From Cyanidioschyzon merolae (taxonomy: Eukaryota), in NCBI GenBank assembly GCA_000091205.1, contig AP006498.2: 64,000 bases of DNA; one strand, given 5' to 3'. The translations under genes were made by a program, and so were the position numbers. Positions 1-64,000 of the stretch are shown in pieces (the stretch's first letter is position 1; every line of letters starts with the position of its first letter). The notes beneath the pieces were generated by a model. It was not told where the DNA came from. It made no database searches and was given only the letters and a program-made list of their open reading frames with translations.

Positions 1-845
1 TGATTCTTGAAAAGCTTCCCGAAGAGTACGACGCACGAGTAAAGGCCTTTGAGGTCGATGAAAGGCCCACGGAAGATTTCGCCGACATTGGCGGCTTGGA
101 CAAGCAGATCGAGGAAGTAATCGAAGCTGTTGTGCTGCCGATGACGCACAAACACTTGTTTGAACGGGTGGGAATCAAGCCCCCAAAAGGGGTGCTCATG
201 TATGGCCCGCCTGGAACTGGAAAGACGCTCCTTGCTCGCGCGTGTGCAGCACAAACCAAAGCCACATTTCTGAAACTAGCGGGAACCTCACTCGTTCAGA
301 TGTTTATCGGAGATGGTGCCCGTCTTGTGCGAGATGCATTCGCACTGGCAAAGAAAAAGGCGCCGTCTATCATTTTCATCGATGAACTGGATGCAATTGG
401 TACGAAACGTTTCGATTCAGATCGCAGTGGTGATCGCGAAACACAACGCACCATGCTCGAGTTGTTGAACCAACTTGATGGATTCGATCAGAACGATGAC
501 GTTCGCGTCCTTGCTGCGACGAACAGACCAGATATCCTGGATGCAGCACTGATGCGTAGCGGTCGACTCGATCGGAAGATCGAGTTTCCCCATCCCGATG
601 AAGCTGCTCGGGCGCGGATTCTGCGCATCCATTCACGGAAGATGAACGTTCACCCTGACGTATCCTACGAGGAACTTGCTCGCTCAACAGACGATTTTAA
701 CGCAGCAATGTTGAAGGCGGTTTGCGTGGAAGCTGGGATGGCGGCGTTGCGTGCGGATCGAAAGGTTGTGATTCACGAGGATTTCATCGATGGGATTGCG
801 GCTGTGCAAGCGAAGAAGAAAATGAGTTTGAACTACTATGCGTGA
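1..845 (+). CDS. RPT5: 26S proteasome regulatory subunit Rpt5 (PSMC3-type AAA ATPase); 5' end outside window
   Basis: Open in frame from position 3. Translation [39 protein letters not shown]...[13 protein letters not shown] (Walker A)...[17 protein letters not shown]...ends [23 protein letters not shown]. This is the PSMC3/Rpt5-specific C-terminus; stop at 843-845. The 96 start in the ORF track is a TTG, not a real start. Confidence 0.93.
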
Positions 846-930
846 TACGACCCGAAAGGTTGTGATTCACGAGAATTTCATCGATAGGATTGCGGGTGTA
901 CAAGCGAAGAACAAGATGCGTTTGAAGAAC
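846..930 (+). repeat. Decayed tandem duplicate of the last ~75 bp of the Rpt5 CDS, sitting in the 3' UTR
   Basis: Region 760-840 (cgaaaggttgtgattcacgaggatttcatcgatgggattgcggctgtgcaagcgaagaagaaaatgagtttgaa) recurs at 853-925 with about 88% identity. It encodes RKVVIHENFIDRIAGVQAKNKMRLKN. Confidence 0.7.
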
Positions 931-1523
931 GACGCGGGAACGCGGTTGTGTTTTGGCTACGCGGTGCCACAGAATCACACCGCGAGCGTAGCACCGGGAT
1001 TGCAGCCTGTTCAAAAGTGTGACTAGATTTTCCAGACAAGTTGCACTTGGATCGCTCCGTATTGTGAACCGGATCATTCCTGCACCCGACAATTGAGGCA
1101 TGGTCGGGTTGTGCTGCAAGCAGCTGTCCGGTGAGCGGTGCTCATGGGTACCTTACCATTACGTTTACTCAAAGCGCCGAATACCATATGGATATTGAAA
1201 CCAGGCTCCCAAGCTCCTGACCACTTTCATGTACCTCATTGGTTACATCATGCTCGAACTTGTCCGTGAATACAGTGAAAAGCGATTCAGTTTCGAGCGA
1301 GACAGGTGTACCATGGTGATTGCGACGTTCCCCGCTGAAGCATGGCGAGAGCCTCGTCGAACTGCCTTCTCAACAAGGTATCAAAGAACAGCAAATACAA
1401 CCCTTGATTTTGGCGCATGTCTGTGCGAGCTTTTGGTTGCAATTTGACGACGAAAATGAGTCACAAATCGACATTCACTGCTCTTCTCATTTCAAGAGTG
1501 CACATCTAGAAAGTTCCGAAAGC

Positions 1524-1546
1524 GCAGCAGCAGCAGCAGCAGCAGT
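1524..1546. repeat. (CAG)n microsatellite
   Basis: gcagcagcagcagcagcagcag. Confidence 0.9.
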
Positions 1547-2384
1547 TTCAGATATGGCGACAGCCTGATGCCCGGCCCTCCGCAATACCATTCTCGATGC
1601 ACTTCGAATTGCGGAACTACGTGCGAACAGCACGTGCGCGACCTCGTTCACAAGCAGTGCGATGTGCTGACCATCCCCGAAAAACCGCTGATACACGACG
1701 TAAAGCCACACGGCGAAAGCCTCTGAGCGTAGCTACCCCATGGGACGACATTGCGCACCGAGCAGGGAGTCAAGAACTTGCCCCGTCTACTCCGAGAAAC
1801 GAAATTGCATATGTGCGTTGCTGCAGACGCCTCCCGCCAATACCTGGCGAGTGCGGGAACGCATCCACGCTGACGAACACACGTTGTGCCGGTGCCATGT
1901 GATCCCGCATCACTTTATCGACTCATATTGTGGCATTCGAGACGCCGGATTCGCGATACCCTTTGTTTCCATACTTTGCATACCAGATGCAGCAGTGAAT
2001 GCAGCGCGGAATGATGCAGCGTGCACCTTTCTCGTCGAAAATCTCAATGACCACAGCTGCACGAGGCGCAGGCGTCCTTCACCCGCGTCCGATGCATATG
2101 GAACACGGAACGACTTGCCGGGTTCCTGAATGGAGTTTTTTTTGCGAAAGCTTTTCAGATGCACAGTTTCGAGAATCGCATCGCAGCAATTAGAGATGAT
2201 GGACGCAAACGTGGTCTCCGGATCCTCGCAAGCCTTCTCGGAATGGATCATATGACGCTTTGCAAATGGAACCTGGTTACGACACCGGAAGCGAGATGAA
2301 TCGCGATTTGTCGAATAACGCTTCGTAAATCAACCGATATCATTACCAAGTGCATTCTCGCAAGCATCAAAGCTTCTGCTGTTG

Positions 2385-2900
2385 TTTCCTTTTCGTGCAG
2401 CATGCTCAAAGCACGCATTTTTCAGGTTTCGATTCTTTTAGGCAACACGAGGGCGCAGCCATTGGAGCCATCCATTGACGACGAAAGAAAATCGATTTCG
2501 TCTCTTGACGACTCGTTCATTGGTTCATGCGGCAAGCACCTTGAACAAGTCATATCAATGAATCGACTCCGTTCGATAGCCGAATGCTCCTCTCCTCCTG
2601 GCCATTGATGAAACGATATTCCACGACAGTATGATGCCTCTGATGAGATATGCGCTGAGCGGCTCTCGTACGTGCTGGCTGCGTTTCACAGGATCTTGAA
2701 CTCGGACTTGAGTCATCCCAGCGATCGAGTAAGCGGAGAGTGCGTCGTCGCTTTACACGAACGGAGCATTGACGGATCGAAGGCATATCCAACATTCTAT
2801 TCTCCTGCAGCGGAGGCGCTCTTCCTCGCCCGGTCTAAACACCTTTTGCAGACTGACAATATGGGCGGACCTATATTCTGATAAGCGCCTCCTCGACAGA
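2385..2900 (+). mobile_element. TnpB/Fanzor-like element relic, copy I (internally deleted, degenerate)
   Basis: Head gcatgctcaaagcacgcatttttcaggtttcgattc is homologous to the heads at 10371, 60199 and 57988. Internal blocks (ttcattggttcatgcggcaagcaccttgaacaagtca; cattgatgaaacgatattccacga; gagtgcgtcgtcgctttacacgaacgg) match copies II/IV, but with about 250-bp internal deletions. No intact ORF. Confidence 0.45.
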
Positions 2901-4678
2901 GTCAATCTTCACGACAGTGCTGTTCCATAAACCTTATCATTGCAAATCGAACAAGACGTTTGGTATGGAGATCTGGATCGACCTCCAAAGCACATGTCTC
3001 TCATGTTGCTGCTGCTGCTGCTGCACGGTGTGTCAGTCAGCCGAAGATCGATGCGTCTATTGTTCGTGAAACAAAAATGTTTCATGACCCTGGCAGGTAT
3101 ACATTTACCCATTTACAGACGCCTTCCAGCCATTTTGGACCCGTCCCCTGCTACCGATTTCAGTTTCTCCTTGCACATCTCGAGCATGAGAGGCTGCCTC
3201 ACAAAGTCAGCTCGTGTCAGTTTTTCGGGTCTCGTCTTCAGTGCCACACATCTTCTGATACTGATGGCGGCTTTGAAGCCTCGGCTCACGTGCTCCATGC
3301 GTGCTCCCGCGCTGGTTAAACTTGCCGATGCAAGGATTCCACCGACTCGTGCCCGTTACGCTACTACAGTCCCGTCATCGGTCCGTCGAGGCGAACACTT
3401 TTTGCCGCCTATCTCCCCTCATGATCGTAGTCGTCGTCACTTGCTCTTCTTCGCTCGATACTCCGCGAGAAGAGGTTTTTTTCCTTGATTAGGCATCCGA
3501 GGATGACGGCCCTCCAGGATCCTCGACTTTTACGCACATACCTTTTCCTTAGATTTTTTTATTTATTCAGATGAACCCACTTCTTTATGCACATAGGTGT
3601 GGACCTACGCGGAGCGACTAGAACTTGTGGAAAAAAGAAATTATATGCCCGGCTTGCTACGGTGTGCTGAAAGCTCCAGCGATTCGTCCAGTGGAGCAAT
3701 CATGATACGTTTCACGATAGAAACTACGCCTTCGATTGAATTCAACCTCGGAGCGAATGGATTCATGAAAAGCAGCTCTACACGGTTGCATTCGCGAAAG
3801 CTCGAACGCAACGGGAATGGTGAAATGCCGCGTTGTCGAATAGGAGGACGTCGCCAGACGTCAGCGGAAAAATCCCCAATAATCCGTCGAAGTCGGTGCT
3901 GTTGTACGAGCCTCTTCTACGAGCGAAACTGAGGCGGCCAAATGGATCCACTCTATCTCGAACAGATGAAGGTATCGTCGTTCTCCTCGAGTTCAATCGT
4001 ACACACAACGATCCTTCTACTCTCCGCGAGTACCCATGTAGGGTCCGAACGTCCCGTCCGCAGCAAGTCTCAGCGACTGAAAAACACAAACCGACGTCTC
4101 CGTACAACATAACTATCGCGACGTTCCCGGAACGGTGTAGGTGCAATTTCGGTGAAAGATAGCCGTGGGTGAACTAGGACTCTCTTCTCTTGCGACGGTA
4201 TCCCAATGCTTCCAGAACCCAATGAATTAGTTATTGAGAACCGAAGAGAGCGCGAGAGAGACGCGTATGCCAACTAGAATCGTCGTTTTTGCTTTTCGTA
4301 AAGTGACCAACGGGTCGATTCCTACCGTTGACCAAAGGCACGCTTAGAGCACACTAGTTTTCGCGCAGTGCGCATCTACTTGTTTCTGTCAGTGCTCCTC
4401 AGCTATCAGAGTACTGTGGTATGACTGACCTGAATGAGGAATGCAGAGTCCCCCGCACCACTCAGTAAAGAATATATATCCTAGAGCCAATTCGTCTCCG
4501 ATCTATACAACGCATTGCACCGTAACGTCGACCTCCTGCCACACACTGCGAACTAGCATTCCATAAGAGGCAGTGGCGTTGGAACAACCTCTCGCTGGAC
4601 GCATCTAGCGAACTTCAACGTTCGACGCGCAAGGATTCCGGATGCTATTCTTGTACGCGTTCGTACTGCCGTCGAGGG

Positions 4679-6472
4679 ATGCTTTCACCCACACTTGCCG
4701 ACTCTTTGGCTCTTTTTGTAGGCTCTAAGTTGCCTGTTTGCATCGGGAATAGCGCAGGTGACCAACCTAGCCACCATTTTTGTACAGCAGGTGTTTACCG
4801 AAGGCAGGGAACGAGCAACTCAGCACGCTGGCACTCACGAAGAACCTCGGTTCGTCGGCCGCCACGCGCCTGCGAAGAGTTCGGTCCCCGAAAGACAGGG
4901 GGTAGTTTGCGTGATTCATCCAAAATTGACTCGAGTCATATTTATAATGTAGGGGCGCGAGACACTGCCCGCGACTTGTTCGAACTAGAACCCTTCATGC
5001 AAAACCTGAGAGAGATTTGCGAGGTCTTCGAGGGAAGCATCGCAGCAACCCTTGAGCGAAATCTTATGCTAACGCCTTCCATTGTTCTCATTCGACGCCT
5101 GCATCACAAAGCGATTCTTAACTTTTCGGAGCCGCGAGTTTTGGTACCCACTGCTGTTGCCGAGCAGGCCGCACCGTCAGACTTTGTGCAAGTTCCAGCA
5201 GTCTATGCTGTCCTGGACGGCCCGTCGTGGCGGTATGGTGAACCTTCCTACGAAGAAGAGAGTCTGCAAGATATTCCAATAGACCCGTCGAAGATCAAGC
5301 GCGTTCCGTTGGAGCCCAATGAACGTCGCCTCTATCCTTTTGCAGACTATGTCCTGCAGTACGGCGAAAAGCGCGTTCCGGTCCGCAGCGCTCCAATGGG
5401 GCGAATCGATCAAAAGCGCCTGCGTCGAAACCGTGTCTCCGTCCAGTATATTGGCACCAGTCCTAATGTGGCGCTTAGCGTTCGCCACCACTTGCAACGG
5501 TTCGGCCCCGATACTTGCCAGTTCGTGCGAGTGTGTGTGTTCCCTTCAATGGACGTAGCCAATATGGAGGCCCTGAAGCAGGCGTGGATAGCAGAGATCG
5601 GCTATACTCCTCGAGGAAATCGCACCCAAGATCCGGCGCTAGCCACGTATGTTCAACAGTGGCAAGCTGCTCACGAATGGCTCAACGGTGTGCATCAGTG
5701 TAGCAGCGAGCCGACGCCGCCTCGCAGCGAGCCCGCTGCACAACAAGCCGATGAGACGAACGATGAGGCGCAAGCGCCAACGATACCGTCCCGATCGAAT
5801 AACGTCGGCACAGGGACGTACCCGATGCCACCCGCGGAGGCCTCTGCGAACACGAACTCGCTTCCATCGAGCGCAGCGGAAGCCGCAGCTTGTAGCGGCA
5901 CCGAGGACGAGCAACGTGTCGTATCGCCGTTCCGTAACGAGTCCGTACAGGCTGGCGTCTGCAACGGCCCAGATACGAGGTTGCCGCTTAGTGTGACCAC
6001 GGTTGAGGCGGCGCTTTCGGAAGTTCGCCCGCTCCTCCAAAAAGATGGTGGTGACGTGCAGGTGGTAAGTGTGGATCCCGAGAACGCCACTGTGAGGCTC
6101 CAGTTCCTCGGTGCCTGCGCCTCATGTCCAGCACTGGAGGATACAGTTCGTTTTGGCGTGGAGATTGCTTTACGCAAGTACTTTGGCGAGGAACGCGTTC
6201 GAAACATCGAGCTCGTCCCGGTTACCGAATCCACGCTCTGGGAGCAGAACAACAAAAAACTACTCGAGTCGTGCGAGGTCGTTCTCGATGAGTTGCGGCC
6301 ATCGCTTTTCGCACAAGAGGCTGTTTTTGAGCTAGAGCGCGTTGAACGCGGCGTTCTTTACCTTCGATACAGCAGCTCTGATGATGTTCTGTACCAGATT
6401 TCGCGCATTATTTCCGAACGAGTGCGAGGCATTCTTCGAATCGATGCAAGGCCCTTTGACGACCATGAATAA
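4679..6472 (+). CDS. NFU: NFU-domain iron-sulfur cluster scaffold protein, plastid-type (NFU domain plus a degenerate second NFU-like domain); true start probably internal
   Basis: The C-terminal region carries the canonical NFU domain: ...LLQKDGGDVQVVSVDPENATVRLQFLGACASCPALEDTVRFGVEIALRKYF. A second, CxxC-less NFU-like repeat follows (VVLDELRPSLFAQEAVFELERVERGVLYLRY), as in plant plastid NFU1-3. An S/T/A-rich stretch upstream resembles a transit peptide. The N-terminal ~300 codons of the ORF are unrecognisable and may not be coding. Confidence 0.7.
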   Translation: MLSPTLADSLALFVGSKLPVCIGNSAGDQPSHHFCTAGVYRRQGTSNSARWHSRRTSVRRPPRACEEFGPRKTGGSLRDSSKIDSSHIYNVGARDTARDLFELEPFMQNLREICEVFEGSIAATLERNLMLTPSIVLIRRLHHKAILNFSEPRVLVPTAVAEQAAPSDFVQVPAVYAVLDGPSWRYGEPSYEEESLQDIPIDPSKIKRVPLEPNERRLYPFADYVLQYGEKRVPVRSAPMGRIDQKRLRRNRVSVQYIGTSPNVALSVRHHLQRFGPDTCQFVRVCVFPSMDVANMEALKQAWIAEIGYTPRGNRTQDPALATYVQQWQAAHEWLNGVHQCSSEPTPPRSEPAAQQADETNDEAQAPTIPSRSNNVGTGTYPMPPAEASANTNSLPSSAAEAAACSGTEDEQRVVSPFRNESVQAGVCNGPDTRLPLSVTTVEAALSEVRPLLQKDGGDVQVVSVDPENATVRLQFLGACASCPALEDTVRFGVEIALRKYFGEERVRNIELVPVTESTLWEQNNKKLLESCEVVLDELRPSLFAQEAVFELERVERGVLYLRYSSSDDVLYQISRIISERVRGILRIDARPFDDHE

Positions 6473-6857
6473 GCCGGTTGCAGTACGCTTGATCTGATTC
6501 GTCTAAAACGGATACATGATCGTTGACTAGACGCGAACTCGAACGGGAATCCGAGTATGCGTCATTGCCTCGAGTACGACATGTGCTCCATCTGCTGCTG
6601 CTGCTGCTGCTGCTGCCTGAAAGTCGCGAGCATGCTTTCAACGCCGAGAGTTACATCCCAGTCGACTATGCACACCAGAATCTGGGCAAGCGGACACTGT
6701 ATAAATATTCCGAGTTGGCGACACGTTCTCTGAAGCGCAATATGACTCACTTTTGCTGGAAAATCGACCGGTTCTGGCGACCTTCCGCTAAAATATACAG
6801 CATAAGCGTATCGAAACACGTCGCTTCCCGGCCTTGCCACGGACAAGTGAAACTTAC

Positions 6858-6905
6858 CTGCCTACCTATCTTCCTTCCTTCCTTCCTGCCTGCCTGCCTG
6901 CCGGC
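6858..6905. repeat. (CCTT)n(CCTG)n polypyrimidine tract
   Basis: ccttccttccttccttcctgcctgcctgcctgcc. Confidence 0.85.
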
Positions 6906-7777
6906 TCGCAGGTGCACAAACGACGTCTCTATCCAACAGTCGGGTGCCTCTGTTCGCCGCTTTGCTTTCGTGTGCGCCGACGAATACTTTCGTACCAAGT
7001 TTGTCGCCGGGGAACTTCAGGCATCCGGTCAAGCTTCCCGAGAGTCGGTCTGAGCGCAGCACTCGGAACGGACTCTGCCCTTCTGGGAGAGCTGGTTCCT
7101 TGCTGTCAAATGGCAATACGGAGCGCCCGCAGCTCCCGTCTGGAGGCCTTGGGGCCTCTAGGCTGTGCGCCGCTGAATGAACTTACAACGCAAACCACTG
7201 TTATTGTTTCCCTACGCAAGGATCAATTCATGTTCCTTCAGCTTCCGCAAGGCCGCTCTGCGTCTAAAGTCCCCGCAACTTTGCTACACTGCTCGCGACG
7301 CCTTGCTAGCTTGCACACCTAAAGTGTTCCTGTTCGAAAATAGTGCAGTTGCTATGACTCCCCGGTCCTTTGCATGCTCCCGAATACTGTTCTTCAGTGC
7401 TCGTGTATCCAGCTTGAGTGCCTGCAATAGCCAAGGGCCGTTGGGGACGTGCACCATCAGCGTCTAGCTTGCCCTCCTGACAGTGCGAGGGTACACAAGG
7501 GCTTGTCTCGGACCGCGCTTGAGCCTCCAACTGTAGGCCGCAGCCCCGTATGTGATACCACGATACCCTGACACGTCCCGTGAACACAGTCGTCACGTGA
7601 GCACCAAAATGCGTTACGTCCTAGCGTACGTCATAAACTGCTGCTTTTTCCGACGCTGCATACCGTGTCGTCGCATGCCAGCTGGCCAGGGAGGCGTCTG
7701 AGCGCCCGCCCTCACATGAACAGGCCGTTGTTCCACAGCGGCACCGTGCGTCGTTGTCTGCAGCGTGAAAACCTCCC

Positions 7778-9922
7778 ATGGGTTTTGCTTTTTCAGCCAA
7801 AGGGGAATTCTTTACACCCTGCGAACCACAGAAAACGTATGTAAGTGGTCTGAGCAACCAAAGATGCGTTCAGCAGCGAACACCGCGTTTCCTCTTTAGG
7901 AGAGGGGGCTGCTGTCGCAGTTGCCGTCGCTGCTGCAACGTGCAGCCACTGCAGCGGCGACTCGTGAGCCGCTTGGAGGAAAAAAGACCCACTGAAGAAA
8001 AATCTGATGCACACGGACCGAATCCTCTCAAATCAGGCTCTCCGTTGTCGTTTGGGACCTTCTTGAAGAGCCGGTTCCAGGAGTTCCGACGCTTCTTGGC
8101 TGAACCCGTGCGAATCTCCGTTCCCAAACCGCTTTTGATCATAGTCGGCGTTGTGGGTAGCATCTTCGTGATCGCTTTCGTATCCTATGCTCCGGACTGG
8201 AAAACCGAGTCGAAAATCCGTGAAAAGGTAGCTTTATTCGACTTTATCCTCACGGATATTGTGCACGGCTACGTGGACCCCGTTGATACTGACCAACTTT
8301 TCGAGGCCGGAGTCGATGGGATGCTTGGCTCTCTTGATCCTTATACCCAGTTTGAGGGAAATATTGCTGCTAGGGAAATGCAACTCAAAACCTCCGGACG
8401 ATACGGCGGTGTGGGGCTTGGTATCGCACAAAGCATTTTGCAACCCGAAGAGACAGTGGTGCTGAACGCTTTCGAAGGCTATGCTTTCGACCGCGGTGTC
8501 CGAGCCGGCGACGTCATTGTGGAAGTTGACGGCACACCGGTACGCGGTATGCCACTGGACAAAGTAACGGAGCTTTTGCGTGGCGAGCCCGGTACGCTGG
8601 TGCGCGTGCGCCTCGCCCGGGAAACGCGAGCACCCGACGGCAGTCGACGTCTCTTTGACGTGGTGCTCCCGCGTCGCCTCGTTACCATCCATGATGTGCC
8701 GCTCTACGGTATGATTAGAAGCTACGATGGAGTCGGTTACATTCGGCTGCAGTCGTTTGCAACGAATGCAGGTCGGGAACTGCGAGCTGCTATTGATAAC
8801 ATGGTTCGAACGGGTCGATTGAAGGCCCTCGTACTGGATCTACGCAATAACCCCGGCGGCTTGTTGGACGCTGCCGTGGAAACCGCAGAGGCGCTTGTTC
8901 CCAAAGATTCAGCTATTGTGAGCACCAAAGGCCGCGCGCTCGGAGAGACCGTCTTCATGAGTGATCGGGAGCCGTCCTTGCCGGCGGATGTTCGACTCGT
9001 GGTGCTCACGAACGAGCAGACTGCCTCTGCAGCGGAGATCGTCGCTGGTGCTGTTCAAGACCTCGATCGCGGCGTTATTGTCGGAACGCGCACTTTCGGC
9101 AAGGGTCTCGTTCAGAATGTGGAGCCTTTACCCTATAACACCGCGCTCAAGTATACGGTTGGCAAATATTATACACCATCGGGACGCTGTATCCAGTCCG
9201 TGAACTACAAAGAGGGAAGCGCGCTGACAGCCGCGCTGCCGGAAGCCGAGAGCGGTCGACCTTTTCTGGATCCTTCGGGGACGTTGGTACCGGCGTTACC
9301 GCCAGCAAACGGAGCAGCGCGCTACCTGTCAACGAAAGTTCCCGAGTCGGAGCGCAAAACCTTTCGCACACTGCATGGACGCATCGTTCGTGACGGTGGT
9401 GGCATTGAGCCCGACATGGAATCCACTGTAACGAAACCGAGTGAGCTGGAGCTGCAGTTATTAGAGGGGGGCAAGTTTTTCTTTTTTGCAAATCGGTACG
9501 CTGCAGGCATATCAAGCCTCCCCGAGGACTTCGAGGTCGACGACAAGCTGTACAAGGAGTTCCAGCGATACGTTCTCGAAGATGCTAGCAAATGGCGAGA
9601 GCACACCCGATTTGAGCCAGGTTTGAAGCTGTTCACGAGCACTTTTGCAGAGGCAGGCTACAAGAATGCTGAAAAGGAACTAGAACATCTGCGAGAGACC
9701 ATTGTCACTGAACTCAAGCAGGACTTTGAACGGCACGCCGATGCCATTCGGCAGCGATTGGAGGATGCCATTCGACAGCGCTTTGAGCCAGAGAGCCGCC
9801 GACTCTCTGCAGCCCTTCGGTACGACAAGGTACTTCAGGATGCATTGCGGCTTTTGACGGAGAAACAAGGCGAAGCGTATGAGCGTCTGCTGCAACCAGC
9901 AGCCGAGACTGCACAAACCTGA
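7778..9922 (+). CDS. CTPA: S41-family C-terminal processing peptidase (CtpA/tail-specific protease-like), with N-terminal TM segment and long C-terminal extension
   Basis: PDZ region GVGLGIAQ...GDVIVEVDGTPVRGMPLDKV. S41 core GYIRLQSF...LVLDLRNNPGGLLDAAVE...VVLTNEQTASAAEIVAGAVQDLDRGVIVGTRTFGKGLVQ (Ser/Lys dyad region)...GRIVRDGGGIEPD. Predicted TM helix LLIIVGVVGSIFVIAFVSY near the N-terminus. Confidence 0.85.
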   Translation: MGFAFSAKGEFFTPCEPQKTYVSGLSNQRCVQQRTPRFLFRRGGCCRSCRRCCNVQPLQRRLVSRLEEKRPTEEKSDAHGPNPLKSGSPLSFGTFLKSRFQEFRRFLAEPVRISVPKPLLIIVGVVGSIFVIAFVSYAPDWKTESKIREKVALFDFILTDIVHGYVDPVDTDQLFEAGVDGMLGSLDPYTQFEGNIAAREMQLKTSGRYGGVGLGIAQSILQPEETVVLNAFEGYAFDRGVRAGDVIVEVDGTPVRGMPLDKVTELLRGEPGTLVRVRLARETRAPDGSRRLFDVVLPRRLVTIHDVPLYGMIRSYDGVGYIRLQSFATNAGRELRAAIDNMVRTGRLKALVLDLRNNPGGLLDAAVETAEALVPKDSAIVSTKGRALGETVFMSDREPSLPADVRLVVLTNEQTASAAEIVAGAVQDLDRGVIVGTRTFGKGLVQNVEPLPYNTALKYTVGKYYTPSGRCIQSVNYKEGSALTAALPEAESGRPFLDPSGTLVPALPPANGAARYLSTKVPESERKTFRTLHGRIVRDGGGIEPDMESTVTKPSELELQLLEGGKFFFFANRYAAGISSLPEDFEVDDKLYKEFQRYVLEDASKWREHTRFEPGLKLFTSTFAEAGYKNAEKELEHLRETIVTELKQDFERHADAIRQRLEDAIRQRFEPESRRLSAALRYDKVLQDALRLLTEKQGEAYERLLQPAAETAQT

Positions 9923-9955
9923 ACCTCATTTGTAGGAGGATGCGCACCAGCAGGT

Positions 9956-9956
<1 letters not shown>

Positions 9957-9999
<43 letters not shown>

Positions 10000-10000
10000 T
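9957..10000. repeat. (CAG)n(TAG)n microsatellite immediately 3' of the peptidase stop
   Basis: cagcagcagcagcagcagcagcagcagtagtagtagtagt. Confidence 0.9.
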
Positions 10001-10364
10001 CGAGCCAAGTGCGCTGCTGCGGAAGTGCTCCGAATGGCTTCGCAATAGCGCCCTGCACCTCTGTCAGATTCAAATGGAACACAAAACTGCTCGCCATGTT
10101 CCTGTGTTGAGGCTTTTTAACCAAAGTCTGTTCAGGCGCAGAGCCTCGACATGCGTAACGCAGCACAACGAGTTCAGGAATTCATGATTAGCTATAGGAT
10201 TCTAGGTCGTCGTTCCGGAATGGCTCATTGGATTCTTTCCCGCTGGAATTTATTGAGTCATTCACAGCAAATTGATCGGCGACGCCCTCGAACAAGAATT
10301 CGTAATAAAAAACTGATACCATGATCTAGTTTATTCGTACAAGCCGGGTATCATGTCCTCCTTT

Positions 10365-11300
10365 CCATATGTGGAGCACGCTCAAAGCATGCGTTGTTTG
10401 AGTTGTGGATCTTTCGGTTTCAAGAAAACTCGTGGGTGTGGCTAAGCGCGCAAGCGAATGGTCGACGATAAAAGCTCTCGATGTTGTCCCTTGGCGACTT
10501 GTTTACAAGCTCATGCGCAAAACTTCTCTGAACTTGTCACGTCAGGTCGTCGATAGCGTGTTTGGAAGACAAATTATTCAAACTTTGCGCCCATCCACGA
10601 ACTGTTACTCGATAACTTCATGAAACCGCTAACAGCAAATGGTCTCAAAGGTTCCTGTCTCTTCTACATGTGTGGAAGAGCGTCTTCGACTAGGGGTTTC
10701 GTCATCGCGGCGATCGCTCCCAGTGGAGCATGCGTCACCGCTTTGCAGAATGGGATCGCAGACGGATCGACATTACCCTGACTGGTTCTCCAGCGAAGAG
10801 TTTTCTTCCGATTCTTTTTCTCATCATGGACGAGATTCTTTTCTAGAGATCGTTGATTGTATCGGAGAGCATACCCGCCAACGGGATCGCAAAGAAGAAG
10901 CTCATGACATTAAGGTACGCTACAGGACCTGGATACAGACCAGAGCATTGAGTGCATCCTTCTGCAGCCGTACAGTGAATGTATCGAGCACTGGTGCAGG
11001 CTTTTTCGCGCCACAGGGTGGTCCTCGTAGGCTGCGGTGTGATGAACATATGGCAAGACTTGACCACCGTCAAGTGTCACAGCTGTGCAGCGCGCACCGA
11101 GGCTGTATTCAAAAAATATGAGAATGAGAAGCGAATCGTAGATCGCGCCTTGTTTGAGGGCATGACGTGCATCGACAACTGCCGGAAGCGACACAAACGC
11201 GACTTGGACGCTGCCATCAACATCCTGCGACAGCTGACAAACAGCTGGAGTCACATGTGAGACCAGCGTCTTGAAAGCCGGGGATCAGTGTGTGTGTGTG
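10365..11300 (+). mobile_element. TnpB/Fanzor-like element relic, copy II (head plus zinc-ribbon/RuvC-III tail; internally deleted)
   Basis: Head gcacgctcaaagcatgcgttgtttgag...ggatctttcggtttcaag. Conserved internal block gagctcatgcgcaaaacttctctgaacttgtcacgtcag. Tail ORF 10979-11260 encodes ...RVVLVGCGVMNIWQDLTTVKCHSCAARTE...MTCIDNCRKRHKRDLDAAINILRQL. That is a CxxC...Cx3C zinc ribbon immediately followed by the RuvC-III signature D-x-(N>D)-A-A-I-N-I of TnpB/Cas12/Fanzor nucleases. A (GT)n tract follows at 11284. Confidence 0.6.
10979..11260 (+). pseudogene. C-terminal fragment of a TnpB/Fanzor-like nuclease (zinc ribbon + RuvC-III motif), 93 codons
   Basis: KCHSC...CIDNC...KRDLDAAINIL compares with the TnpB consensus C-x2-C...C-x2-C...DRDxNAAxNI. 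No RuvC-I/II-bearing ORF lies upstream in frame. Confidence 0.55.
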
Positions 11301-12589
11301 TGTGAGTGTCTTTGACGTCGAAAAGCAAGCAGTGTCGAGAAAAGGCCCGAAAGGCTGGTGTTGATGACTCTCGGAAGATACGCTCACTAAAGCATGTGCG
11401 CTCAAGTTGGAGAAACTATCCCATTTTGTTCTGGCATATACATGGCAGACTGGCTGATAGTTCAGTGCCTATTTCTCAACAGCATTCCAATTGCTTGTTT
11501 CGAAAGTCATCGTGGAGCACCGAGTCCAATGGGAACGTCATGGAGTCAGCGACGTTTCCGACGTTTGCTGCTGCTCCAAGTCCATTCAAGGCATTTGTGC
11601 GTCCTGAGCACACCTCTGTAGAGCCCTCTCGTCCTTTTTCTATTCGGGTACGTGATCAACGACGTGGAAGCGAGCGAGGCAGCAATACCAAAGGCCTCGA
11701 CGGGTAACCTTGAGTTCAGGTGCCTCGAAAGCCACGTCCGCGTACGCGCTGAAGATCCCCCGAACGACGTCCTTGTCGCACCGAGTCTGGCACGAAGCGT
11801 TCGGTTTGAGTGCAGATGCCAGAAGTGCACGCGTCATACTTGGCGGCTCATGCTTATCATAGCCGACTACTCATGTTCTTGGGTGTGAAGCGTGGCATCA
11901 ATGACCGTGCGCTAACCGGATATCCGGCAGCGTTTGGTTGCCCTGCAACCCTACGACGTCCTCACAGGGCCTGCTCAGTGCCCTATGCATACTTTCTACC
12001 AGCGGGCAGCGAAAACCCAGCGCCATAGATCCGCAAAATCGAATACTGGTACGTGACGGACCCTGTCCGCCACGTGCTGTTCGTGGCTCAGGCGCAGGTT
12101 CAATCACACACAAGTCCCTGCAATATGCACCCACAGAACAAACCCCAACCGCGGACTGGTGCCTGCGTTCAAGACCGATCGCTCGCAGCCACGAGTCCCC
12201 AAACACCTACAAGCACACACCCATACCCTAACTGAGACTGATGAACCCGCCAACGAACCTGCGTTCCTCAATGCGGTGAGCCTCGCTCCGCTGCACGCAG
12301 CAAGTGCACGGGTACTGGAACGTCATCCCCAGTGCGCGCTGGCGGCTCGAGCCGCTGCTCCGTACGAAAACATCGCCCCCACTATAAAGCCAAGAAGCGT
12401 CCGCGAATCAAGCGAGGTTTCCATCCAGATCACCACTTCAAAGTCCACCTTCTGAGCGGTCTGAGTCGATGTACCAAGGCTCAACGCTAGTGGACGGCTT
12501 TTGAAAGCTCCGCAAAGACCGCCTCCGTCTGGGGCACGCGCTCGGCCGTTGCGAGCCGAGCCGGCGGGCCTGGTGTTCGTCAACGCTTC

Positions 12590-15500
12590 GTGGCTGCCAC
12601 CAGACGACTTGATCTTCCTTCACTGGGGTATTCATATCACCAACATAGGCATTTCCAAGCCTCATTTTGTTGGATGGAGGCGTGCACGCTCCTGATCTAC
12701 TATCACCGACCGGACAGCTGCTACGATGACTGGAAACTCTGGGTCTGGGAAAACGCCGGCCCAGAGGCTTCTGATGCGCTCTTGCCCCAGTTGGTGCAAC
12801 CCGCTTTCCTTAACTGGACACAGCAGGCTGCCTCTAGCCTAGAGGAACGTGGAATGCATTTCTCGCGGCAACCAGTTCCAACGGCACTGGCCGTACCCGG
12901 ATCGAAAGGAGCCGCATCGAACTGGGCTCCGAGAGGAAGCCCAGTCGATCACTGGTATGGACGCTTGTTCCGGGTGGATGTACCCCACACGTCACGACAG
13001 CAGCGCGTACTAGGTGTTCTCCCGGTAAAGGCACGCGAGCCGTACCAGGAGTTCGAGGCGAAAGACGCAGGCGGCGATCGCTTGTTGCACCTATCGAGTG
13101 CACAGGTCGGCGACCCGTCCCTACCGCGGATTTTCTATCTACACCAGGATCTGGCTGATGTCGCCGATAATCCTGCTGTGTTTGGCCTCAGCGAAGATGT
13201 CGCGCACATCTACGTGCGGCGTGTACCAAGTCAGCGGCGAACTTGTAGCCTCGGTTTGCGGTTGCGATGGACATCGGTACAGGGGAATGTTACGGAGCGC
13301 GTGGTGTCTCCGGACTGCGGCTGTTCGCCTTATGGATGCCTTGCTCCCTGGTCGGCTGCATTCGGACAGCGTTTTACGTTGCCGCGATTCCTCTTTCAGT
13401 ATTGGATGACCGCTGCCTTGAGCCTGGAACTGGTTACCGGAAACAGCACCGTGATGCTCACTGTCGGAGAAACGGAGGGCAGCGCTGGAGCCGGCCTTAC
13501 ATGGCCTTCGCCTCTGACGACGGCGAGTGAATGCCCCCGTGCGTATTTTGCCGTGGAGGATAGCCCAGGCTTGTTCACAAGCGTGGAGTCCGTAACAATG
13601 CTGGGTGAGGCGGGTACGCCCCGCTTCCTGCGGATCGGTATCCACGGTCTGGATGCCCCGTTCCCCGTAGCTATATTCGATGATGCGCTCACCAGTTTTG
13701 CAGAGATTCCAGCTGATGCCTTTCGGGACGGCTGGTCGCTCTACATCCTGGATCGCCAGGCCTATGGTCGAAGTAGAAGACTCGGTCTCGCCGTCGTTGA
13801 TCCGCTACTCGATGAACCGCTGCCAACGCCCCAGTTCTGGCTGGAACCGGAGCCTGCCATGGAATGCGCTGTAGCATTCGAGTACGCAGAGGGTTCGCTT
13901 CGACTGTCTCCGGCCTCTTTCTGGACGCTATTCAGCCAGCGACGGTCTGTCGACGAGCACCAAAGCACTCGCCCTGGCTATGCGCGAGGCGCCACCCTCG
14001 CTTGTAGAGAAAACGTTCTCCGCTCGCTCACGGACACGCTTGGGCTCTGCTCCTCAGAGGTCCATTGTTTCCGCGGCATCGAGCAGACTCACTGGGCGTT
14101 GTGCCGGTTGCCGACGTCACCGCCAATGGAGCAACTATCCGTTGGACAAGCGTCCAGCATGCTTGCTGTACTGCACTCGGAGCAGGGTGCCTCGAATAGA
14201 GGCCTCCATCTGTTTGCACCGCGTTGGGGAGCACCGTACTTCTTCCCCGCGGAGCAGAGCGTCTTCTACGTGTGGTATCGGCGCTATAGTCGGGATCACT
14301 GGCTGCAGTGGCGCCTTTGGATCCTGACCAATAACGTGCCCCGGTATTCGAGCCCTGTGATTAGCTGGGAGCACGCTACGGATCGAGCGCTTTTCGTGGC
14401 CCTGGTACCGCCTGCTATCCAAGGCACAGCGGTTGCGTTGTTGCTCTCCCGAGACGACCAGCTGCCGCCGTCGATTGCCGAGCACCTCGAAGCGTCTGTG
14501 GAAGAGGTCTTCGATCCAAGCGCCCTCAACTGGGACCTGCAACGGATCTGGTACCCGAACGCTGCGGAGCGAGAGGTTTTCCTCTTCCAGGGCAGAGAGC
14601 AGGTGTTTCACCAGGCAGACCTTGTCGATGTTGAACCGCGCTGGTTGCAGGAGCAGTATCTAGAGGTTGCATATCTCCGGCCGCGCGGTGACTACGAGGC
14701 GTGGCATCTCTGGCTCTGGGATGCTGACTTTGCCGCCTCTACTGGCAGAGAAGTAGCCTCTGCGGCGAGAGCACCCATCGACGAGCAGCATCCGCATGTT
14801 GAAGCGCTCATCTTTCGGATCGATCGTGGCTGGTTTGGACCCGCCAAGCGACTCGGTTTTCTTGCCAAGAAACGAGGTGAGCATGGGGTTTGGGCTGATC
14901 GAGATGGTCCCGATCGCTTCTGGACGCTGAGTCCGCAGACCACGCGCGTATGCTTCCTGCAGGGTCGTGAAGAGCTCGCGTTGTCCATTGAGGACTTTGT
15001 GCTCGAAGTGACGCCGTTCTTTGAAGATGATCTTCTGGAGCTGTGTTTCCCGTTTCCGCCGTGGTGGAAGCATTCGGCCTCTGTGACAGCCGCAGCCGAG
15101 CGAGACGGAAGCGCCCTCGTGACAACACCCAGGCTGGATGCTGTTGCGAGAGACGCACCCAGAGGCGATGCACCACCCGAGGAGCACTTTTTGTGGCATG
15201 GCAGGGCGCCGACGCGCGAACCGCGGGTCTATCGTCGTACAGCTCCGGGCGCTCCGAACCGAATACTTGGCGACGACGTCGACGTCAACGACGACGACGA
15301 CGACATCATTGAGGCACTCGAACTGACCCTCTATTGGCAGGCACTGCCTAACAGACCCGATGGTGGACATGGAGCGAGCGCTGTTTCGCATGAGCTGTGC
15401 GTTCGGAGTACGCACCAAGCGTCGCTGCTAGCCATAACAGCTGACGATGCTGCTGGTGTAACGTCAGCGGTGCTTAGCGCCAGCGAGTGCACTGCTTCTG

Positions 15501-18040
15501 CCATGCAGAAGAATCCTGCTGATCCCTGGCGTTCGGATACCACAACAGGACGCAGCGTCTCTGCGTCCGCCTCAGCGAGCATCGAGTCAGGAACAACACA
15601 ATACGCGCTACCTCATATTGTTCGCATGCGCTCGTGCTCGGACCCTTTGAAGCTGCAGTTTCAGCTGGATCGCACCTTGGATGAGGACTTTCCAGTCGAA
15701 GAGGTGATGGTGCACCTGAAGGGGTTCTCGCCTTCGCGCGGTGCTTGGCGGCGCTACGAAAACGTCGACGACTACTACTACAGCGGAGCTCTCGGCTGGC
15801 ACTACACCAAGAGCGCTACAACGTTTCGAGTGTTTGCTCCGACTGCCGACCTTGTGGTGCTCTGCCTCTATCGAGAACCGGTTGGAACGGTCGGTCGACA
15901 AGCGTTCCCCATGCGACGCATTCCTCAGGGTGTTTGGAAGATCGTTGTTCATGGCGACTTGCAGGGCCTCTACTACACCTACCTCGCCGAGGGCGTCAAC
16001 AAGCGGCTCTTCCCCGGAGTAGAGGTCATTGATCCGTATTCGCGTTGTAATACTGCCCACAACGGACGAGGACTCATCTTCGGTGAGGATCACACGGAGG
16101 TCGCGGATCGACCCTGTATCCCGCCCGAGCATACCATCATCTACGAGGTTCACCTGCGGGACTTTACCATAGACGAGTGCTCGGGTGTTCCGGAGAAGTT
16201 GCGCGGCAAGTATCTGGGTCTTGCTCAGCAGGGGACGCAACTCCCGGAGCACTGGGTCCGCAGTCGCATTGTATCCTCAGCAGGTCGAGCGGCGCTCTTC
16301 TTGCGAGATCGCGCGACACCAGACGCTTTCGAAGAAGACGTATGCCCGTCAACTGTTGAAGAGGACGTCTATACCGCACCGGTGCTCACGGAGGTTGCCG
16401 CCCAGGTTGACTGGACAGATCGCAGCACGTGCCTGGACCACGTGCGTTTCCTTGGCGTGAATGCACTCCAGATCATGCCAGTCCAAGACTTTGATAATGA
16501 TGAATCGAATCCGCTGGAGTATCGCTGGGGATACATGCCGGTGCACTTCTTCTCGCCCGACGGCTGGTACGCCTCGTGTACCAGCGACGCGAGCCGGGTG
16601 CGCGAACTCAAGCAGTTGATCGATACCCTGCATCGTGCTGGTCTGAAAGTGATTCTGGATATGGTTCTGAATCACACCGCGGAGGACCCGAACGAGTTCA
16701 ACCTCGAGGCGCGCTTCTCGTTCAACGGCCTCGCACCGCGCTACTACTACCGCTTCTGGCCGGACGGCTCCTGGGGCGTCTCCGAGGCCTGCTACGCCAA
16801 CGGCAGCGGTTGCGGTAATGAGTTTCGTTCCGAGTCACCGATGGGTCGCAAGTTTATCCTCGACATGCTGTGGTACTGGGCCACCGAATACAAAGTCGAC
16901 GGGTTCCGGTTCGACCTCATGGGTCTCATGGATCGAGAAACGCTGCGCATTGCTGCAGCCAAACTGCACGCGCTGGACCCGAACATTCTGGTATACGGGG
17001 AGCCCTGGAGCGCCGGGGAGACCCCCATAATCATCACTGGAAAAGGTGCGCAGCGACACTTGGGGTTTGGTGTCTTCAACGACACGTTTCGGAATGCGTT
17101 ACGCGGAAGCAACCAGGGCATCGAAGAGAATTTCCTGCTCGACGGTGGATGTATCGAAGCTGTGAAGCAGGGCATTCTCGGCAGTATCGATGATTTCGCT
17201 GCGTCGCCGCTGGAAGTCATCAATTACGTGGAATGTCATGACAATAGGACCTTGTGGGATCACCTCTGGTACGTGATTCGGGAGCGCGCAGACGCGAACA
17301 TTACCTACACTGCCGCCGATGTCTTGCGCGTCTGCAAACTCGCTGCCGTCATCCTGCTTACAAGCCAGGGTATACCGTTTCTGCATAGTGGTCAGGAGAT
17401 GGCGCGAAGCAAGTTTGGTGTAGAAAACTCGTATCAGAGCGGTGACGATATTAACCGCCTGCGATGGGAGCGCAAAATCGACTTTTACGGACTCGTCGTT
17501 TACGTGCGTGGACTCGTGCAGTTACGACGAGCTCGCCCCGATATTTTTTCCATGAGCGACGCTCAGCAAGTTCGCCGATGTATCGCATTCTACGAAGCAC
17601 TCGGTTTGCCCGTTCCCGAGCGTTGCCTCGCTTATCGGATAATAGCGGATGCTGGCCAATCCGAGACGAACGCTATCGAAGACGACCCCTGGCGGTGTGT
17701 TGCGCTGCTCTTCAATCCGACACCGGTTGCGCAGGTGTTTCCCCTGCCACCCGAGGCAAAGGATGAGCTCATGACGGTTATTGTGAACGATCTGGAGGCA
17801 CCTCGGGATGCTGGTGCGTCGCTCGGGGAGTACCACATCGGTTGGGCGTCTGTCCCCGGACGCAGTGCAATGGTGCTGCGACTCTGCACCGAATCGGAGC
17901 GGGAGCGAGCGCTTATCGAGACTCGATTGAACGCCATCAGTGAGCCGTATTCGAGTACAACAGATCTTCCTGGTCTGTATTCGTCGTATGCCACCCCAGG
18001 GGGCTCGAAGACATCTTCACCGGCGCCAGTGGCGGAGTGA
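12590..18040 (+). CDS. PUL: Pullulanase-type (limit dextrinase-like) GH13 starch debranching enzyme, 1816 aa, with two N-terminal PUD/CBM41-like repeats and a CBM48
   Basis: PUD-like motifs IYYHRPDSCYDDWKLWVWENAG and YLRPRGDYEAWHLWLWDADF. CBM48 region WRRYENVDDYYYSGALGWHY...FRVFAPTAD. GH13 catalytic regions YEVHLRDFT, GVNALQIMPVQDF, WGYMPVHFFSPDGWYAS, KVILDMVLNHTA, GFRFDLMGL (nucleophile region), YGEPWS, INYVECHDN. No obvious transit peptide. Confidence 0.88.
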   Translation: MAATRRLDLPSLGYSYHQHRHFQASFCWMEACTLLIYYHRPDSCYDDWKLWVWENAGPEASDALLPQLVQPAFLNWTQQAASSLEERGMHFSRQPVPTALAVPGSKGAASNWAPRGSPVDHWYGRLFRVDVPHTSRQQRVLGVLPVKAREPYQEFEAKDAGGDRLLHLSSAQVGDPSLPRIFYLHQDLADVADNPAVFGLSEDVAHIYVRRVPSQRRTCSLGLRLRWTSVQGNVTERVVSPDCGCSPYGCLAPWSAAFGQRFTLPRFLFQYWMTAALSLELVTGNSTVMLTVGETEGSAGAGLTWPSPLTTASECPRAYFAVEDSPGLFTSVESVTMLGEAGTPRFLRIGIHGLDAPFPVAIFDDALTSFAEIPADAFRDGWSLYILDRQAYGRSRRLGLAVVDPLLDEPLPTPQFWLEPEPAMECAVAFEYAEGSLRLSPASFWTLFSQRRSVDEHQSTRPGYARGATLACRENVLRSLTDTLGLCSSEVHCFRGIEQTHWALCRLPTSPPMEQLSVGQASSMLAVLHSEQGASNRGLHLFAPRWGAPYFFPAEQSVFYVWYRRYSRDHWLQWRLWILTNNVPRYSSPVISWEHATDRALFVALVPPAIQGTAVALLLSRDDQLPPSIAEHLEASVEEVFDPSALNWDLQRIWYPNAAEREVFLFQGREQVFHQADLVDVEPRWLQEQYLEVAYLRPRGDYEAWHLWLWDADFAASTGREVASAARAPIDEQHPHVEALIFRIDRGWFGPAKRLGFLAKKRGEHGVWADRDGPDRFWTLSPQTTRVCFLQGREELALSIEDFVLEVTPFFEDDLLELCFPFPPWWKHSASVTAAAERDGSALVTTPRLDAVARDAPRGDAPPEEHFLWHGRAPTREPRVYRRTAPGAPNRILGDDVDVNDDDDDIIEALELTLYWQALPNRPDGGHGASAVSHELCVRSTHQASLLAITADDAAGVTSAVLSASECTASAMQKNPADPWRSDTTTGRSVSASASASIESGTTQYALPHIVRMRSCSDPLKLQFQLDRTLDEDFPVEEVMVHLKGFSPSRGAWRRYENVDDYYYSGALGWHYTKSATTFRVFAPTADLVVLCLYREPVGTVGRQAFPMRRIPQGVWKIVVHGDLQGLYYTYLAEGVNKRLFPGVEVIDPYSRCNTAHNGRGLIFGEDHTEVADRPCIPPEHTIIYEVHLRDFTIDECSGVPEKLRGKYLGLAQQGTQLPEHWVRSRIVSSAGRAALFLRDRATPDAFEEDVCPSTVEEDVYTAPVLTEVAAQVDWTDRSTCLDHVRFLGVNALQIMPVQDFDNDESNPLEYRWGYMPVHFFSPDGWYASCTSDASRVRELKQLIDTLHRAGLKVILDMVLNHTAEDPNEFNLEARFSFNGLAPRYYYRFWPDGSWGVSEACYANGSGCGNEFRSESPMGRKFILDMLWYWATEYKVDGFRFDLMGLMDRETLRIAAAKLHALDPNILVYGEPWSAGETPIIITGKGAQRHLGFGVFNDTFRNALRGSNQGIEENFLLDGGCIEAVKQGILGSIDDFAASPLEVINYVECHDNRTLWDHLWYVIRERADANITYTAADVLRVCKLAAVILLTSQGIPFLHSGQEMARSKFGVENSYQSGDDINRLRWERKIDFYGLVVYVRGLVQLRRARPDIFSMSDAQQVRRCIAFYEALGLPVPERCLAYRIIADAGQSETNAIEDDPWRCVALLFNPTPVAQVFPLPPEAKDELMTVIVNDLEAPRDAGASLGEYHIGWASVPGRSAMVLRLCTESERERALIETRLNAISEPYSSTTDLPGLYSSYATPGGSKTSSPAPVAE

Positions 18041-20166
18041 GATGAGAACGAGTTGTCGGCGTTTGCGGAGCTTGCGTTTTGCGCAGGTGCGACGCGCACT
18101 TGTCGAGACGCGTCTCCACGGTCGACGCTGTGTGTGCGGGGAGTATTGCGCATGCTGGTGCGGTGACGGAGTTTCATGGCGCGTCTGGAGCGATTCTCTG
18201 GGTTATGGACCGGACATCTTGCGCGATGCGACAGATGATCATCATGATGATCGTGATAGTGGTGCATGTTCCAGGTCACCCTAAAGATTCACTAGGAAGG
18301 GCGTCGTGTCGGAGCGCGTGTCTCCGAGAACGCGTCGAACCCAGCAGAATGATACTGGGATGACGTACGCGTACACACTGAATCGCCAACGACTCCACCA
18401 CGCTCGCCAGCTACTTGCCAGAGACCATGGTGAGGCCCATGATTTCCGGGTGGAACGCGCTCCGAACGACGCGTCTTGGGCGAATGACGTCATACACTGG
18501 AGCGCTGGAAGGCTGCATGAGCAGCGGCTGCTGATCAACAGGCACGCCCATCGAATGCAGCACGAACGGTTCTTGACGTTTTCTCGCTGCCGAATAAGGT
18601 TGGTATGCTGGCGCAAACAACTTTCAGTCTGGTCTCTTTGCTATTTGGATGTCGCGGAATCCGCATATGGAAATCATGCAAACGCCAGGTACTCAGTGGA
18701 TGTCGCTGTATCCGAACTTCTAGGGTCCTCAAGGGCTCGCGCCTCTGCCCGTGCGTTTGGATGGCTTCTCGAGCAGCAACAAGTATCCCTGGGATAATAC
18801 GGACATGCCGATGCCACTCGTCGCCAATTCCCTGGCGCTTCCGACTCTTCCAGTAGACACCTGTCCACCACGTGCTCGGCAGGACTGGAGACTGAATCGA
18901 GTCGGTCTAAAGCACACAACCTCGGCGCCAGTCGACGGGTGCTTTGAGCTTCCCAGAGCGCCCGTATGGCACTGTTTCCAGAGTGCATTCCGAATTCTCA
19001 CTCGTTTCGACAACGTGACGCGGTTGCACCTCGAGTCAGGGTTGCGTGGCGGGTGCCGGCGACCCCACTATTCGCCGAACCGACAGCAGAAGCGCGAGCG
19101 CGTTGCCCGCTTTGATCCGACGCAAGTCACGAAAAGCAGAGCGGACGTGAACGGTTCCAGTCCGTGCGAGCGAGTACAAAATGCTGGTTTGGTTGCGTGC
19201 TTCCCAGCGCCCGCATGAAACCACGCCGAGTTGCTTGCGCTTGTGGTCTTCCGGTCATCAAGACCGCCTCGTTTTGCTGGAGGCTGTAGGTAAGTGCTCA
19301 TTCAAGTCTTCGCAAACGGCGGGTTCTGGCAGTGCATTGACCCCCGCGGCGGCATCGTCCGGCCAAGGCCTTGTCGTTGTTTGTGACGAGGTTCCTTATC
19401 GCACAGGACGTAGATCCGCTTACCGCGTCGAACGATACGACATGATTCACAGACGCGACGCACGGATGATCGTACCTTGAAGTAGCGCACAAACTGCCAA
19501 ACCGTTGCAAGTTGCGTATGGTTGGTTTCTCGGAATGTGCTGGTGGTCCCACTGGCGATTCCCGTGGAGGTGGCGAAGCGTCGCCAGACTGCGGGTACAC
19601 GTGAAACAACAGAGCTCCACATGCGCCCCGCTGCAAGCTTCGTTGCCCGTTCTGGGTCCGAAACGGTCACTCAGTGTCTGTCGGACAGAGAAGGTCAACA
19701 GACGAAAAGCTGTAGAACGTGTTTTGTCGCCAGAGCGGGTACTGCTCCTTGCTGGACGCGTCTCGCGTAGCACAGCGTTTCGCACGCCTTGGAGCGTCAG
19801 TGCTTGCGCGCGATCACAGGGCGCGTCCGCGGACGGAAAGATGCGCTGATGAAGGTATCACGAATCATTCTTGTTCAAGATGGTTCATAAATGTATATAA
19901 ATAGATCAACAGGGAACACTGGGATGCGAAGCACAATGCAAAGGAACATTATATACAAATATGAATCTATCTATATAAAATGATCGATTCGGGACAACAA
20001 GTCGGAAATGCTGCTCGCGCGCACCGAAACCGCACCGCGTTCGCGTGTTCGGTACAGCGTCGATGCGAGCGCTTGGTACACAGACACGCAGGAACTGGGC
20101 GTTGTTGTTCGCCGTGGGCGATTCCCTTCAAAAGCTTGATAGTTTTCGCTTGGACTTCAGTTACTA

Positions 20167-20469
20167 GTGATCAGAACGATGCAAGCGTTGAGGGCTTGCC
20201 GCGGCTTTGGACGCTGGAGCACTGGCGCCACGACAGCGCCGCAGCGCTGTCCGCGACGTTCGTTTGCTAGCCACGGTTCGGACGCGGACTACAACGAACC
20301 AACTGGCAGGCTCTTTCCTGAGTGCTATGATGAGAATGGTGTGAAGCAGAGACAAGGTTGGGAGACGGTTACATATGCTACATATGGTTTGACGTTCGTA
20401 CTTTTGGTGTTTGGGCTGAGCAACAAACCCGAGTCTAGAACGCTGCAGCGCGAGCGGAGGAAACCCTGA
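20167..20469 (+). CDS. Candidate small mitochondrial inner-membrane protein, COX7A-like (presequence + single C-terminal TM); low confidence
   Basis: MIRTMQALRACRGFGRWSTGATTAPQRCPRRSFAS is Arg-rich, with no acidic residues. Then LFPECYDENGVKQRQGWETVTYATYGLTFVLLVFGLSNK. This loosely resembles COX7A: LFQEDNG.PVHLKGG...LY.VTMTLCLGGTLYSLY. Confidence 0.25.
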   Translation: MIRTMQALRACRGFGRWSTGATTAPQRCPRRSFASHGSDADYNEPTGRLFPECYDENGVKQRQGWETVTYATYGLTFVLLVFGLSNKPESRTLQRERRKP

Positions 20470-21883
20470 GGAGCAGCGGCACTGGCTGTCACGCTGTACG
20501 AAACTCGCGGAGAAACTGTCCAGCAACCCATGTCCGACTCGAGTGGTGGTGCTGCTGTCTCTTCTGGACTTGGTGTTGTCTGGCGTGTTGTCACTGGGGC
20601 AGGCGGCTCTGCTCAAGAGCATGGTTCAAGCTATCTCGTTCCTGGTGCTGGTTCACAGGCGTCGTGGTCAGCATACCATGTCGGTAATACGTCATTGTTA
20701 TAGCAGCTGGACGACGTATGCGTCTAGCACTGAGCACCGCACAGACCGGAGTTCATCGATGACGTGCGTGAATGTGTTTGAGAGATCGTTTATCGGGGCA
20801 GACGACGAAATAGCCCCCGACACGCTGCCATACTGTGTCAGGCATTTCATCGCTCATATCCGCACACAGGTGCACGCGTCTTTGGCGACATGAACGTAGC
20901 CATACGTTCAATACCTGTTACGAACCGATGCGATCATGACCCAGTTTGGTATGCCGGGTCAGTGCGGAGGTATGTGCATTGTGTAGACACGAGACGGACA
21001 CAGGCCTTGGGAACAGTACCAGCCGACGCACCATGATGCTGGCCCTTCATTGATCGACGACGAACAAGCACAAACCATTGAGCACGGTGCGTTCCTTCGG
21101 CTCTGGAAGCTATGGGCATCTGAGGGCAAACGAGGGGCCTGCAACGAGTCTACCCTGCGCATCGTTCACCTTGAAACCTAGGCTCCGGCATCCAAGAGTC
21201 GCGCACCTACGATACGCAGGCGTTCAACGTCGCCGCATGAGCGCGTCGCGTTTGCCGCTTCATCGACCAACGTGCCGCCGACGTCATAGGATCGATGTGC
21301 CGGCAGCGGGCAGTTTCCACGCATCTATCGCGTCTACCGGGAGGCTACAAAAAAAAGCCACCCGCCAATGTTGCTGCTGCGCATGCTGCCTGCGGTTTAT
21401 TCACAGGCAACAGATCCGTTTATCCCATGCGTCTTCGAATACCTCCGAATGTGTGGGCATCACGTCCAACGCACCGACCCTACACGATAAAGCATGCCGC
21501 TGCCCAGAAGTCGTCACTCTTTGCCTGATGGAGGTTGCACGAATCCATGCAGGGATCTTAGAACACTCGACGTGCATCATCATCCAGATATGCGAACCCT
21601 AGTACGTTTCATCAGCTCAAAGCTCCACCGAGCATTACCCCAGCGTTCCCTGCAAAGGTCTCTCTTCGCTCAAAAATGAGCCCCTGCGTGCCGTGCCTGC
21701 CTCAACCGCTTACCACAGCACTGAGCACACCGGTGCAGACGCAGCACGCAGACAGAACGTCTTCACAGAACCAGTGAACGTACCAGCTCGACGACACCCG
21801 CTGCCCTATGGCGTGCCGCAGGTTCCCCGTTCGTCTCTTTTGCAGCGTTCTTGACGCCTCTGCGAGCACCCCTCGAGTTGCGC

Positions 21884-23715
21884 ACGGCACCGGTACTGAT
21901 TTATCATGAAAAAATCGAACGCAACACGATCAATTGCATTCAGCACTGAGGTCTATCATGAAAAAATCGAACGCAACACGATCAATTGCATTCAGCACTG
22001 AGGTCTATCATGAAAAAATCGAACGCAACACGATCGATTGTATTCGGCACTGAGGTCGATCATGAAAAAATCGAACGCAACACGATCGATTGTATTCGGC
22101 ACTCAGGTCTATCATGGAAAAATCGAACGCAACACGATCGATTGCATTCGGCGGTGAGGTCTATCTTGAAAAAATCGAACGCAACACGATCGATTGTATT
22201 CGGCACTGAGGTCTATCATGAAAAAATCGAACGCAACACGATCGATTGTATTCGGCACTGAGGTCTATCATGAAAAAATCGAACGCAACACGATCGATTG
22301 TATTCGGCACTGAGGTCTATCATGAAAAAATCGAACGCAACACGATCGATTGTATTCGGCACTGAGGTCTATCATGGAAAAATCGAACGCAACACGATCG
22401 ATTGTATTCGGCACTGAGGTCTATCATGAAAATCGAACGCAACACGATCGATTGCATTCGGCGGTGAGGTCTATCATGGAAAAATCGAACGCAACACGAT
22501 CGATTGCATTCGGCACTGAGGTCTATCATGAAAAAATCGAACGCAACACGATCGATTGTATTCGGCACTGAGGTCTATCATGGAAAAATCGAACGCAACA
22601 CGATCGATTGCATTCGGCACTGAGGTCTATCATGGAAAAATCGAACGCAACACGATCGATTGCATTCGGCACTGAGGTCTATCATGGAAAAATCGAACGC
22701 AACACGATCGATTGCATTCGGCACTGAGGTCTATCATGGAAAAATCGAACGCAACACGATCGATTGTATTCGGCACTGAGGTCTATCATGGAAAAATCGA
22801 ACGCAACACGATCGATTGCATTCGGCACTGAGGTCTATCATGGAAAAATCGAACGCAACACGATCGATTGCATTCGGCACTGAGGTCTATCATGGAAAAA
22901 TCGAACGCAACACGATCGATTGCATTCGGCACTGAGGTCTATCATGGAAAAATCGAACGCAACACGATCGATTGCATTCGGCACTGAGGTCTATCATGGA
23001 AAAATCGAACGCAACACGATCGATTGCATTCGGCACTGAGGTCTATCATGAAAAAATCGAACGCAACACGATCGATTGCATTCGGCACTGAGGTCTATCA
23101 TGGAAAAATCGAACGCAACACGATCGATTGTATTCGGCACTGAGGTCTATCATGAAAATCGAACGCAACACGATCGATTGTATTCGGCACTGAGGTCTAT
23201 CATGAAAAAATCGAACGCAACACGATCGATTGTATTCGGCACTGAGGTCTATCATGGAAAAATCGAACGCAACACGATCGATTGTATTCGGCACTGAGGT
23301 CTATCATGGAAAAATCGAACGCAACACGATCGATTGCATTCGGCACTGAGGTCTATCATGAAAAAATCGAACGCAACACGATCGATTGCATTCGGCACTG
23401 AGGTCTATCATGGAAAAATCGAACGCAACACGATCGATTGTATTCGGCACTGAGGTCTATCATGAAAAAATCGAACGCAACAAGATCGATTGCATTCGGC
23501 GGTGAGGTCTATCATGAAAAAATCGAACGCAACACGATCGATTGTATTCGGCACTCAGGTCTATCATGGAAAAATCGAACGCAACACGATCGATTGCATT
23601 CGGCGGTGAGGTCTATCATAGAAAAATCGAACGCAACACGATCGATTGCATTCGGCACTGAGGTCTATCATGGAAAAATCGAACGCAACACGATCGATTG
23701 TATTCGGCACTGAGG
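21884..23715. repeat. Minisatellite: about 35 tandem copies of a 52-bp unit with variant subtypes
   Basis: Unit aggtctatcatgaaaaaatcgaacgcaacacgatcgattgtattcggcactg, period 52. Variants differ at atcatg(a/g)aaaa, gattg(t/c)att and cggc(ac/gg)tgagg. Each unit contains the inverted repeat ATCGA-N11-TCGAT. The array ends about 290 bp upstream of the CDC45 ORF. Track ORFs 21986-23713 on both strands are artifacts of the repeat. Confidence 0.95.
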
Positions 23716-24007
23716 CGCGATGGCGCGCGCGCAGCCAAATCCCCGCCCCGCAGTGAGTCGCTGCAGCGCTCCGTTCATCATCGGATAAGGCGGGATGCGC
23801 TTCTCCTTGGGCGGTGCCAGTAGGGAGGCCACGGACGCAGCCAGTGTACGCGGGTTGTACTTGGGTATTCGTTTGTTCGGTTGTGTGTGTGTGTTCGTGT
23901 TCAATCGACTGATCGTTCGATCATACCTGGACGGAGGTACTAGCTTGTTGTGGAGTAAGTTTTTGAGCACTGTCTGAAGAGGTGCGTGGTCCAGTCAGGT
24001 CTATGCT

Positions 24008-26002
24008 ATGCTTTTACGTCTATCGCAAGTTGACGCTGTCTGGCCGGTGGTGCGATCAGGGCGTGCGCGGGCGCTCTTGGACACGGTAGCTCAGCAGGAT
24101 GCGATAGTCGATGCGTTGCTGTGGCCACAGCAACTTTCAGAGAGCACTCTGCAACGTCGTGGAAAGCGAACTGTAGCGCCGGCGCACCCGAGCGACGGGC
24201 TGCAAGCTGGACGGCGGCAGGTTTCGTCGCAGGCTGCAATGTGTTTCCTGGTGGCGCCAAGCGTAGACGCGCTGGCTGCAACTCGTACGCTAACGCTGCT
24301 GCTCCAAGCCGAGTCTATACCCTATCACATATATCCCATCCACGATTACCGCGAACTGGAAAACTTGCAGTGCGGTGGGCGCTCGGTTTTGGGATCGATG
24401 GACGTGCAGGACACCTCGCCGTTGCGGGCAATTGTTTGTGTGAACTGCGGTGCGGGTGTCGATATTGCCGCTCTGCTTCGTCTTCCTGAGGACAGCGATC
24501 TGCCCGTTCTTGTCATCGACTCGCATCGTCCGTATCATTTGCGCAATCTGCAGAGCGCCCATGTGATCCTCCTGCATGATTCGGACGTTTTTGAGGTGCA
24601 GTTGCCGCCGAGCGGCGCAGAAGATGCCCTGGGGCAGATCCTGCCCATGGACCCGGAGGCGCACGTTGATGACGCCACATCCAGCGACTTGGACACTGAC
24701 GCAGATACGTCCCCACAGGACGCAAGGAACCGGCGACGTCGGCGCAGGGGCTTCGGATCGGGCATCCAGCGCGCTGTCCAGCGTTATTACCGACGAACGG
24801 AGCGAGCCGCGAGCGCTGCAGGTGTAGCGTACGCGCTTGCTGCGAACCTGAACCGTGCAGATCTGGACACCTTATGGTACTGGATCCTTGCTGTTACGGA
24901 GCAGTTTTTTGATCGCCAAGCGAGCGATACGGCATGTTACGAGCAAATTGTACGCTGTATCCGGGAGGAATGGAAACGCATCATTTCTCGATTATCAACC
25001 GATGATGATAACGGTGATGGACAGAAAGACGCGCTGGCACCTCTCGAGCCGTCGACTGAGTTCTCTCTGGAACTGCTTCGCCACTGGACTCTTTACGATA
25101 GTCTTATTCATTCGACGTGGCTGGCAAGTCGGGTTCAACGCTGGCGTCAGGAAGCCGAACGAAGTATCAGCGAGATTCTCGCCCTGCTAGGCATTCCGCT
25201 GCGCGAGAGCAAACAGCGATGGACGCATCTCGCTGCTGAACTCAAGGATAGGGTACGAGAGCGTCTTATTCCAGTGTTATGCACCTATTTTACTCGTCGC
25301 GAGTCTGATGCGGGGCGAGTACGCACAAACAGCCGATGTCGACGTTCGGCTATTGCGAATACTTTGTGTTATGAATCCTTCGTGCGACGTTTTGGTGCAC
25401 ATCGCGGGCAAACGGTGTCGGCCGCTGATGTTGTGCTGGCGGCAGGTGCTCTTCTCGATCGGGGCCATTTCTGGCGAGCATACGCTCTTTTGCAATGTCG
25501 ACATATCGACGACATGGTACCAGCATTTGAGCTTGCGAAGCGAAGCCAGCGCCTCTTGCTCGAAGCGGCTGTAAGCGTGCTGGAACGCCGTGCCTACACT
25601 CGCGGACGTCATGCCTGGTGCGCAATGCTGGACGGACCGCCCCTGCTCGCCGCGAAGATAGAACGCAAGCTCCATCTTCAAAGACGCCTAGCGCTCGCTT
25701 TAGGAGACTGGTTTTATGGCACAAAACGCCATCCGAAACCGCTCTGGCTGATTGTAGACAGTCCACAGAGTGAGCACGCAACGGTCACACTGGTAACACC
25801 TCAGCGCTCTGCAAGCGAGGACGCGGTGAGCGCCACTTGTGCTGAATGCGATCTGCGTGCCTACGCACAGACTTCAGCGACAGCAGCTACTTTACTGGCG
25901 CCTGCGTTTCATGGTTGCGAACCTGTCCAGGCTTCGCTCGGGTCAGGCTCGGTGCCGGACCTGAAGGACCTCCTCACACGCGGGCTCTCCGCACGGCGAT
26001 GA
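24008..26002 (+). CDS. CDC45: CDC45 replication initiation factor (CMG helicase component); true start possibly the internal Met near 24239
   Basis: [14 protein letters not shown]... matches CDC45 [54 protein letters not shown] matches [43 protein letters not shown] matches [37 protein letters not shown]...[15 protein letters not shown] matches [27 protein letters not shown]...LADMGLPLKQVKQKF. Confidence 0.85.
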   Translation: [664 protein letters not shown]

Positions 26003-26111
26003 GCGAGTGTCGCTTATCTCGCTAACTGCATCCGATGAAGACGGCACACTGCCCCGCGCGCTATGTTCATGTTAAGCAAATTTTTCCGAAAGTTTCCCAG
26101 GTGTGCAAGCT

Positions 26112-26778
26112 TGATAATTTGTATGAAGCAATGAGTACGTTTCCAGTCGTACATCGATTTAGGATTGTGCATCGGTGTTGTGGAGTGCTTTTTCAGAATA
26201 TTTTGCGGGCGGCATTCGTTCGTCATGAGAATGAAGATGATTCGTGACGCCCACCGCCTACGATTCCTGGAGTAACCGATAGGGCCGTCCAACGCACAGG
26301 TACAAGCCTCCACTCTTCTGCTTTCCCAAAGAGCAGTATACCCAGGTCACGCATGCTTCACGTTTTCGATACGTCTCTGTGGAGCGATACTTCATGGGTG
26401 AAGCAAGTTGCGCCGCTGCATGAGCAGCTCGAAGAAAGTCTTGTTCATCGTCATCCGTTGACGACTTGGTCACCCGCTCATGCCGAACGTTCACTGAACA
26501 TCGCACCTCAAGCAATCGACTCGGATCGAAACGCAAATCCTTTTCTCTTTGCGAGCATCGGTGAGCCTGCATGCCACTGCAGCATGATGCCAGCTCGAGT
26601 GCTATACTCGCAGCGGCTCCCGTGTATCGTGTTTGCGTGGAACATCGTTTTAGAGTTTATTCACCGCAGCGATCACTTGACATGGGGATTGCGTCAGCGC
26701 TCTATACGAAGCGAGCGTAGGCAGATTGAACGTTCTCGATTTCATCTGCAGCCTGGAATTTTCTTCCGATTCTTGCTC
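26112..26778 (+). repeat. Dispersed repeat, copy A (about 665 bp; about 99% identical to 37119-37780)
   Basis: Shared sequence runs from aatttgtatgaagcaatgagtacgtttccagtcg to cctggaattttcttccgattcttgct. The three embedded track ORFs are identical between copies. No TG..CA LTR termini, no clear TSD, no recognisable coding content. Confidence 0.9.
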
Positions 26779-28548
26779 TACCTTGGAAAAGATTGCGTTC
26801 CGCTGATCCCCTTCTCTTCCGGATAATATCATCGAACACAGGGTGGTTCATCCTCTGTTCTCCAGCTTATCTTCCGTGATTCAATACCATGGAGAACGTT
26901 TGCGGTACCGTGGACAACAAATTTAGCGAAGCAAATGCACGTTTCGATGCACCGGAACCTGCTCGATGCTTAGTGGTGCTCGACGCTTTGGGCACCGCGA
27001 CTGCGTCCACCGGGGCTCTTCGGAGCTTGTTCTACGAAATTCGTTGAGGTTTGCGGATCTCATATTTCCATCGAGTCATGAAACAAAGAGATGAACGAGC
27101 CACAAAGAATGAGTATGGATAGCTTGCTCATCTATGGCGGCACATAGCCCATGCACACCTGGCATGCTACGGATCCTACAGTTTACCCGCAACGCAGATG
27201 CCCTAAAGCGTTTCGAAAAGAGGTGCGCAGCTTTCGCTGAGAACGTCGCCATTGTCAGACGGAACGCCTGGCTGCGAGAAGCCCATCGCTTTTCTCTGAC
27301 GCTACGATAGTGAAGCGATCGCCTATGAGATACGAACGCTTGCGAGAACATAGACCTCGTGTAGACACATATGCACTTGTTCGAAGGATGCCCCAGCAAC
27401 GCGCTTGCCGCTATCCATGTTCGCGTACCCTGCTCCAAGCATAGATCGTTGCAGGAGCCAACGCGTCGCCACACCGTGTACCACGGAGGTCGTCTCAGGG
27501 ATCCTGATGCACAACGACCGTTACCAGCGTCGTTGTAGAGAAAGCGCAGCTCAGGCGCCGATGCACCACACTGCTGGTAGAGGTTTCCTCTGGAACGTAT
27601 GAACCCAACCCATGGACCAAGAACTGTGATCGTTCGCATATACCATCAGGCGGTCTTGTTCGCGTTTCGGCAGCTAGTGGAGGTGCACCCGTCTTGGGCA
27701 CGAAGTGTCGTCATTGTACACGAGGCCGCGCATGGCAAGTACGCCTGCAGAAGCTCCGCGTGAGCCATAGGGCATGCTGTCCCGCGTTTTTTACTCTGTC
27801 TGCTGGCACCATGCTGGGCTGCCTCGGCAGACACAGTCCGCGGATACAGATCTGGAGAATTCGCACTTGCAGATGAGTCTGTTCTGAGCGCCGGCACAGC
27901 GCGTTCTAGTTTACGATTCCCGTAGAAAGGAGGCGGTTGTGGGTGTCCCAACGAGCTGTCCGCCAGAGCGCCAGCGATCCGCAGTATTCGTTCATAGGCT
28001 TCCTGGACCTGCAGCACACACACACACACACACACGTGTCTCGTCGCTGGGATCGATATGCGCTTTGCACGAGCACCTGCGCAAATCACCTGGCGCGCTA
28101 CAAGTTCGCCAATGCGTTGCGGTTGCCTGCTCTGTCACAAGGCGGGATGCCATACATGGACGCACCTAGTGCATGCACGTCGTTCATGGTTCCTGGGTCA
28201 GCGTATTCGACCAGTACCCGTGCAGAAACCTGGAATCCGAGCAGATGTCGCATCTCAGGCAAGCTCCTGCAAAAGAGCATGCCATCAGTACCTCTGGATA
28301 CGTACGGATCACGATCTGTCTCTTGACAATCGCAGTCGACACGTCTGAATATGCAGAGCTGCGCTTTCGGGCATTGCGAGGCAGTCTCTCGCCAGTTGAC
28401 ATCATGCCAATACTGCCTCCTGCGACATGTGAAACGCGGGTGTCCGCCTCGACCTCGTCGCGAGTGCTGAACTAAATCGTTCCTACTTCATCGGGAGTCT
28501 CTTGACTCCACTGTATGTCGGCTACTGGCCTCGGATGCGTCCAGTGCT

Positions 28549-29916
28549 CTAGAGATCCAATTTGGTGCCCCGTCGGATGACACCCCAGCCGATCAGCCGC
28601 CAGTGCCGCTCAATACGCCGACTCAGAGCGATTTTCTCGCCTTCCTCCGTACAAACCGGAGACGTCAAACGCAGTTTTGCGAGATCGCGCTTTGTAGCCA
28701 GCACCCGACCACCAGTAGATGTTGAGCCAATGTTCACCATGAGGATCTCGTCTTTGGTTAGCTTGCTTACGCGTGCTCCATCAGCGCCCTCGGTTTTAAC
28801 GCCCAACAACCGTCTGAGCAGGAAAAAGTTAATCTCAATTTCCGTGAAAACCGGGGGTAACGTGCCGACTGCACCAAGCACTTGGCCAACAAGGCGATCA
28901 CCTCGGGTAAGCGTCGGGTCAATCTTGGTACCCACTCCTATGAGTCCGCCCGGAACCGCGTATTGCAACTCGTTGCGCTCGGCGTGCATCGAAACAATTT
29001 TCGAGATAATCGGCTGGCACTTGAAGTTTCCTTCTGCGTCCTTGATGGTGATCCCCGGTCGAATCTCGATAAGATCTCCGACTCGCAGCACGCCTTGCAT
29101 GATCGAGCCGCCGGCAACACCACCGCGTAGATTCTCTACGTCTTCGCCCGGTTTGTTCACGTCAAAACTCCGAATAATAATCATCCGCGGAGGCGATACA
29201 AAATCCCGCCGTGGAACGGGCACATGTTTAATGAGGTATTCGACGACGACATCGACGTTGTATCGCAACTGGGCGGAGATCGGCACGATTGGAGCCTGCT
29301 CAGCAACAGTTCCCCGGATGAAGTTCTTGATCTGCTCATATTGTGTGCGTGCTGCAGATTCGTCCACTAAGTCGATTTTATTTTGGCAGACGATGATACT
29401 TCGGAGCTGCATGACCTCCACGGCGGCGAGATGCTCGGAGGTCTGCGGCTGCGGACAGCTCTCGTTCCCAGCGATGATCAGCAGCGCCGCATCCATAACT
29501 GCAGCTCCGTTCAGCATCGTGGCCATGAGAATATCATGGCCTGGACAGTCGACAAAACTCACGTGACGCTCCAACCGTAGTCGCTGTCCGCAGCCCGGTA
29601 CCTCGCACGGTAACGAGTCCGGTGCGTCCGATGGGAACGCTCGATAGCAGTAAGGTCGCGGACACTCGGGCCGCTCGCAGCGGTAAAGCTTCGCATTAGC
29701 ATACCCAAGCTTTATAGTGATGTTGCGCTCAAGTTCATTGCGGAAACGAACTGTCTGCACACCGGAAATGGAGCGCACGAGTGTCGACTTGCCGTGTGCG
29801 ACGTGCCCGATCGTTCCGATGTTTACCGTGGCTTGCCGGGAAATCACCTCCGGGGTCAGCGGTGTAAGCTCCTCGACCTTTAGCTTAGAAAGATCTTGGA
29901 CAGCTAAACCTGACAT
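28549..29916 (-). CDS. EIF2G: Translation initiation factor eIF2 gamma subunit
   Basis: [45 protein letters not shown] (G1 / zinc-knuckle region)...VDCPGHD...CQNKIDLV...full-length 455 aa with domain II/III. Confidence 0.95.
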
Positions 29917-30009
29917 GCCCGGAATCCAAAGTGATCAACTGCAAACCCAAGGAAACTGTTGACCAGAGGAAGCTGCTGTACGAGGATTCCGGGTACTGTG
30001 GAGAGACCG

Positions 30010-30050
30010 TGAGCGGCGGCGGCGGCCGCGGCGGCGGCGGCGGCAGACGT
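30010..30050. repeat. (GCG/GCC)n microsatellite in the presumptive 5' leader of eIF2-gamma
   Basis: ggcggcggcggccgcggcggcggcggcgg, about 100 bp upstream of the minus-strand start codon. Confidence 0.85.
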
Positions 30051-30349
30051 TTCAACGCAGGCACTTGTCCTCTCTTGCTACAGGCTTGCAAGAAAGCGAC
30101 AATATGCTGAACTGGTCGATGAGTTCGTGCTTTGTAATCCTTTTCCGAGAGCTTAGTGGATATACAGCCTCTGCATACAAAGTATATACATAAAGGTTAC
30201 TTGTATATCTACTGTTGTAGGTTTCTCGATTGTCGTCTCGGAGTTGCCCTATCGAAGGTTGGCGTTTGGAACTTGTTTCATCACCGGAAACCAGATAATT
30301 CGCGACGCACGCAAACAAGTGTTTCTAATGTAACCGATATCACTATCCA

Positions 30350-32600
30350 ATGTATATATTCATGCCTCCATGCTTCTCGTTTGACAACGTGTACCGTATT
30401 GCAACCGTGCATTGCTCCAAGACTTCGATCGCTCGCATGAAGTCAACTTGTGGACGGAGCGACTCGCACCGAAGCGTAGACGACTAGAGGTCTCGATATC
30501 GTCCGTATCGTCTTGTGCATACGCTCATGTCGAAAATTCAGTGAATCACTCCCGTTGAGTGATAGTCGATTCCGTTCGAACAATGAGCGCTCTGCGCGTT
30601 ATGGCGACAGACAGAACGGGCGTCGATGACAGCTGCAGCAGCATGATATCTGTCATGGGATATGCTGCCAGAGGCTCCCGTCTCTTCTATTTACATCGCA
30701 ATAGGACCTTGAACTCGGGTGTCAGGCATCACAGCGATCGCTCCCATTTGAGCATGCGTCATCGCCTTGCATGACGGTATTGCTGGCGAAAAAGGAATCA
30801 CTGGGACCCCGGCATCGTCTGAGTATCCGGATCCAGCGACGCGTGACGGATTCGATGACGTGGAGACGATTAAGCGACGACTCGGTTGCCAGTCTGCACG
30901 GGATGAAGGAGTTTTTCATGAATGGAGCTTCGGCAAGGCCCAGCGGCTCGAATGATAGCGAGCGCTTGATGAGCCTCCATCGTAGATTCTTCGAAAGCGT
31001 ACACGCTGCGTAGAAAATCGACCAGCTGCTTACGAGCAACACGTCTGCGAAAGCGATGGTGCCGAGTTGTCTGGAGCGGTGCTCCGGAGCCCCTGGCGCG
31101 TCGAGACATTCGACTTTTCCGAACGCATCTTTCCCTCGAACTTATCAGCGTCTCGATTCGCGCCTATTTCGTTTCGTTGGGGACGGGCGCCCGCACGACA
31201 GCGCGAGTCCGATACGACCGATGGAGAGCAAATGCGTCGAAGAAGCAGACGAGGAACTAATCGAAGACATCGAGTGTATGAAGCGAACGAAGCACTTTTC
31301 GCTCTGACATTCGATGCCACTTATGGATCACTGGGGGAACAAAGCCCCACGGAATGCAATGCAAACTGCGTATTAGAAGTGAAAATTAAGCCATAGGAGT
31401 TTCGTATGAAGGCGAGTAGACCAAGTGACTTCCTTCAAGATCGATGGCGTTGGCGTATCCATCGTCATCAACAGTGATTGACGTAAACGCAAAACGAGCT
31501 CTTCAGGGCTCAAACATACAGCGGCTCAAAAAAGGAAATACAAGGAAGCGCAACGAGTAATACAGATTTGCGACCTCATGAGCTTGCCCTCCAATTTCAT
31601 CAGTATCGTCATGGACGCGGGAGAGCGACCCTCTACACATGCGCTCTCATTAGACTCGAAGCGGAGAACGACGCTCCCCTCAATGATAATCGACGACGAC
31701 GCTTTGGAGGCACGAGTTTCGAACTCTCCGACTTGTATCTGAATTCGCAAGCTGTGCGAGTGCGCTTGTCATCTTCGTGTCAGCGGACGCGAACAAATGG
31801 AAAACTAGTATGATGGGCGATCGCATCATATCTGAGACTTTCATGCCTTTGTTTCATTTTCACAAACGAGAGGAACTCGCCGGTATCATGCCCACGAGTC
31901 GTTTAGGCGCCCCGATAGCCGTTACGCGCATCGCAACGTGTTGTGAGAAAAAACGCGGAAAAACGAAGAACGTACAAGGAAGCGGGTCGTGAGTTATCGA
32001 ACGGAACACCATGCCCTTGTTCGTTGAACAGACTGGAGCCTCTCCGAGCGTATCGTCGAGAAGAAACCCGTAATGATAGGATAGGGTACGATACTAGGCG
32101 CGCAACCGGATGGTGCAGGCATCGACTGGTGCCTTCTGTACCCGTCAACGGTATGTTCCGAGCGACGAAGCGAGCATTCCCGTTTCACAGGCCGGCACGC
32201 GCAGAGCAATGAAGTGTGGTGGACATACGGGAATCCCTGCTCAGAGACAAGCGCCACCGCTGGGAATTGCATATCGAGTCCATAGACAAGGAACACGCGA
32301 ATGGCAAACGAAGCCAAGTATGTACCGACTGCCTGTGCATGAACGACGTCTACAACAGCAGAAAGCGTCGAAATCGGGACGTTCACGCTGCCGTCCGAAT
32401 CCTTCGTGTGCTGTTAACGGCACATGAATGCAACGAGAGATCACCGTATGCATCGCCGAAGAGAAGCGCGAGCAAAATGAATCAGGTACAAAGAAGCCCT
32501 TAAAGGCGGGTGCTGTCGACAGTGGAACGCTCCCCAAACCTAAGCGCGTACGTCCGAGCTAGCCAAGCAGACCTACCACATTGTAAGCTGACACGACTCG
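30350..32600 (+). mobile_element. TnpB/Fanzor-like element relic, copy III (longest, about 2.2 kb, heavily degraded)
   Basis: Head catgcctccatgcttctcgtttgac. Internal blocks gctcatgtcgaaaattcagtgaatcac, cagcgatcgctcccatttgagcatgcgtcatcgccttgca and gaaggagtttttcatgaatggagc match copies II/IV. Tail ORF 32216-32503: ...SQVCTDCLCMNDVYNSRKRRNRDVHAAVRILRVLL (gacgttcacgctgccgtccgaatcc matches gacttggacgctgccatcaacatcc). About 200 bp further on, gtaagctgacacg is shared with copy IV at 61226. Only short ORFs remain. Confidence 0.5.
32216..32503 (+). pseudogene. Degenerate C-terminal fragment of a TnpB/Fanzor-like nuclease (RuvC-III-like RDVHAAVRIL)
   Basis: CTDC...NRDVHAAVRIL. The second Cys pair of the zinc ribbon is lost. 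Confidence 0.4.
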
Positions 32601-33160
32601 AATAGAAAAGGCATCGGAAGTGTAAATTGACCAGGTGTGGCATCGCAGGAGCGCTGATCCCCAAGGCGAGAAGCGCGCGACGGCACCCCAGCATCTGTTC
32701 TGAAGCGATACGCCTTGAACGCGCTACCAGGATATCAAACGTTATCTGCACGAAACTCGCAGCACCCAGCATACATTGTACTTTGTAACGTGCTGTGCTG
32801 TGCTGTGCAACGCCCTGATCAGTATCCGGCGTGATCGCCTCTGGACTCCTCGAACAGCGCTGGAGGTGCAGTTTCCTCGAATCTTGGACCGCTGGAGCCG
32901 CTCTTCTGGGCCGCTTGACTACGCTCACTGAGGCATTTGGGTGCACCTGGGTTCTGCGAGCGAAGACTACATGAAATCGGGCAGAAACGAACAGGGGGCA
33001 TGTTTCATCGCCTACGCTACAGCTTTCGCCTCTAACCCGCTGTGTGACTACTTGCCAGTCTACTCGACAAAGCTGGTTCCTCTTACCATAGAGACCTTCG
33101 GTAAAGAGCGCACTTGGCTCAGCCTACGTGGTTGAAGCAGTGCTGTAGCCGCGAGATAAG

Positions 33161-33400
33161 GCAGCTACAACCAAACTCGCATCGCTGAACTGCATTGCAT
33201 CCAAGAGGAAACCGTTGTTGTTTGCTTGCGAATAGGAGCGGCTTCATTCCAGTATAGACTTCTTACACTGTGACGAACAGGCAGCTACAACCAAACTCGC
33301 ATCTCTGAACTGCATTGAATCCAAGAGGAAACCGTTGTTGTTTGCTTGCGAATAGGAGCGGCTTCATTCCAGTTTAGACCTCTTACACTGTGACGAACAG
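33161..33400. repeat. Two-copy 120-bp tandem duplication
   Basis: gcagctacaaccaaactcgcatc.ctgaactgcattg.atccaagaggaaaccgttgttgtttgcttgcgaataggagcggcttcattccagt.tagac.tcttacactgtgacgaacag occurs twice with 4 mismatches, about 365 bp upstream of the GT64 ORF. Confidence 0.9.
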
Positions 33401-33764
33401 TGTGCCGACATTGCTGTATTGCGGGCACCAATCGATACAAAGCCTTGGATAGGATTCTGGTTCGCTTCTGAACTCGCAGCACCGATCGAAGACGAGTTAG
33501 CGGGCGATTCGTGACGTACAGCTCACGTATACCCATCACATACGACGTCTTGTTCGCTATTTCATTCCAAATCGAAAAGCGTGGCACGCAAACAGCTTCC
33601 AAGAGCGTCTGTGTCTCGTGATAGTGCTGCCGCGCTACCGACTACGATCGGATGTTGCGTCGGTTCGGCAAGGTGCTATTCTTTTCACCCAAGTCACTGT
33701 TTTTGGGCGTTGACATCGCGCATCAACACTGTCGTATCACCGTTGATCCCACGACCTAGGCAGG

Positions 33765-35981
33765 ATGCGTCGTGGACGGCGACGTCGGCGGTGCACATCG
33801 AGAAGCTGGGCACCTGCTTCGAGCATGCGCCCCAGACGCATGGTAAGGCAGCAGGCTTTATGGCGATTTTGGCCTCCACAGCCAGTCTCTTGCGGAAATG
33901 CGTTGCGGTTCACATCCATGTTGTATTGGATAGTTGTTGCCACACTGGCTATCGTGAATGGTTGCTTCGCTTGGTACTGGACCCGAGCTGCAGATGGGTA
34001 CACGAAATCATCGACACTGCAGACACCGTCGACGCTGCGCCTTGTTCGCCAGCACTGGCGGAGCCAGCCAGCGCCATCGAACGCCTTGAGTTCTTTATGG
34101 CATGAGTATGGTGCCCTGCTCTCCGCCAGGTGTTGCTGTGCTTTCTGGACGTATATTCCGGACGCCGAGACGTATCTTCGTGCTGCACTCGGTCTGCTGG
34201 GATCGTTGCTGCGCCATCGACAAGGCGTACCTGTTGTGGTACTCGTGGGCTTTAATCGCTCAGATCAGGCGTTCACGCGAATCGCATGGGACTGGAACCC
34301 TGACCACCACACGCCCGAACGTGGCGTTTATTTGAAGCTGATTTCACGTGCTGCAGCGCCAGCGGAACAGGAGCTTGTGGTGCGCAAGCTTTTGCACACC
34401 CCGAAATGTGCAGGTATACCACGGCGTCTGCTGCGGCTCGATGCACGCGCAATGCTGCTCGAGCCGATAACGGAGGTCTTTCTGCGTCCAGACTGGTTGC
34501 AGGTTCTCTCCTGGGAGCAGCGCTTAAACTGTACACACCAGAGCGTGCAAGCACCTTTGCGGTATCGGGTGCGGCTCGCTGAACAGCGGCTGGCCCGACG
34601 AGCCGCACTGGATCAGAGCCAACTTCTCAGCTGGTACCGAGCGGATTGGCGCATGGTCCACTTCGAACCCGGCCTGGAACCGGGAAACCTTTGGCGGGCA
34701 CTCTTGAACCCGCAGGTCGAAACCGGTACCGGTGTTCTCTATCCACCAGCCTCAGCGGATGTACAGCTGTTGGAGGACTTTGATCTCCCTCTGGTATATG
34801 ATTGGTTGCGAAACGCAGAACGATGGATGCGTCGGGTCCACAAGCGACCGCTCTGGTCTCCTTCACCAGAGATGCATTTTCGGAATCGCTTCTGTCACCA
34901 CGCTCTGGGTCATTATCGTCAACGGAACCGTGATGCGCGATCCAGAACGATTGAGACTTTTACCGTGCTGGTGAATGCATTCTCTCGACAACGAATCCAG
35001 GCTGGCCTCCTGGAAGCGATTCTCGAACGGTATTGCAGGATTTCCTCGGTGGCGAGCATCGTCGTCCTCGTGTACGAGCTGGATACCCTGCAAATCGCTG
35101 AGGATCTGGGCAAGCGCCTCGGCGGATGCGTACCCATTCGGGTGCTCCGGCTCGACGGCCCCGGAGCGGACTCGCTGAACCACCGTTTCTTACCGTTACC
35201 ATCCTGGATCGAAACTGCGGCTGTGCTGCACACCGATGATGACATGCTGCCGGTTCATGATGCGCTCATCGAGTTCGGTTTCCGACAGTGGCGAAAGCGA
35301 CACGCGCAGCAGCGCGGGCAACCTAACCTCGTCGGGTTCGTTCCGCGTTATGCTGATCCACAAGCTCACCTGTATGCGCTACGGAAGCCGCCCGTGTCGC
35401 GCTCGAAAGCGCAGCATATCTGGGATCGTCGCGATGCTGTGCAATCGTATAACATTGTTCTCACCAAGCTTGCTTTTGTTCCGCACATCTATCATTTCCT
35501 CTATACCTGCATTCTACCGTACATACCTTTAGTGGAGCCCGATGCCATGGACCTACTCAACATGGTCGATCGCGTGCGCAACTGCGAAGATATCGTGATG
35601 CAGGGTCTTGCAAGCGTGGTTGCTGGAAAGCAGTCGCCGCTGGTCGTTCGTGGACTGAGCTCCGCCGACCTCGCCGATTACGGAAGCACTGACGATCAAC
35701 ATGCTATCTCGATGGGTGAACATGCCTCCCTGTGGGTCACCTCGGCAGGCAATCCAATGACCATGACCCGGCTGAGCGGTTTCGATGCGCACCTCTGGCA
35801 ACGCGGTCAATGCGTTGTTGCGGTCCAGCAGACACTTGGTCGTGGAGAGTACGCATCATCGATTTTCTCGGAGCAGACATCTGTAGCTGCGCCTTTCGAA
35901 GCTGCACCAGTACCTGTTCAGCGGGATCGAATGCCGGTCTGCAGTGTGGTTAACACGATGAATGCCGTATGGGTAATTTGA
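33765..35981 (+). CDS. Exostosin-like glycosyltransferase with C-terminal GT64 domain (type II membrane protein; real start probably the Met before the TM helix near 33918)
   Basis: Signal-anchor MLYWIVVATLAIVNGCFAWYW. GT64 hallmarks FTVLVNAFSRQ...HRFLPLPSWIETAAVLHTDDDMLPVHD...VRNCEDIVMQGLASVV (compare EXT/EXTL2 DEDT...NCEDILMNFLVS). Confidence 0.78.
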   Translation: MRRGRRRRRCTSRSWAPASSMRPRRMVRQQALWRFWPPQPVSCGNALRFTSMLYWIVVATLAIVNGCFAWYWTRAADGYTKSSTLQTPSTLRLVRQHWRSQPAPSNALSSLWHEYGALLSARCCCAFWTYIPDAETYLRAALGLLGSLLRHRQGVPVVVLVGFNRSDQAFTRIAWDWNPDHHTPERGVYLKLISRAAAPAEQELVVRKLLHTPKCAGIPRRLLRLDARAMLLEPITEVFLRPDWLQVLSWEQRLNCTHQSVQAPLRYRVRLAEQRLARRAALDQSQLLSWYRADWRMVHFEPGLEPGNLWRALLNPQVETGTGVLYPPASADVQLLEDFDLPLVYDWLRNAERWMRRVHKRPLWSPSPEMHFRNRFCHHALGHYRQRNRDARSRTIETFTVLVNAFSRQRIQAGLLEAILERYCRISSVASIVVLVYELDTLQIAEDLGKRLGGCVPIRVLRLDGPGADSLNHRFLPLPSWIETAAVLHTDDDMLPVHDALIEFGFRQWRKRHAQQRGQPNLVGFVPRYADPQAHLYALRKPPVSRSKAQHIWDRRDAVQSYNIVLTKLAFVPHIYHFLYTCILPYIPLVEPDAMDLLNMVDRVRNCEDIVMQGLASVVAGKQSPLVVRGLSSADLADYGSTDDQHAISMGEHASLWVTSAGNPMTMTRLSGFDAHLWQRGQCVVAVQQTLGRGEYASSIFSEQTSVAAPFEAAPVPVQRDRMPVCSVVNTMNAVWVI

Positions 35982-37118
35982 ATTGGTGGACATCGGCGCA
36001 TCCCTGCTGCTTTCCGGTGTCATGATGATGAGGTCGCTCGGGCGAATCACCATAGACCGTCGTGAAAATGGAGCACGTGCTGTGCTTTGCTCCACCGACG
36101 CCGTTTCAGCTTGAGGGAAGCGCTGAATGATGGTGCACAGGCCTCGTTTCCCTGTGGTGTGATGGGGCTTCGTTTCGTACCTGCCGGTTTACGAACAGAA
36201 TGCGCTGCATCGCTCGTGACTTGTGATCTTGCCGAAGCGCTGGGCTCCTCGATGGTAACCGGACACACATGGGCTGCAGCAGCAAGGTCCGAACCGACCC
36301 CAATGCGTAAATCCATGCTCGAAAGCGTACATTCATATCTGGGTACATAAGTATGCGCCAGCGTCGATGCTTGTGCGTCCATGCGAACGATCCATTCATG
36401 TAGAGACGAACACACTCGTATATGCAGGCCCGCTTTCAGATCCTACATCGACTTGAAATGGGAACATTTTGCAGCGCTACGCCTGGAGCATTGAATGACG
36501 CCCATCATTGCAGGCGGTATCGCTAGCTGGCGAACAGGTAACGCCGCTCGAGCGAGTCTTCGGATACACTGACAATGGGATGCGTTGATCTAGAGCACTG
36601 GCTGACGTTTGAAAAGTCGCTGGCCATCCTGATACTCCCTGGTGAGACGACACGCGTTTGGTCTTGCACGTTACCTATTCAATGGCAGTGGAGGCGCGAC
36701 GAAACCCGCCCTCAAACGTAACCTGAGACGTGAGTCAACGCGCGCCAGCTTCTGTTGAGCATCTCATGCATGTTCAGATAGCATGCTCCACAGATACCGT
36801 GTGAAGGTTCCTGAAAAATCGTCCATTTTCCAGGTCAGTTCGTTTTGTGCTTCACGAAACTGAGTGAAAATGACGTGCCGGCTGGTCGATGTTCAGCATC
36901 GGGAAGAGTTCTTTGCTGGGCGTCGACCTGTATTTAGTTAGTAGGCCAGGATGGATGCGTCGAACAAAATGCGGCAGCGGAGCGCAGTGCGCAAATTCGA
37001 CTTGAACGCTCACAGCGTCCTACACCTGCTTCAGATAGAAATTGAAAAGTACATTGAGCGCTGTGTTCCTGGCTTGATATTCTGTTACGAGCGTTTGTCG
37101 ATGATGAACAGTTTCGAC

Positions 37119-37780
37119 AATTTGTATGAAGCAATGAGTACGTTTCCAGTCGTACATCGATTTAGGATTGTGCATCGGTGTTGTGGAGTGCTTTTTTAGA
37201 ATATTTTGCGGGCGGCATTCGTTCGTCATGAGAATGAAGATGATTCGTGACGCCCACCGCCTACGATTCCTGGAGTAACCGATAGGGCCGTCCAACGCAC
37301 AGGTACAAGCCTCCACTCTTCTGCTTTCCCAAAGAGCAGTATACCCAGGTCACGCATGCTTCACGTTTTCGATACGTCTCTGTGGAGCGATACTTCATGG
37401 GTGAAGCAAGTTGCGCCGCTGCATGAGCAGCTCGAAGAAAGTCTTGTTCATCGTCATCCGTTGACGACTTGGTCACCCGCTCATGCCGAACGTTCACTGA
37501 ACATCGCACCTCAAGCAATCGACTCGGATCGAAACGCAAATCCTTTTCTCTTTGCGAGCATCGGTGAGCCTGCATGCCACTGCAGCATGATGCCAGCTCG
37601 AGTGCTATACTCGCAGCGGCTCCCGTGTATCGTGTTTGCGTGGAACATCGTTTTAGAGTTTATTCACCGCAGCGATCACTTGACATGGGGATTGCGTCAG
37701 CGCTCTATACGAAGCGAGCGTAGGCAGATTGAACGTTCTCGATTTCATCTGCAGCCTGGAATTTTCTTCCGATTCTTGCT
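37119..37780 (+). repeat. Dispersed repeat, copy B (about 99% identical to 26112-26778)
   Basis: Same as copy A; one single-base indel (ttttcag versus ttttttag). Confidence 0.9.
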
Positions 37781-38727
37781 TGACCACATAATACATCGCG
37801 TTCCGTAAATCCTCCATGGAATCGAACAGCATGCGCGCATGTATTCAGCGGACCGAGCTCTTGCCTCGGGGAATGCTCTGAAAAAGCCCGGGATAGCAAG
37901 GTAGTGCACCGGGCACGGAAAGGAAGCAAGGCATCCTGGTTAGCACTCTGTATCCGTCAAGCGCTTGTACAGAGCAATGACTCAATCAATGAAGCGCTAC
38001 AGGGCGACAATCGGGGGCGTATATGCGATCCACACAGGGGAAGCCTCGAACGCGGGCACGTTTCATCGTTGCGGAAGGTAAACCGAGGCTGTATACATAG
38101 CAGATGGGCCCGGCAAGCGAAGCGAATACCGCAAGGCCCATCTGTGCATGACATAAGTCGACAACAGCCGGAATCTACAAAATCGCAAGTCTAATCCTGT
38201 CATCAATATCCTTCGACTGTTGGTAACCGAGCTTGAGGGAAAGGAAATACCTGCGTTTTGAGAGCCTGAGACGAGATGGAAGAAAATGAAGCAGTCGCAG
38301 AAATTGCCCCCAACGCCTGGTGTTCATCACTGTGGAATGTCATGCAAACTTTGATCTGTACGTCGGTGATCGTGGATCCATTCCATTCTATGCAGGCGCG
38401 GTTATCAACAGACCCTGAGAGCAAGCTCAGGTGTTAGGATGACCTCCGCCTGACTCGTGTACCCCAAACGCACATGCACGCCTTCTGGGACGTTGCGTGC
38501 ACGCATGCCATGCAGGATCGATATATCTACTTATATTCATAAAAATGTAGATATATTTAGATAAGTTCAGATTGTCGAGTTAACCCCCCAATGGAGCACG
38601 CACCCGCGCAGGGGCAGAGGCCTTCGTCAGGCCTGTTGTTGTATGGTGCAACAGTACCTCAACGCTAACGCCATGCACTTGTAACAAACGTACTGCACTC
38701 GGATACCTCAGTATCACGTTATTCTTC

Positions 38728-39216
38728 ATGCGTCTTTATTGGAGCAAGCTCGTTCAGCACCTTAGATCGCCTGGGGAACTTTGCTCGTTTCTTTCTAAAA
38801 ACGGCGGTCTACCGGCGCTCGTTCGTGAACCACCGTCGCTTGCCGACTCCGAGCCGTGCACCTGGCGTGGTGCCAAGAAGAAAGCTGGTGGCAGTTCACG
38901 TAACGGGCGTGACTCCATAGCCAAACGTCTGGGTGTCAAGACAGGAGAAGGCGTTCATGTTCGCATCGGTCAGGTGCTGGTGCGCCAACGAGGTACCCGC
39001 TGGCTCCCCGGCGAGCGCGTCGGGGTTGGTCGTGACGACACCATCTACGCCCTAGCGACGGGTCAAGTGAGGTTCAGTCGTCGTAGCCGTGACGGCCGCA
39101 CAGTTGTGAATGTGGTACCTGTGGCCGATGAACGCGATCTGGCTGCTAATTCGCGGTTCGCTACGAGTCAAACAACTGTCCTGGGGAGTCCGTCGACAGG
39201 TACCGCAACACAGTGA
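38728..39216 (+). CDS. RPL27: Organellar (bacterial-type) ribosomal protein bL27 with N-terminal targeting extension
   Basis: [68 protein letters not shown] compares with bacterial bL27 [28 protein letters not shown]...[34 protein letters not shown]. Confidence 0.88.
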
Positions 39217-40761
39217 GGTCCGCCGACCTGAGCGCTCCCGCGCTACCGAGAATACTTGCCCCTCTCAGCGGGAACAGAGCACGGCCGGGAGTCCGGACGT
39301 TCTGTTTAAAGATAGGAAAGTAGGCATTGCGTGTTCTCAGGGGGCCTGCCTTGCAGTAATGGCTGAGGCCGTCGCGTTTCTCGCGTACCCCAGGCGGAAA
39401 CGCCTCGACAACGGCGCATCAGCCCATACATACGCATACGCCCCAGCTGAATGTAAATTTTAGCCCATGCGTAACCTGCTCCCGCGTAATGGAGTGTGCT
39501 TTACCGACCAAGAGGCGGGCTTTAGCGTTGCATGAGCTGAACGCGATTCCCCGCAAACAACGCCCACACCCTGAAACTGAAAAGTCGTGCCTCCGTTTTG
39601 CGGAGACTGGCGCGGATGGACAACAATAGCCGTGTGCTCATTCCAGCGACAACATGCACCACCGGATAGTCTAGAAAGTAGCGCTCGGGTGTGATCTGGA
39701 CGCAGTCGCGGTGCGCCTAGCATCCGAAGCTACGAATGGACGACCAGTGATCATTGTATCGGGTTCAGTCAAATCCGGCAGATGCCCGACCGACCACAGG
39801 ACCAAAACACACTCCGAATCCGTCAATACGAGTTGTCACACCGGTCAGCAAACGTGCGCGATAATGGCAAGTAGGTGAGACCTGTTCTCGATGCATGCAC
39901 AGTGCAGCCGTATGGAACTGGAAACCGACACCTTCATCTTCACACACCCATCGCTTTCCTCGACATCATCCTTGACCGCAAAAGTCCATCAAAGGAGGCT
40001 TGAAAGGTGCGACGTGACTTGGTACAGGCAAGTACGTAAAGAGCGATTCAGTGTCTTGAGGATACTCAGTCGTATCGAATCGTGGAACACCATGAATGTT
40101 CACCAATTGCTTGGGAAAGTCGCGTTCCCTCTGCTTGTGCTGGGCGCTGCAGCCTTTCTGGATTGCAGACCGCTGCCATACCAGTGTCGTGCTCAAGGTG
40201 CGAATCCAATCCAAACTCTCTCCTGGTCTCTGAGTTTTCTTGCATCGACATGCTGCAGCGTTTCAGTACAAGGCCCGTACTGTGCACTGAACGATGCCCT
40301 CGAACGCTCGCTCGACACAAAGCCGCTGCACGCTCCTGAAGAACAAGTCTCTCGCGCGTGTTGATCATGACGTTCTAGTTGCGATGCGTACAATGCATAT
40401 GCGCACTGTTACAGGTGGAGACACAATACCAGAGCAAGCTGCAGAGCTTGGATTGCCTCTCCATCCGAGGTTCAGTCAGCTTAGCGTGCACCGTCTGGTG
40501 CAGCGTTCTCCGTTCGACTGCCTTTTTCCCTATTTGTTTCGGAACGCATTCGTTCTCGTGATGTGTGGACGTCTGCCTGAGCGCACGGACGGCAAGCTTA
40601 CGGCATCGATTCATGTGCTCGGTGGACGCTCTCCTCGACAGGGCGGAAACGCAGGCTCTGCGCAGGATGGCACGTCGGATGCCACAGGCGACCTCCAAAG
40701 CGCACGACCTGACGGTCATTTCCATCGCAAATTATTCAAGAAAGTGACGAATATACGCTTC

Positions 40762-41397
40762 TTACCTCCGCACAATCGAGCCCGTTGTCGATCCGATCGC
40801 ACGCTCATAAAGTCCTGCCACGAGTCGTCCGCATGAGACATTCGAACGCTCATGCGCTCTCTCGACGAGCCATACAAAAGAGTTCCATCTGCTCGCTAGG
40901 GTGCAGAGAGCGTCGAGAAGAGCCCTGACGCGGTCATTCCTTTCGCTGGCATGCCTCGTTGCGCCCATGGTGTCCGACTCTGGATAGTACCGAGCTGCGG
41001 AAATTTTGAGCAGCTTCATCTGCGTTCCGCTAAGACCCGCATCTCCTTCCTCTTCATTTTGAGGTACCAATACAGCAGCGATCTTGCGCAACCCGGGATT
41101 CACGCTCACAAAAAAGTTTTTCTCTTCATCCACCCGAATGGATTGCACATGAACCATTTTACCCTGCTGGATCGTTTCCGGCACCGGCACTGCTCTTGTC
41201 CCGATCGCCAACGTTGCCACGCAGCAGCTCAAGGTATCCCGGGAAGCGGCTGAGCAAATCATCGATCCTGAGACTAGAACGTAACGCGTTGTGTGTCCCG
41301 AGCGTCCGACTCGTTGTCGCATGCAGATTTCGCTGAGAAAAAACTCTCGAGGAGCGTCGACAGCTGGCAGCTCTGCGTCCGAAACGCCCACGAACAC
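40762..41397 (-). CDS. Hypothetical protein, 211 aa (no recognisable domain)
   Basis: Single ORF in an otherwise ORF-poor stretch. The segment GTRAVPVPETIQQGKMVHVQSIRVDEEKNFFVSVNPGLRKIAAVLVP looks like a beta-rich, OB/KOW-like fold, but no family match could be made by eye. Confidence 0.3.
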   Translation of the reverse strand: MFVGVSDAELPAVDAPREFFLSEICMRQRVGRSGHTTRYVLVSGSMICSAASRDTLSCCVATLAIGTRAVPVPETIQQGKMVHVQSIRVDEEKNFFVSVNPGLRKIAAVLVPQNEEEGDAGLSGTQMKLLKISAARYYPESDTMGATRHASERNDRVRALLDALCTLASRWNSFVWLVERAHERSNVSCGRLVAGLYERAIGSTTGSIVRR

Positions 41398-42584
41398 CGG
41401 CTCGAGCGCAGGTGCCCATGCGAAACAAGTTAGGTGACTCTAGCTCATGTGAAAAGCCATGCAATCCTCAGTGGCTTCATATATCTTGTAGCGTCACGGA
41501 TGCGAGTGACTCGTCTATTTTTCCACGGGTATGCAAGTCGCGTTTGATACCAGACATGACGTCGTGGACTTTGTGAAACATGGTGCAATCGACCGATACG
41601 AAAAGCGAGGAAACGGCAATCCAGGCTGTGTTCTCCTCGACCGCGTATCATTCATGGACACCGACTCTGGTGAAGAGATGGACAGAGGAGTCGGGGAAGC
41701 AGCACCCTCCGCATGTTACAACAAAGGATTACATACTGAACGATGCCATTCCTTTTGGCGGTTTTTTTTCGGCGACGACCCGATTGCGTCGCAGCTAGTG
41801 CTGATGTTTCCGGAAAGCCAGTTTGCCTTTTCGTTACCAACGGCGATCTGCCGCTCTTGGCGTACCCATGTACAGGTCTGCGACAACTGCCGATTCAAGT
41901 CTCACTGAATGGAGTGAACACCTGTCCTTCCCAGTTTACACGTTCGATTTTCAGTGAGAAATGAATAGCGTAGCGTTTAACGCGCGACCAGTCCCCATGG
42001 AGCCACATGTTTCCTTTGTCCATCCGCGTTGCCTCATTAGAGCTGGTATTTCCAGAGCGGAACCTATATCCATCCTCCGGCTTTTTGATCGGATATCTTA
42101 GGAGAACCTATGGAATGGAACGGAATGGAATGACGATGAGACAATCGTGTAGGTAGCATATGGCGAGTCATGTTTTGAGTGCGCGATCCTCAAGATAAGG
42201 ACAACGCGAGGCATGGTTCAACCACCAGGCTACCGTAGAATAGTCGACCTGTACGAACGAGGTCGTTTCTCGCAACCTACCAGGAACAGTATCAAGTCTT
42301 CCCGCGACTTGCATCCACCCCAAAGAATATAATCTTTTCGTTGAATACGTGCGAGAACCCCAACCAAAATCAAAAAGACTACGATGATGCCGGTGTTCCA
42401 GATTGCACTCCCATACGTATCAAGGCACATGCAGGGCTCGTGTCGCGGTTTCCCGACGAACTACGTCCGCTGAGTGCCTCTCTTTCGCAGAGAGAGCCAC
42501 TGCCGTCAAGCCACATCTCTGGACTCGATTGCGACGTTCGATACGCACCCGTCAACGCGTACAACTCGCGCTCCATCGTTCCGT

Positions 42585-45500
42585 TCAAGAGTCGTTCGTA
42601 TCCCGAGGCTGCCCGCTGCATGGTGCTGATTTCTCAACGCAAACATCGGGAGAGTTTTTCTCGGGCATTGTCTCCGAGTCCAGACGATGCCGTAGATGCT
42701 GTAAAATTCGAAACTGGGGAATAAACGCGTTGTCCGAGCTTTGTTGCACTTGTTGTCCGTAGAGTCGAATACTCGGTTCGATACTCCCCCAAATCGTACG
42801 CTCGTCTGCGATGTGGCATTTCAGCCAGGTCCGGTACCTCTCCATGGACCACTGTAAGCGAATATGCGGTTGCAAGATCCGCTCGTCCGATCGAGAGATG
42901 GCAAATAGAGCAAGTACATGGACGGGGAGTCCGATTTGCATATCTGAAATGCCAGCGTCCGCTTCTTCACATTCGAGCTCGATCAAGTGCTCGAAACGAG
43001 TCAGCGTTTGCAATTGTTCGGGGCATGTCCGCTGTTGGTCGGGCAGCCCGCCCGACGCCAGTCCGAGGAGCGTCAAGCGCCACAGCGGAAGCAAGTTTCG
43101 TCGCAGTTCGTTCAAGTCCTTAACGGTATTGATAGGTCGCAGCACCACACAGTAGACGAGTGCCTCCTCAAGTGGCTCCAGGAGCGCCTCTCGTAGGCAG
43201 TCCATCCAGATTGAAGACGTCGGTAGGCAGCTGTGCAGCAGTACCCCAAATCGACGAAGCAGCATCGACGCTTCCGTGACTCCCGCCCAGAGCTGGGAGC
43301 CCGATTTCCTGACGTCCTCGGGCTGATGCTGCTTTCTAGCGAGCGCCAGATGGAGTTGAGCTTCCACCTGATTCGCGACGAGCTCGAGCAGGGTCCGAGT
43401 TGCATCCCGCCCACACTGGTCGATCTGGTCGCGATATCGCAACCAGGCGTGGACCGGCTCGTCAGCAGCGACATCAGCAGAGGTCTCGCTCTCCGAGGAC
43501 ACAAGGTCCAGGGCAAGATCGTATCCGTGGAGGTTTTCGCACACGCTCTCCCGCAACGACCACAAGCACACGAGTACGCTCAAGAGCATCGAGACAACTT
43601 CCAGTTTCTGGGTCTGCTTGTAATGATGAAGCCGCTCGCAGAGCAACTTGCTTCGTACCAGCAACGTCGATGCGACCCTGCGCATCAGACGCTCGAGCGC
43701 GGGCAGCGCATTCCGATAAGCCCAAGCGAGGCGCAGGCACTGCCGCAACTGCTTCGCCACCCCGTACTTTGTGTGGATGATTCCGAGTCGCACTGGAGAC
43801 GATTCTCGGGATTCATCTTCGATTCCTTGGAGGTTACTGACGCGTGCAAACCTGCGCGCCCATGCCTTCTCGACAAGATCACTGAACGCGTTCCCGAGAC
43901 GCTCTAGAAAATCGTCAAGCTGATGGAACGATTCATGAGCTGTGACCTCGCCCTCGACCACTGGAGTGTCCGGTGCATAGTGATTCTTCAAGAGACAATG
44001 CCGCGCGGCGGTGCGAAGCGCCTCACCGAGCAGCGGGTAGCAGATAGCGACGAGGGAGCGTGCGCTTGTCCCTGGGACGCGCTCATGCTGATCCTGTACG
44101 CAGTTCAGTCGCTCGTATAGCGTTACGAGTCTAGTGGTGAGGTCTCGGAAGAAGACCTCTCGCGGCATTGCTCGCCTTGTCGCTGGAACGCTCTGCTTTT
44201 CGAAACCGGACGCATTCGAGGCCTGCTGCACACAATCGAACCTAGTTGAGTGGGTGCTCGTGCTCAGGACCTCTTCCAGGAAACTGAGGCGATCCAGATA
44301 CTCGGTTAATTCTATGTAGAATGTTTTGGCGTTTTGTCGATACTGGTCGATTAGGTGCTCACCCACATGAGCTGTCATCGGGGTGACGGCGTCGGGCACA
44401 GCGGGGATATCATCGGCCGGTGCCGCCATCCACAGCATGTTCAAGAGTGCGGCGTTCTCCAGCAGCTCCTGATCCACCAGCAAGTTCGTTTCTCTCGAGT
44501 CGACCGCTTTTTGCATCGATTCCAAGCCGTGCGCTGCATCGGAATTCCGCGTGTTCCGCGATGCACCAGATGTCATTGCTAGTGCATGCCCTGGATCGAG
44601 AAGCGATACCAAGTCGGCGGCTCGCGTTTGTGCTTCCGCCTCCAGCGCATCGAGGAAGCTCACGAAACCCTCCGCTAGTGCTAGCGCTGATCCGAGCCGT
44701 TGGGCCGCAGCAAAGTCGCGCACTGAAGCAGCACGCTCGAGAAGCTCAAACCCGAGCATGTAAACGCGTCTGCTGTAGCTTTTGCCTCGCTCGATGACCG
44801 CAGACATCCATGGCACTGTTTCGAATAGCTCCGGCCGCATGAGCTCGAACAAATCACTGAGCAGCGCTGCCGCCTGGCTTAACGAAGCGGCATGATCTGC
44901 AAGTACAGGGTGCGAGGTACTCGCAGTCGCTGACTGCTGCGAGTCCGCGAGGCGGTCCAGCACTGCAAGGTACGTCTGCTCGAAATGTTCGAGTTTGCCC
45001 AGGATGAAAATCGTACACCTCAAGACTCGTTCCGCCTCAGTCAGATCCCTGATCTCTCCTTGAAGTGCCTCCAGCTGATGCCATTCGGCGGTTTCCTGCC
45101 GATACAAACAATCGGCCTCTGCAAAGTCATTGAGCAAGTCGTCAAGTCGTGCTTCGATCTCACCGATCTTTTGCTGCATGCCGGCCAGCGGTTTTAAAAG
45201 CTCTGGACGATGTTGGCAGAGTGTTCGATGAATGCATTCATCGATGGAAGCGAGCATTTCCTGAACATGTTGCCAGTCGATGAGGGTACTTCCTTCCCGC
45301 ATGGATCGAGCGACTGTGTCGGCTACGAGCGCTGTATTATCGATGGCTGAGCTCTGGTCCACTGCAAACCGAGTTACATGATCATCCGAGGTGGTTGTCA
45401 GTTCGCGTAGAAAAGGAAAGGAGGAAGCTTCACTGGCGATGTTTGCAAGCCGCTGCTTCAACTCTAGTACAGGACTATCGGAGTTGCCGGTGGATGCTTC

Positions 45501-45818
45501 AACAGCATCAGCTGTTCCGAACACGCTGATCATTTCTTTCAAGCTTCGTTCAAAAAGAGTTTCAGCGTCTCGCAACAGATCCGAACCCTCCAAGGTCGCA
45601 GGTGCGGGCGGTCTCGGTTCCGTAGTAGCTGCACGGGGTTGCGTGCCGAGCGCTCGCTGCACGGGTGCGGGCCTTACACCAGCCAGTTGCGAGGCCGTCG
45701 ACCCAGCCAGCGGTACGTTGTCGTCGGTATCCATCGTAGTAAACAAGAAGAGGGCGCTCGAGGCGCAAACCGCACAGGAACTTGTTGTCTGCCAGCTAGG
45801 ACAGTAACCGCTTGGCAC
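42585..45818 (-). CDS. Large conserved hypothetical protein (1077 aa; helical/coiled-coil-rich); start probably the internal Met at about 45734 (MDTDDNVPL)
   Basis: Uninterrupted 3.2 kb ORF. Composition and predicted helical periodicity are compatible with a large scaffold (GCP, tethering or nucleoporin-type), but no family signature was recognised. Confidence 0.6.
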   Translation of the reverse strand: MPSGYCPSWQTTSSCAVCASSALFLFTTMDTDDNVPLAGSTASQLAGVRPAPVQRALGTQPRAATTEPRPPAPATLEGSDLLRDAETLFERSLKEMISVFGTADAVEASTGNSDSPVLELKQRLANIASEASSFPFLRELTTTSDDHVTRFAVDQSSAIDNTALVADTVARSMREGSTLIDWQHVQEMLASIDECIHRTLCQHRPELLKPLAGMQQKIGEIEARLDDLLNDFAEADCLYRQETAEWHQLEALQGEIRDLTEAERVLRCTIFILGKLEHFEQTYLAVLDRLADSQQSATASTSHPVLADHAASLSQAAALLSDLFELMRPELFETVPWMSAVIERGKSYSRRVYMLGFELLERAASVRDFAAAQRLGSALALAEGFVSFLDALEAEAQTRAADLVSLLDPGHALAMTSGASRNTRNSDAAHGLESMQKAVDSRETNLLVDQELLENAALLNMLWMAAPADDIPAVPDAVTPMTAHVGEHLIDQYRQNAKTFYIELTEYLDRLSFLEEVLSTSTHSTRFDCVQQASNASGFEKQSVPATRRAMPREVFFRDLTTRLVTLYERLNCVQDQHERVPGTSARSLVAICYPLLGEALRTAARHCLLKNHYAPDTPVVEGEVTAHESFHQLDDFLERLGNAFSDLVEKAWARRFARVSNLQGIEDESRESSPVRLGIIHTKYGVAKQLRQCLRLAWAYRNALPALERLMRRVASTLLVRSKLLCERLHHYKQTQKLEVVSMLLSVLVCLWSLRESVCENLHGYDLALDLVSSESETSADVAADEPVHAWLRYRDQIDQCGRDATRTLLELVANQVEAQLHLALARKQHQPEDVRKSGSQLWAGVTEASMLLRRFGVLLHSCLPTSSIWMDCLREALLEPLEEALVYCVVLRPINTVKDLNELRRNLLPLWRLTLLGLASGGLPDQQRTCPEQLQTLTRFEHLIELECEEADAGISDMQIGLPVHVLALFAISRSDERILQPHIRLQWSMERYRTWLKCHIADERTIWGSIEPSIRLYGQQVQQSSDNAFIPQFRILQHLRHRLDSETMPEKNSPDVCVEKSAPCSGQPRDTNDS

Positions 45819-48367
45819 CAGTAGAGGTGCGCGATCCAGACACAGCGGTCACTCGAGCGCTGTGGATCACGCGGTGCAGAGCGTCCCAAAGAGCATTACA
45901 GTAGGTACCTGGACACGCCCTTCAGGGGCAGGGGTCTTGCGTCGCAAGTGCTGGCGGCAGTCAAGGCAACCGTATATCTCCCATGGAAAACGCGTCGCAG
46001 GGGCGGTTGCGGCCTTGCAGGTGGCTGCCGCCCCTGTCGCCTCGCCCTTTCGAAAAGGGCGAGTACGAGAATGAACCTCTTGGCGAATGGTTCCCAGTTT
46101 CAACGCTGTTTCCATCTTAGAGCGCTATCGAATGCGTCAAACAGTAGCAGGCAGGCATAGAGCTCTTTCTCCGGATCCATAAATGTCTTTGTCGCTGCAG
46201 TGGAGAGTCGACGCATTCCAAACAGAGTCGCACGGGTGCGTCAATATTGCCACACAACTGGGCGACGCAAACATGAGCTTCTCTGAATGTCCTGTATTCC
46301 ATGGTGTAGGGCGTAAGCCTGCAGCCAGACTTGCAGAGCGTCGTGTATGCGGCACTGCGGCATCTCGAAATGCTGCATCCACAGCTCTACCTCTGTATTC
46401 CATCGTGCGATACATTCGCTTGGACGCCAACTTCGCCTCTCTGAAAGCGCTCATCTATGTCTATGCATTCGCGGTGCACTGTGGCATGTATTCCGTCTGT
46501 GACAGAGCGCTGTCGAAGCGAAAGCAGCACGCTGGGAGGCTTCCTCGCCCAGGGCATATTGCATGATAGCACGCTTGGATTCACGCTGTGCTTCAACACC
46601 CCCGTTCAACCATACGGTACTGCTGGACGAGTCGCACGAACGCGGGCTATGGCATGCGGCTTTTGTCATGCTCGCGATGCTGGATGGGCCCCTTCGATTG
46701 CGTCTGTGTCTGACACCAGCTTTCGGTGGAATAGTCTTCGAACGAGTCGTCGATGCGGTGATCCCGGAGCATCACACTCCATCGCTTTGACAGTAGCGAT
46801 AATGCCGTGGACACAGCTTGCGCCGGGGCTTTTGCTCCAGCCAGCTTCGATGGTAAAGTCACGGTTTCTGGGATCAGCAGCCAGTGCCGTGCAGCGGAAC
46901 TGAGTGATTCCGTTCCGCAGAGAGGTCGTGAGCATCCCGACTTTAATCCAAGCTCGCTCACCGATGCTCTATGCATATCTTGGAAGTATCCAAATGCTTG
47001 AGCTTTCCAAGTCGGTGCACGCCGCCCGGCGAATGGAATGCGCGATGCTCGTTGCCCTTTGGCGAACCTGCACGCGTACACCTGTATCGATTGGTGGCGT
47101 GGCGCCAAGAAGGTGCTCGCTCTACCTCGGATGCTCACGGAACGCTCGACACTCGGTTGAGCGCAAGAAATAGCCAATATCTCCGAGGAGAAGTATGCAC
47201 TGTAAAGCTTGGCGGTTATCCATGGAACGATGGATGCTTCTCTGATCGGTGCTATCCAGCGTATCATCGGGAATCCCTGGCTCGTGTAAACATTCTGCTG
47301 GAAAAGAAGAGCGATGGGGTATTGTGGCGAACGATTTTCCCTTCCATATCCCATAGCGTTGCTCCCTGATATCCGGCGAAACGCCACATCGATATCACGC
47401 CGAAACTCCGGGTCGTTACTGCGGATCCGTACCACGTTCGCGTTGAGAAGTCTGGAGGTTCCGTTCGATGGATGCAAGCGCTCCATCCATAGAACCGGGG
47501 CTTCATCGAGAGACTCTCTGGATGCCGAGGGTTTGTCTCGAGCACTATGCTTTTGCGGGCGCCGGCTTGAGCGCGAGCGCCCCAGTTTCTCTGCTTCATA
47601 CGAGAGGCCTTGAATGGAGCTCAGGTTCGACTGCAGAGTCCATAATGTGTCATGAAAGCACGCCCTGGCGAAAGTGCAACCCGTCTACCTCCGTTATGGA
47701 GGTGTGTTCGGTGCAGACCTCGATCGTGGGTAGCGTCCGCACACCCGCAAGCTGCTCACCTGATGCACCGATGCGACACTTGCGAGTACAGGGCTCTGCT
47801 ATGGATCCTGCGAGATATTCGCAATGCCCATGCAACCCAATTCCTCGAAAATACTCTATGTTGTGAGCACCAACCGCACTCTGGATCAGGGCTCATCCTT
47901 TATGGATTGGAAAGCGTGCTCCGCTACTGGTCGATGTCTAGCCTCGGGCGAGAACCGGCTACGACATGAATCCCCAGCACACTGTCGCTGCTGCTACTGC
48001 TACTACTACTGTCAGATGCGCGAAAAATGCCTATTAGAAACGGAGAGCGCTTCTCTTGGTGTTGCCGTATGCAGGCTTCACTATATCAATGTTCGAACCG
48101 CTGCATTATGGACCTCCATCATAACACCCGAGCATGCTATATACCGCAGGTGCGCTGGTATCCCGCGTATCGACTGAGCGACACACCATCGATCATCGAA
48201 AAAAAAGACCAGTACCATGCCTCGGAAGCAGATCGATCGCCGCTCCAGCCAGATGCAGGGTTGCGTCATTCCCGCGCTTGTGCAGCGTCTGGGTAACGCG
48301 ACTCCTTGACGCTAGGTAAACGGACGCTTTTTGCGGACGCTAGGAGCGATCCTACCGGTCGTGTTGG

Positions 48368-51300
48368 ATGGTGATTTTCACGAAACCCGTTTGGCTTCGT
48401 CACGCGGCCGGGACTGGGAACGGACCTCTGGGCGTCCAACGTGGCTTTGGAACCGGGGAGCAAACAAACAGTTTGTCAACAAGCAGTGACAGACGGCGAG
48501 CAGGAGCTGATAACGCCTGTGTGCCCATTTTCTCTCTAGACATTCAGCCGTGCGCTCGTGATGCTCCTCTGGATGAGGTGCGACTAGCGACATGTGGACA
48601 GGATGGAAAGATCCATTTATGGCGGCTAGGTGCGCTCTGGGAGGACGCCAAACAACAGTGCGCTCGCCTTCTTGGTAAGCCCGGTGCACCGCACGAAAGC
48701 ACGACACCACAACAGAACGGTGCATGTGAGAACACTCTGGAGTCGGCACTGATCGGCGTTGTAACACCGGCACACCAGGGTGCTGCGAACGTCGTTCGCT
48801 GGCATCCGGGCGGCAACGTTCTAGCCTCTGGTGGCGACGACGGCACTGTCTTGCTATCTAGTCGAGTGCCTGCTGCTGCTGGAGCGGTGACGGCGGTTGA
48901 GCCATTTGCCCGCGGGACGTTGCTTCAAGCGCCGCTCGGTGCGGCCTGCAAGGAACACTGGTCTGTTTGTACGATCTTACGCGCACATGACTCGGACGTT
49001 CTCGACGTGAGTTTTGCCCCGCACGGGGAGGCGCTTGCCTCCTGCTCAGTGGACAATACCGTATGCGTCTGGCGTATAGAGCTGAGCACAAAGCATGGGG
49101 ATGATGATCAATGGATCACTGCAAACGGGAGCCTCCTTGCTCGCCTGCGAGGCCATCATGGGATGGTGAAAGGCGTCTCCTGGGATCCGGCTAACCAGTT
49201 CATTGCCACCCAGTCTGACGATCGCTCGGTGCTCTTGTGGCGTACCGACCACTGGGGCGAAATAGAAAGACGCCTTTCTGAAGAGTTTGAGGCGGCGACG
49301 ACTGAGGCAAACTTGCGATCCTGGTTTATGCGATTGGCATGGTCGCCATCGGGTGCCGAGCTTGTCGCCACCAACGGCTATCGGAACAAGTGCCATGTTG
49401 CGCCTCTGTACCGTCGTATACAGGACTTTGCAGATCCGATCGAGTTTGTTGGGCATCGGGCGCCAGTGGTGTCAATTCGATGGTCACCGTGCGTATACGC
49501 ACGCTCACCGCATCCTCCATTCGAGGAGAAGAACAGACTCTATTTTTGCGTCGCCCTAGGTAGCAAAGATCACGGCTTGACGATCTGGCGAGCAGACCAC
49601 GGCAAACCGTTCGTTTCTCTCGTAGATTTATTTGACGGGGATGTTCTGGACTTGAGTTGGAACACTGCCGGCGATATTCTGGTAGCTTGTTCAACGGACG
49701 GGAGTGTTTTCTTTGCGCAGTTTGATCCGGAAGAGCTTGGCTACGTTGTACCAGAGGCGGTAGCCAAGGAGGCGATCACCAAAGAGATGACTCTGTTCAC
49801 TGGTGGCGTGAACCCCCTGCGGGCACATCCATCGAACCAGCTGGGAGATGCGAGCTGTGGTATGCTGGATCCCGTCGCACTTGCACTGCAGCGGAGCAAG
49901 CTCGCGCAGCAAGCACCCGCATTCGCGAAGAGCGGAGCAGAGACCAGTACACCTGTCGTCGAGCATTCGATGCCGGGGGATTCGCGCCCGCCATCCTCAG
50001 GCAAAGCGGGCGCGAAGGAGCCCAGCCCTGCTGCTGGCGTCCAGCTGCGTTTGGAAAATCAGCGGGAGGAACGTCTTAAGGACGGGAAGCGAAGGATCAT
50101 TCCAGTACCGATAGGCGGGCAACACGCCACTGCCACACCGTCGCTCGGCGTTGCAGCTAAGCAGCATGCTGCTCACTTGGCGTCAGCGGGCGTTGAGCGC
50201 GAACCACTTGACTCTGCTGATGCCGTGCAGGCGAAGAAACGCCAACGGTCACTTGCGATGAATGGCGCCTCCACACCAGAAGTGCTGCCAAAACCTCCTA
50301 GAAATGCACTCCGTAGCGACAGCGGCGTCCGAAGAGAGCAGTCGTTGGCGAACAACCATACAGAGATGCATGGTCTCGCCACCGCTGCCGCGACACCGAA
50401 AGCGACCTCTACAGTAGCACCGGTGGCTTCATCGGGAACCCCCAGGTCAACGATTCCTCTGTCGACCGGCACGGATACAAGAAGACGTCTCTGGATTCTC
50501 GAGGACGCTTCGCCGAATTTTTGCATCGAATCTGTTGGTCAACCACTGAATACTTCGCTCGTTTTTGGGGTGCGCTCTGGTTCGCCTCTATGGAAACAAG
50601 TCGTTCGGGGAGCCGTCACTGCGCTCACCAGCACACCTGGATCCAATGCAATCATCCTGGGTACTAGTGATGCTGCACTGCACGTACTCTCTGGCCGCAG
50701 TGGACTCCGCCTGGCGCCACCGTTCATGTTGGATGCACCAGCGATCTGGATGGCACGCCATGAACGAGTGATCCTCATCTTAACCGAAAAGGCTTCGTTC
50801 CAAGTCCATCACGTCACCGATTTGACGGACTGGAGGCCCGAGCAAACCTCGCGCCCACTCGCTTGGGGCAGTGCCAGTTTTCTGCTGGCGAGCGAAAATC
50901 TCGAGCCAGTGCGGTTGTTGCCCGAACGCTTCGAATGGGATGCTTCGCGTCAAGTGCTACTCCTGTTTCTCCGCAACGGCGATGTCTATATGCATCAGGG
51001 TGCGCACGCCACATGGATCCGGCTGATGGAAGACACTTTCCTTGCGAGTCCCTTTTCTGAGGCGACGGTATCCGCAACCGGCTACGACGCCCGAAAGCAG
51101 CAGGCTTTGCCGACCCTGGACTGCACGGATCCGTGTACCGAAGACAGGAATTTTTCGTTTATTGATCCAGAGCGCGTAGGTCTGCGCGAGGTTGCGGACC
51201 CAGAACGGGAAGCGAGTGACACGACAGCACATCTCGAGCTTTTGTTTGTGACGGCCTTCAGGTTGCAGAAGGAAGCTGAGGCTCGTTTCTGGTTACAGAG

Positions 51301-51643
51301 GCTGGTCGAGTGGCTCGTCCAGATCGGTGACGAGGCCCGTCTTGTTGCGCTTTGTGATCAACTCGGGGGTTTCAGCACTACTGTGAGTTCAGGGGAATGC
51401 ATCGACAGCCAGCAGCGCGATGGCTGGAAAGCTTCCAATATGGCGCTCATTCGACAGATTGTGTTACCACTGCTGGCATCGAATCCCGCTCTGGAAACCA
51501 TTCTGAATACATATCGTGAGTTGTTGATTGGGGTTTCCCAGAGCCAAGAGCGGCTACCCGCACCTGCGCTACTCGAACAAGTCGTTTCTACTACCGCAGA
51601 TGCCGCTGAGGACAAGGCGGGTGAAAGCTCCCCACTCGCCTAG
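48368..51643 (+). CDS. HIRA: HIRA histone chaperone (WD40 N-terminal domain, 1091 aa)
   Basis: N-terminus MVIFTKPVWLRHA...CVPIFSLDIQP...RLATCGQDGKIHLW compares with HIRA MKLLKPTWVNHNGKPIFSVDIHPDG..FATGGQ. Multiple WD repeats (LRAHDSDVLDVSFAPHGEALASCSVDNTVCVW; LRGHHGMVKGVSWDPANQFIATQSDDRSVLLW; FVGHRAPVVSIRWSP). Long C-terminal region. Confidence 0.85.
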   Translation: MVIFTKPVWLRHAAGTGNGPLGVQRGFGTGEQTNSLSTSSDRRRAGADNACVPIFSLDIQPCARDAPLDEVRLATCGQDGKIHLWRLGALWEDAKQQCARLLGKPGAPHESTTPQQNGACENTLESALIGVVTPAHQGAANVVRWHPGGNVLASGGDDGTVLLSSRVPAAAGAVTAVEPFARGTLLQAPLGAACKEHWSVCTILRAHDSDVLDVSFAPHGEALASCSVDNTVCVWRIELSTKHGDDDQWITANGSLLARLRGHHGMVKGVSWDPANQFIATQSDDRSVLLWRTDHWGEIERRLSEEFEAATTEANLRSWFMRLAWSPSGAELVATNGYRNKCHVAPLYRRIQDFADPIEFVGHRAPVVSIRWSPCVYARSPHPPFEEKNRLYFCVALGSKDHGLTIWRADHGKPFVSLVDLFDGDVLDLSWNTAGDILVACSTDGSVFFAQFDPEELGYVVPEAVAKEAITKEMTLFTGGVNPLRAHPSNQLGDASCGMLDPVALALQRSKLAQQAPAFAKSGAETSTPVVEHSMPGDSRPPSSGKAGAKEPSPAAGVQLRLENQREERLKDGKRRIIPVPIGGQHATATPSLGVAAKQHAAHLASAGVEREPLDSADAVQAKKRQRSLAMNGASTPEVLPKPPRNALRSDSGVRREQSLANNHTEMHGLATAAATPKATSTVAPVASSGTPRSTIPLSTGTDTRRRLWILEDASPNFCIESVGQPLNTSLVFGVRSGSPLWKQVVRGAVTALTSTPGSNAIILGTSDAALHVLSGRSGLRLAPPFMLDAPAIWMARHERVILILTEKASFQVHHVTDLTDWRPEQTSRPLAWGSASFLLASENLEPVRLLPERFEWDASRQVLLLFLRNGDVYMHQGAHATWIRLMEDTFLASPFSEATVSATGYDARKQQALPTLDCTDPCTEDRNFSFIDPERVGLREVADPEREASDTTAHLELLFVTAFRLQKEAEARFWLQRLVEWLVQIGDEARLVALCDQLGGFSTTVSSGECIDSQQRDGWKASNMALIRQIVLPLLASNPALETILNTYRELLIGVSQSQERLPAPALLEQVVSTTADAAEDKAGESSPLA

Positions 51644-52167
51644 CAGGTGCATCGAAAGCTCGCTGGCGACGCTGCGAGCCATGTCAACGTGTCGAGAGGC
51701 TTATTGCTTGTTCCGAAAGAAGCTGGATCTCGTTTCCGCCCCGCGGGAAGTGCATCGTGCACCAGAAGCGGCATCGCAGGTATTCTGTGCGATGGACGGA
51801 TGCGGGGCTTTGGCGTTTCCACAAACTCAGCGCTACTAAAGGTAGACGGGCTGACATTGCTGCCTCGCGCGCGCTCTGCGTCAAGTCCGTTCGTTGTGAT
51901 TGTGGCTGGTTCCGAGAAGCGCGTGCTACCACACGTGGACCCTTCAGTGTCACCGCCGATTTTGCGGAGAGCATTCCAATGAACTTGGCGGAGCAGAGCT
52001 TTCGGCGACCTCGACGTTCGCGAGCGTGCGGCATCGCTGTCTCTGCTCCGCTGAGCTCGGCGTTAACCGTAGGTGTGGCGCACGAGAGGTCGCTGGACCT
52101 AGTAAGTCTCTATTCGTAAATTGGAGGCGATTCATGGATGAATGGAATGCTCAGGCGTTGATACAGA

Positions 52168-52450
52168 ACCTTGGGCAGTGTCCCTAGATATTCAGATTGC
52201 CCGTGCATTCACAGAACATTTGGAGCAATGCTTCCATCCAGTATCACAGGTAACTTGAATAAACCTTGGGCAGTATCCCTAGATATCCAGGTTGCCCGTG
52301 CATTCACAGAACATTTGGAGCAATGCTTCCATCCAGTATCACAAGCAAATTGAAAGCACCTTGGGCAGTATCCCTAGATATCCAGATTGCCCGTGCATTC
52401 ACAGAACATTTGGAGCAATGCTTCGATCCCATATTCCAAGAGAAACATGT
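52168..52450. repeat. Three tandem copies of a 95-bp unit between HIRA and HOP2
   Basis: ccttgggcagt.tccctagatat.cag.ttgcccgtgcattcacagaacatttggagcaatgcttccatccagtatcaca... at 52168, 52263 and 52358. The third copy is diverged at its 3' end. Confidence 0.9.
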
Positions 52451-52892
52451 CGATGCGTGCTCGTGATGAGTGGCATAGAGTCACGCATCCTGGGACACGC
52501 ATCGACAAATAACCAACAATGCAAATGCATGCACGCGCACCTCATGCGCTATTTACTCACTGAGCGACAGCGCGCGTCACCATCCGTGACTCGTCGTTGA
52601 ACTTGGAGCCGACGTGTGGAGCGATGAACACACTACCAATCGCTGATATCAAGTGCGCAATCGAGGATTCCTTGTCCGAATCAACGTTCTGTCGATGGGA
52701 AGGAATGTTGCGAAGCTCGCCATGATAGGCGCGCTGCTGCTGGATGCGTGCGCGGGCAGCGGCGTGCGCGCACTGTCGATGCTGGTGGCGGGAACGCTGG
52801 CGCCAACACCGTGCCGTCTACTGCTGGACGGTGTCGCACTGGGATTACCCGCTACAGCGCGTGTGCTGACGTTGCGCGAACTGGGCGAGTCC

Positions 52893-53657
52893 ATGCCGGC
52901 AAAGTCGCCTTCAACGAGAAAGAAAAGAGCTCGGACGAAAGATGAAGATGAGGAGAACGTGGACACCGGTAATCAGACGACAGCACCAACATTTCGAGAT
53001 AAGAACTTGCAGCTCGTCCACGATTTTCTCGCGAGTCAGAACCGGCCGTTCTCGTTGCAAAATATTCTAGACAGTTTAGCAAATAAGGGAGACATGAAGA
53101 AAGCTGCTTTGGATAAAGCACTTACTGAACTGGTAACTTCAGAGTACGTAACCTGCAAAGAGTATGGAAAGGCTAAACTGTACCTGATTCGGCAGAAGAA
53201 TATCGCCCTGCCGTCTGCCGAAGAGACAGCTGCACTGGACTCGCGTCTGGAGACACTTGCGAACGAGCTCGAGGAACTATCAGCGGAGTGCCAGGTGCTG
53301 GAGGCTAAGATCAGTGAGCTCTCTGCGCAGCCTCGAACAGAGGAAGCAAAAGAGCGGGTTGCTCTTCTAGAAACCGAAACTGCGACGATCGACGAGCGCA
53401 TTGAAAAGCTCCAAGTACACTGTGCCGGCTACGATAGCAGCCGACGGCAGTACATTCAGCAACAGCACGAACGAGCGCTTAAAGCGCTGCGTCTCAGGCG
53501 TTCCCGGGCACGGCAGATCATTCTTCAAATGGCCGAGGGTATGGAGCGCAAGCCGCGGGAGCTCGCCGACGAGATTGGCATCGAATCCGACTCCGACGAC
53601 TGGTTGACGGCGAGCCGGAGCGTCGTTTCGAATGCTCGATCAAAGGCAGCTGTTTAG
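52893..53657 (+). CDS. HOP2: HOP2/TBPIP (PSMC3IP) homologous-pairing protein 2, 254 aa (track ORF extends 80 codons further upstream to 52653)
   Basis: MPAKSPSTRKKRARTKDE...NLQLVHDFLASQNRPFSLQNILDSLANKGDMKKAALDKALTELVTSEYVTCKEYGKAKLYLIRQ (winged-helix) is followed by a coiled coil: LDSRLETLANELEELSAECQVLEAKISEL... Confidence 0.85.
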   Translation: MPAKSPSTRKKRARTKDEDEENVDTGNQTTAPTFRDKNLQLVHDFLASQNRPFSLQNILDSLANKGDMKKAALDKALTELVTSEYVTCKEYGKAKLYLIRQKNIALPSAEETAALDSRLETLANELEELSAECQVLEAKISELSAQPRTEEAKERVALLETETATIDERIEKLQVHCAGYDSSRRQYIQQQHERALKALRLRRSRARQIILQMAEGMERKPRELADEIGIESDSDDWLTASRSVVSNARSKAAV

Positions 53658-55226
53658 ACGGCGTGCGTGCGCTGTCGCCCGTGCCTATCGACATTCGAGC
53701 GAGACTGCTCAGGGCTGGGGACGCGATCGCCTTGATGGCGTGCACCTGGTGGCAGAGGCGGCAGCGACTTTTTCCTGTTGTGTGCGAGCATCTGCGCTGG
53801 GGCATCGCTTGGGCGCAGGCACACTGGCACATTGTCTTTTCGAGCGTTGCGTCCACGGCCGAAGAGAATGGACCGAAGGAACATGCGCATTGTCTGCGCG
53901 CAAAAGTGCATCCGATGCGGGCCCAGTTCACCGATCGTAAAACGTCCAGCTGCACTTTGAAGGGTATCTTGCTGGGGTGTCGAGGAAAGGCGCGCTTCCA
54001 CAGACGCGTTGATGTTGTGGGTCGCTTCGATCTCCCGCTGCAGAGAAGGTTCCACCTGTTCCGCCAAAGTCAACGGACCATTCAGTTCTTTGTAGAGCGA
54101 TGATTCCGATCCTGTTAGAATGTCGATAGCATGTTGCCAGTTTGCATAGATTTGGATGCATGAATAGGATGCACACAAGGTGACACCGCACCACATCATC
54201 GACTTTACATCTCGCCTCTGGACCACTACATCCATTCTATTTCCAAACAATACGATGCGCCCAGATATTCGCCCTACCCCACTAGCCACGAACGACGATC
54301 AACGCACAAGTGAAGTGGAGCGTACTGCCCGAAAACAGCGTCCCTTTCACAGCAACGTATGCGTGTGCGCACACGCTAGCTAGCGCCCTGCCCCAACTAG
54401 CGGTAAACCGATGAGCTCGGCAAGCGCTGCCCATCAGAGATCATCCACGTCAACGTTGCATACTCACCTGACTATTCTTCCATTCATGAAAAGATGCTAA
54501 TTCGAGCAATCATGAGGTTCTCGAGGCATGCGTGCTGCCTGGACACGCACCAGCTAAAGTACAATTTATCCAAGTTCTAATGTCGACGTTCTCCGGTGTG
54601 CACCGATCCAGTGCCGAATTTCCCGCCGCCACCGCCCGGGCGCCTATGATCGCAGCGTTGCTGCAGCTGCGGCCTCGACACGCCCGGCGCTTGATGCGTG
54701 TCCGGCGTGAGCGCGAGCAGACACGCCCACACCACTGCCGTCGACTGCGGCAGCGACCGGCTGAGGCACACGGCACCACGAGTGACTGAACGACTGAGTG
54801 ACCGACTGACTGCTATTGACAAGAACGAGCACCGAAGCAGTGAACACAGGCACTTGGGACCAGATCACTACTGGACTGTTCTTGTTGTCGTCGTCGTTTT
54901 CCTGAAAGCAACCTGCTGGAACGAGACAAGCACAGTGCAGACGCGTCGCAGCACGTTTTGGTGCGATCGACGGTCGCTGGTACAAGTATCGCTGAGCGAG
55001 CGCTTGTCAGTGCGCAGCACTACTGGGATACGAGTGTAACAGATCCGCTGCGGTACTGTGTGTGATTCTGGGTACTTCTCGAAGACGTGTCCACGCAGCT
55101 GTTCGTGGCGTCCCGAGCAGCCGATCCATACCAGTGATTCCATTTTTTGCCTCTGAAGCTATACGGCGCGTCGCGGTGAGTACGTAAAGACGCAACGACG
55201 ACACACGGCGTGCGAGCGACTTTCTT

Positions 55227-57263
55227 GTGCGTCTCTGGTGCATCTTTGCGTCTGCTGGGGAACGACTTCAGCAGGGGCCGTTCATGATGCTCCAGCCTGC
55301 GGGTGCAGGCGCATCACCTCATTTGGTGCGCATGTCTAGGGACCAGCCCGGCGAGCTGCACGCGGATTCGGATTCGGCGAAGAGCTCTTCAAGCTGTCCG
55401 ACAACTCCTTTTCAATCAGTGACGACGGTAGGCTCTCTGGAGATATCGAAGTCTCCGGCTCGAGTTCCACCCGCTGGCGCACCAGCTGCATCCGTTGAGC
55501 AGACAGCAGTTGCGAGCTCTTCAGTTGCCTCCTCGCGGCAGGTCAATGAGAGCCAACGGCGAGTCCTGTACGCAAAACGATTGATAGAGCAGTATTACCG
55601 CAACTTTGCCCACGCATTCAACGAGTCCGAAGCACGACGTCAACTTCTTGAGGAACGGCTCGAGCGCCTTCGTCTCTCGGATGCGGACAAACAGATGCTA
55701 CGCCGCGAGCACTTCCGACGGGAAAAGGAGTTCGCGCGCGAAATGCGCAGTCGAATAACCCTCGATGACTTTGAACACATCGCAATTATCGGCCGGGGAG
55801 CGTTTGGCGAAGTTTCCCTAGTCCGCAGTTGCGAGTCCGGCGAGCTCTACGCCATGAAACGTCTCCGCAAGAGCGAAATGCTTCGCAAGGACCAGGTGGC
55901 GCACGTACGAGCCGAGCGCGACCTCCTGGTGCTTGCAGAGTCCGCTTCATACGTCTGTAAGCTATACTGCACGTTCCAGGACGCTGAACACCTGTACCTT
56001 GTCATGGAGTACCTACCGGGCGGTGATCTTATGCAGTTGCTCATTCAGAGGGATACCCTTGACGAGGACAGCACACGTTTCTACGCTGCCGAAATCGGAA
56101 CCGCAATCGAGCAGGTGCATCGTCTAGGATTTACTCACCGCGACATCAAACCTGACAATATTCTTATCGCGAAGGATGGTCACATTCGATTATCCGACTT
56201 TGGACTCGCTGCGGCCTATGAGCTGCAAGTCTACGGCATGGCGCCGTTGTTGGAACCGGGCGCAGATCTGACGTATACCGGCGGGGATCGTATCGCAGCT
56301 ATGAGCGAGGCAGAACGCAAAGGCTCCTGGCGACGCGGTCTACGACGCCGCATGTTTTCCACGGTCGGCACTCCGGACTACATCGCACCCGAAGTGCTCA
56401 TGAAGAGGGGTTACGGCAAGGAGTGTGACTGGTGGAGTCTGGGTGTCATCATCTTCGAAATGCTCTACGGATATCCGGCCTTTTATTCGGAAAACTCCGT
56501 GGAGACTTGTCGCAAAATACTCAATTGGCGCACGACGTTGCAGTTCCCCGCGAGACCGAACGTGTCTCCAGCAGCCAAAGACCTCATCCGTTCTCTCTTG
56601 ACAGATCCCGAAAACAGGTTGGGCGCCCGCGAAGGTCTCGAGGACTTCAAACGTCATCCCTTTTTCCACGGCTTTGACTGGAATCGCATGCGAGAGATGC
56701 GGGCACCGTTCGTGCCCGAACTCAGTCATGATGCCGATACTCGCTACTTTGACCACTTCGAGGACGATACGCACCCAAAAAGCCAGGAAGCCAAGGCCAC
56801 TGTACCGCCTGCGGGACGCACCGGCACTGAACCGCGGAGCACTGCACCCGCGAACACTCTGGCGAGCCCAGCACGCCCGCGACCAGCTGTCACGCTGCCG
56901 CCTGCTGATCAGCGAAAGCCCCAACAGGTGCCCCGTGTAGTTGACATTGAGGGCGCCCAAGCGGACGCCTCGTTGACTTCGACGAACGCCAGGTCATCGA
57001 CAGCCTCGAGGACACCCACGACAAGAGCGTTCCCGCTGAACGCGGACCCAGCAAGTCGCAAACAAGGCGAGCTCCGGGGTTCGCGTAAAATCTTTCGGGA
57101 GCAGCTTCGAATGCAGCCTTTTCTTCGGTACTCGTATCGAGACCTGCACGCTCTAGGAGAGGGCGACGCGTCGTTCCTTGGTTTCACGTACCGTCGTTTT
57201 GGTGTTCGGAGCCAACAGCGAGGTTCGCTGCGAGGGGCTTTCGACCCCAAACACCCGTCCTAG
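55227..57263 (+). CDS. NDR/LATS-family (AGC) serine/threonine protein kinase
   Basis: N-terminal regulatory region RVLYAKRLIEQYYRNFAHAFNESEARRQLLEERLERLRLSDADKQMLRREHFRREKEF. Kinase motifs IIGRGAFGEV, AMKRLRK, HRDIKPDNILI, DFGLA, then a long activation-segment insert and SWRRGLRRRMFSTVGTPDYIAPEV. C-terminal hydrophobic motif region. Confidence 0.88.
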   Translation: MRLWCIFASAGERLQQGPFMMLQPAGAGASPHLVRMSRDQPGELHADSDSAKSSSSCPTTPFQSVTTVGSLEISKSPARVPPAGAPAASVEQTAVASSSVASSRQVNESQRRVLYAKRLIEQYYRNFAHAFNESEARRQLLEERLERLRLSDADKQMLRREHFRREKEFAREMRSRITLDDFEHIAIIGRGAFGEVSLVRSCESGELYAMKRLRKSEMLRKDQVAHVRAERDLLVLAESASYVCKLYCTFQDAEHLYLVMEYLPGGDLMQLLIQRDTLDEDSTRFYAAEIGTAIEQVHRLGFTHRDIKPDNILIAKDGHIRLSDFGLAAAYELQVYGMAPLLEPGADLTYTGGDRIAAMSEAERKGSWRRGLRRRMFSTVGTPDYIAPEVLMKRGYGKECDWWSLGVIIFEMLYGYPAFYSENSVETCRKILNWRTTLQFPARPNVSPAAKDLIRSLLTDPENRLGAREGLEDFKRHPFFHGFDWNRMREMRAPFVPELSHDADTRYFDHFEDDTHPKSQEAKATVPPAGRTGTEPRSTAPANTLASPARPRPAVTLPPADQRKPQQVPRVVDIEGAQADASLTSTNARSSTASRTPTTRAFPLNADPASRKQGELRGSRKIFREQLRMQPFLRYSYRDLHALGEGDASFLGFTYRRFGVRSQQRGSLRGAFDPKHPS

Positions 57264-58984
57264 GCTCGATGTTCGCGGTTTGCTTTCAGTGGCGCTGAGC
57301 TTGCGTGTGTGAACTTGCATCTGCGAAGGTTGAGGCACCCAAAGCTGCGGAGCTGCCTCCCACTCGCTGCTTCAGCGTAACCGCTTCGCGACATGAGCTG
57401 TCGCCCAGCAACAACGCGAATGGTTCAACGATGCCACTTGCGTAGCGTGGATGATATTCGTGCATGCGTCAACCTATTCTTTTTCAAGATGCACAGTGGA
57501 GCATTACCGACTCTCGATGAAGATTCATCAGGGAATCTCGGGACTGGCGCTCGCGTCTGCTCAGGAATGCGTCGCTTCTGTCTCTCTCTCTCGCTTGTTC
57601 ACATGATGCATCCAACCTGATGCACTAGAGCGGTATCACGTTATTCCGCCTTGTACGCAATGTTCTATCGAAAGCGATGCCACACACTGATCAGGCCCCA
57701 GTCTGGGGCGTGCGAACGCTTCCATTTCGTGACCGCTTGATCGACATCGTTCTTGGCTTCGCCGCACGAGACGCCTATTACCCATCCCTATCGTACCCGA
57801 CTTGCTCCCTGTGCGCTTATGGCTGGTGTTGAGCGCATCGCCTCTGTCATCCCTGTCCCGATCGACGCACAACGCGTATGCGTCGTGCTCCACGGTATGC
57901 AGGGACATTCTCGGTTTCCTTTGGGCGTGTGCAGCGTCCCTAAAAGCTGCAGATGCTACTGCAGTCGCATGTAGATAGAGGCAGGATCGAGTTGAGCATG
58001 CACTCAAAGCATGCACACCACGAAGCGTCCGGATAGTATGTGCCCCTCTAAGCGCTTTCGCAAGCGTCCATGTCGAGCCACAGCGTCGTCTACCGCCACC
58101 CACGAATACCTCTGGCCTGCGTAGACTTCACCCGGGGTCAGCGACGCCGCGTGCTGTCGCAAGTCGGAGTCGTCGTCGCTGACGCAGTCTACACGTCACG
58201 TGCGGCTAACTTCCAGCCTAGATGATCACGTAGAAGCGGTTGACCTTGATGCATGCATGATGGTAGCGCTTGCAGTGCCGAGTGCCTCGTGTTCCCGCTA
58301 TACATTTCAAAGGGTGGGGCGCAGCTCGTGGCCCTGGCAGCCGGACCATTGCAACCTGTACCTATGAAACTGGACGGGGCCTGTAGATTCAAGTACTGCA
58401 CATTTCCTGAGCCCGGTTCAAAAAACGCAGAGGCTCGTCAGAGACCTGCTCCCTGTCGTTCTCCCCGGCGTCGTTTAGAGCGGCGGCTTCCCAGGTTTGT
58501 CACTGGATAGAAGTGATCACGCGGTTGCGACCCGAAAGCGTGCGCTTTGAAACGTACGACATGGTCTTCGGCTTATCTACATCGAATTATATCGTTCTTC
58601 TAAAAACGATTCGCACGCAAACAGCGAACACCTCCGCAAAACAGAGGCTACCCGTCTCCACTGCTCTAAAGCGCAGCGCTTTCGCGACGAGTCGGTCGTG
58701 CACCGGCGCTTGAACGCTATGCTGCTCGGCTCGCAGTTGTCCCTGTTGTGAAGCGCAGCCTCCAGGTTCACGCACAAGTGAGGGAGAACGCCAGCATCCG
58801 GCGACTGAAACCGTCGTAGAGTCGCAGGGGAACCTATACGTCAGCGGGCTTGAGCGTACGAACTCTGCAGTCACACGAGCGCCGTTTGAAACGCGAGCAC
58901 TTCTAGTGGCATGGGCGCTCAACGACGCTGTCACTGTTGATTGGACGGAGCTGCACCTGTGTTTGCAGGCACTGCTTCCTTCAC

Positions 58985-59009
58985 AACAACAACAACAACA
59001 ACAACAACT
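58985..59009. repeat. (CAA)9 microsatellite abutting the phosphatase start codon
   Basis: caacaacaacaacaacaacaacaacaa directly 5' of the atg at 59010. Confidence 0.9.
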
Positions 59010-59744
59010 ATGAGCCGCTCGAGTGCGACCAAGGCAGAGACGCTGGCGACGCTCTCACCGCCAGAGTCGTTCGGGATCGTCGAGCAAGGCGTTTACCGCG
59101 CGAACTTGCCACATCCTCTCAGTTTCCCTTTTCTAAAACATCTAAACCTGAAGACTGTGCTGATGCTTTCTCAAGAGTCGCCGACGCGCGTTGTCACCCA
59201 GTTTTTCGAGGATAACCAGGTGGAGCTCGTGCAGCTCGGCATGCGGGTCTTCAAGCCGACTGAGGCTTCCTGGAAACCCTGTTCTGAGGAGCTCGTGAAA
59301 GAGGCTCTCGAAACTGTACTCTGTCGTGCAGCGCACCCGTTGTTGATCTGCGGTGCAAGCGGCGTGCACGCCGTAGGCGTCGTTGTTGGATGTCTGCGGA
59401 AACTACAGGGCTGGAGTCTGAGCTCGATCGTCAATGAGTACCGCAGCTACGCCGGCACCAAAACCCGTTACGTCGACGAGCAGTTTATCGAGCTCTTCGA
59501 TATTGATCTGGTTCAGGTGCCGGCTGACCCCGAGCGGGTGTACCTACCGTCCTGGTACCACGTATACCAGCAGTTTGCTGAGGAGGATCGACAGCGCTTT
59601 CGCAGCGCTAGTGCGCGGGGCGAGATCACCAGAGATGGCATTTTGAGTCACGCCACGTTGAGTTATTGGAAATATTACTTTGCCACGTGTACGGCTCCAT
59701 TGTGCTCGAGTGAACTTGCATGCGACCGCTCAGATAGCGCTTAG
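59010..59744 (+). CDS. PFA-DSP/Siw14-family protein tyrosine phosphatase-like protein with a non-canonical catalytic loop
   Basis: [38 protein letters not shown]...[56 protein letters not shown] compares with Siw14/AtPFA-DSP1 [51 protein letters not shown]. Cys retained; the CX5R arginine and the preceding His are absent. The track ORF starts at a TTG at 58941. Confidence 0.8.
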   Translation: [244 protein letters not shown]

Positions 59745-60184
59745 CCAAGGCGTGCCAGACCCGCACGTTGACAAACCCATGGCATGTCGCGCAACGGCCA
59801 ACGTGTGAAGCGAGATGGTGTCCGGTGGTGCCTTGTCTTTGCCAGGCGTTGGCATTGAAAACTATGTATCGACACTGGTGTCGGATGGAGACGGAATGCT
59901 GGAATGGTCGCTCTGCTCCTGAATTTCGATGTTTTCTACGTTTACGACGTGAAGAACGTCGGCATTCCAAGTGCAGCAAAAAGGGCTCACGTACGCATAA
60001 GTAGTTTTAGGAATCTCGGTCGTCGTTTTGGAGTGCCCCATACGACTCCATGTCGATCGACTTCGCCACGTCACCGCCATGAGCATGGTTCGTGATATCC
60101 TCGAAGGAGGATTCGTAACGTAACCGACATGTCTATCCAATGCATTCGTACGAGGCTTCACGCTTCTCCTTTCGTTACGTCGGA

Positions 60185-61250
60185 CATGCCCAAATCGCGC
60201 ATGCTTCAGGTTCTCGATCTTCTGTTTCAAGGCATTTTATGGGCGAAGCGAATTGCACCGACAGCTTGATAAGGACAAACACTCGACGTCGTTGCCTGAG
60301 GACCTGTTGACGAGCTCATGTCGGAACTTTACTGAACTTGTCACGTCAGACGATCTCTTCCATTCGAAAAACAAATGACATTCTCTTTTCACCCACTGAC
60401 AAAAGCGCATTCGATACCTGCAGCACGGTACCTCTGCGGGGATATGCGCCCAGAGGCTCCCGCCGGTTTTCCCGGTCGGAAAAGAGTCATGCACTCGGAA
60501 TCGAGTCATCGCCGCGCTCTCTTGCAGTGGCGAGTGCGTCACTGCCTTGCACGAAGAGAGCGTTGACGGAAAGGATTGTTACGACTTGCTCTCCAGCCTG
60601 GATCCTCCTACTGGTGTTGCTTTAGTCATGGACAACATCGTGTTCCATGAATCCTCTGTCGAATGGAACAGTGTGCGCATGCACGTGCAGCGCAGCGAGT
60701 ACTTGCCGATGAGATTGCCCAGAAGAAGCCCGTGATCGGACGGTATGGCACCGGGTGCGGATACGGACCAAGGCACCCAGCGGAGACCTTGATTCTCGTC
60801 AACGGGGGCGTATACCAAGCGTTGACGCAATCTATAACGCGCAACAGGTCCGCCCTTGGGAGAGGAATTGTGGTGGTGGACGTGTGCGAACACCTGGTCT
60901 CAGACAAGTGTTTCTGTTGTGAAGAGCGCACCGACGATGCACACAAGGAGGGTACGTATTGCGAGTGGAGCGTAGATCGCAACTTGCGCCTACGCATGAA
61001 ATACGTGAAGAGCTGCTGGGAGCTGTGTAATCGGGTCTTGGGCGCTGCCATCAACATCCGTCGACTGCGCACAGCAGAGTTGTCGCTACGAGAGACACCG
61101 GTATATCGAAAGCAGGAGATCACAGGGAGAAAACGAAGTAGTTGCAAAAATGCCCACAAAGGCTACTGCTGACAAAATTTGGAAGACACGCAATGTTGAA
61201 CATGTACACCCGAGTTTGACAACCCGTCTCACCGTAAGCTGATACGGGCA
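60185..61250 (+). mobile_element. TnpB/Fanzor-like element relic, copy IV (head plus RuvC-II-like, zinc ribbon and a catalytically dead RuvC-III-like tail)
   Basis: Head catgcccaaatcgcgcatgcttcaggttctcgatcttctgtttcaag. Conserved block gagctcatgtcggaactttactgaacttgtcacgtcag. ORF 60663-61172 encodes ...GRGIVVVDVCEHLVSDKCFCCEERTDD...KSCWELCNRVLGAAINIRRL (gctgccatcaacatcc is identical to copy II). Downstream gtaagctgatacg is shared with copy III. Confidence 0.6.
60663..61172 (+). pseudogene. C-terminal fragment of a TnpB/Fanzor-like nuclease (RuvC-II-like VVVDVCEHL, zinc ribbon, RuvC-III with Asp replaced: RVLGAAINI)
   Basis: SDKCFCC compares with TnpB S.tCs.CG. The AAINI motif is conserved but the catalytic Asp position holds Arg/Leu/Gly. 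Confidence 0.5.
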
Positions 61251-61970
61251 TCGTGCATCGTATTGTACCATGCGGTGCAGAGACGCAGCGATCGGCCATG
61301 CTCTACATAGAACACATGCTTGGTCATACCTTTTGAGACGGTGGCGTATGGTTCGGGTTCGCGGAGCCGCGCCCGAGGCCGTCCGTACTTTACAAAAGAA
61401 TCCATGGGAAGCTTCCGCAAGTTGGATTCATGACTGCTTCCGAGCCGCCTTTGGGTGTACGGCAAGCATACCGTAGCCGGCAGCGATGGGAGCAGCGCGC
61501 AGGGCCCCGTCTGTGTTTCAAGCAAGAATCCTTGGGAAGCTCCCGTTCGCACGCAACATGACTGCTTCACAGCCGACTTGGGGCGTACGAGAATCCCAGC
61601 GCACAACCGATAGCGATTGCGGCATGGTCGGAAGCCGGGCACCACGACCACTGCGAAATGGCCGCCATGCCCAGCGTGCGGCTGTCGCCGCCTAACCGGT
61701 TACACACGTTACCGCTGCAGTTGCAGCAGCAGGACGTGGAAGCGTATTCCGCAGGGGTAGTGTCGCCGGCCCTGACTGCAACAAAACGTCTGAGGGCGTC
61801 TGTTTCATGCAGACGACAGGCCTCTCTGCCGCCGTTCGGTCCAAGTCGGGCCCCAGGCTGGAGGCATCGTTGCGCTCCGTGGCAACGGTGCCAACAATCT
61901 GACCTGATTCGCTCGACGAGCTGGGAAGCAGATCCGAATAGAGGTCGGCACGGAAAGCTACTGTATAACG

Positions 61971-63542
61971 CTAGCGAGAAGCGCTACTGTCGCCCTTGGG
62001 GCAGTGAACGTTCTCCATGCTGCGCGCGAAAAACCACTCGGGTGGCGAGCGAAACGCATTGGCGATCCGACTGAAAGTAGATGCCTCCCGCTCGGGCTCT
62101 ACCAGGTCCGGCGACCCGCATTCCTCTTTGAAGGAGTCCAGTGGCGTTGCTGGAGCCGGCTCTAGACTTCCAGTGCCAGCTGGCGGGGTCAGATCACTGG
62201 GCGCTCTCGGTGAAGCGCCAGCCGGGGGCGACTCTTCCCAGGCGTTTCCCTCGAGCGAGAGCAGCCGCTGCATAGGTCGCTCATTCCAGCGGAGACATCG
62301 TGATACCGAACGAAACCAATCCTGTGTCTGGTCGTTATAATTCAACGTAGCTAGAGGCCAAGGTGATATCTGAACTCGTAAGTAGTCCCCGCGCTGGAGT
62401 TCCGTGCGCGCTCGTCCGTCGAAACTGACCCAGGCTGAGCCCCGCGCATGACGCGATACGCGAATTTTCAGCGTTACATAGTCTGGAAAGATCACCGGTC
62501 GAAATGACAGCGAGTGCGGACAAATCGGCGTCAGTAGAATAGCTGGTACCGAAGGATGCACCATCGAGCCGTTGCTCGACAACGAGTACGCTGTGGAACC
62601 CGTCGGCGTCGCCAGGATGACTCCGTCAGCTTGAATGCGCGTCACTGGAAAGTCATCGCAGTAACATTCCAGATTACTGAGAAACGGTGCTGGACCACGG
62701 TCGACGACGACTTCGTTCAATACAGTCTTTTGGATCAGGGGTCGCTGACCATCGCCATCCTTGTAGATAGCACAGTCCAGCCTCATTCGCAGCGTAACGG
62801 TGACGTCGCTGCCGCGCATTACCTCCCGAACGCATGACGGGAAATTGTTGAACGGAAAGGGTGTGAGAAAGCCCAAAGATCCTAGATGAAAAGGCATCAG
62901 TGGTGGTGCCGCTTTCGGAAAGAGCGATGCACAGGCGTGCAAAACGAGTCCATCACCACCCAAGCAGATGACCAGGTCGATGGGTGTCTGCGTCTGTTCT
63001 CGTGGAAAGTGCAACGTGCCCGGTAGCGTGTGCTCTGTTTCCGAGTAGAGGATGAGTTCTGGATACTCAGCTTCAAGCCATTGACATATTTTAACCGCGG
63101 AACTTCGAGCAGAATCAGAGTAGACGGTGAAGAGAATCAGAATGTGTCGCACCGGGCGAGACCAGCGCAAGTAAATGTTGCGATAGCTTGCCGGTAGCAA
63201 AGGACGGTGCAGAACGCGCCACTCAAGAGAGCATGCCGTTGGTTTCTGTGCGAGCTGCTCAAGAACCTCACTGGCTGTGTGTACGTGCGGCAAACGCGGT
63301 ACCTCTGGCGGCGATACCGCTCTCCCCTGTGCACAGGGGTTCACGGTGCGTCGCTCCTCGGGGGTCAGCGGGTCCGAGAACCGCTGCGTTTCCTCCTCTG
63401 CGGCTTCGAGTTGAATTCCGCTGAGTACGCTACGTAGCTGGGAGCACTGTTCGTCCTGTCGAACAGACAGACACCCACTCCCAAGAATAAGTTGTGCTGC
63501 GGACATGGAGCGCCGCCTCCGGCAGCACCGCAACCTGACCAA
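61971..63542 (-). CDS. NADK: NAD+ kinase with long C-terminal extension
   Basis: RPVRHILILF..., ICLGGDGLVLHA (GGDG), NEVVVDRG, DGVILATPTGSTAYSLSSNGSMVHP, TPICPHSLSFRPV. Confidence 0.9.
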   Translation of the reverse strand: MVRLRCCRRRRSMSAAQLILGSGCLSVRQDEQCSQLRSVLSGIQLEAAEEETQRFSDPLTPEERRTVNPCAQGRAVSPPEVPRLPHVHTASEVLEQLAQKPTACSLEWRVLHRPLLPASYRNIYLRWSRPVRHILILFTVYSDSARSSAVKICQWLEAEYPELILYSETEHTLPGTLHFPREQTQTPIDLVICLGGDGLVLHACASLFPKAAPPLMPFHLGSLGFLTPFPFNNFPSCVREVMRGSDVTVTLRMRLDCAIYKDGDGQRPLIQKTVLNEVVVDRGPAPFLSNLECYCDDFPVTRIQADGVILATPTGSTAYSLSSNGSMVHPSVPAILLTPICPHSLSFRPVIFPDYVTLKIRVSRHARGSAWVSFDGRARTELQRGDYLRVQISPWPLATLNYNDQTQDWFRSVSRCLRWNERPMQRLLSLEGNAWEESPPAGASPRAPSDLTPPAGTGSLEPAPATPLDSFKEECGSPDLVEPEREASTFSRIANAFRSPPEWFFARSMENVHCPKGDSSASR

Positions 63543-63612
63543 GCGTCAAACGTCGCATAGGCAGTGTACAGGGGGGGCGAGCGGCGCCCCCCCGCCTCCC
63601 CCGCCCCAGACA

Positions 63613-63999
63613 TCAATGCATACCCGCCCGCAGACGCCTTGCCGTTGTTATCGAGTGGCCACCTACTACGACTACGACTACGACTGGGTTTACCTTCTCG
63701 TTACATAATGCAACCCTCAGAGGCTGCCTGATAAAATTGGTTAGCGTCAGCAGTGCGGGCCTCTTTTCGAGGACCGCACATCCCCTGATACTGATTGTGG
63801 CGTGAAAGTCTCGGTTCACGAACTCGATGCGTTTCTTGCTATCACTGGTTGTACTTACTAATGCAAGTGGCCCTCGAGGTTTCGCCCCCCGTTCCATTTG
63901 CTCTTGTGTCACCGCTCTGTGCTTTTCTATATCCTCAGGGGTCCGCTGGCGCTTTCCCATCTCGACCCTCTGAAGTCTACACCCGAGCTCACGGTGCAT
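63613..63999 (-). CDS. Possible SUI1/eIF1-like small protein (abuts window edge); C-terminus runs into a (GACTAC)n hexanucleotide repeat giving a poly-Val tail. Low confidence
   Basis: ...PEDIEKHR...KKRIEFVNRDFHATISIRGCAVLEKRPALLTLTNFIRQPLRVALCNEKVN loosely matches eIF1 ...TEDYIHIR...KKKLVKAFKKKFACNGTVIEHPEYGEVIQLQGDQRNNICQFLVEIGLAKDDQLKV. It lies only about 70 bp from the NADK ORF start. Confidence 0.3.
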   Translation of the reverse strand: MHRELGCRLQRVEMGKRQRTPEDIEKHRAVTQEQMERGAKPRGPLALVSTTSDSKKRIEFVNRDFHATISIRGCAVLEKRPALLTLTNFIRQPLRVALCNEKVNPVVVVVVVGGHSITTARRLRAGMH

Positions 64000-64000
64000 C

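Follow-up and report, generated by a model that had tools for sequence, protein, structure and literature searches.

Probable remains of a mariner-type transposon with DDE_3 transposase and Fanzor1 genes, mostly as a short deletion derivative, in Cyanidioschyzon merolae

A segment between positions 10,365 and 11,300 of a 64,000-nt stretch of DNA, referred to below as the window, had been flagged from its letters as one of several dispersed remnants of a TnpB/Fanzor-like nuclease family in a eukaryotic, probably algal, genome. The locus raises the question of what kind of element left these remnants and in which form it spread. The host was guessed correctly: six long open reading frames (ORFs) of the window are identical over their full length to proteins of Cyanidioschyzon merolae 10D (BAM81896, 81897, 81900, 81901, 81902 and 81905), so the window is nuclear DNA of this strain, and the chromosome carrying BAM81896–BAM81905 is 908,485 bp long. 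C. merolae, a single-celled red alga, has a very compact genome with few introns. The GC content of the window is approximately 50–59%; no tRNA genes were found in it by ARAGORN, and a search of the whole window against Rfam at gathering thresholds gave zero matches.

The dispersed family proved to be real and consists of six copies in the window, named here A to F, all located between host genes (Table 1). Pairwise gapped DNA identities are 58–61% over 0.6–1.37 kb (E-values of 1e-17 to 1e-91, with only the six extracted copy regions searched), with short blocks of up to 68–77% identity, and the relatedness of the copies is far beyond chance. As predicted, all of them lie on the + strand and all are disrupted. 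The four loci originally listed do hold copies, but copies C and D had been missed, and the limits given, which we refined from multiple alignments and from alignments of the terminal inverted repeats (TIRs), did not stand: for the flagged copy, B, the listed start lay approximately 300 bp, and the listed end approximately 140 bp, too far inside.

Table 1. Copies of the repeat family in the window and the two coding remnants of the flagged copy
Feature	Position	Strand	Description
Copy A	2080–2781	+	Head only: 5′ TIR and transposase remnant
Copy B (flagged copy)	10056–11442	+	Complete short form, 1387 bp; alignable with D and F over its whole length
Copy B, transposase remnant	10135–10860 (approximate limits)	+	Remnant of an IS630/Tc1-mariner-type DDE_3 transposase gene, first ~245 codons
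Copy B, Fanzor1 C-terminal remnant	10892–11257	+	Profile positions 527–638, E 2.3e-22
Copy C	26024 to ~26972	+	Head only: 5′ TIR and transposase remnant, without Fanzor part
Copy E	30081–32599	+	Long form, 2.5 kb
Copy D	37023–38404	+	Complete short form, 1382 bp
Copy F	59873–61250	+	Complete short form, 1378 bp

The 3′ parts, or tails, of the copies carry the peptides on which the original prediction was built, namely KRDLDAAINIL in the ORF 10979–11257 of copy B, RDVHAAVRIL at about 32390–32420 in copy E and RVLGAAINI at about 61030–61060 in copy F. The Pfam search that had been proposed for the Zn ribbon was positive for PF07282 (Cas12f1-like_TNB, formerly OrfB_Zn_ribbon): the copy B ORF scored 25.5 bits (E 1.5e-5), just below the cut-off of 26.3 bits, and the tail consensuses of four and of 12 copies exceeded it with 32 and 30.3 bits, respectively. 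Such a gain in score after rebuilding of a consensus is expected for a decayed homologue. The tail profile was further aligned by hhalign to the C-termini of the Fanzor1 proteins given in the supplement to Bao & Jurka 2013 with 98.9% probability (E 2.9e-17), over 99 columns that extend from RuvC-II through the Zn ribbon and RuvC-III to the RP motif behind it, and a full-length Fanzor profile made from 13 metagenomic relatives maps colinearly onto copies E, B, D and F. In the PDB, the profile of the relatives matches only the solved Fanzor1 structures from Parasitella parasitica (9cf0, E 4e-15) and Spizellomyces punctatus (8gkh, E 9e-6), both of which are nevertheless distant in sequence. These Pfam, hhalign, relatives-profile and PDB matches indicate that the Fanzor interpretation at the centre of the original prediction was right, and identify the tails as Fanzor1 C-termini. 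The motif itself is short, and a better fit of the AAINI-containing segments to an unrelated host family had been named as what might overturn this reading, in which case zinc-finger genes would resemble RuvC-III fortuitously; as significant profile matches extend over 110–360 colinear positions and the PDB matches are to Fanzor1 only, the chance of it is negligible.

The individual tails have lost different residues of the nuclease. The consensus of RuvC-III reads NRDLNAAINIL; copies B (KRDLDAAINIL) and E (NRDVHAAVRIL) still have its Asp, which is gone in D (NRKSNPVINIL) and F (NRVLGAAINI). The consensus region of the RuvC-II Glu is VVDIWEHLTTAKCHRC, followed by CMKC; the Glu is replaced by Gln in B, and some of the Cys residues are missing from D, E and F, including the second Zn-ribbon Cys pair in F. 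In copy B, the RuvC-II region VMNIWQDLTT precedes a Zn ribbon of the form CHSC ... C..NC, and the last 93 codons of the tail (10979–11257) are still open, with two in-frame stops upstream of 10979. The tail of copy D (37824–38300, profile positions 509–664) contains five in-frame stops, and that of copy F (60660–61145, positions 507–663) is an open frame of 169–173 codons. Copy E alone retains the RuvC-I Asp and the upstream TDG motif (MDAG and IDGVGVSIV versus DPG and TDGvgvSiv in the profile), which are deleted from B, D and F. In this long copy, the transposase remnant discussed below runs to 30794 and is followed by a Fanzor1 pseudogene (30825–32497) with many stops and with RuvC-II as VVDIRES, and then by 3′ non-coding DNA and a TIR; hmmsearch placed profile positions 187–546 at 30825–32120 (E 1.8e-28) and positions 529–666 at 32069–32497 (E 1.1e-12), and tblastn with the relative P0082 agreed with this mapping.

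Intact relatives of the tails are present in metagenomes. When 1.84 billion representative proteins were searched exhaustively by HMMER with the tail profile, 362 relatives were found, 106 of them with E-values below 1e-10, including full-length proteins of 680–800 aa such as P0082 (756 aa, E 1e-60), P0089 and P0095, which share the motifs TDGVGVSIV, DPGR, VWEHxTTxKCxxC and RNRDFNAAINIL. P0095 is encoded on contig L002, where a gene for a 310-aa DDE_3 protein directly precedes it on the same strand; the two genes lie between the ends of a 34-nt TIR that begins with CAC(A)CCT, and TA is present on both sides. Another relative, P0148, which comes from an organism other than C. merolae, is an intact in-frame fusion of 449 aa, in which an IS630-type transposase (HTH and DDE_3) makes up residues 1 to ~243 and a Fanzor C-terminus the remainder. 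Whereas P0082, P0089, P0095 and the L002 pair are intact genes, the window copies are homologous pseudogenes.

The common head had been counted as part of the nuclease family. It is indeed shared among the copies, but it does not belong to the Fanzor gene proper: as the comparisons that follow show, it consists of a 26-bp TIR and an IS630/Tc1-mariner-type DDE_3 transposase gene cut short after ~245 codons. The translated head consensus at first gave weak matches to DDE_3 and HTH models; the 12-copy consensus described below reached 41.7 bits with PF13358 (DDE_3; cut-off 28.6), covering only profile positions 3–117 of 146, from which we conclude that the third catalytic residue was deleted. From its ATG, the head consensus aligns to residues 1–92 and 150–239 of P0148 and to residues 124–226 of the L002 DDE_3 protein, and its HTH region FGVAPSTLCRWN aligns to P0148, which itself matches the HTH_28, HTH_23 and HTH_Tnp_IS630 models. 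Among the single copies, the transposase remnant of F (60383–60735) matches the L002 DDE_3 protein. The notion that the head is the missing Fanzor N-terminus, the place of whose residues 1–186 it occupies in copy E, was rejected, the full-length Fanzor profile having matched neither the heads nor their consensus in any reading frame. Copy A and the head of copy E end at one and the same column of the alignment, and no trace of Fanzor was found 3′ of copy A; the transposase of copy C possibly extends to about residue 285 (weak match at 26862–26972).

The form in which the family spread became evident from copies outside the window. A metagenome scan found at least eight loci holding at least nine further copies of the short form, which match a model of B, D and F from end to end over 1.33–1.38 kb, and these nine together with B, D and F yielded a 12-copy consensus of 1376 bp. 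Frame 1 of the consensus reads MYSLDIR, then the HTH region, VAIDETAF and FIMDNIAFHK, and contains one stop; frame 2 begins with MEQRALACAADRV and continues through the RuvC-II region, CMKC and RuvC-III to RPAYL, open up to its stop codon. The two halves join out of frame near FHKSS/ILYRMEQ. This deletion junction is common to B, D, F and the nine metagenomic copies, and the presence of one junction in at least 12 copies implies amplification by transposition. All of them descend from one non-autonomous derivative, which had undergone an internal deletion but still possessed both TIRs and was then amplified, and in which only the last ~190 of ~700–750 Fanzor residues are retained. In the flagged copy, the order is 5′ TIR, transposase remnant, deletion junction (near 10860–10890), Fanzor1 C-terminal remnant, approximately 180 nt of 3′ non-coding DNA with an inserted (GT)n at 11285–11312, and 3′ TIR. 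Copy E, in which transposase residue ~205 is joined to Fanzor residue ~187, derives from a different, smaller deletion, and A and C are 3′-truncated.

As per-copy TIR alignments were too noisy, the TIR was resolved only with the 12-copy consensus, the 26-bp ends of which (CATCTGTGTCAGATGAAAATGGAACA versus CACACATGTCAGAATAAAATGGAACA) match at 20 of 26 positions, a level not attained in 100,000 random 26-mers drawn from the element. The consensus TIR resembles that of L002. A T adjoins the two ends in nine and ten of the 12 copies, respectively, but the full TA survives in only a few, so a TA target-site duplication is no more than plausible for the window family. Blocks of conservation occur in the ~180-nt 3′ non-coding end; the consensus fold of this end is weak (−4.8 kcal/mol, 14 pairs), and no convincing conserved RNA structure of the omega-RNA kind and no Rfam match were found in it.

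Taken as a whole, the flagged segment is very probably a dead copy of a 1.38-kb non-autonomous derivative of a mariner-type transposon that carried DDE_3 and Fanzor1 genes. The parent would have been an IS630/Tc1-mariner-type element of approximately 3–3.6 kb with ~26-bp TIRs and the DDE_3 and Fanzor1 genes in tandem on one strand. A single internal deletion would have taken out the final third of the transposase together with some 500 N-terminal residues of Fanzor1, leaving the TIRs, the N-terminal part of the transposase (HTH and the first two catalytic Asp residues), the C-terminal ~190 residues of Fanzor1 with the RuvC-II Glu, CxxC...CxxC and RuvC-III NRDxNAAINIL, and the 3′ non-coding end. 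The short form would then have been amplified, presumably moved in trans by the full-length transposase through cut-and-paste at TA, as one would expect from what is known of Tc1/mariner elements, and its copies would since have decayed. The parent in C. merolae is a reconstruction: the window and the nine metagenomic copies listed contain no autonomous copy, and no intact progenitor occurs in either set or among the named C. merolae proteins. The protein collection holds neither proteins of this lineage nor relatives of CMe-1, the published Fanzor1 protein of C. merolae, under the NCBI name of the alga; given that CMe-1 relatives are absent too, it seems that ORFs of this sort were left unannotated in 10D, and the lack of such proteins is therefore uninformative as to intact copies.

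Every copy in the window is disrupted. Relative to the consensus, B, D and F have one to five in-frame stops and 0–9 frameshifting indels per coding part, at identities to the 12-copy consensus of 72–75% (75% for B), and substitutions among these three copies show no codon-position periodicity anywhere. The absence of periodicity, along with the stops and frameshifts, is in keeping with neutral decay following insertion. The window copies are all pseudogenes, and none is predicted to be able to act as a nuclease now. Copy F occupies the same locus in four metagenome strains (99.3% identity), and its presence in all four environmental strains marks it as a fixed, old insertion. Copies C (26113–26777) and D (37116–37780) differ by one mismatch over 665 bp, amid flanks that are only ~60% alike, which points to ectopic gene conversion rather than a new transposition.

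Could the short form instead have been retained for a function, as a domesticated gene made of the DNA-binding part of the transposase and the Fanzor C-terminus or as an intergenic cis-regulatory module? The fusion P0148 joins the same two parts in frame and is intact, the 169-codon open frame of the copy F tail is kept in strain-level relatives, and the six copies share one strand, most of them just downstream of + strand genes. This explanation is nonetheless most improbable, in view of the stops and frameshifts in B, D and F, the loss of catalytic residues in several copies, the lack of codon periodicity and the out-of-frame joining of the consensus halves. The strain orthologues of F, being 99.3% identical, offer too few differences to show constraint, and the junction of P0148, approximately 24 residues away from that of the short form, shows that the fusion arose by an independent deletion. 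That said, because the pairing of a truncated transposase with a Fanzor1 C-terminal part arose at least twice with different junctions (in the short form and in P0148), and because it was the short form that amplified, with consensus halves that are open apart from one stop in the transposase, we leave a slim chance that the combination is a recurrent, selected module with a function of its own rather than a deletion accident, possibly as a transposition regulator or inhibitor or as a DNA-binding factor. Our preferred interpretation is still that of a deletion derivative that spread and died.

Neither Fanzor1 in C. merolae nor Fanzor1 inside mariner elements is new, both having been published in 2013 (PMC3627910). 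Bao & Jurka described there the elements PUl-1 and PUl-2 of Pythium ultimum and PGv-1 of Phaeocystis globosa virus, in which Fanzor1 lies inside Tc/mariner elements with TA duplications. Their layout is like that of L002: TIRs enclose a mariner-like DDE transposase followed by the Fanzor1 gene. The mariner transposase of PUl-1 has no significant similarity to the head, so the window family is linked to PUl-1 by architecture and not by sequence; in contrast to these three elements, the window copies are old, dead and mostly the 1.38-kb deletion derivative.

The occurrence of Fanzor-bearing mariners in algal giant viruses, and the virus-like surroundings of the L002 pair (genes for a D5 primase-helicase, PriCT_2 and Endonuclease_7), suggest a further explanation, in which the window copies are remains of integrated giant-virus (NCLDV) DNA and not a cellular transposon family. 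Each copy, however, stands alone between host genes with its own TIR-defined ends and without viral neighbour genes, and the recurrence of a single deletion junction in at least 12 copies likewise speaks against it, making a viral integrate very unlikely. The element may nevertheless have first arrived with a virus.

A further question is the relation to CMe-1A, the Fanzor1 family already reported from C. merolae, with approximately 150 copies about 80% identical to a 3169-bp consensus, a 734-aa protein, no TIRs, no classification and a 5′ head that is also repeated separately (PMC3627910). The two families share the host genome, the protein superfamily, a similar degree of decay and the occurrence of a head without the rest, as would be expected if our copies were diverged members of CMe-1A or TE-N2_CMe. 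At the DNA level, however, the CMe-1A consensus matches none of the six copies by BLASTN or nhmmer, and it is found in the window only as minus-strand fragments elsewhere (63631–63996, 3116–3355 and 40294–41127). The BLASTN matches of the 3169-bp consensus lie at 63758–63996 and 3116–3340. The CMe-1 protein shares approximately 30% amino-acid identity with the family tails in the C-terminal region, and its match to the tail of copy F is weak (33% over 57 aa, E 0.078). A relation between the heads was rejected as well: nothing was found in CMe-1A by nhmmer with the head model, nor by tblastn or in TE-N2_CMe, and the CMe-1A head has no similarity to DDE_3, in contrast to the TIRs and DDE_3 head of the window family. 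Membership in CMe-1A is thus highly improbable, and on these comparisons the window family is a distinct lineage.

According to Saito et al. 2023 (PMC10432273), Fanzor1 proteins act as RuvC nucleases with an RNA guide, the omega-RNA, whose sequence lies at the transposon's right end. In bacteria, TnpB of IS200/IS605 and IS607 elements has the same module of RuvC-II, Zn ribbon and RuvC-III (PF07282), but it is shorter, lacks the long N-terminal region of Fanzor1 and travels with a Y1 or serine TnpA rather than with DDE_3. By analogy with TnpB and Fanzor systems, the parental Fanzor1 may have used an omega-RNA encoded at the element's 3′ end as its guide, and its cutting of DNA may have favoured retention or spread of the transposon.

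For the family and its host, these results mean that the compact genome of C. merolae would hold a second, older Fanzor1 lineage besides CMe-1A. The lineage in the window can be classified as IS630/Tc1-mariner with TIRs, whereas CMe-1A was left unclassified in 2013. The form that spread would mainly have been a 1.38-kb non-autonomous derivative; for the C. merolae genome, one survey reports finding no MITEs (PMC3964958). The practical value is modest; the rebuilt consensus, together with P0082, P0089, P0095 and L002, may provide starting points for testing Fanzor1 nucleases related to those of algae from acid hot springs.

The tract shared by two of the six decayed copies of the family (A–F; mariner-type DDE_3 transposase head and Fanzor1 tail, with only the head left in A and C) looks like the product of ectopic gene conversion. 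Copies C (26113-26777) and D (37116-37780), which lie 11 kb apart, differ by one base over approximately 665 bp, whereas the family sequence on either side of this tract is only ~60% alike, and it is from this comparison of sequences that we draw the conversion reading.

All six copies occupy the + strand and all CMe-1-type remnants in the window, which include fragments of the C. merolae Fanzor1 family CMe-1A / CMe-1 described by Bao & Jurka 2013 (PMC3627910), the − strand. Several host genes on the + strand are followed, 20–130 bp past their stop codons, by the start of a + copy (Table). This pattern of strand and placement may have arisen by chance, for which the odds with six copies are roughly 1 in 32, or through a bias in either insertion or retention. 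Copy B carries an inserted (GT)n microsatellite, together with adjoining bases, in its 3′ non-coding end (11285-11312); D, E and F lack this insertion. Other repeats in the window include a tandem array at 21902-23715, in which a 52-bp unit, its length not divisible by three, is repeated 35 times (96% matches) within a locally AT-richer stretch (GC 0.47), and two intergenic short tandem duplications, at 33159-33400 (120 bp x 2, 97% identity) and 52167-52429 (95 bp x 2.8, 93% identity).

Intact relatives were found on two contigs. The first, a 46.5-kb ENA metagenome contig (L002), carries a complete element surrounded by giant-virus-like genes (D5_N primase-helicase, PriCT_2 and Endonuclease_7). 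The second, a 2-kb Logan contig (L003) from an organism other than C. merolae, encodes the fusion protein P0148, the junction of which is offset by about 24 residues from that of the 1.38-kb short form of C. merolae.

Table. CMe-1-type remnants, host-gene stops preceding family copies, and intact relatives
Feature	Location	Strand	Details
CMe-1A / CMe-1 Fanzor1 fragment (CMe-1A-type tail)	window 3116-3355	−	
DDE_3-type transposase remnant	window 3787-4095	−	E 1.4e-6, two-sequence profile
CMe-1A / CMe-1 Fanzor1 fragment	window 40294-41127	−	27% identity to CMe-1 residues 422-700; stops present
CMe-1A / CMe-1 Fanzor1 fragment	window 63631-63996	−	86% DNA identity to consensus 2733-2971; continues past window end
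Host-gene stop preceding copy B	after 9922	+	
Host-gene stop preceding copy C	after 26002	+	
Host-gene stop preceding copy F	after 59744	+	
Intact DDE_3 transposase + Fanzor1 element	L002 4013-7158		34-nt TIR, TA at both sides
P0148, intact 449-aa in-frame fusion	L003 516-1865		transposase residues 1-243 + Fanzor C-terminus

Compared with four metagenome strains (L004–L007, 99.3% identical), positions 63543-64000 show 30–48 differences per kb, against ≤12 per kb elsewhere, and this stretch contains the last of the CMe-1A fragments. Conversion among the many CMe-1A copies is a possible source of the excess, as is mixing during assembly. Near the other end of the window, the DDE_3-type remnant directly adjoins the CMe-1A-type tail on the same strand; the head of the CMe-1A consensus has no DDE_3 similarity. 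Because of this adjacency, there is a hint that the CMe-1 lineage may likewise have been mariner-borne in the past.
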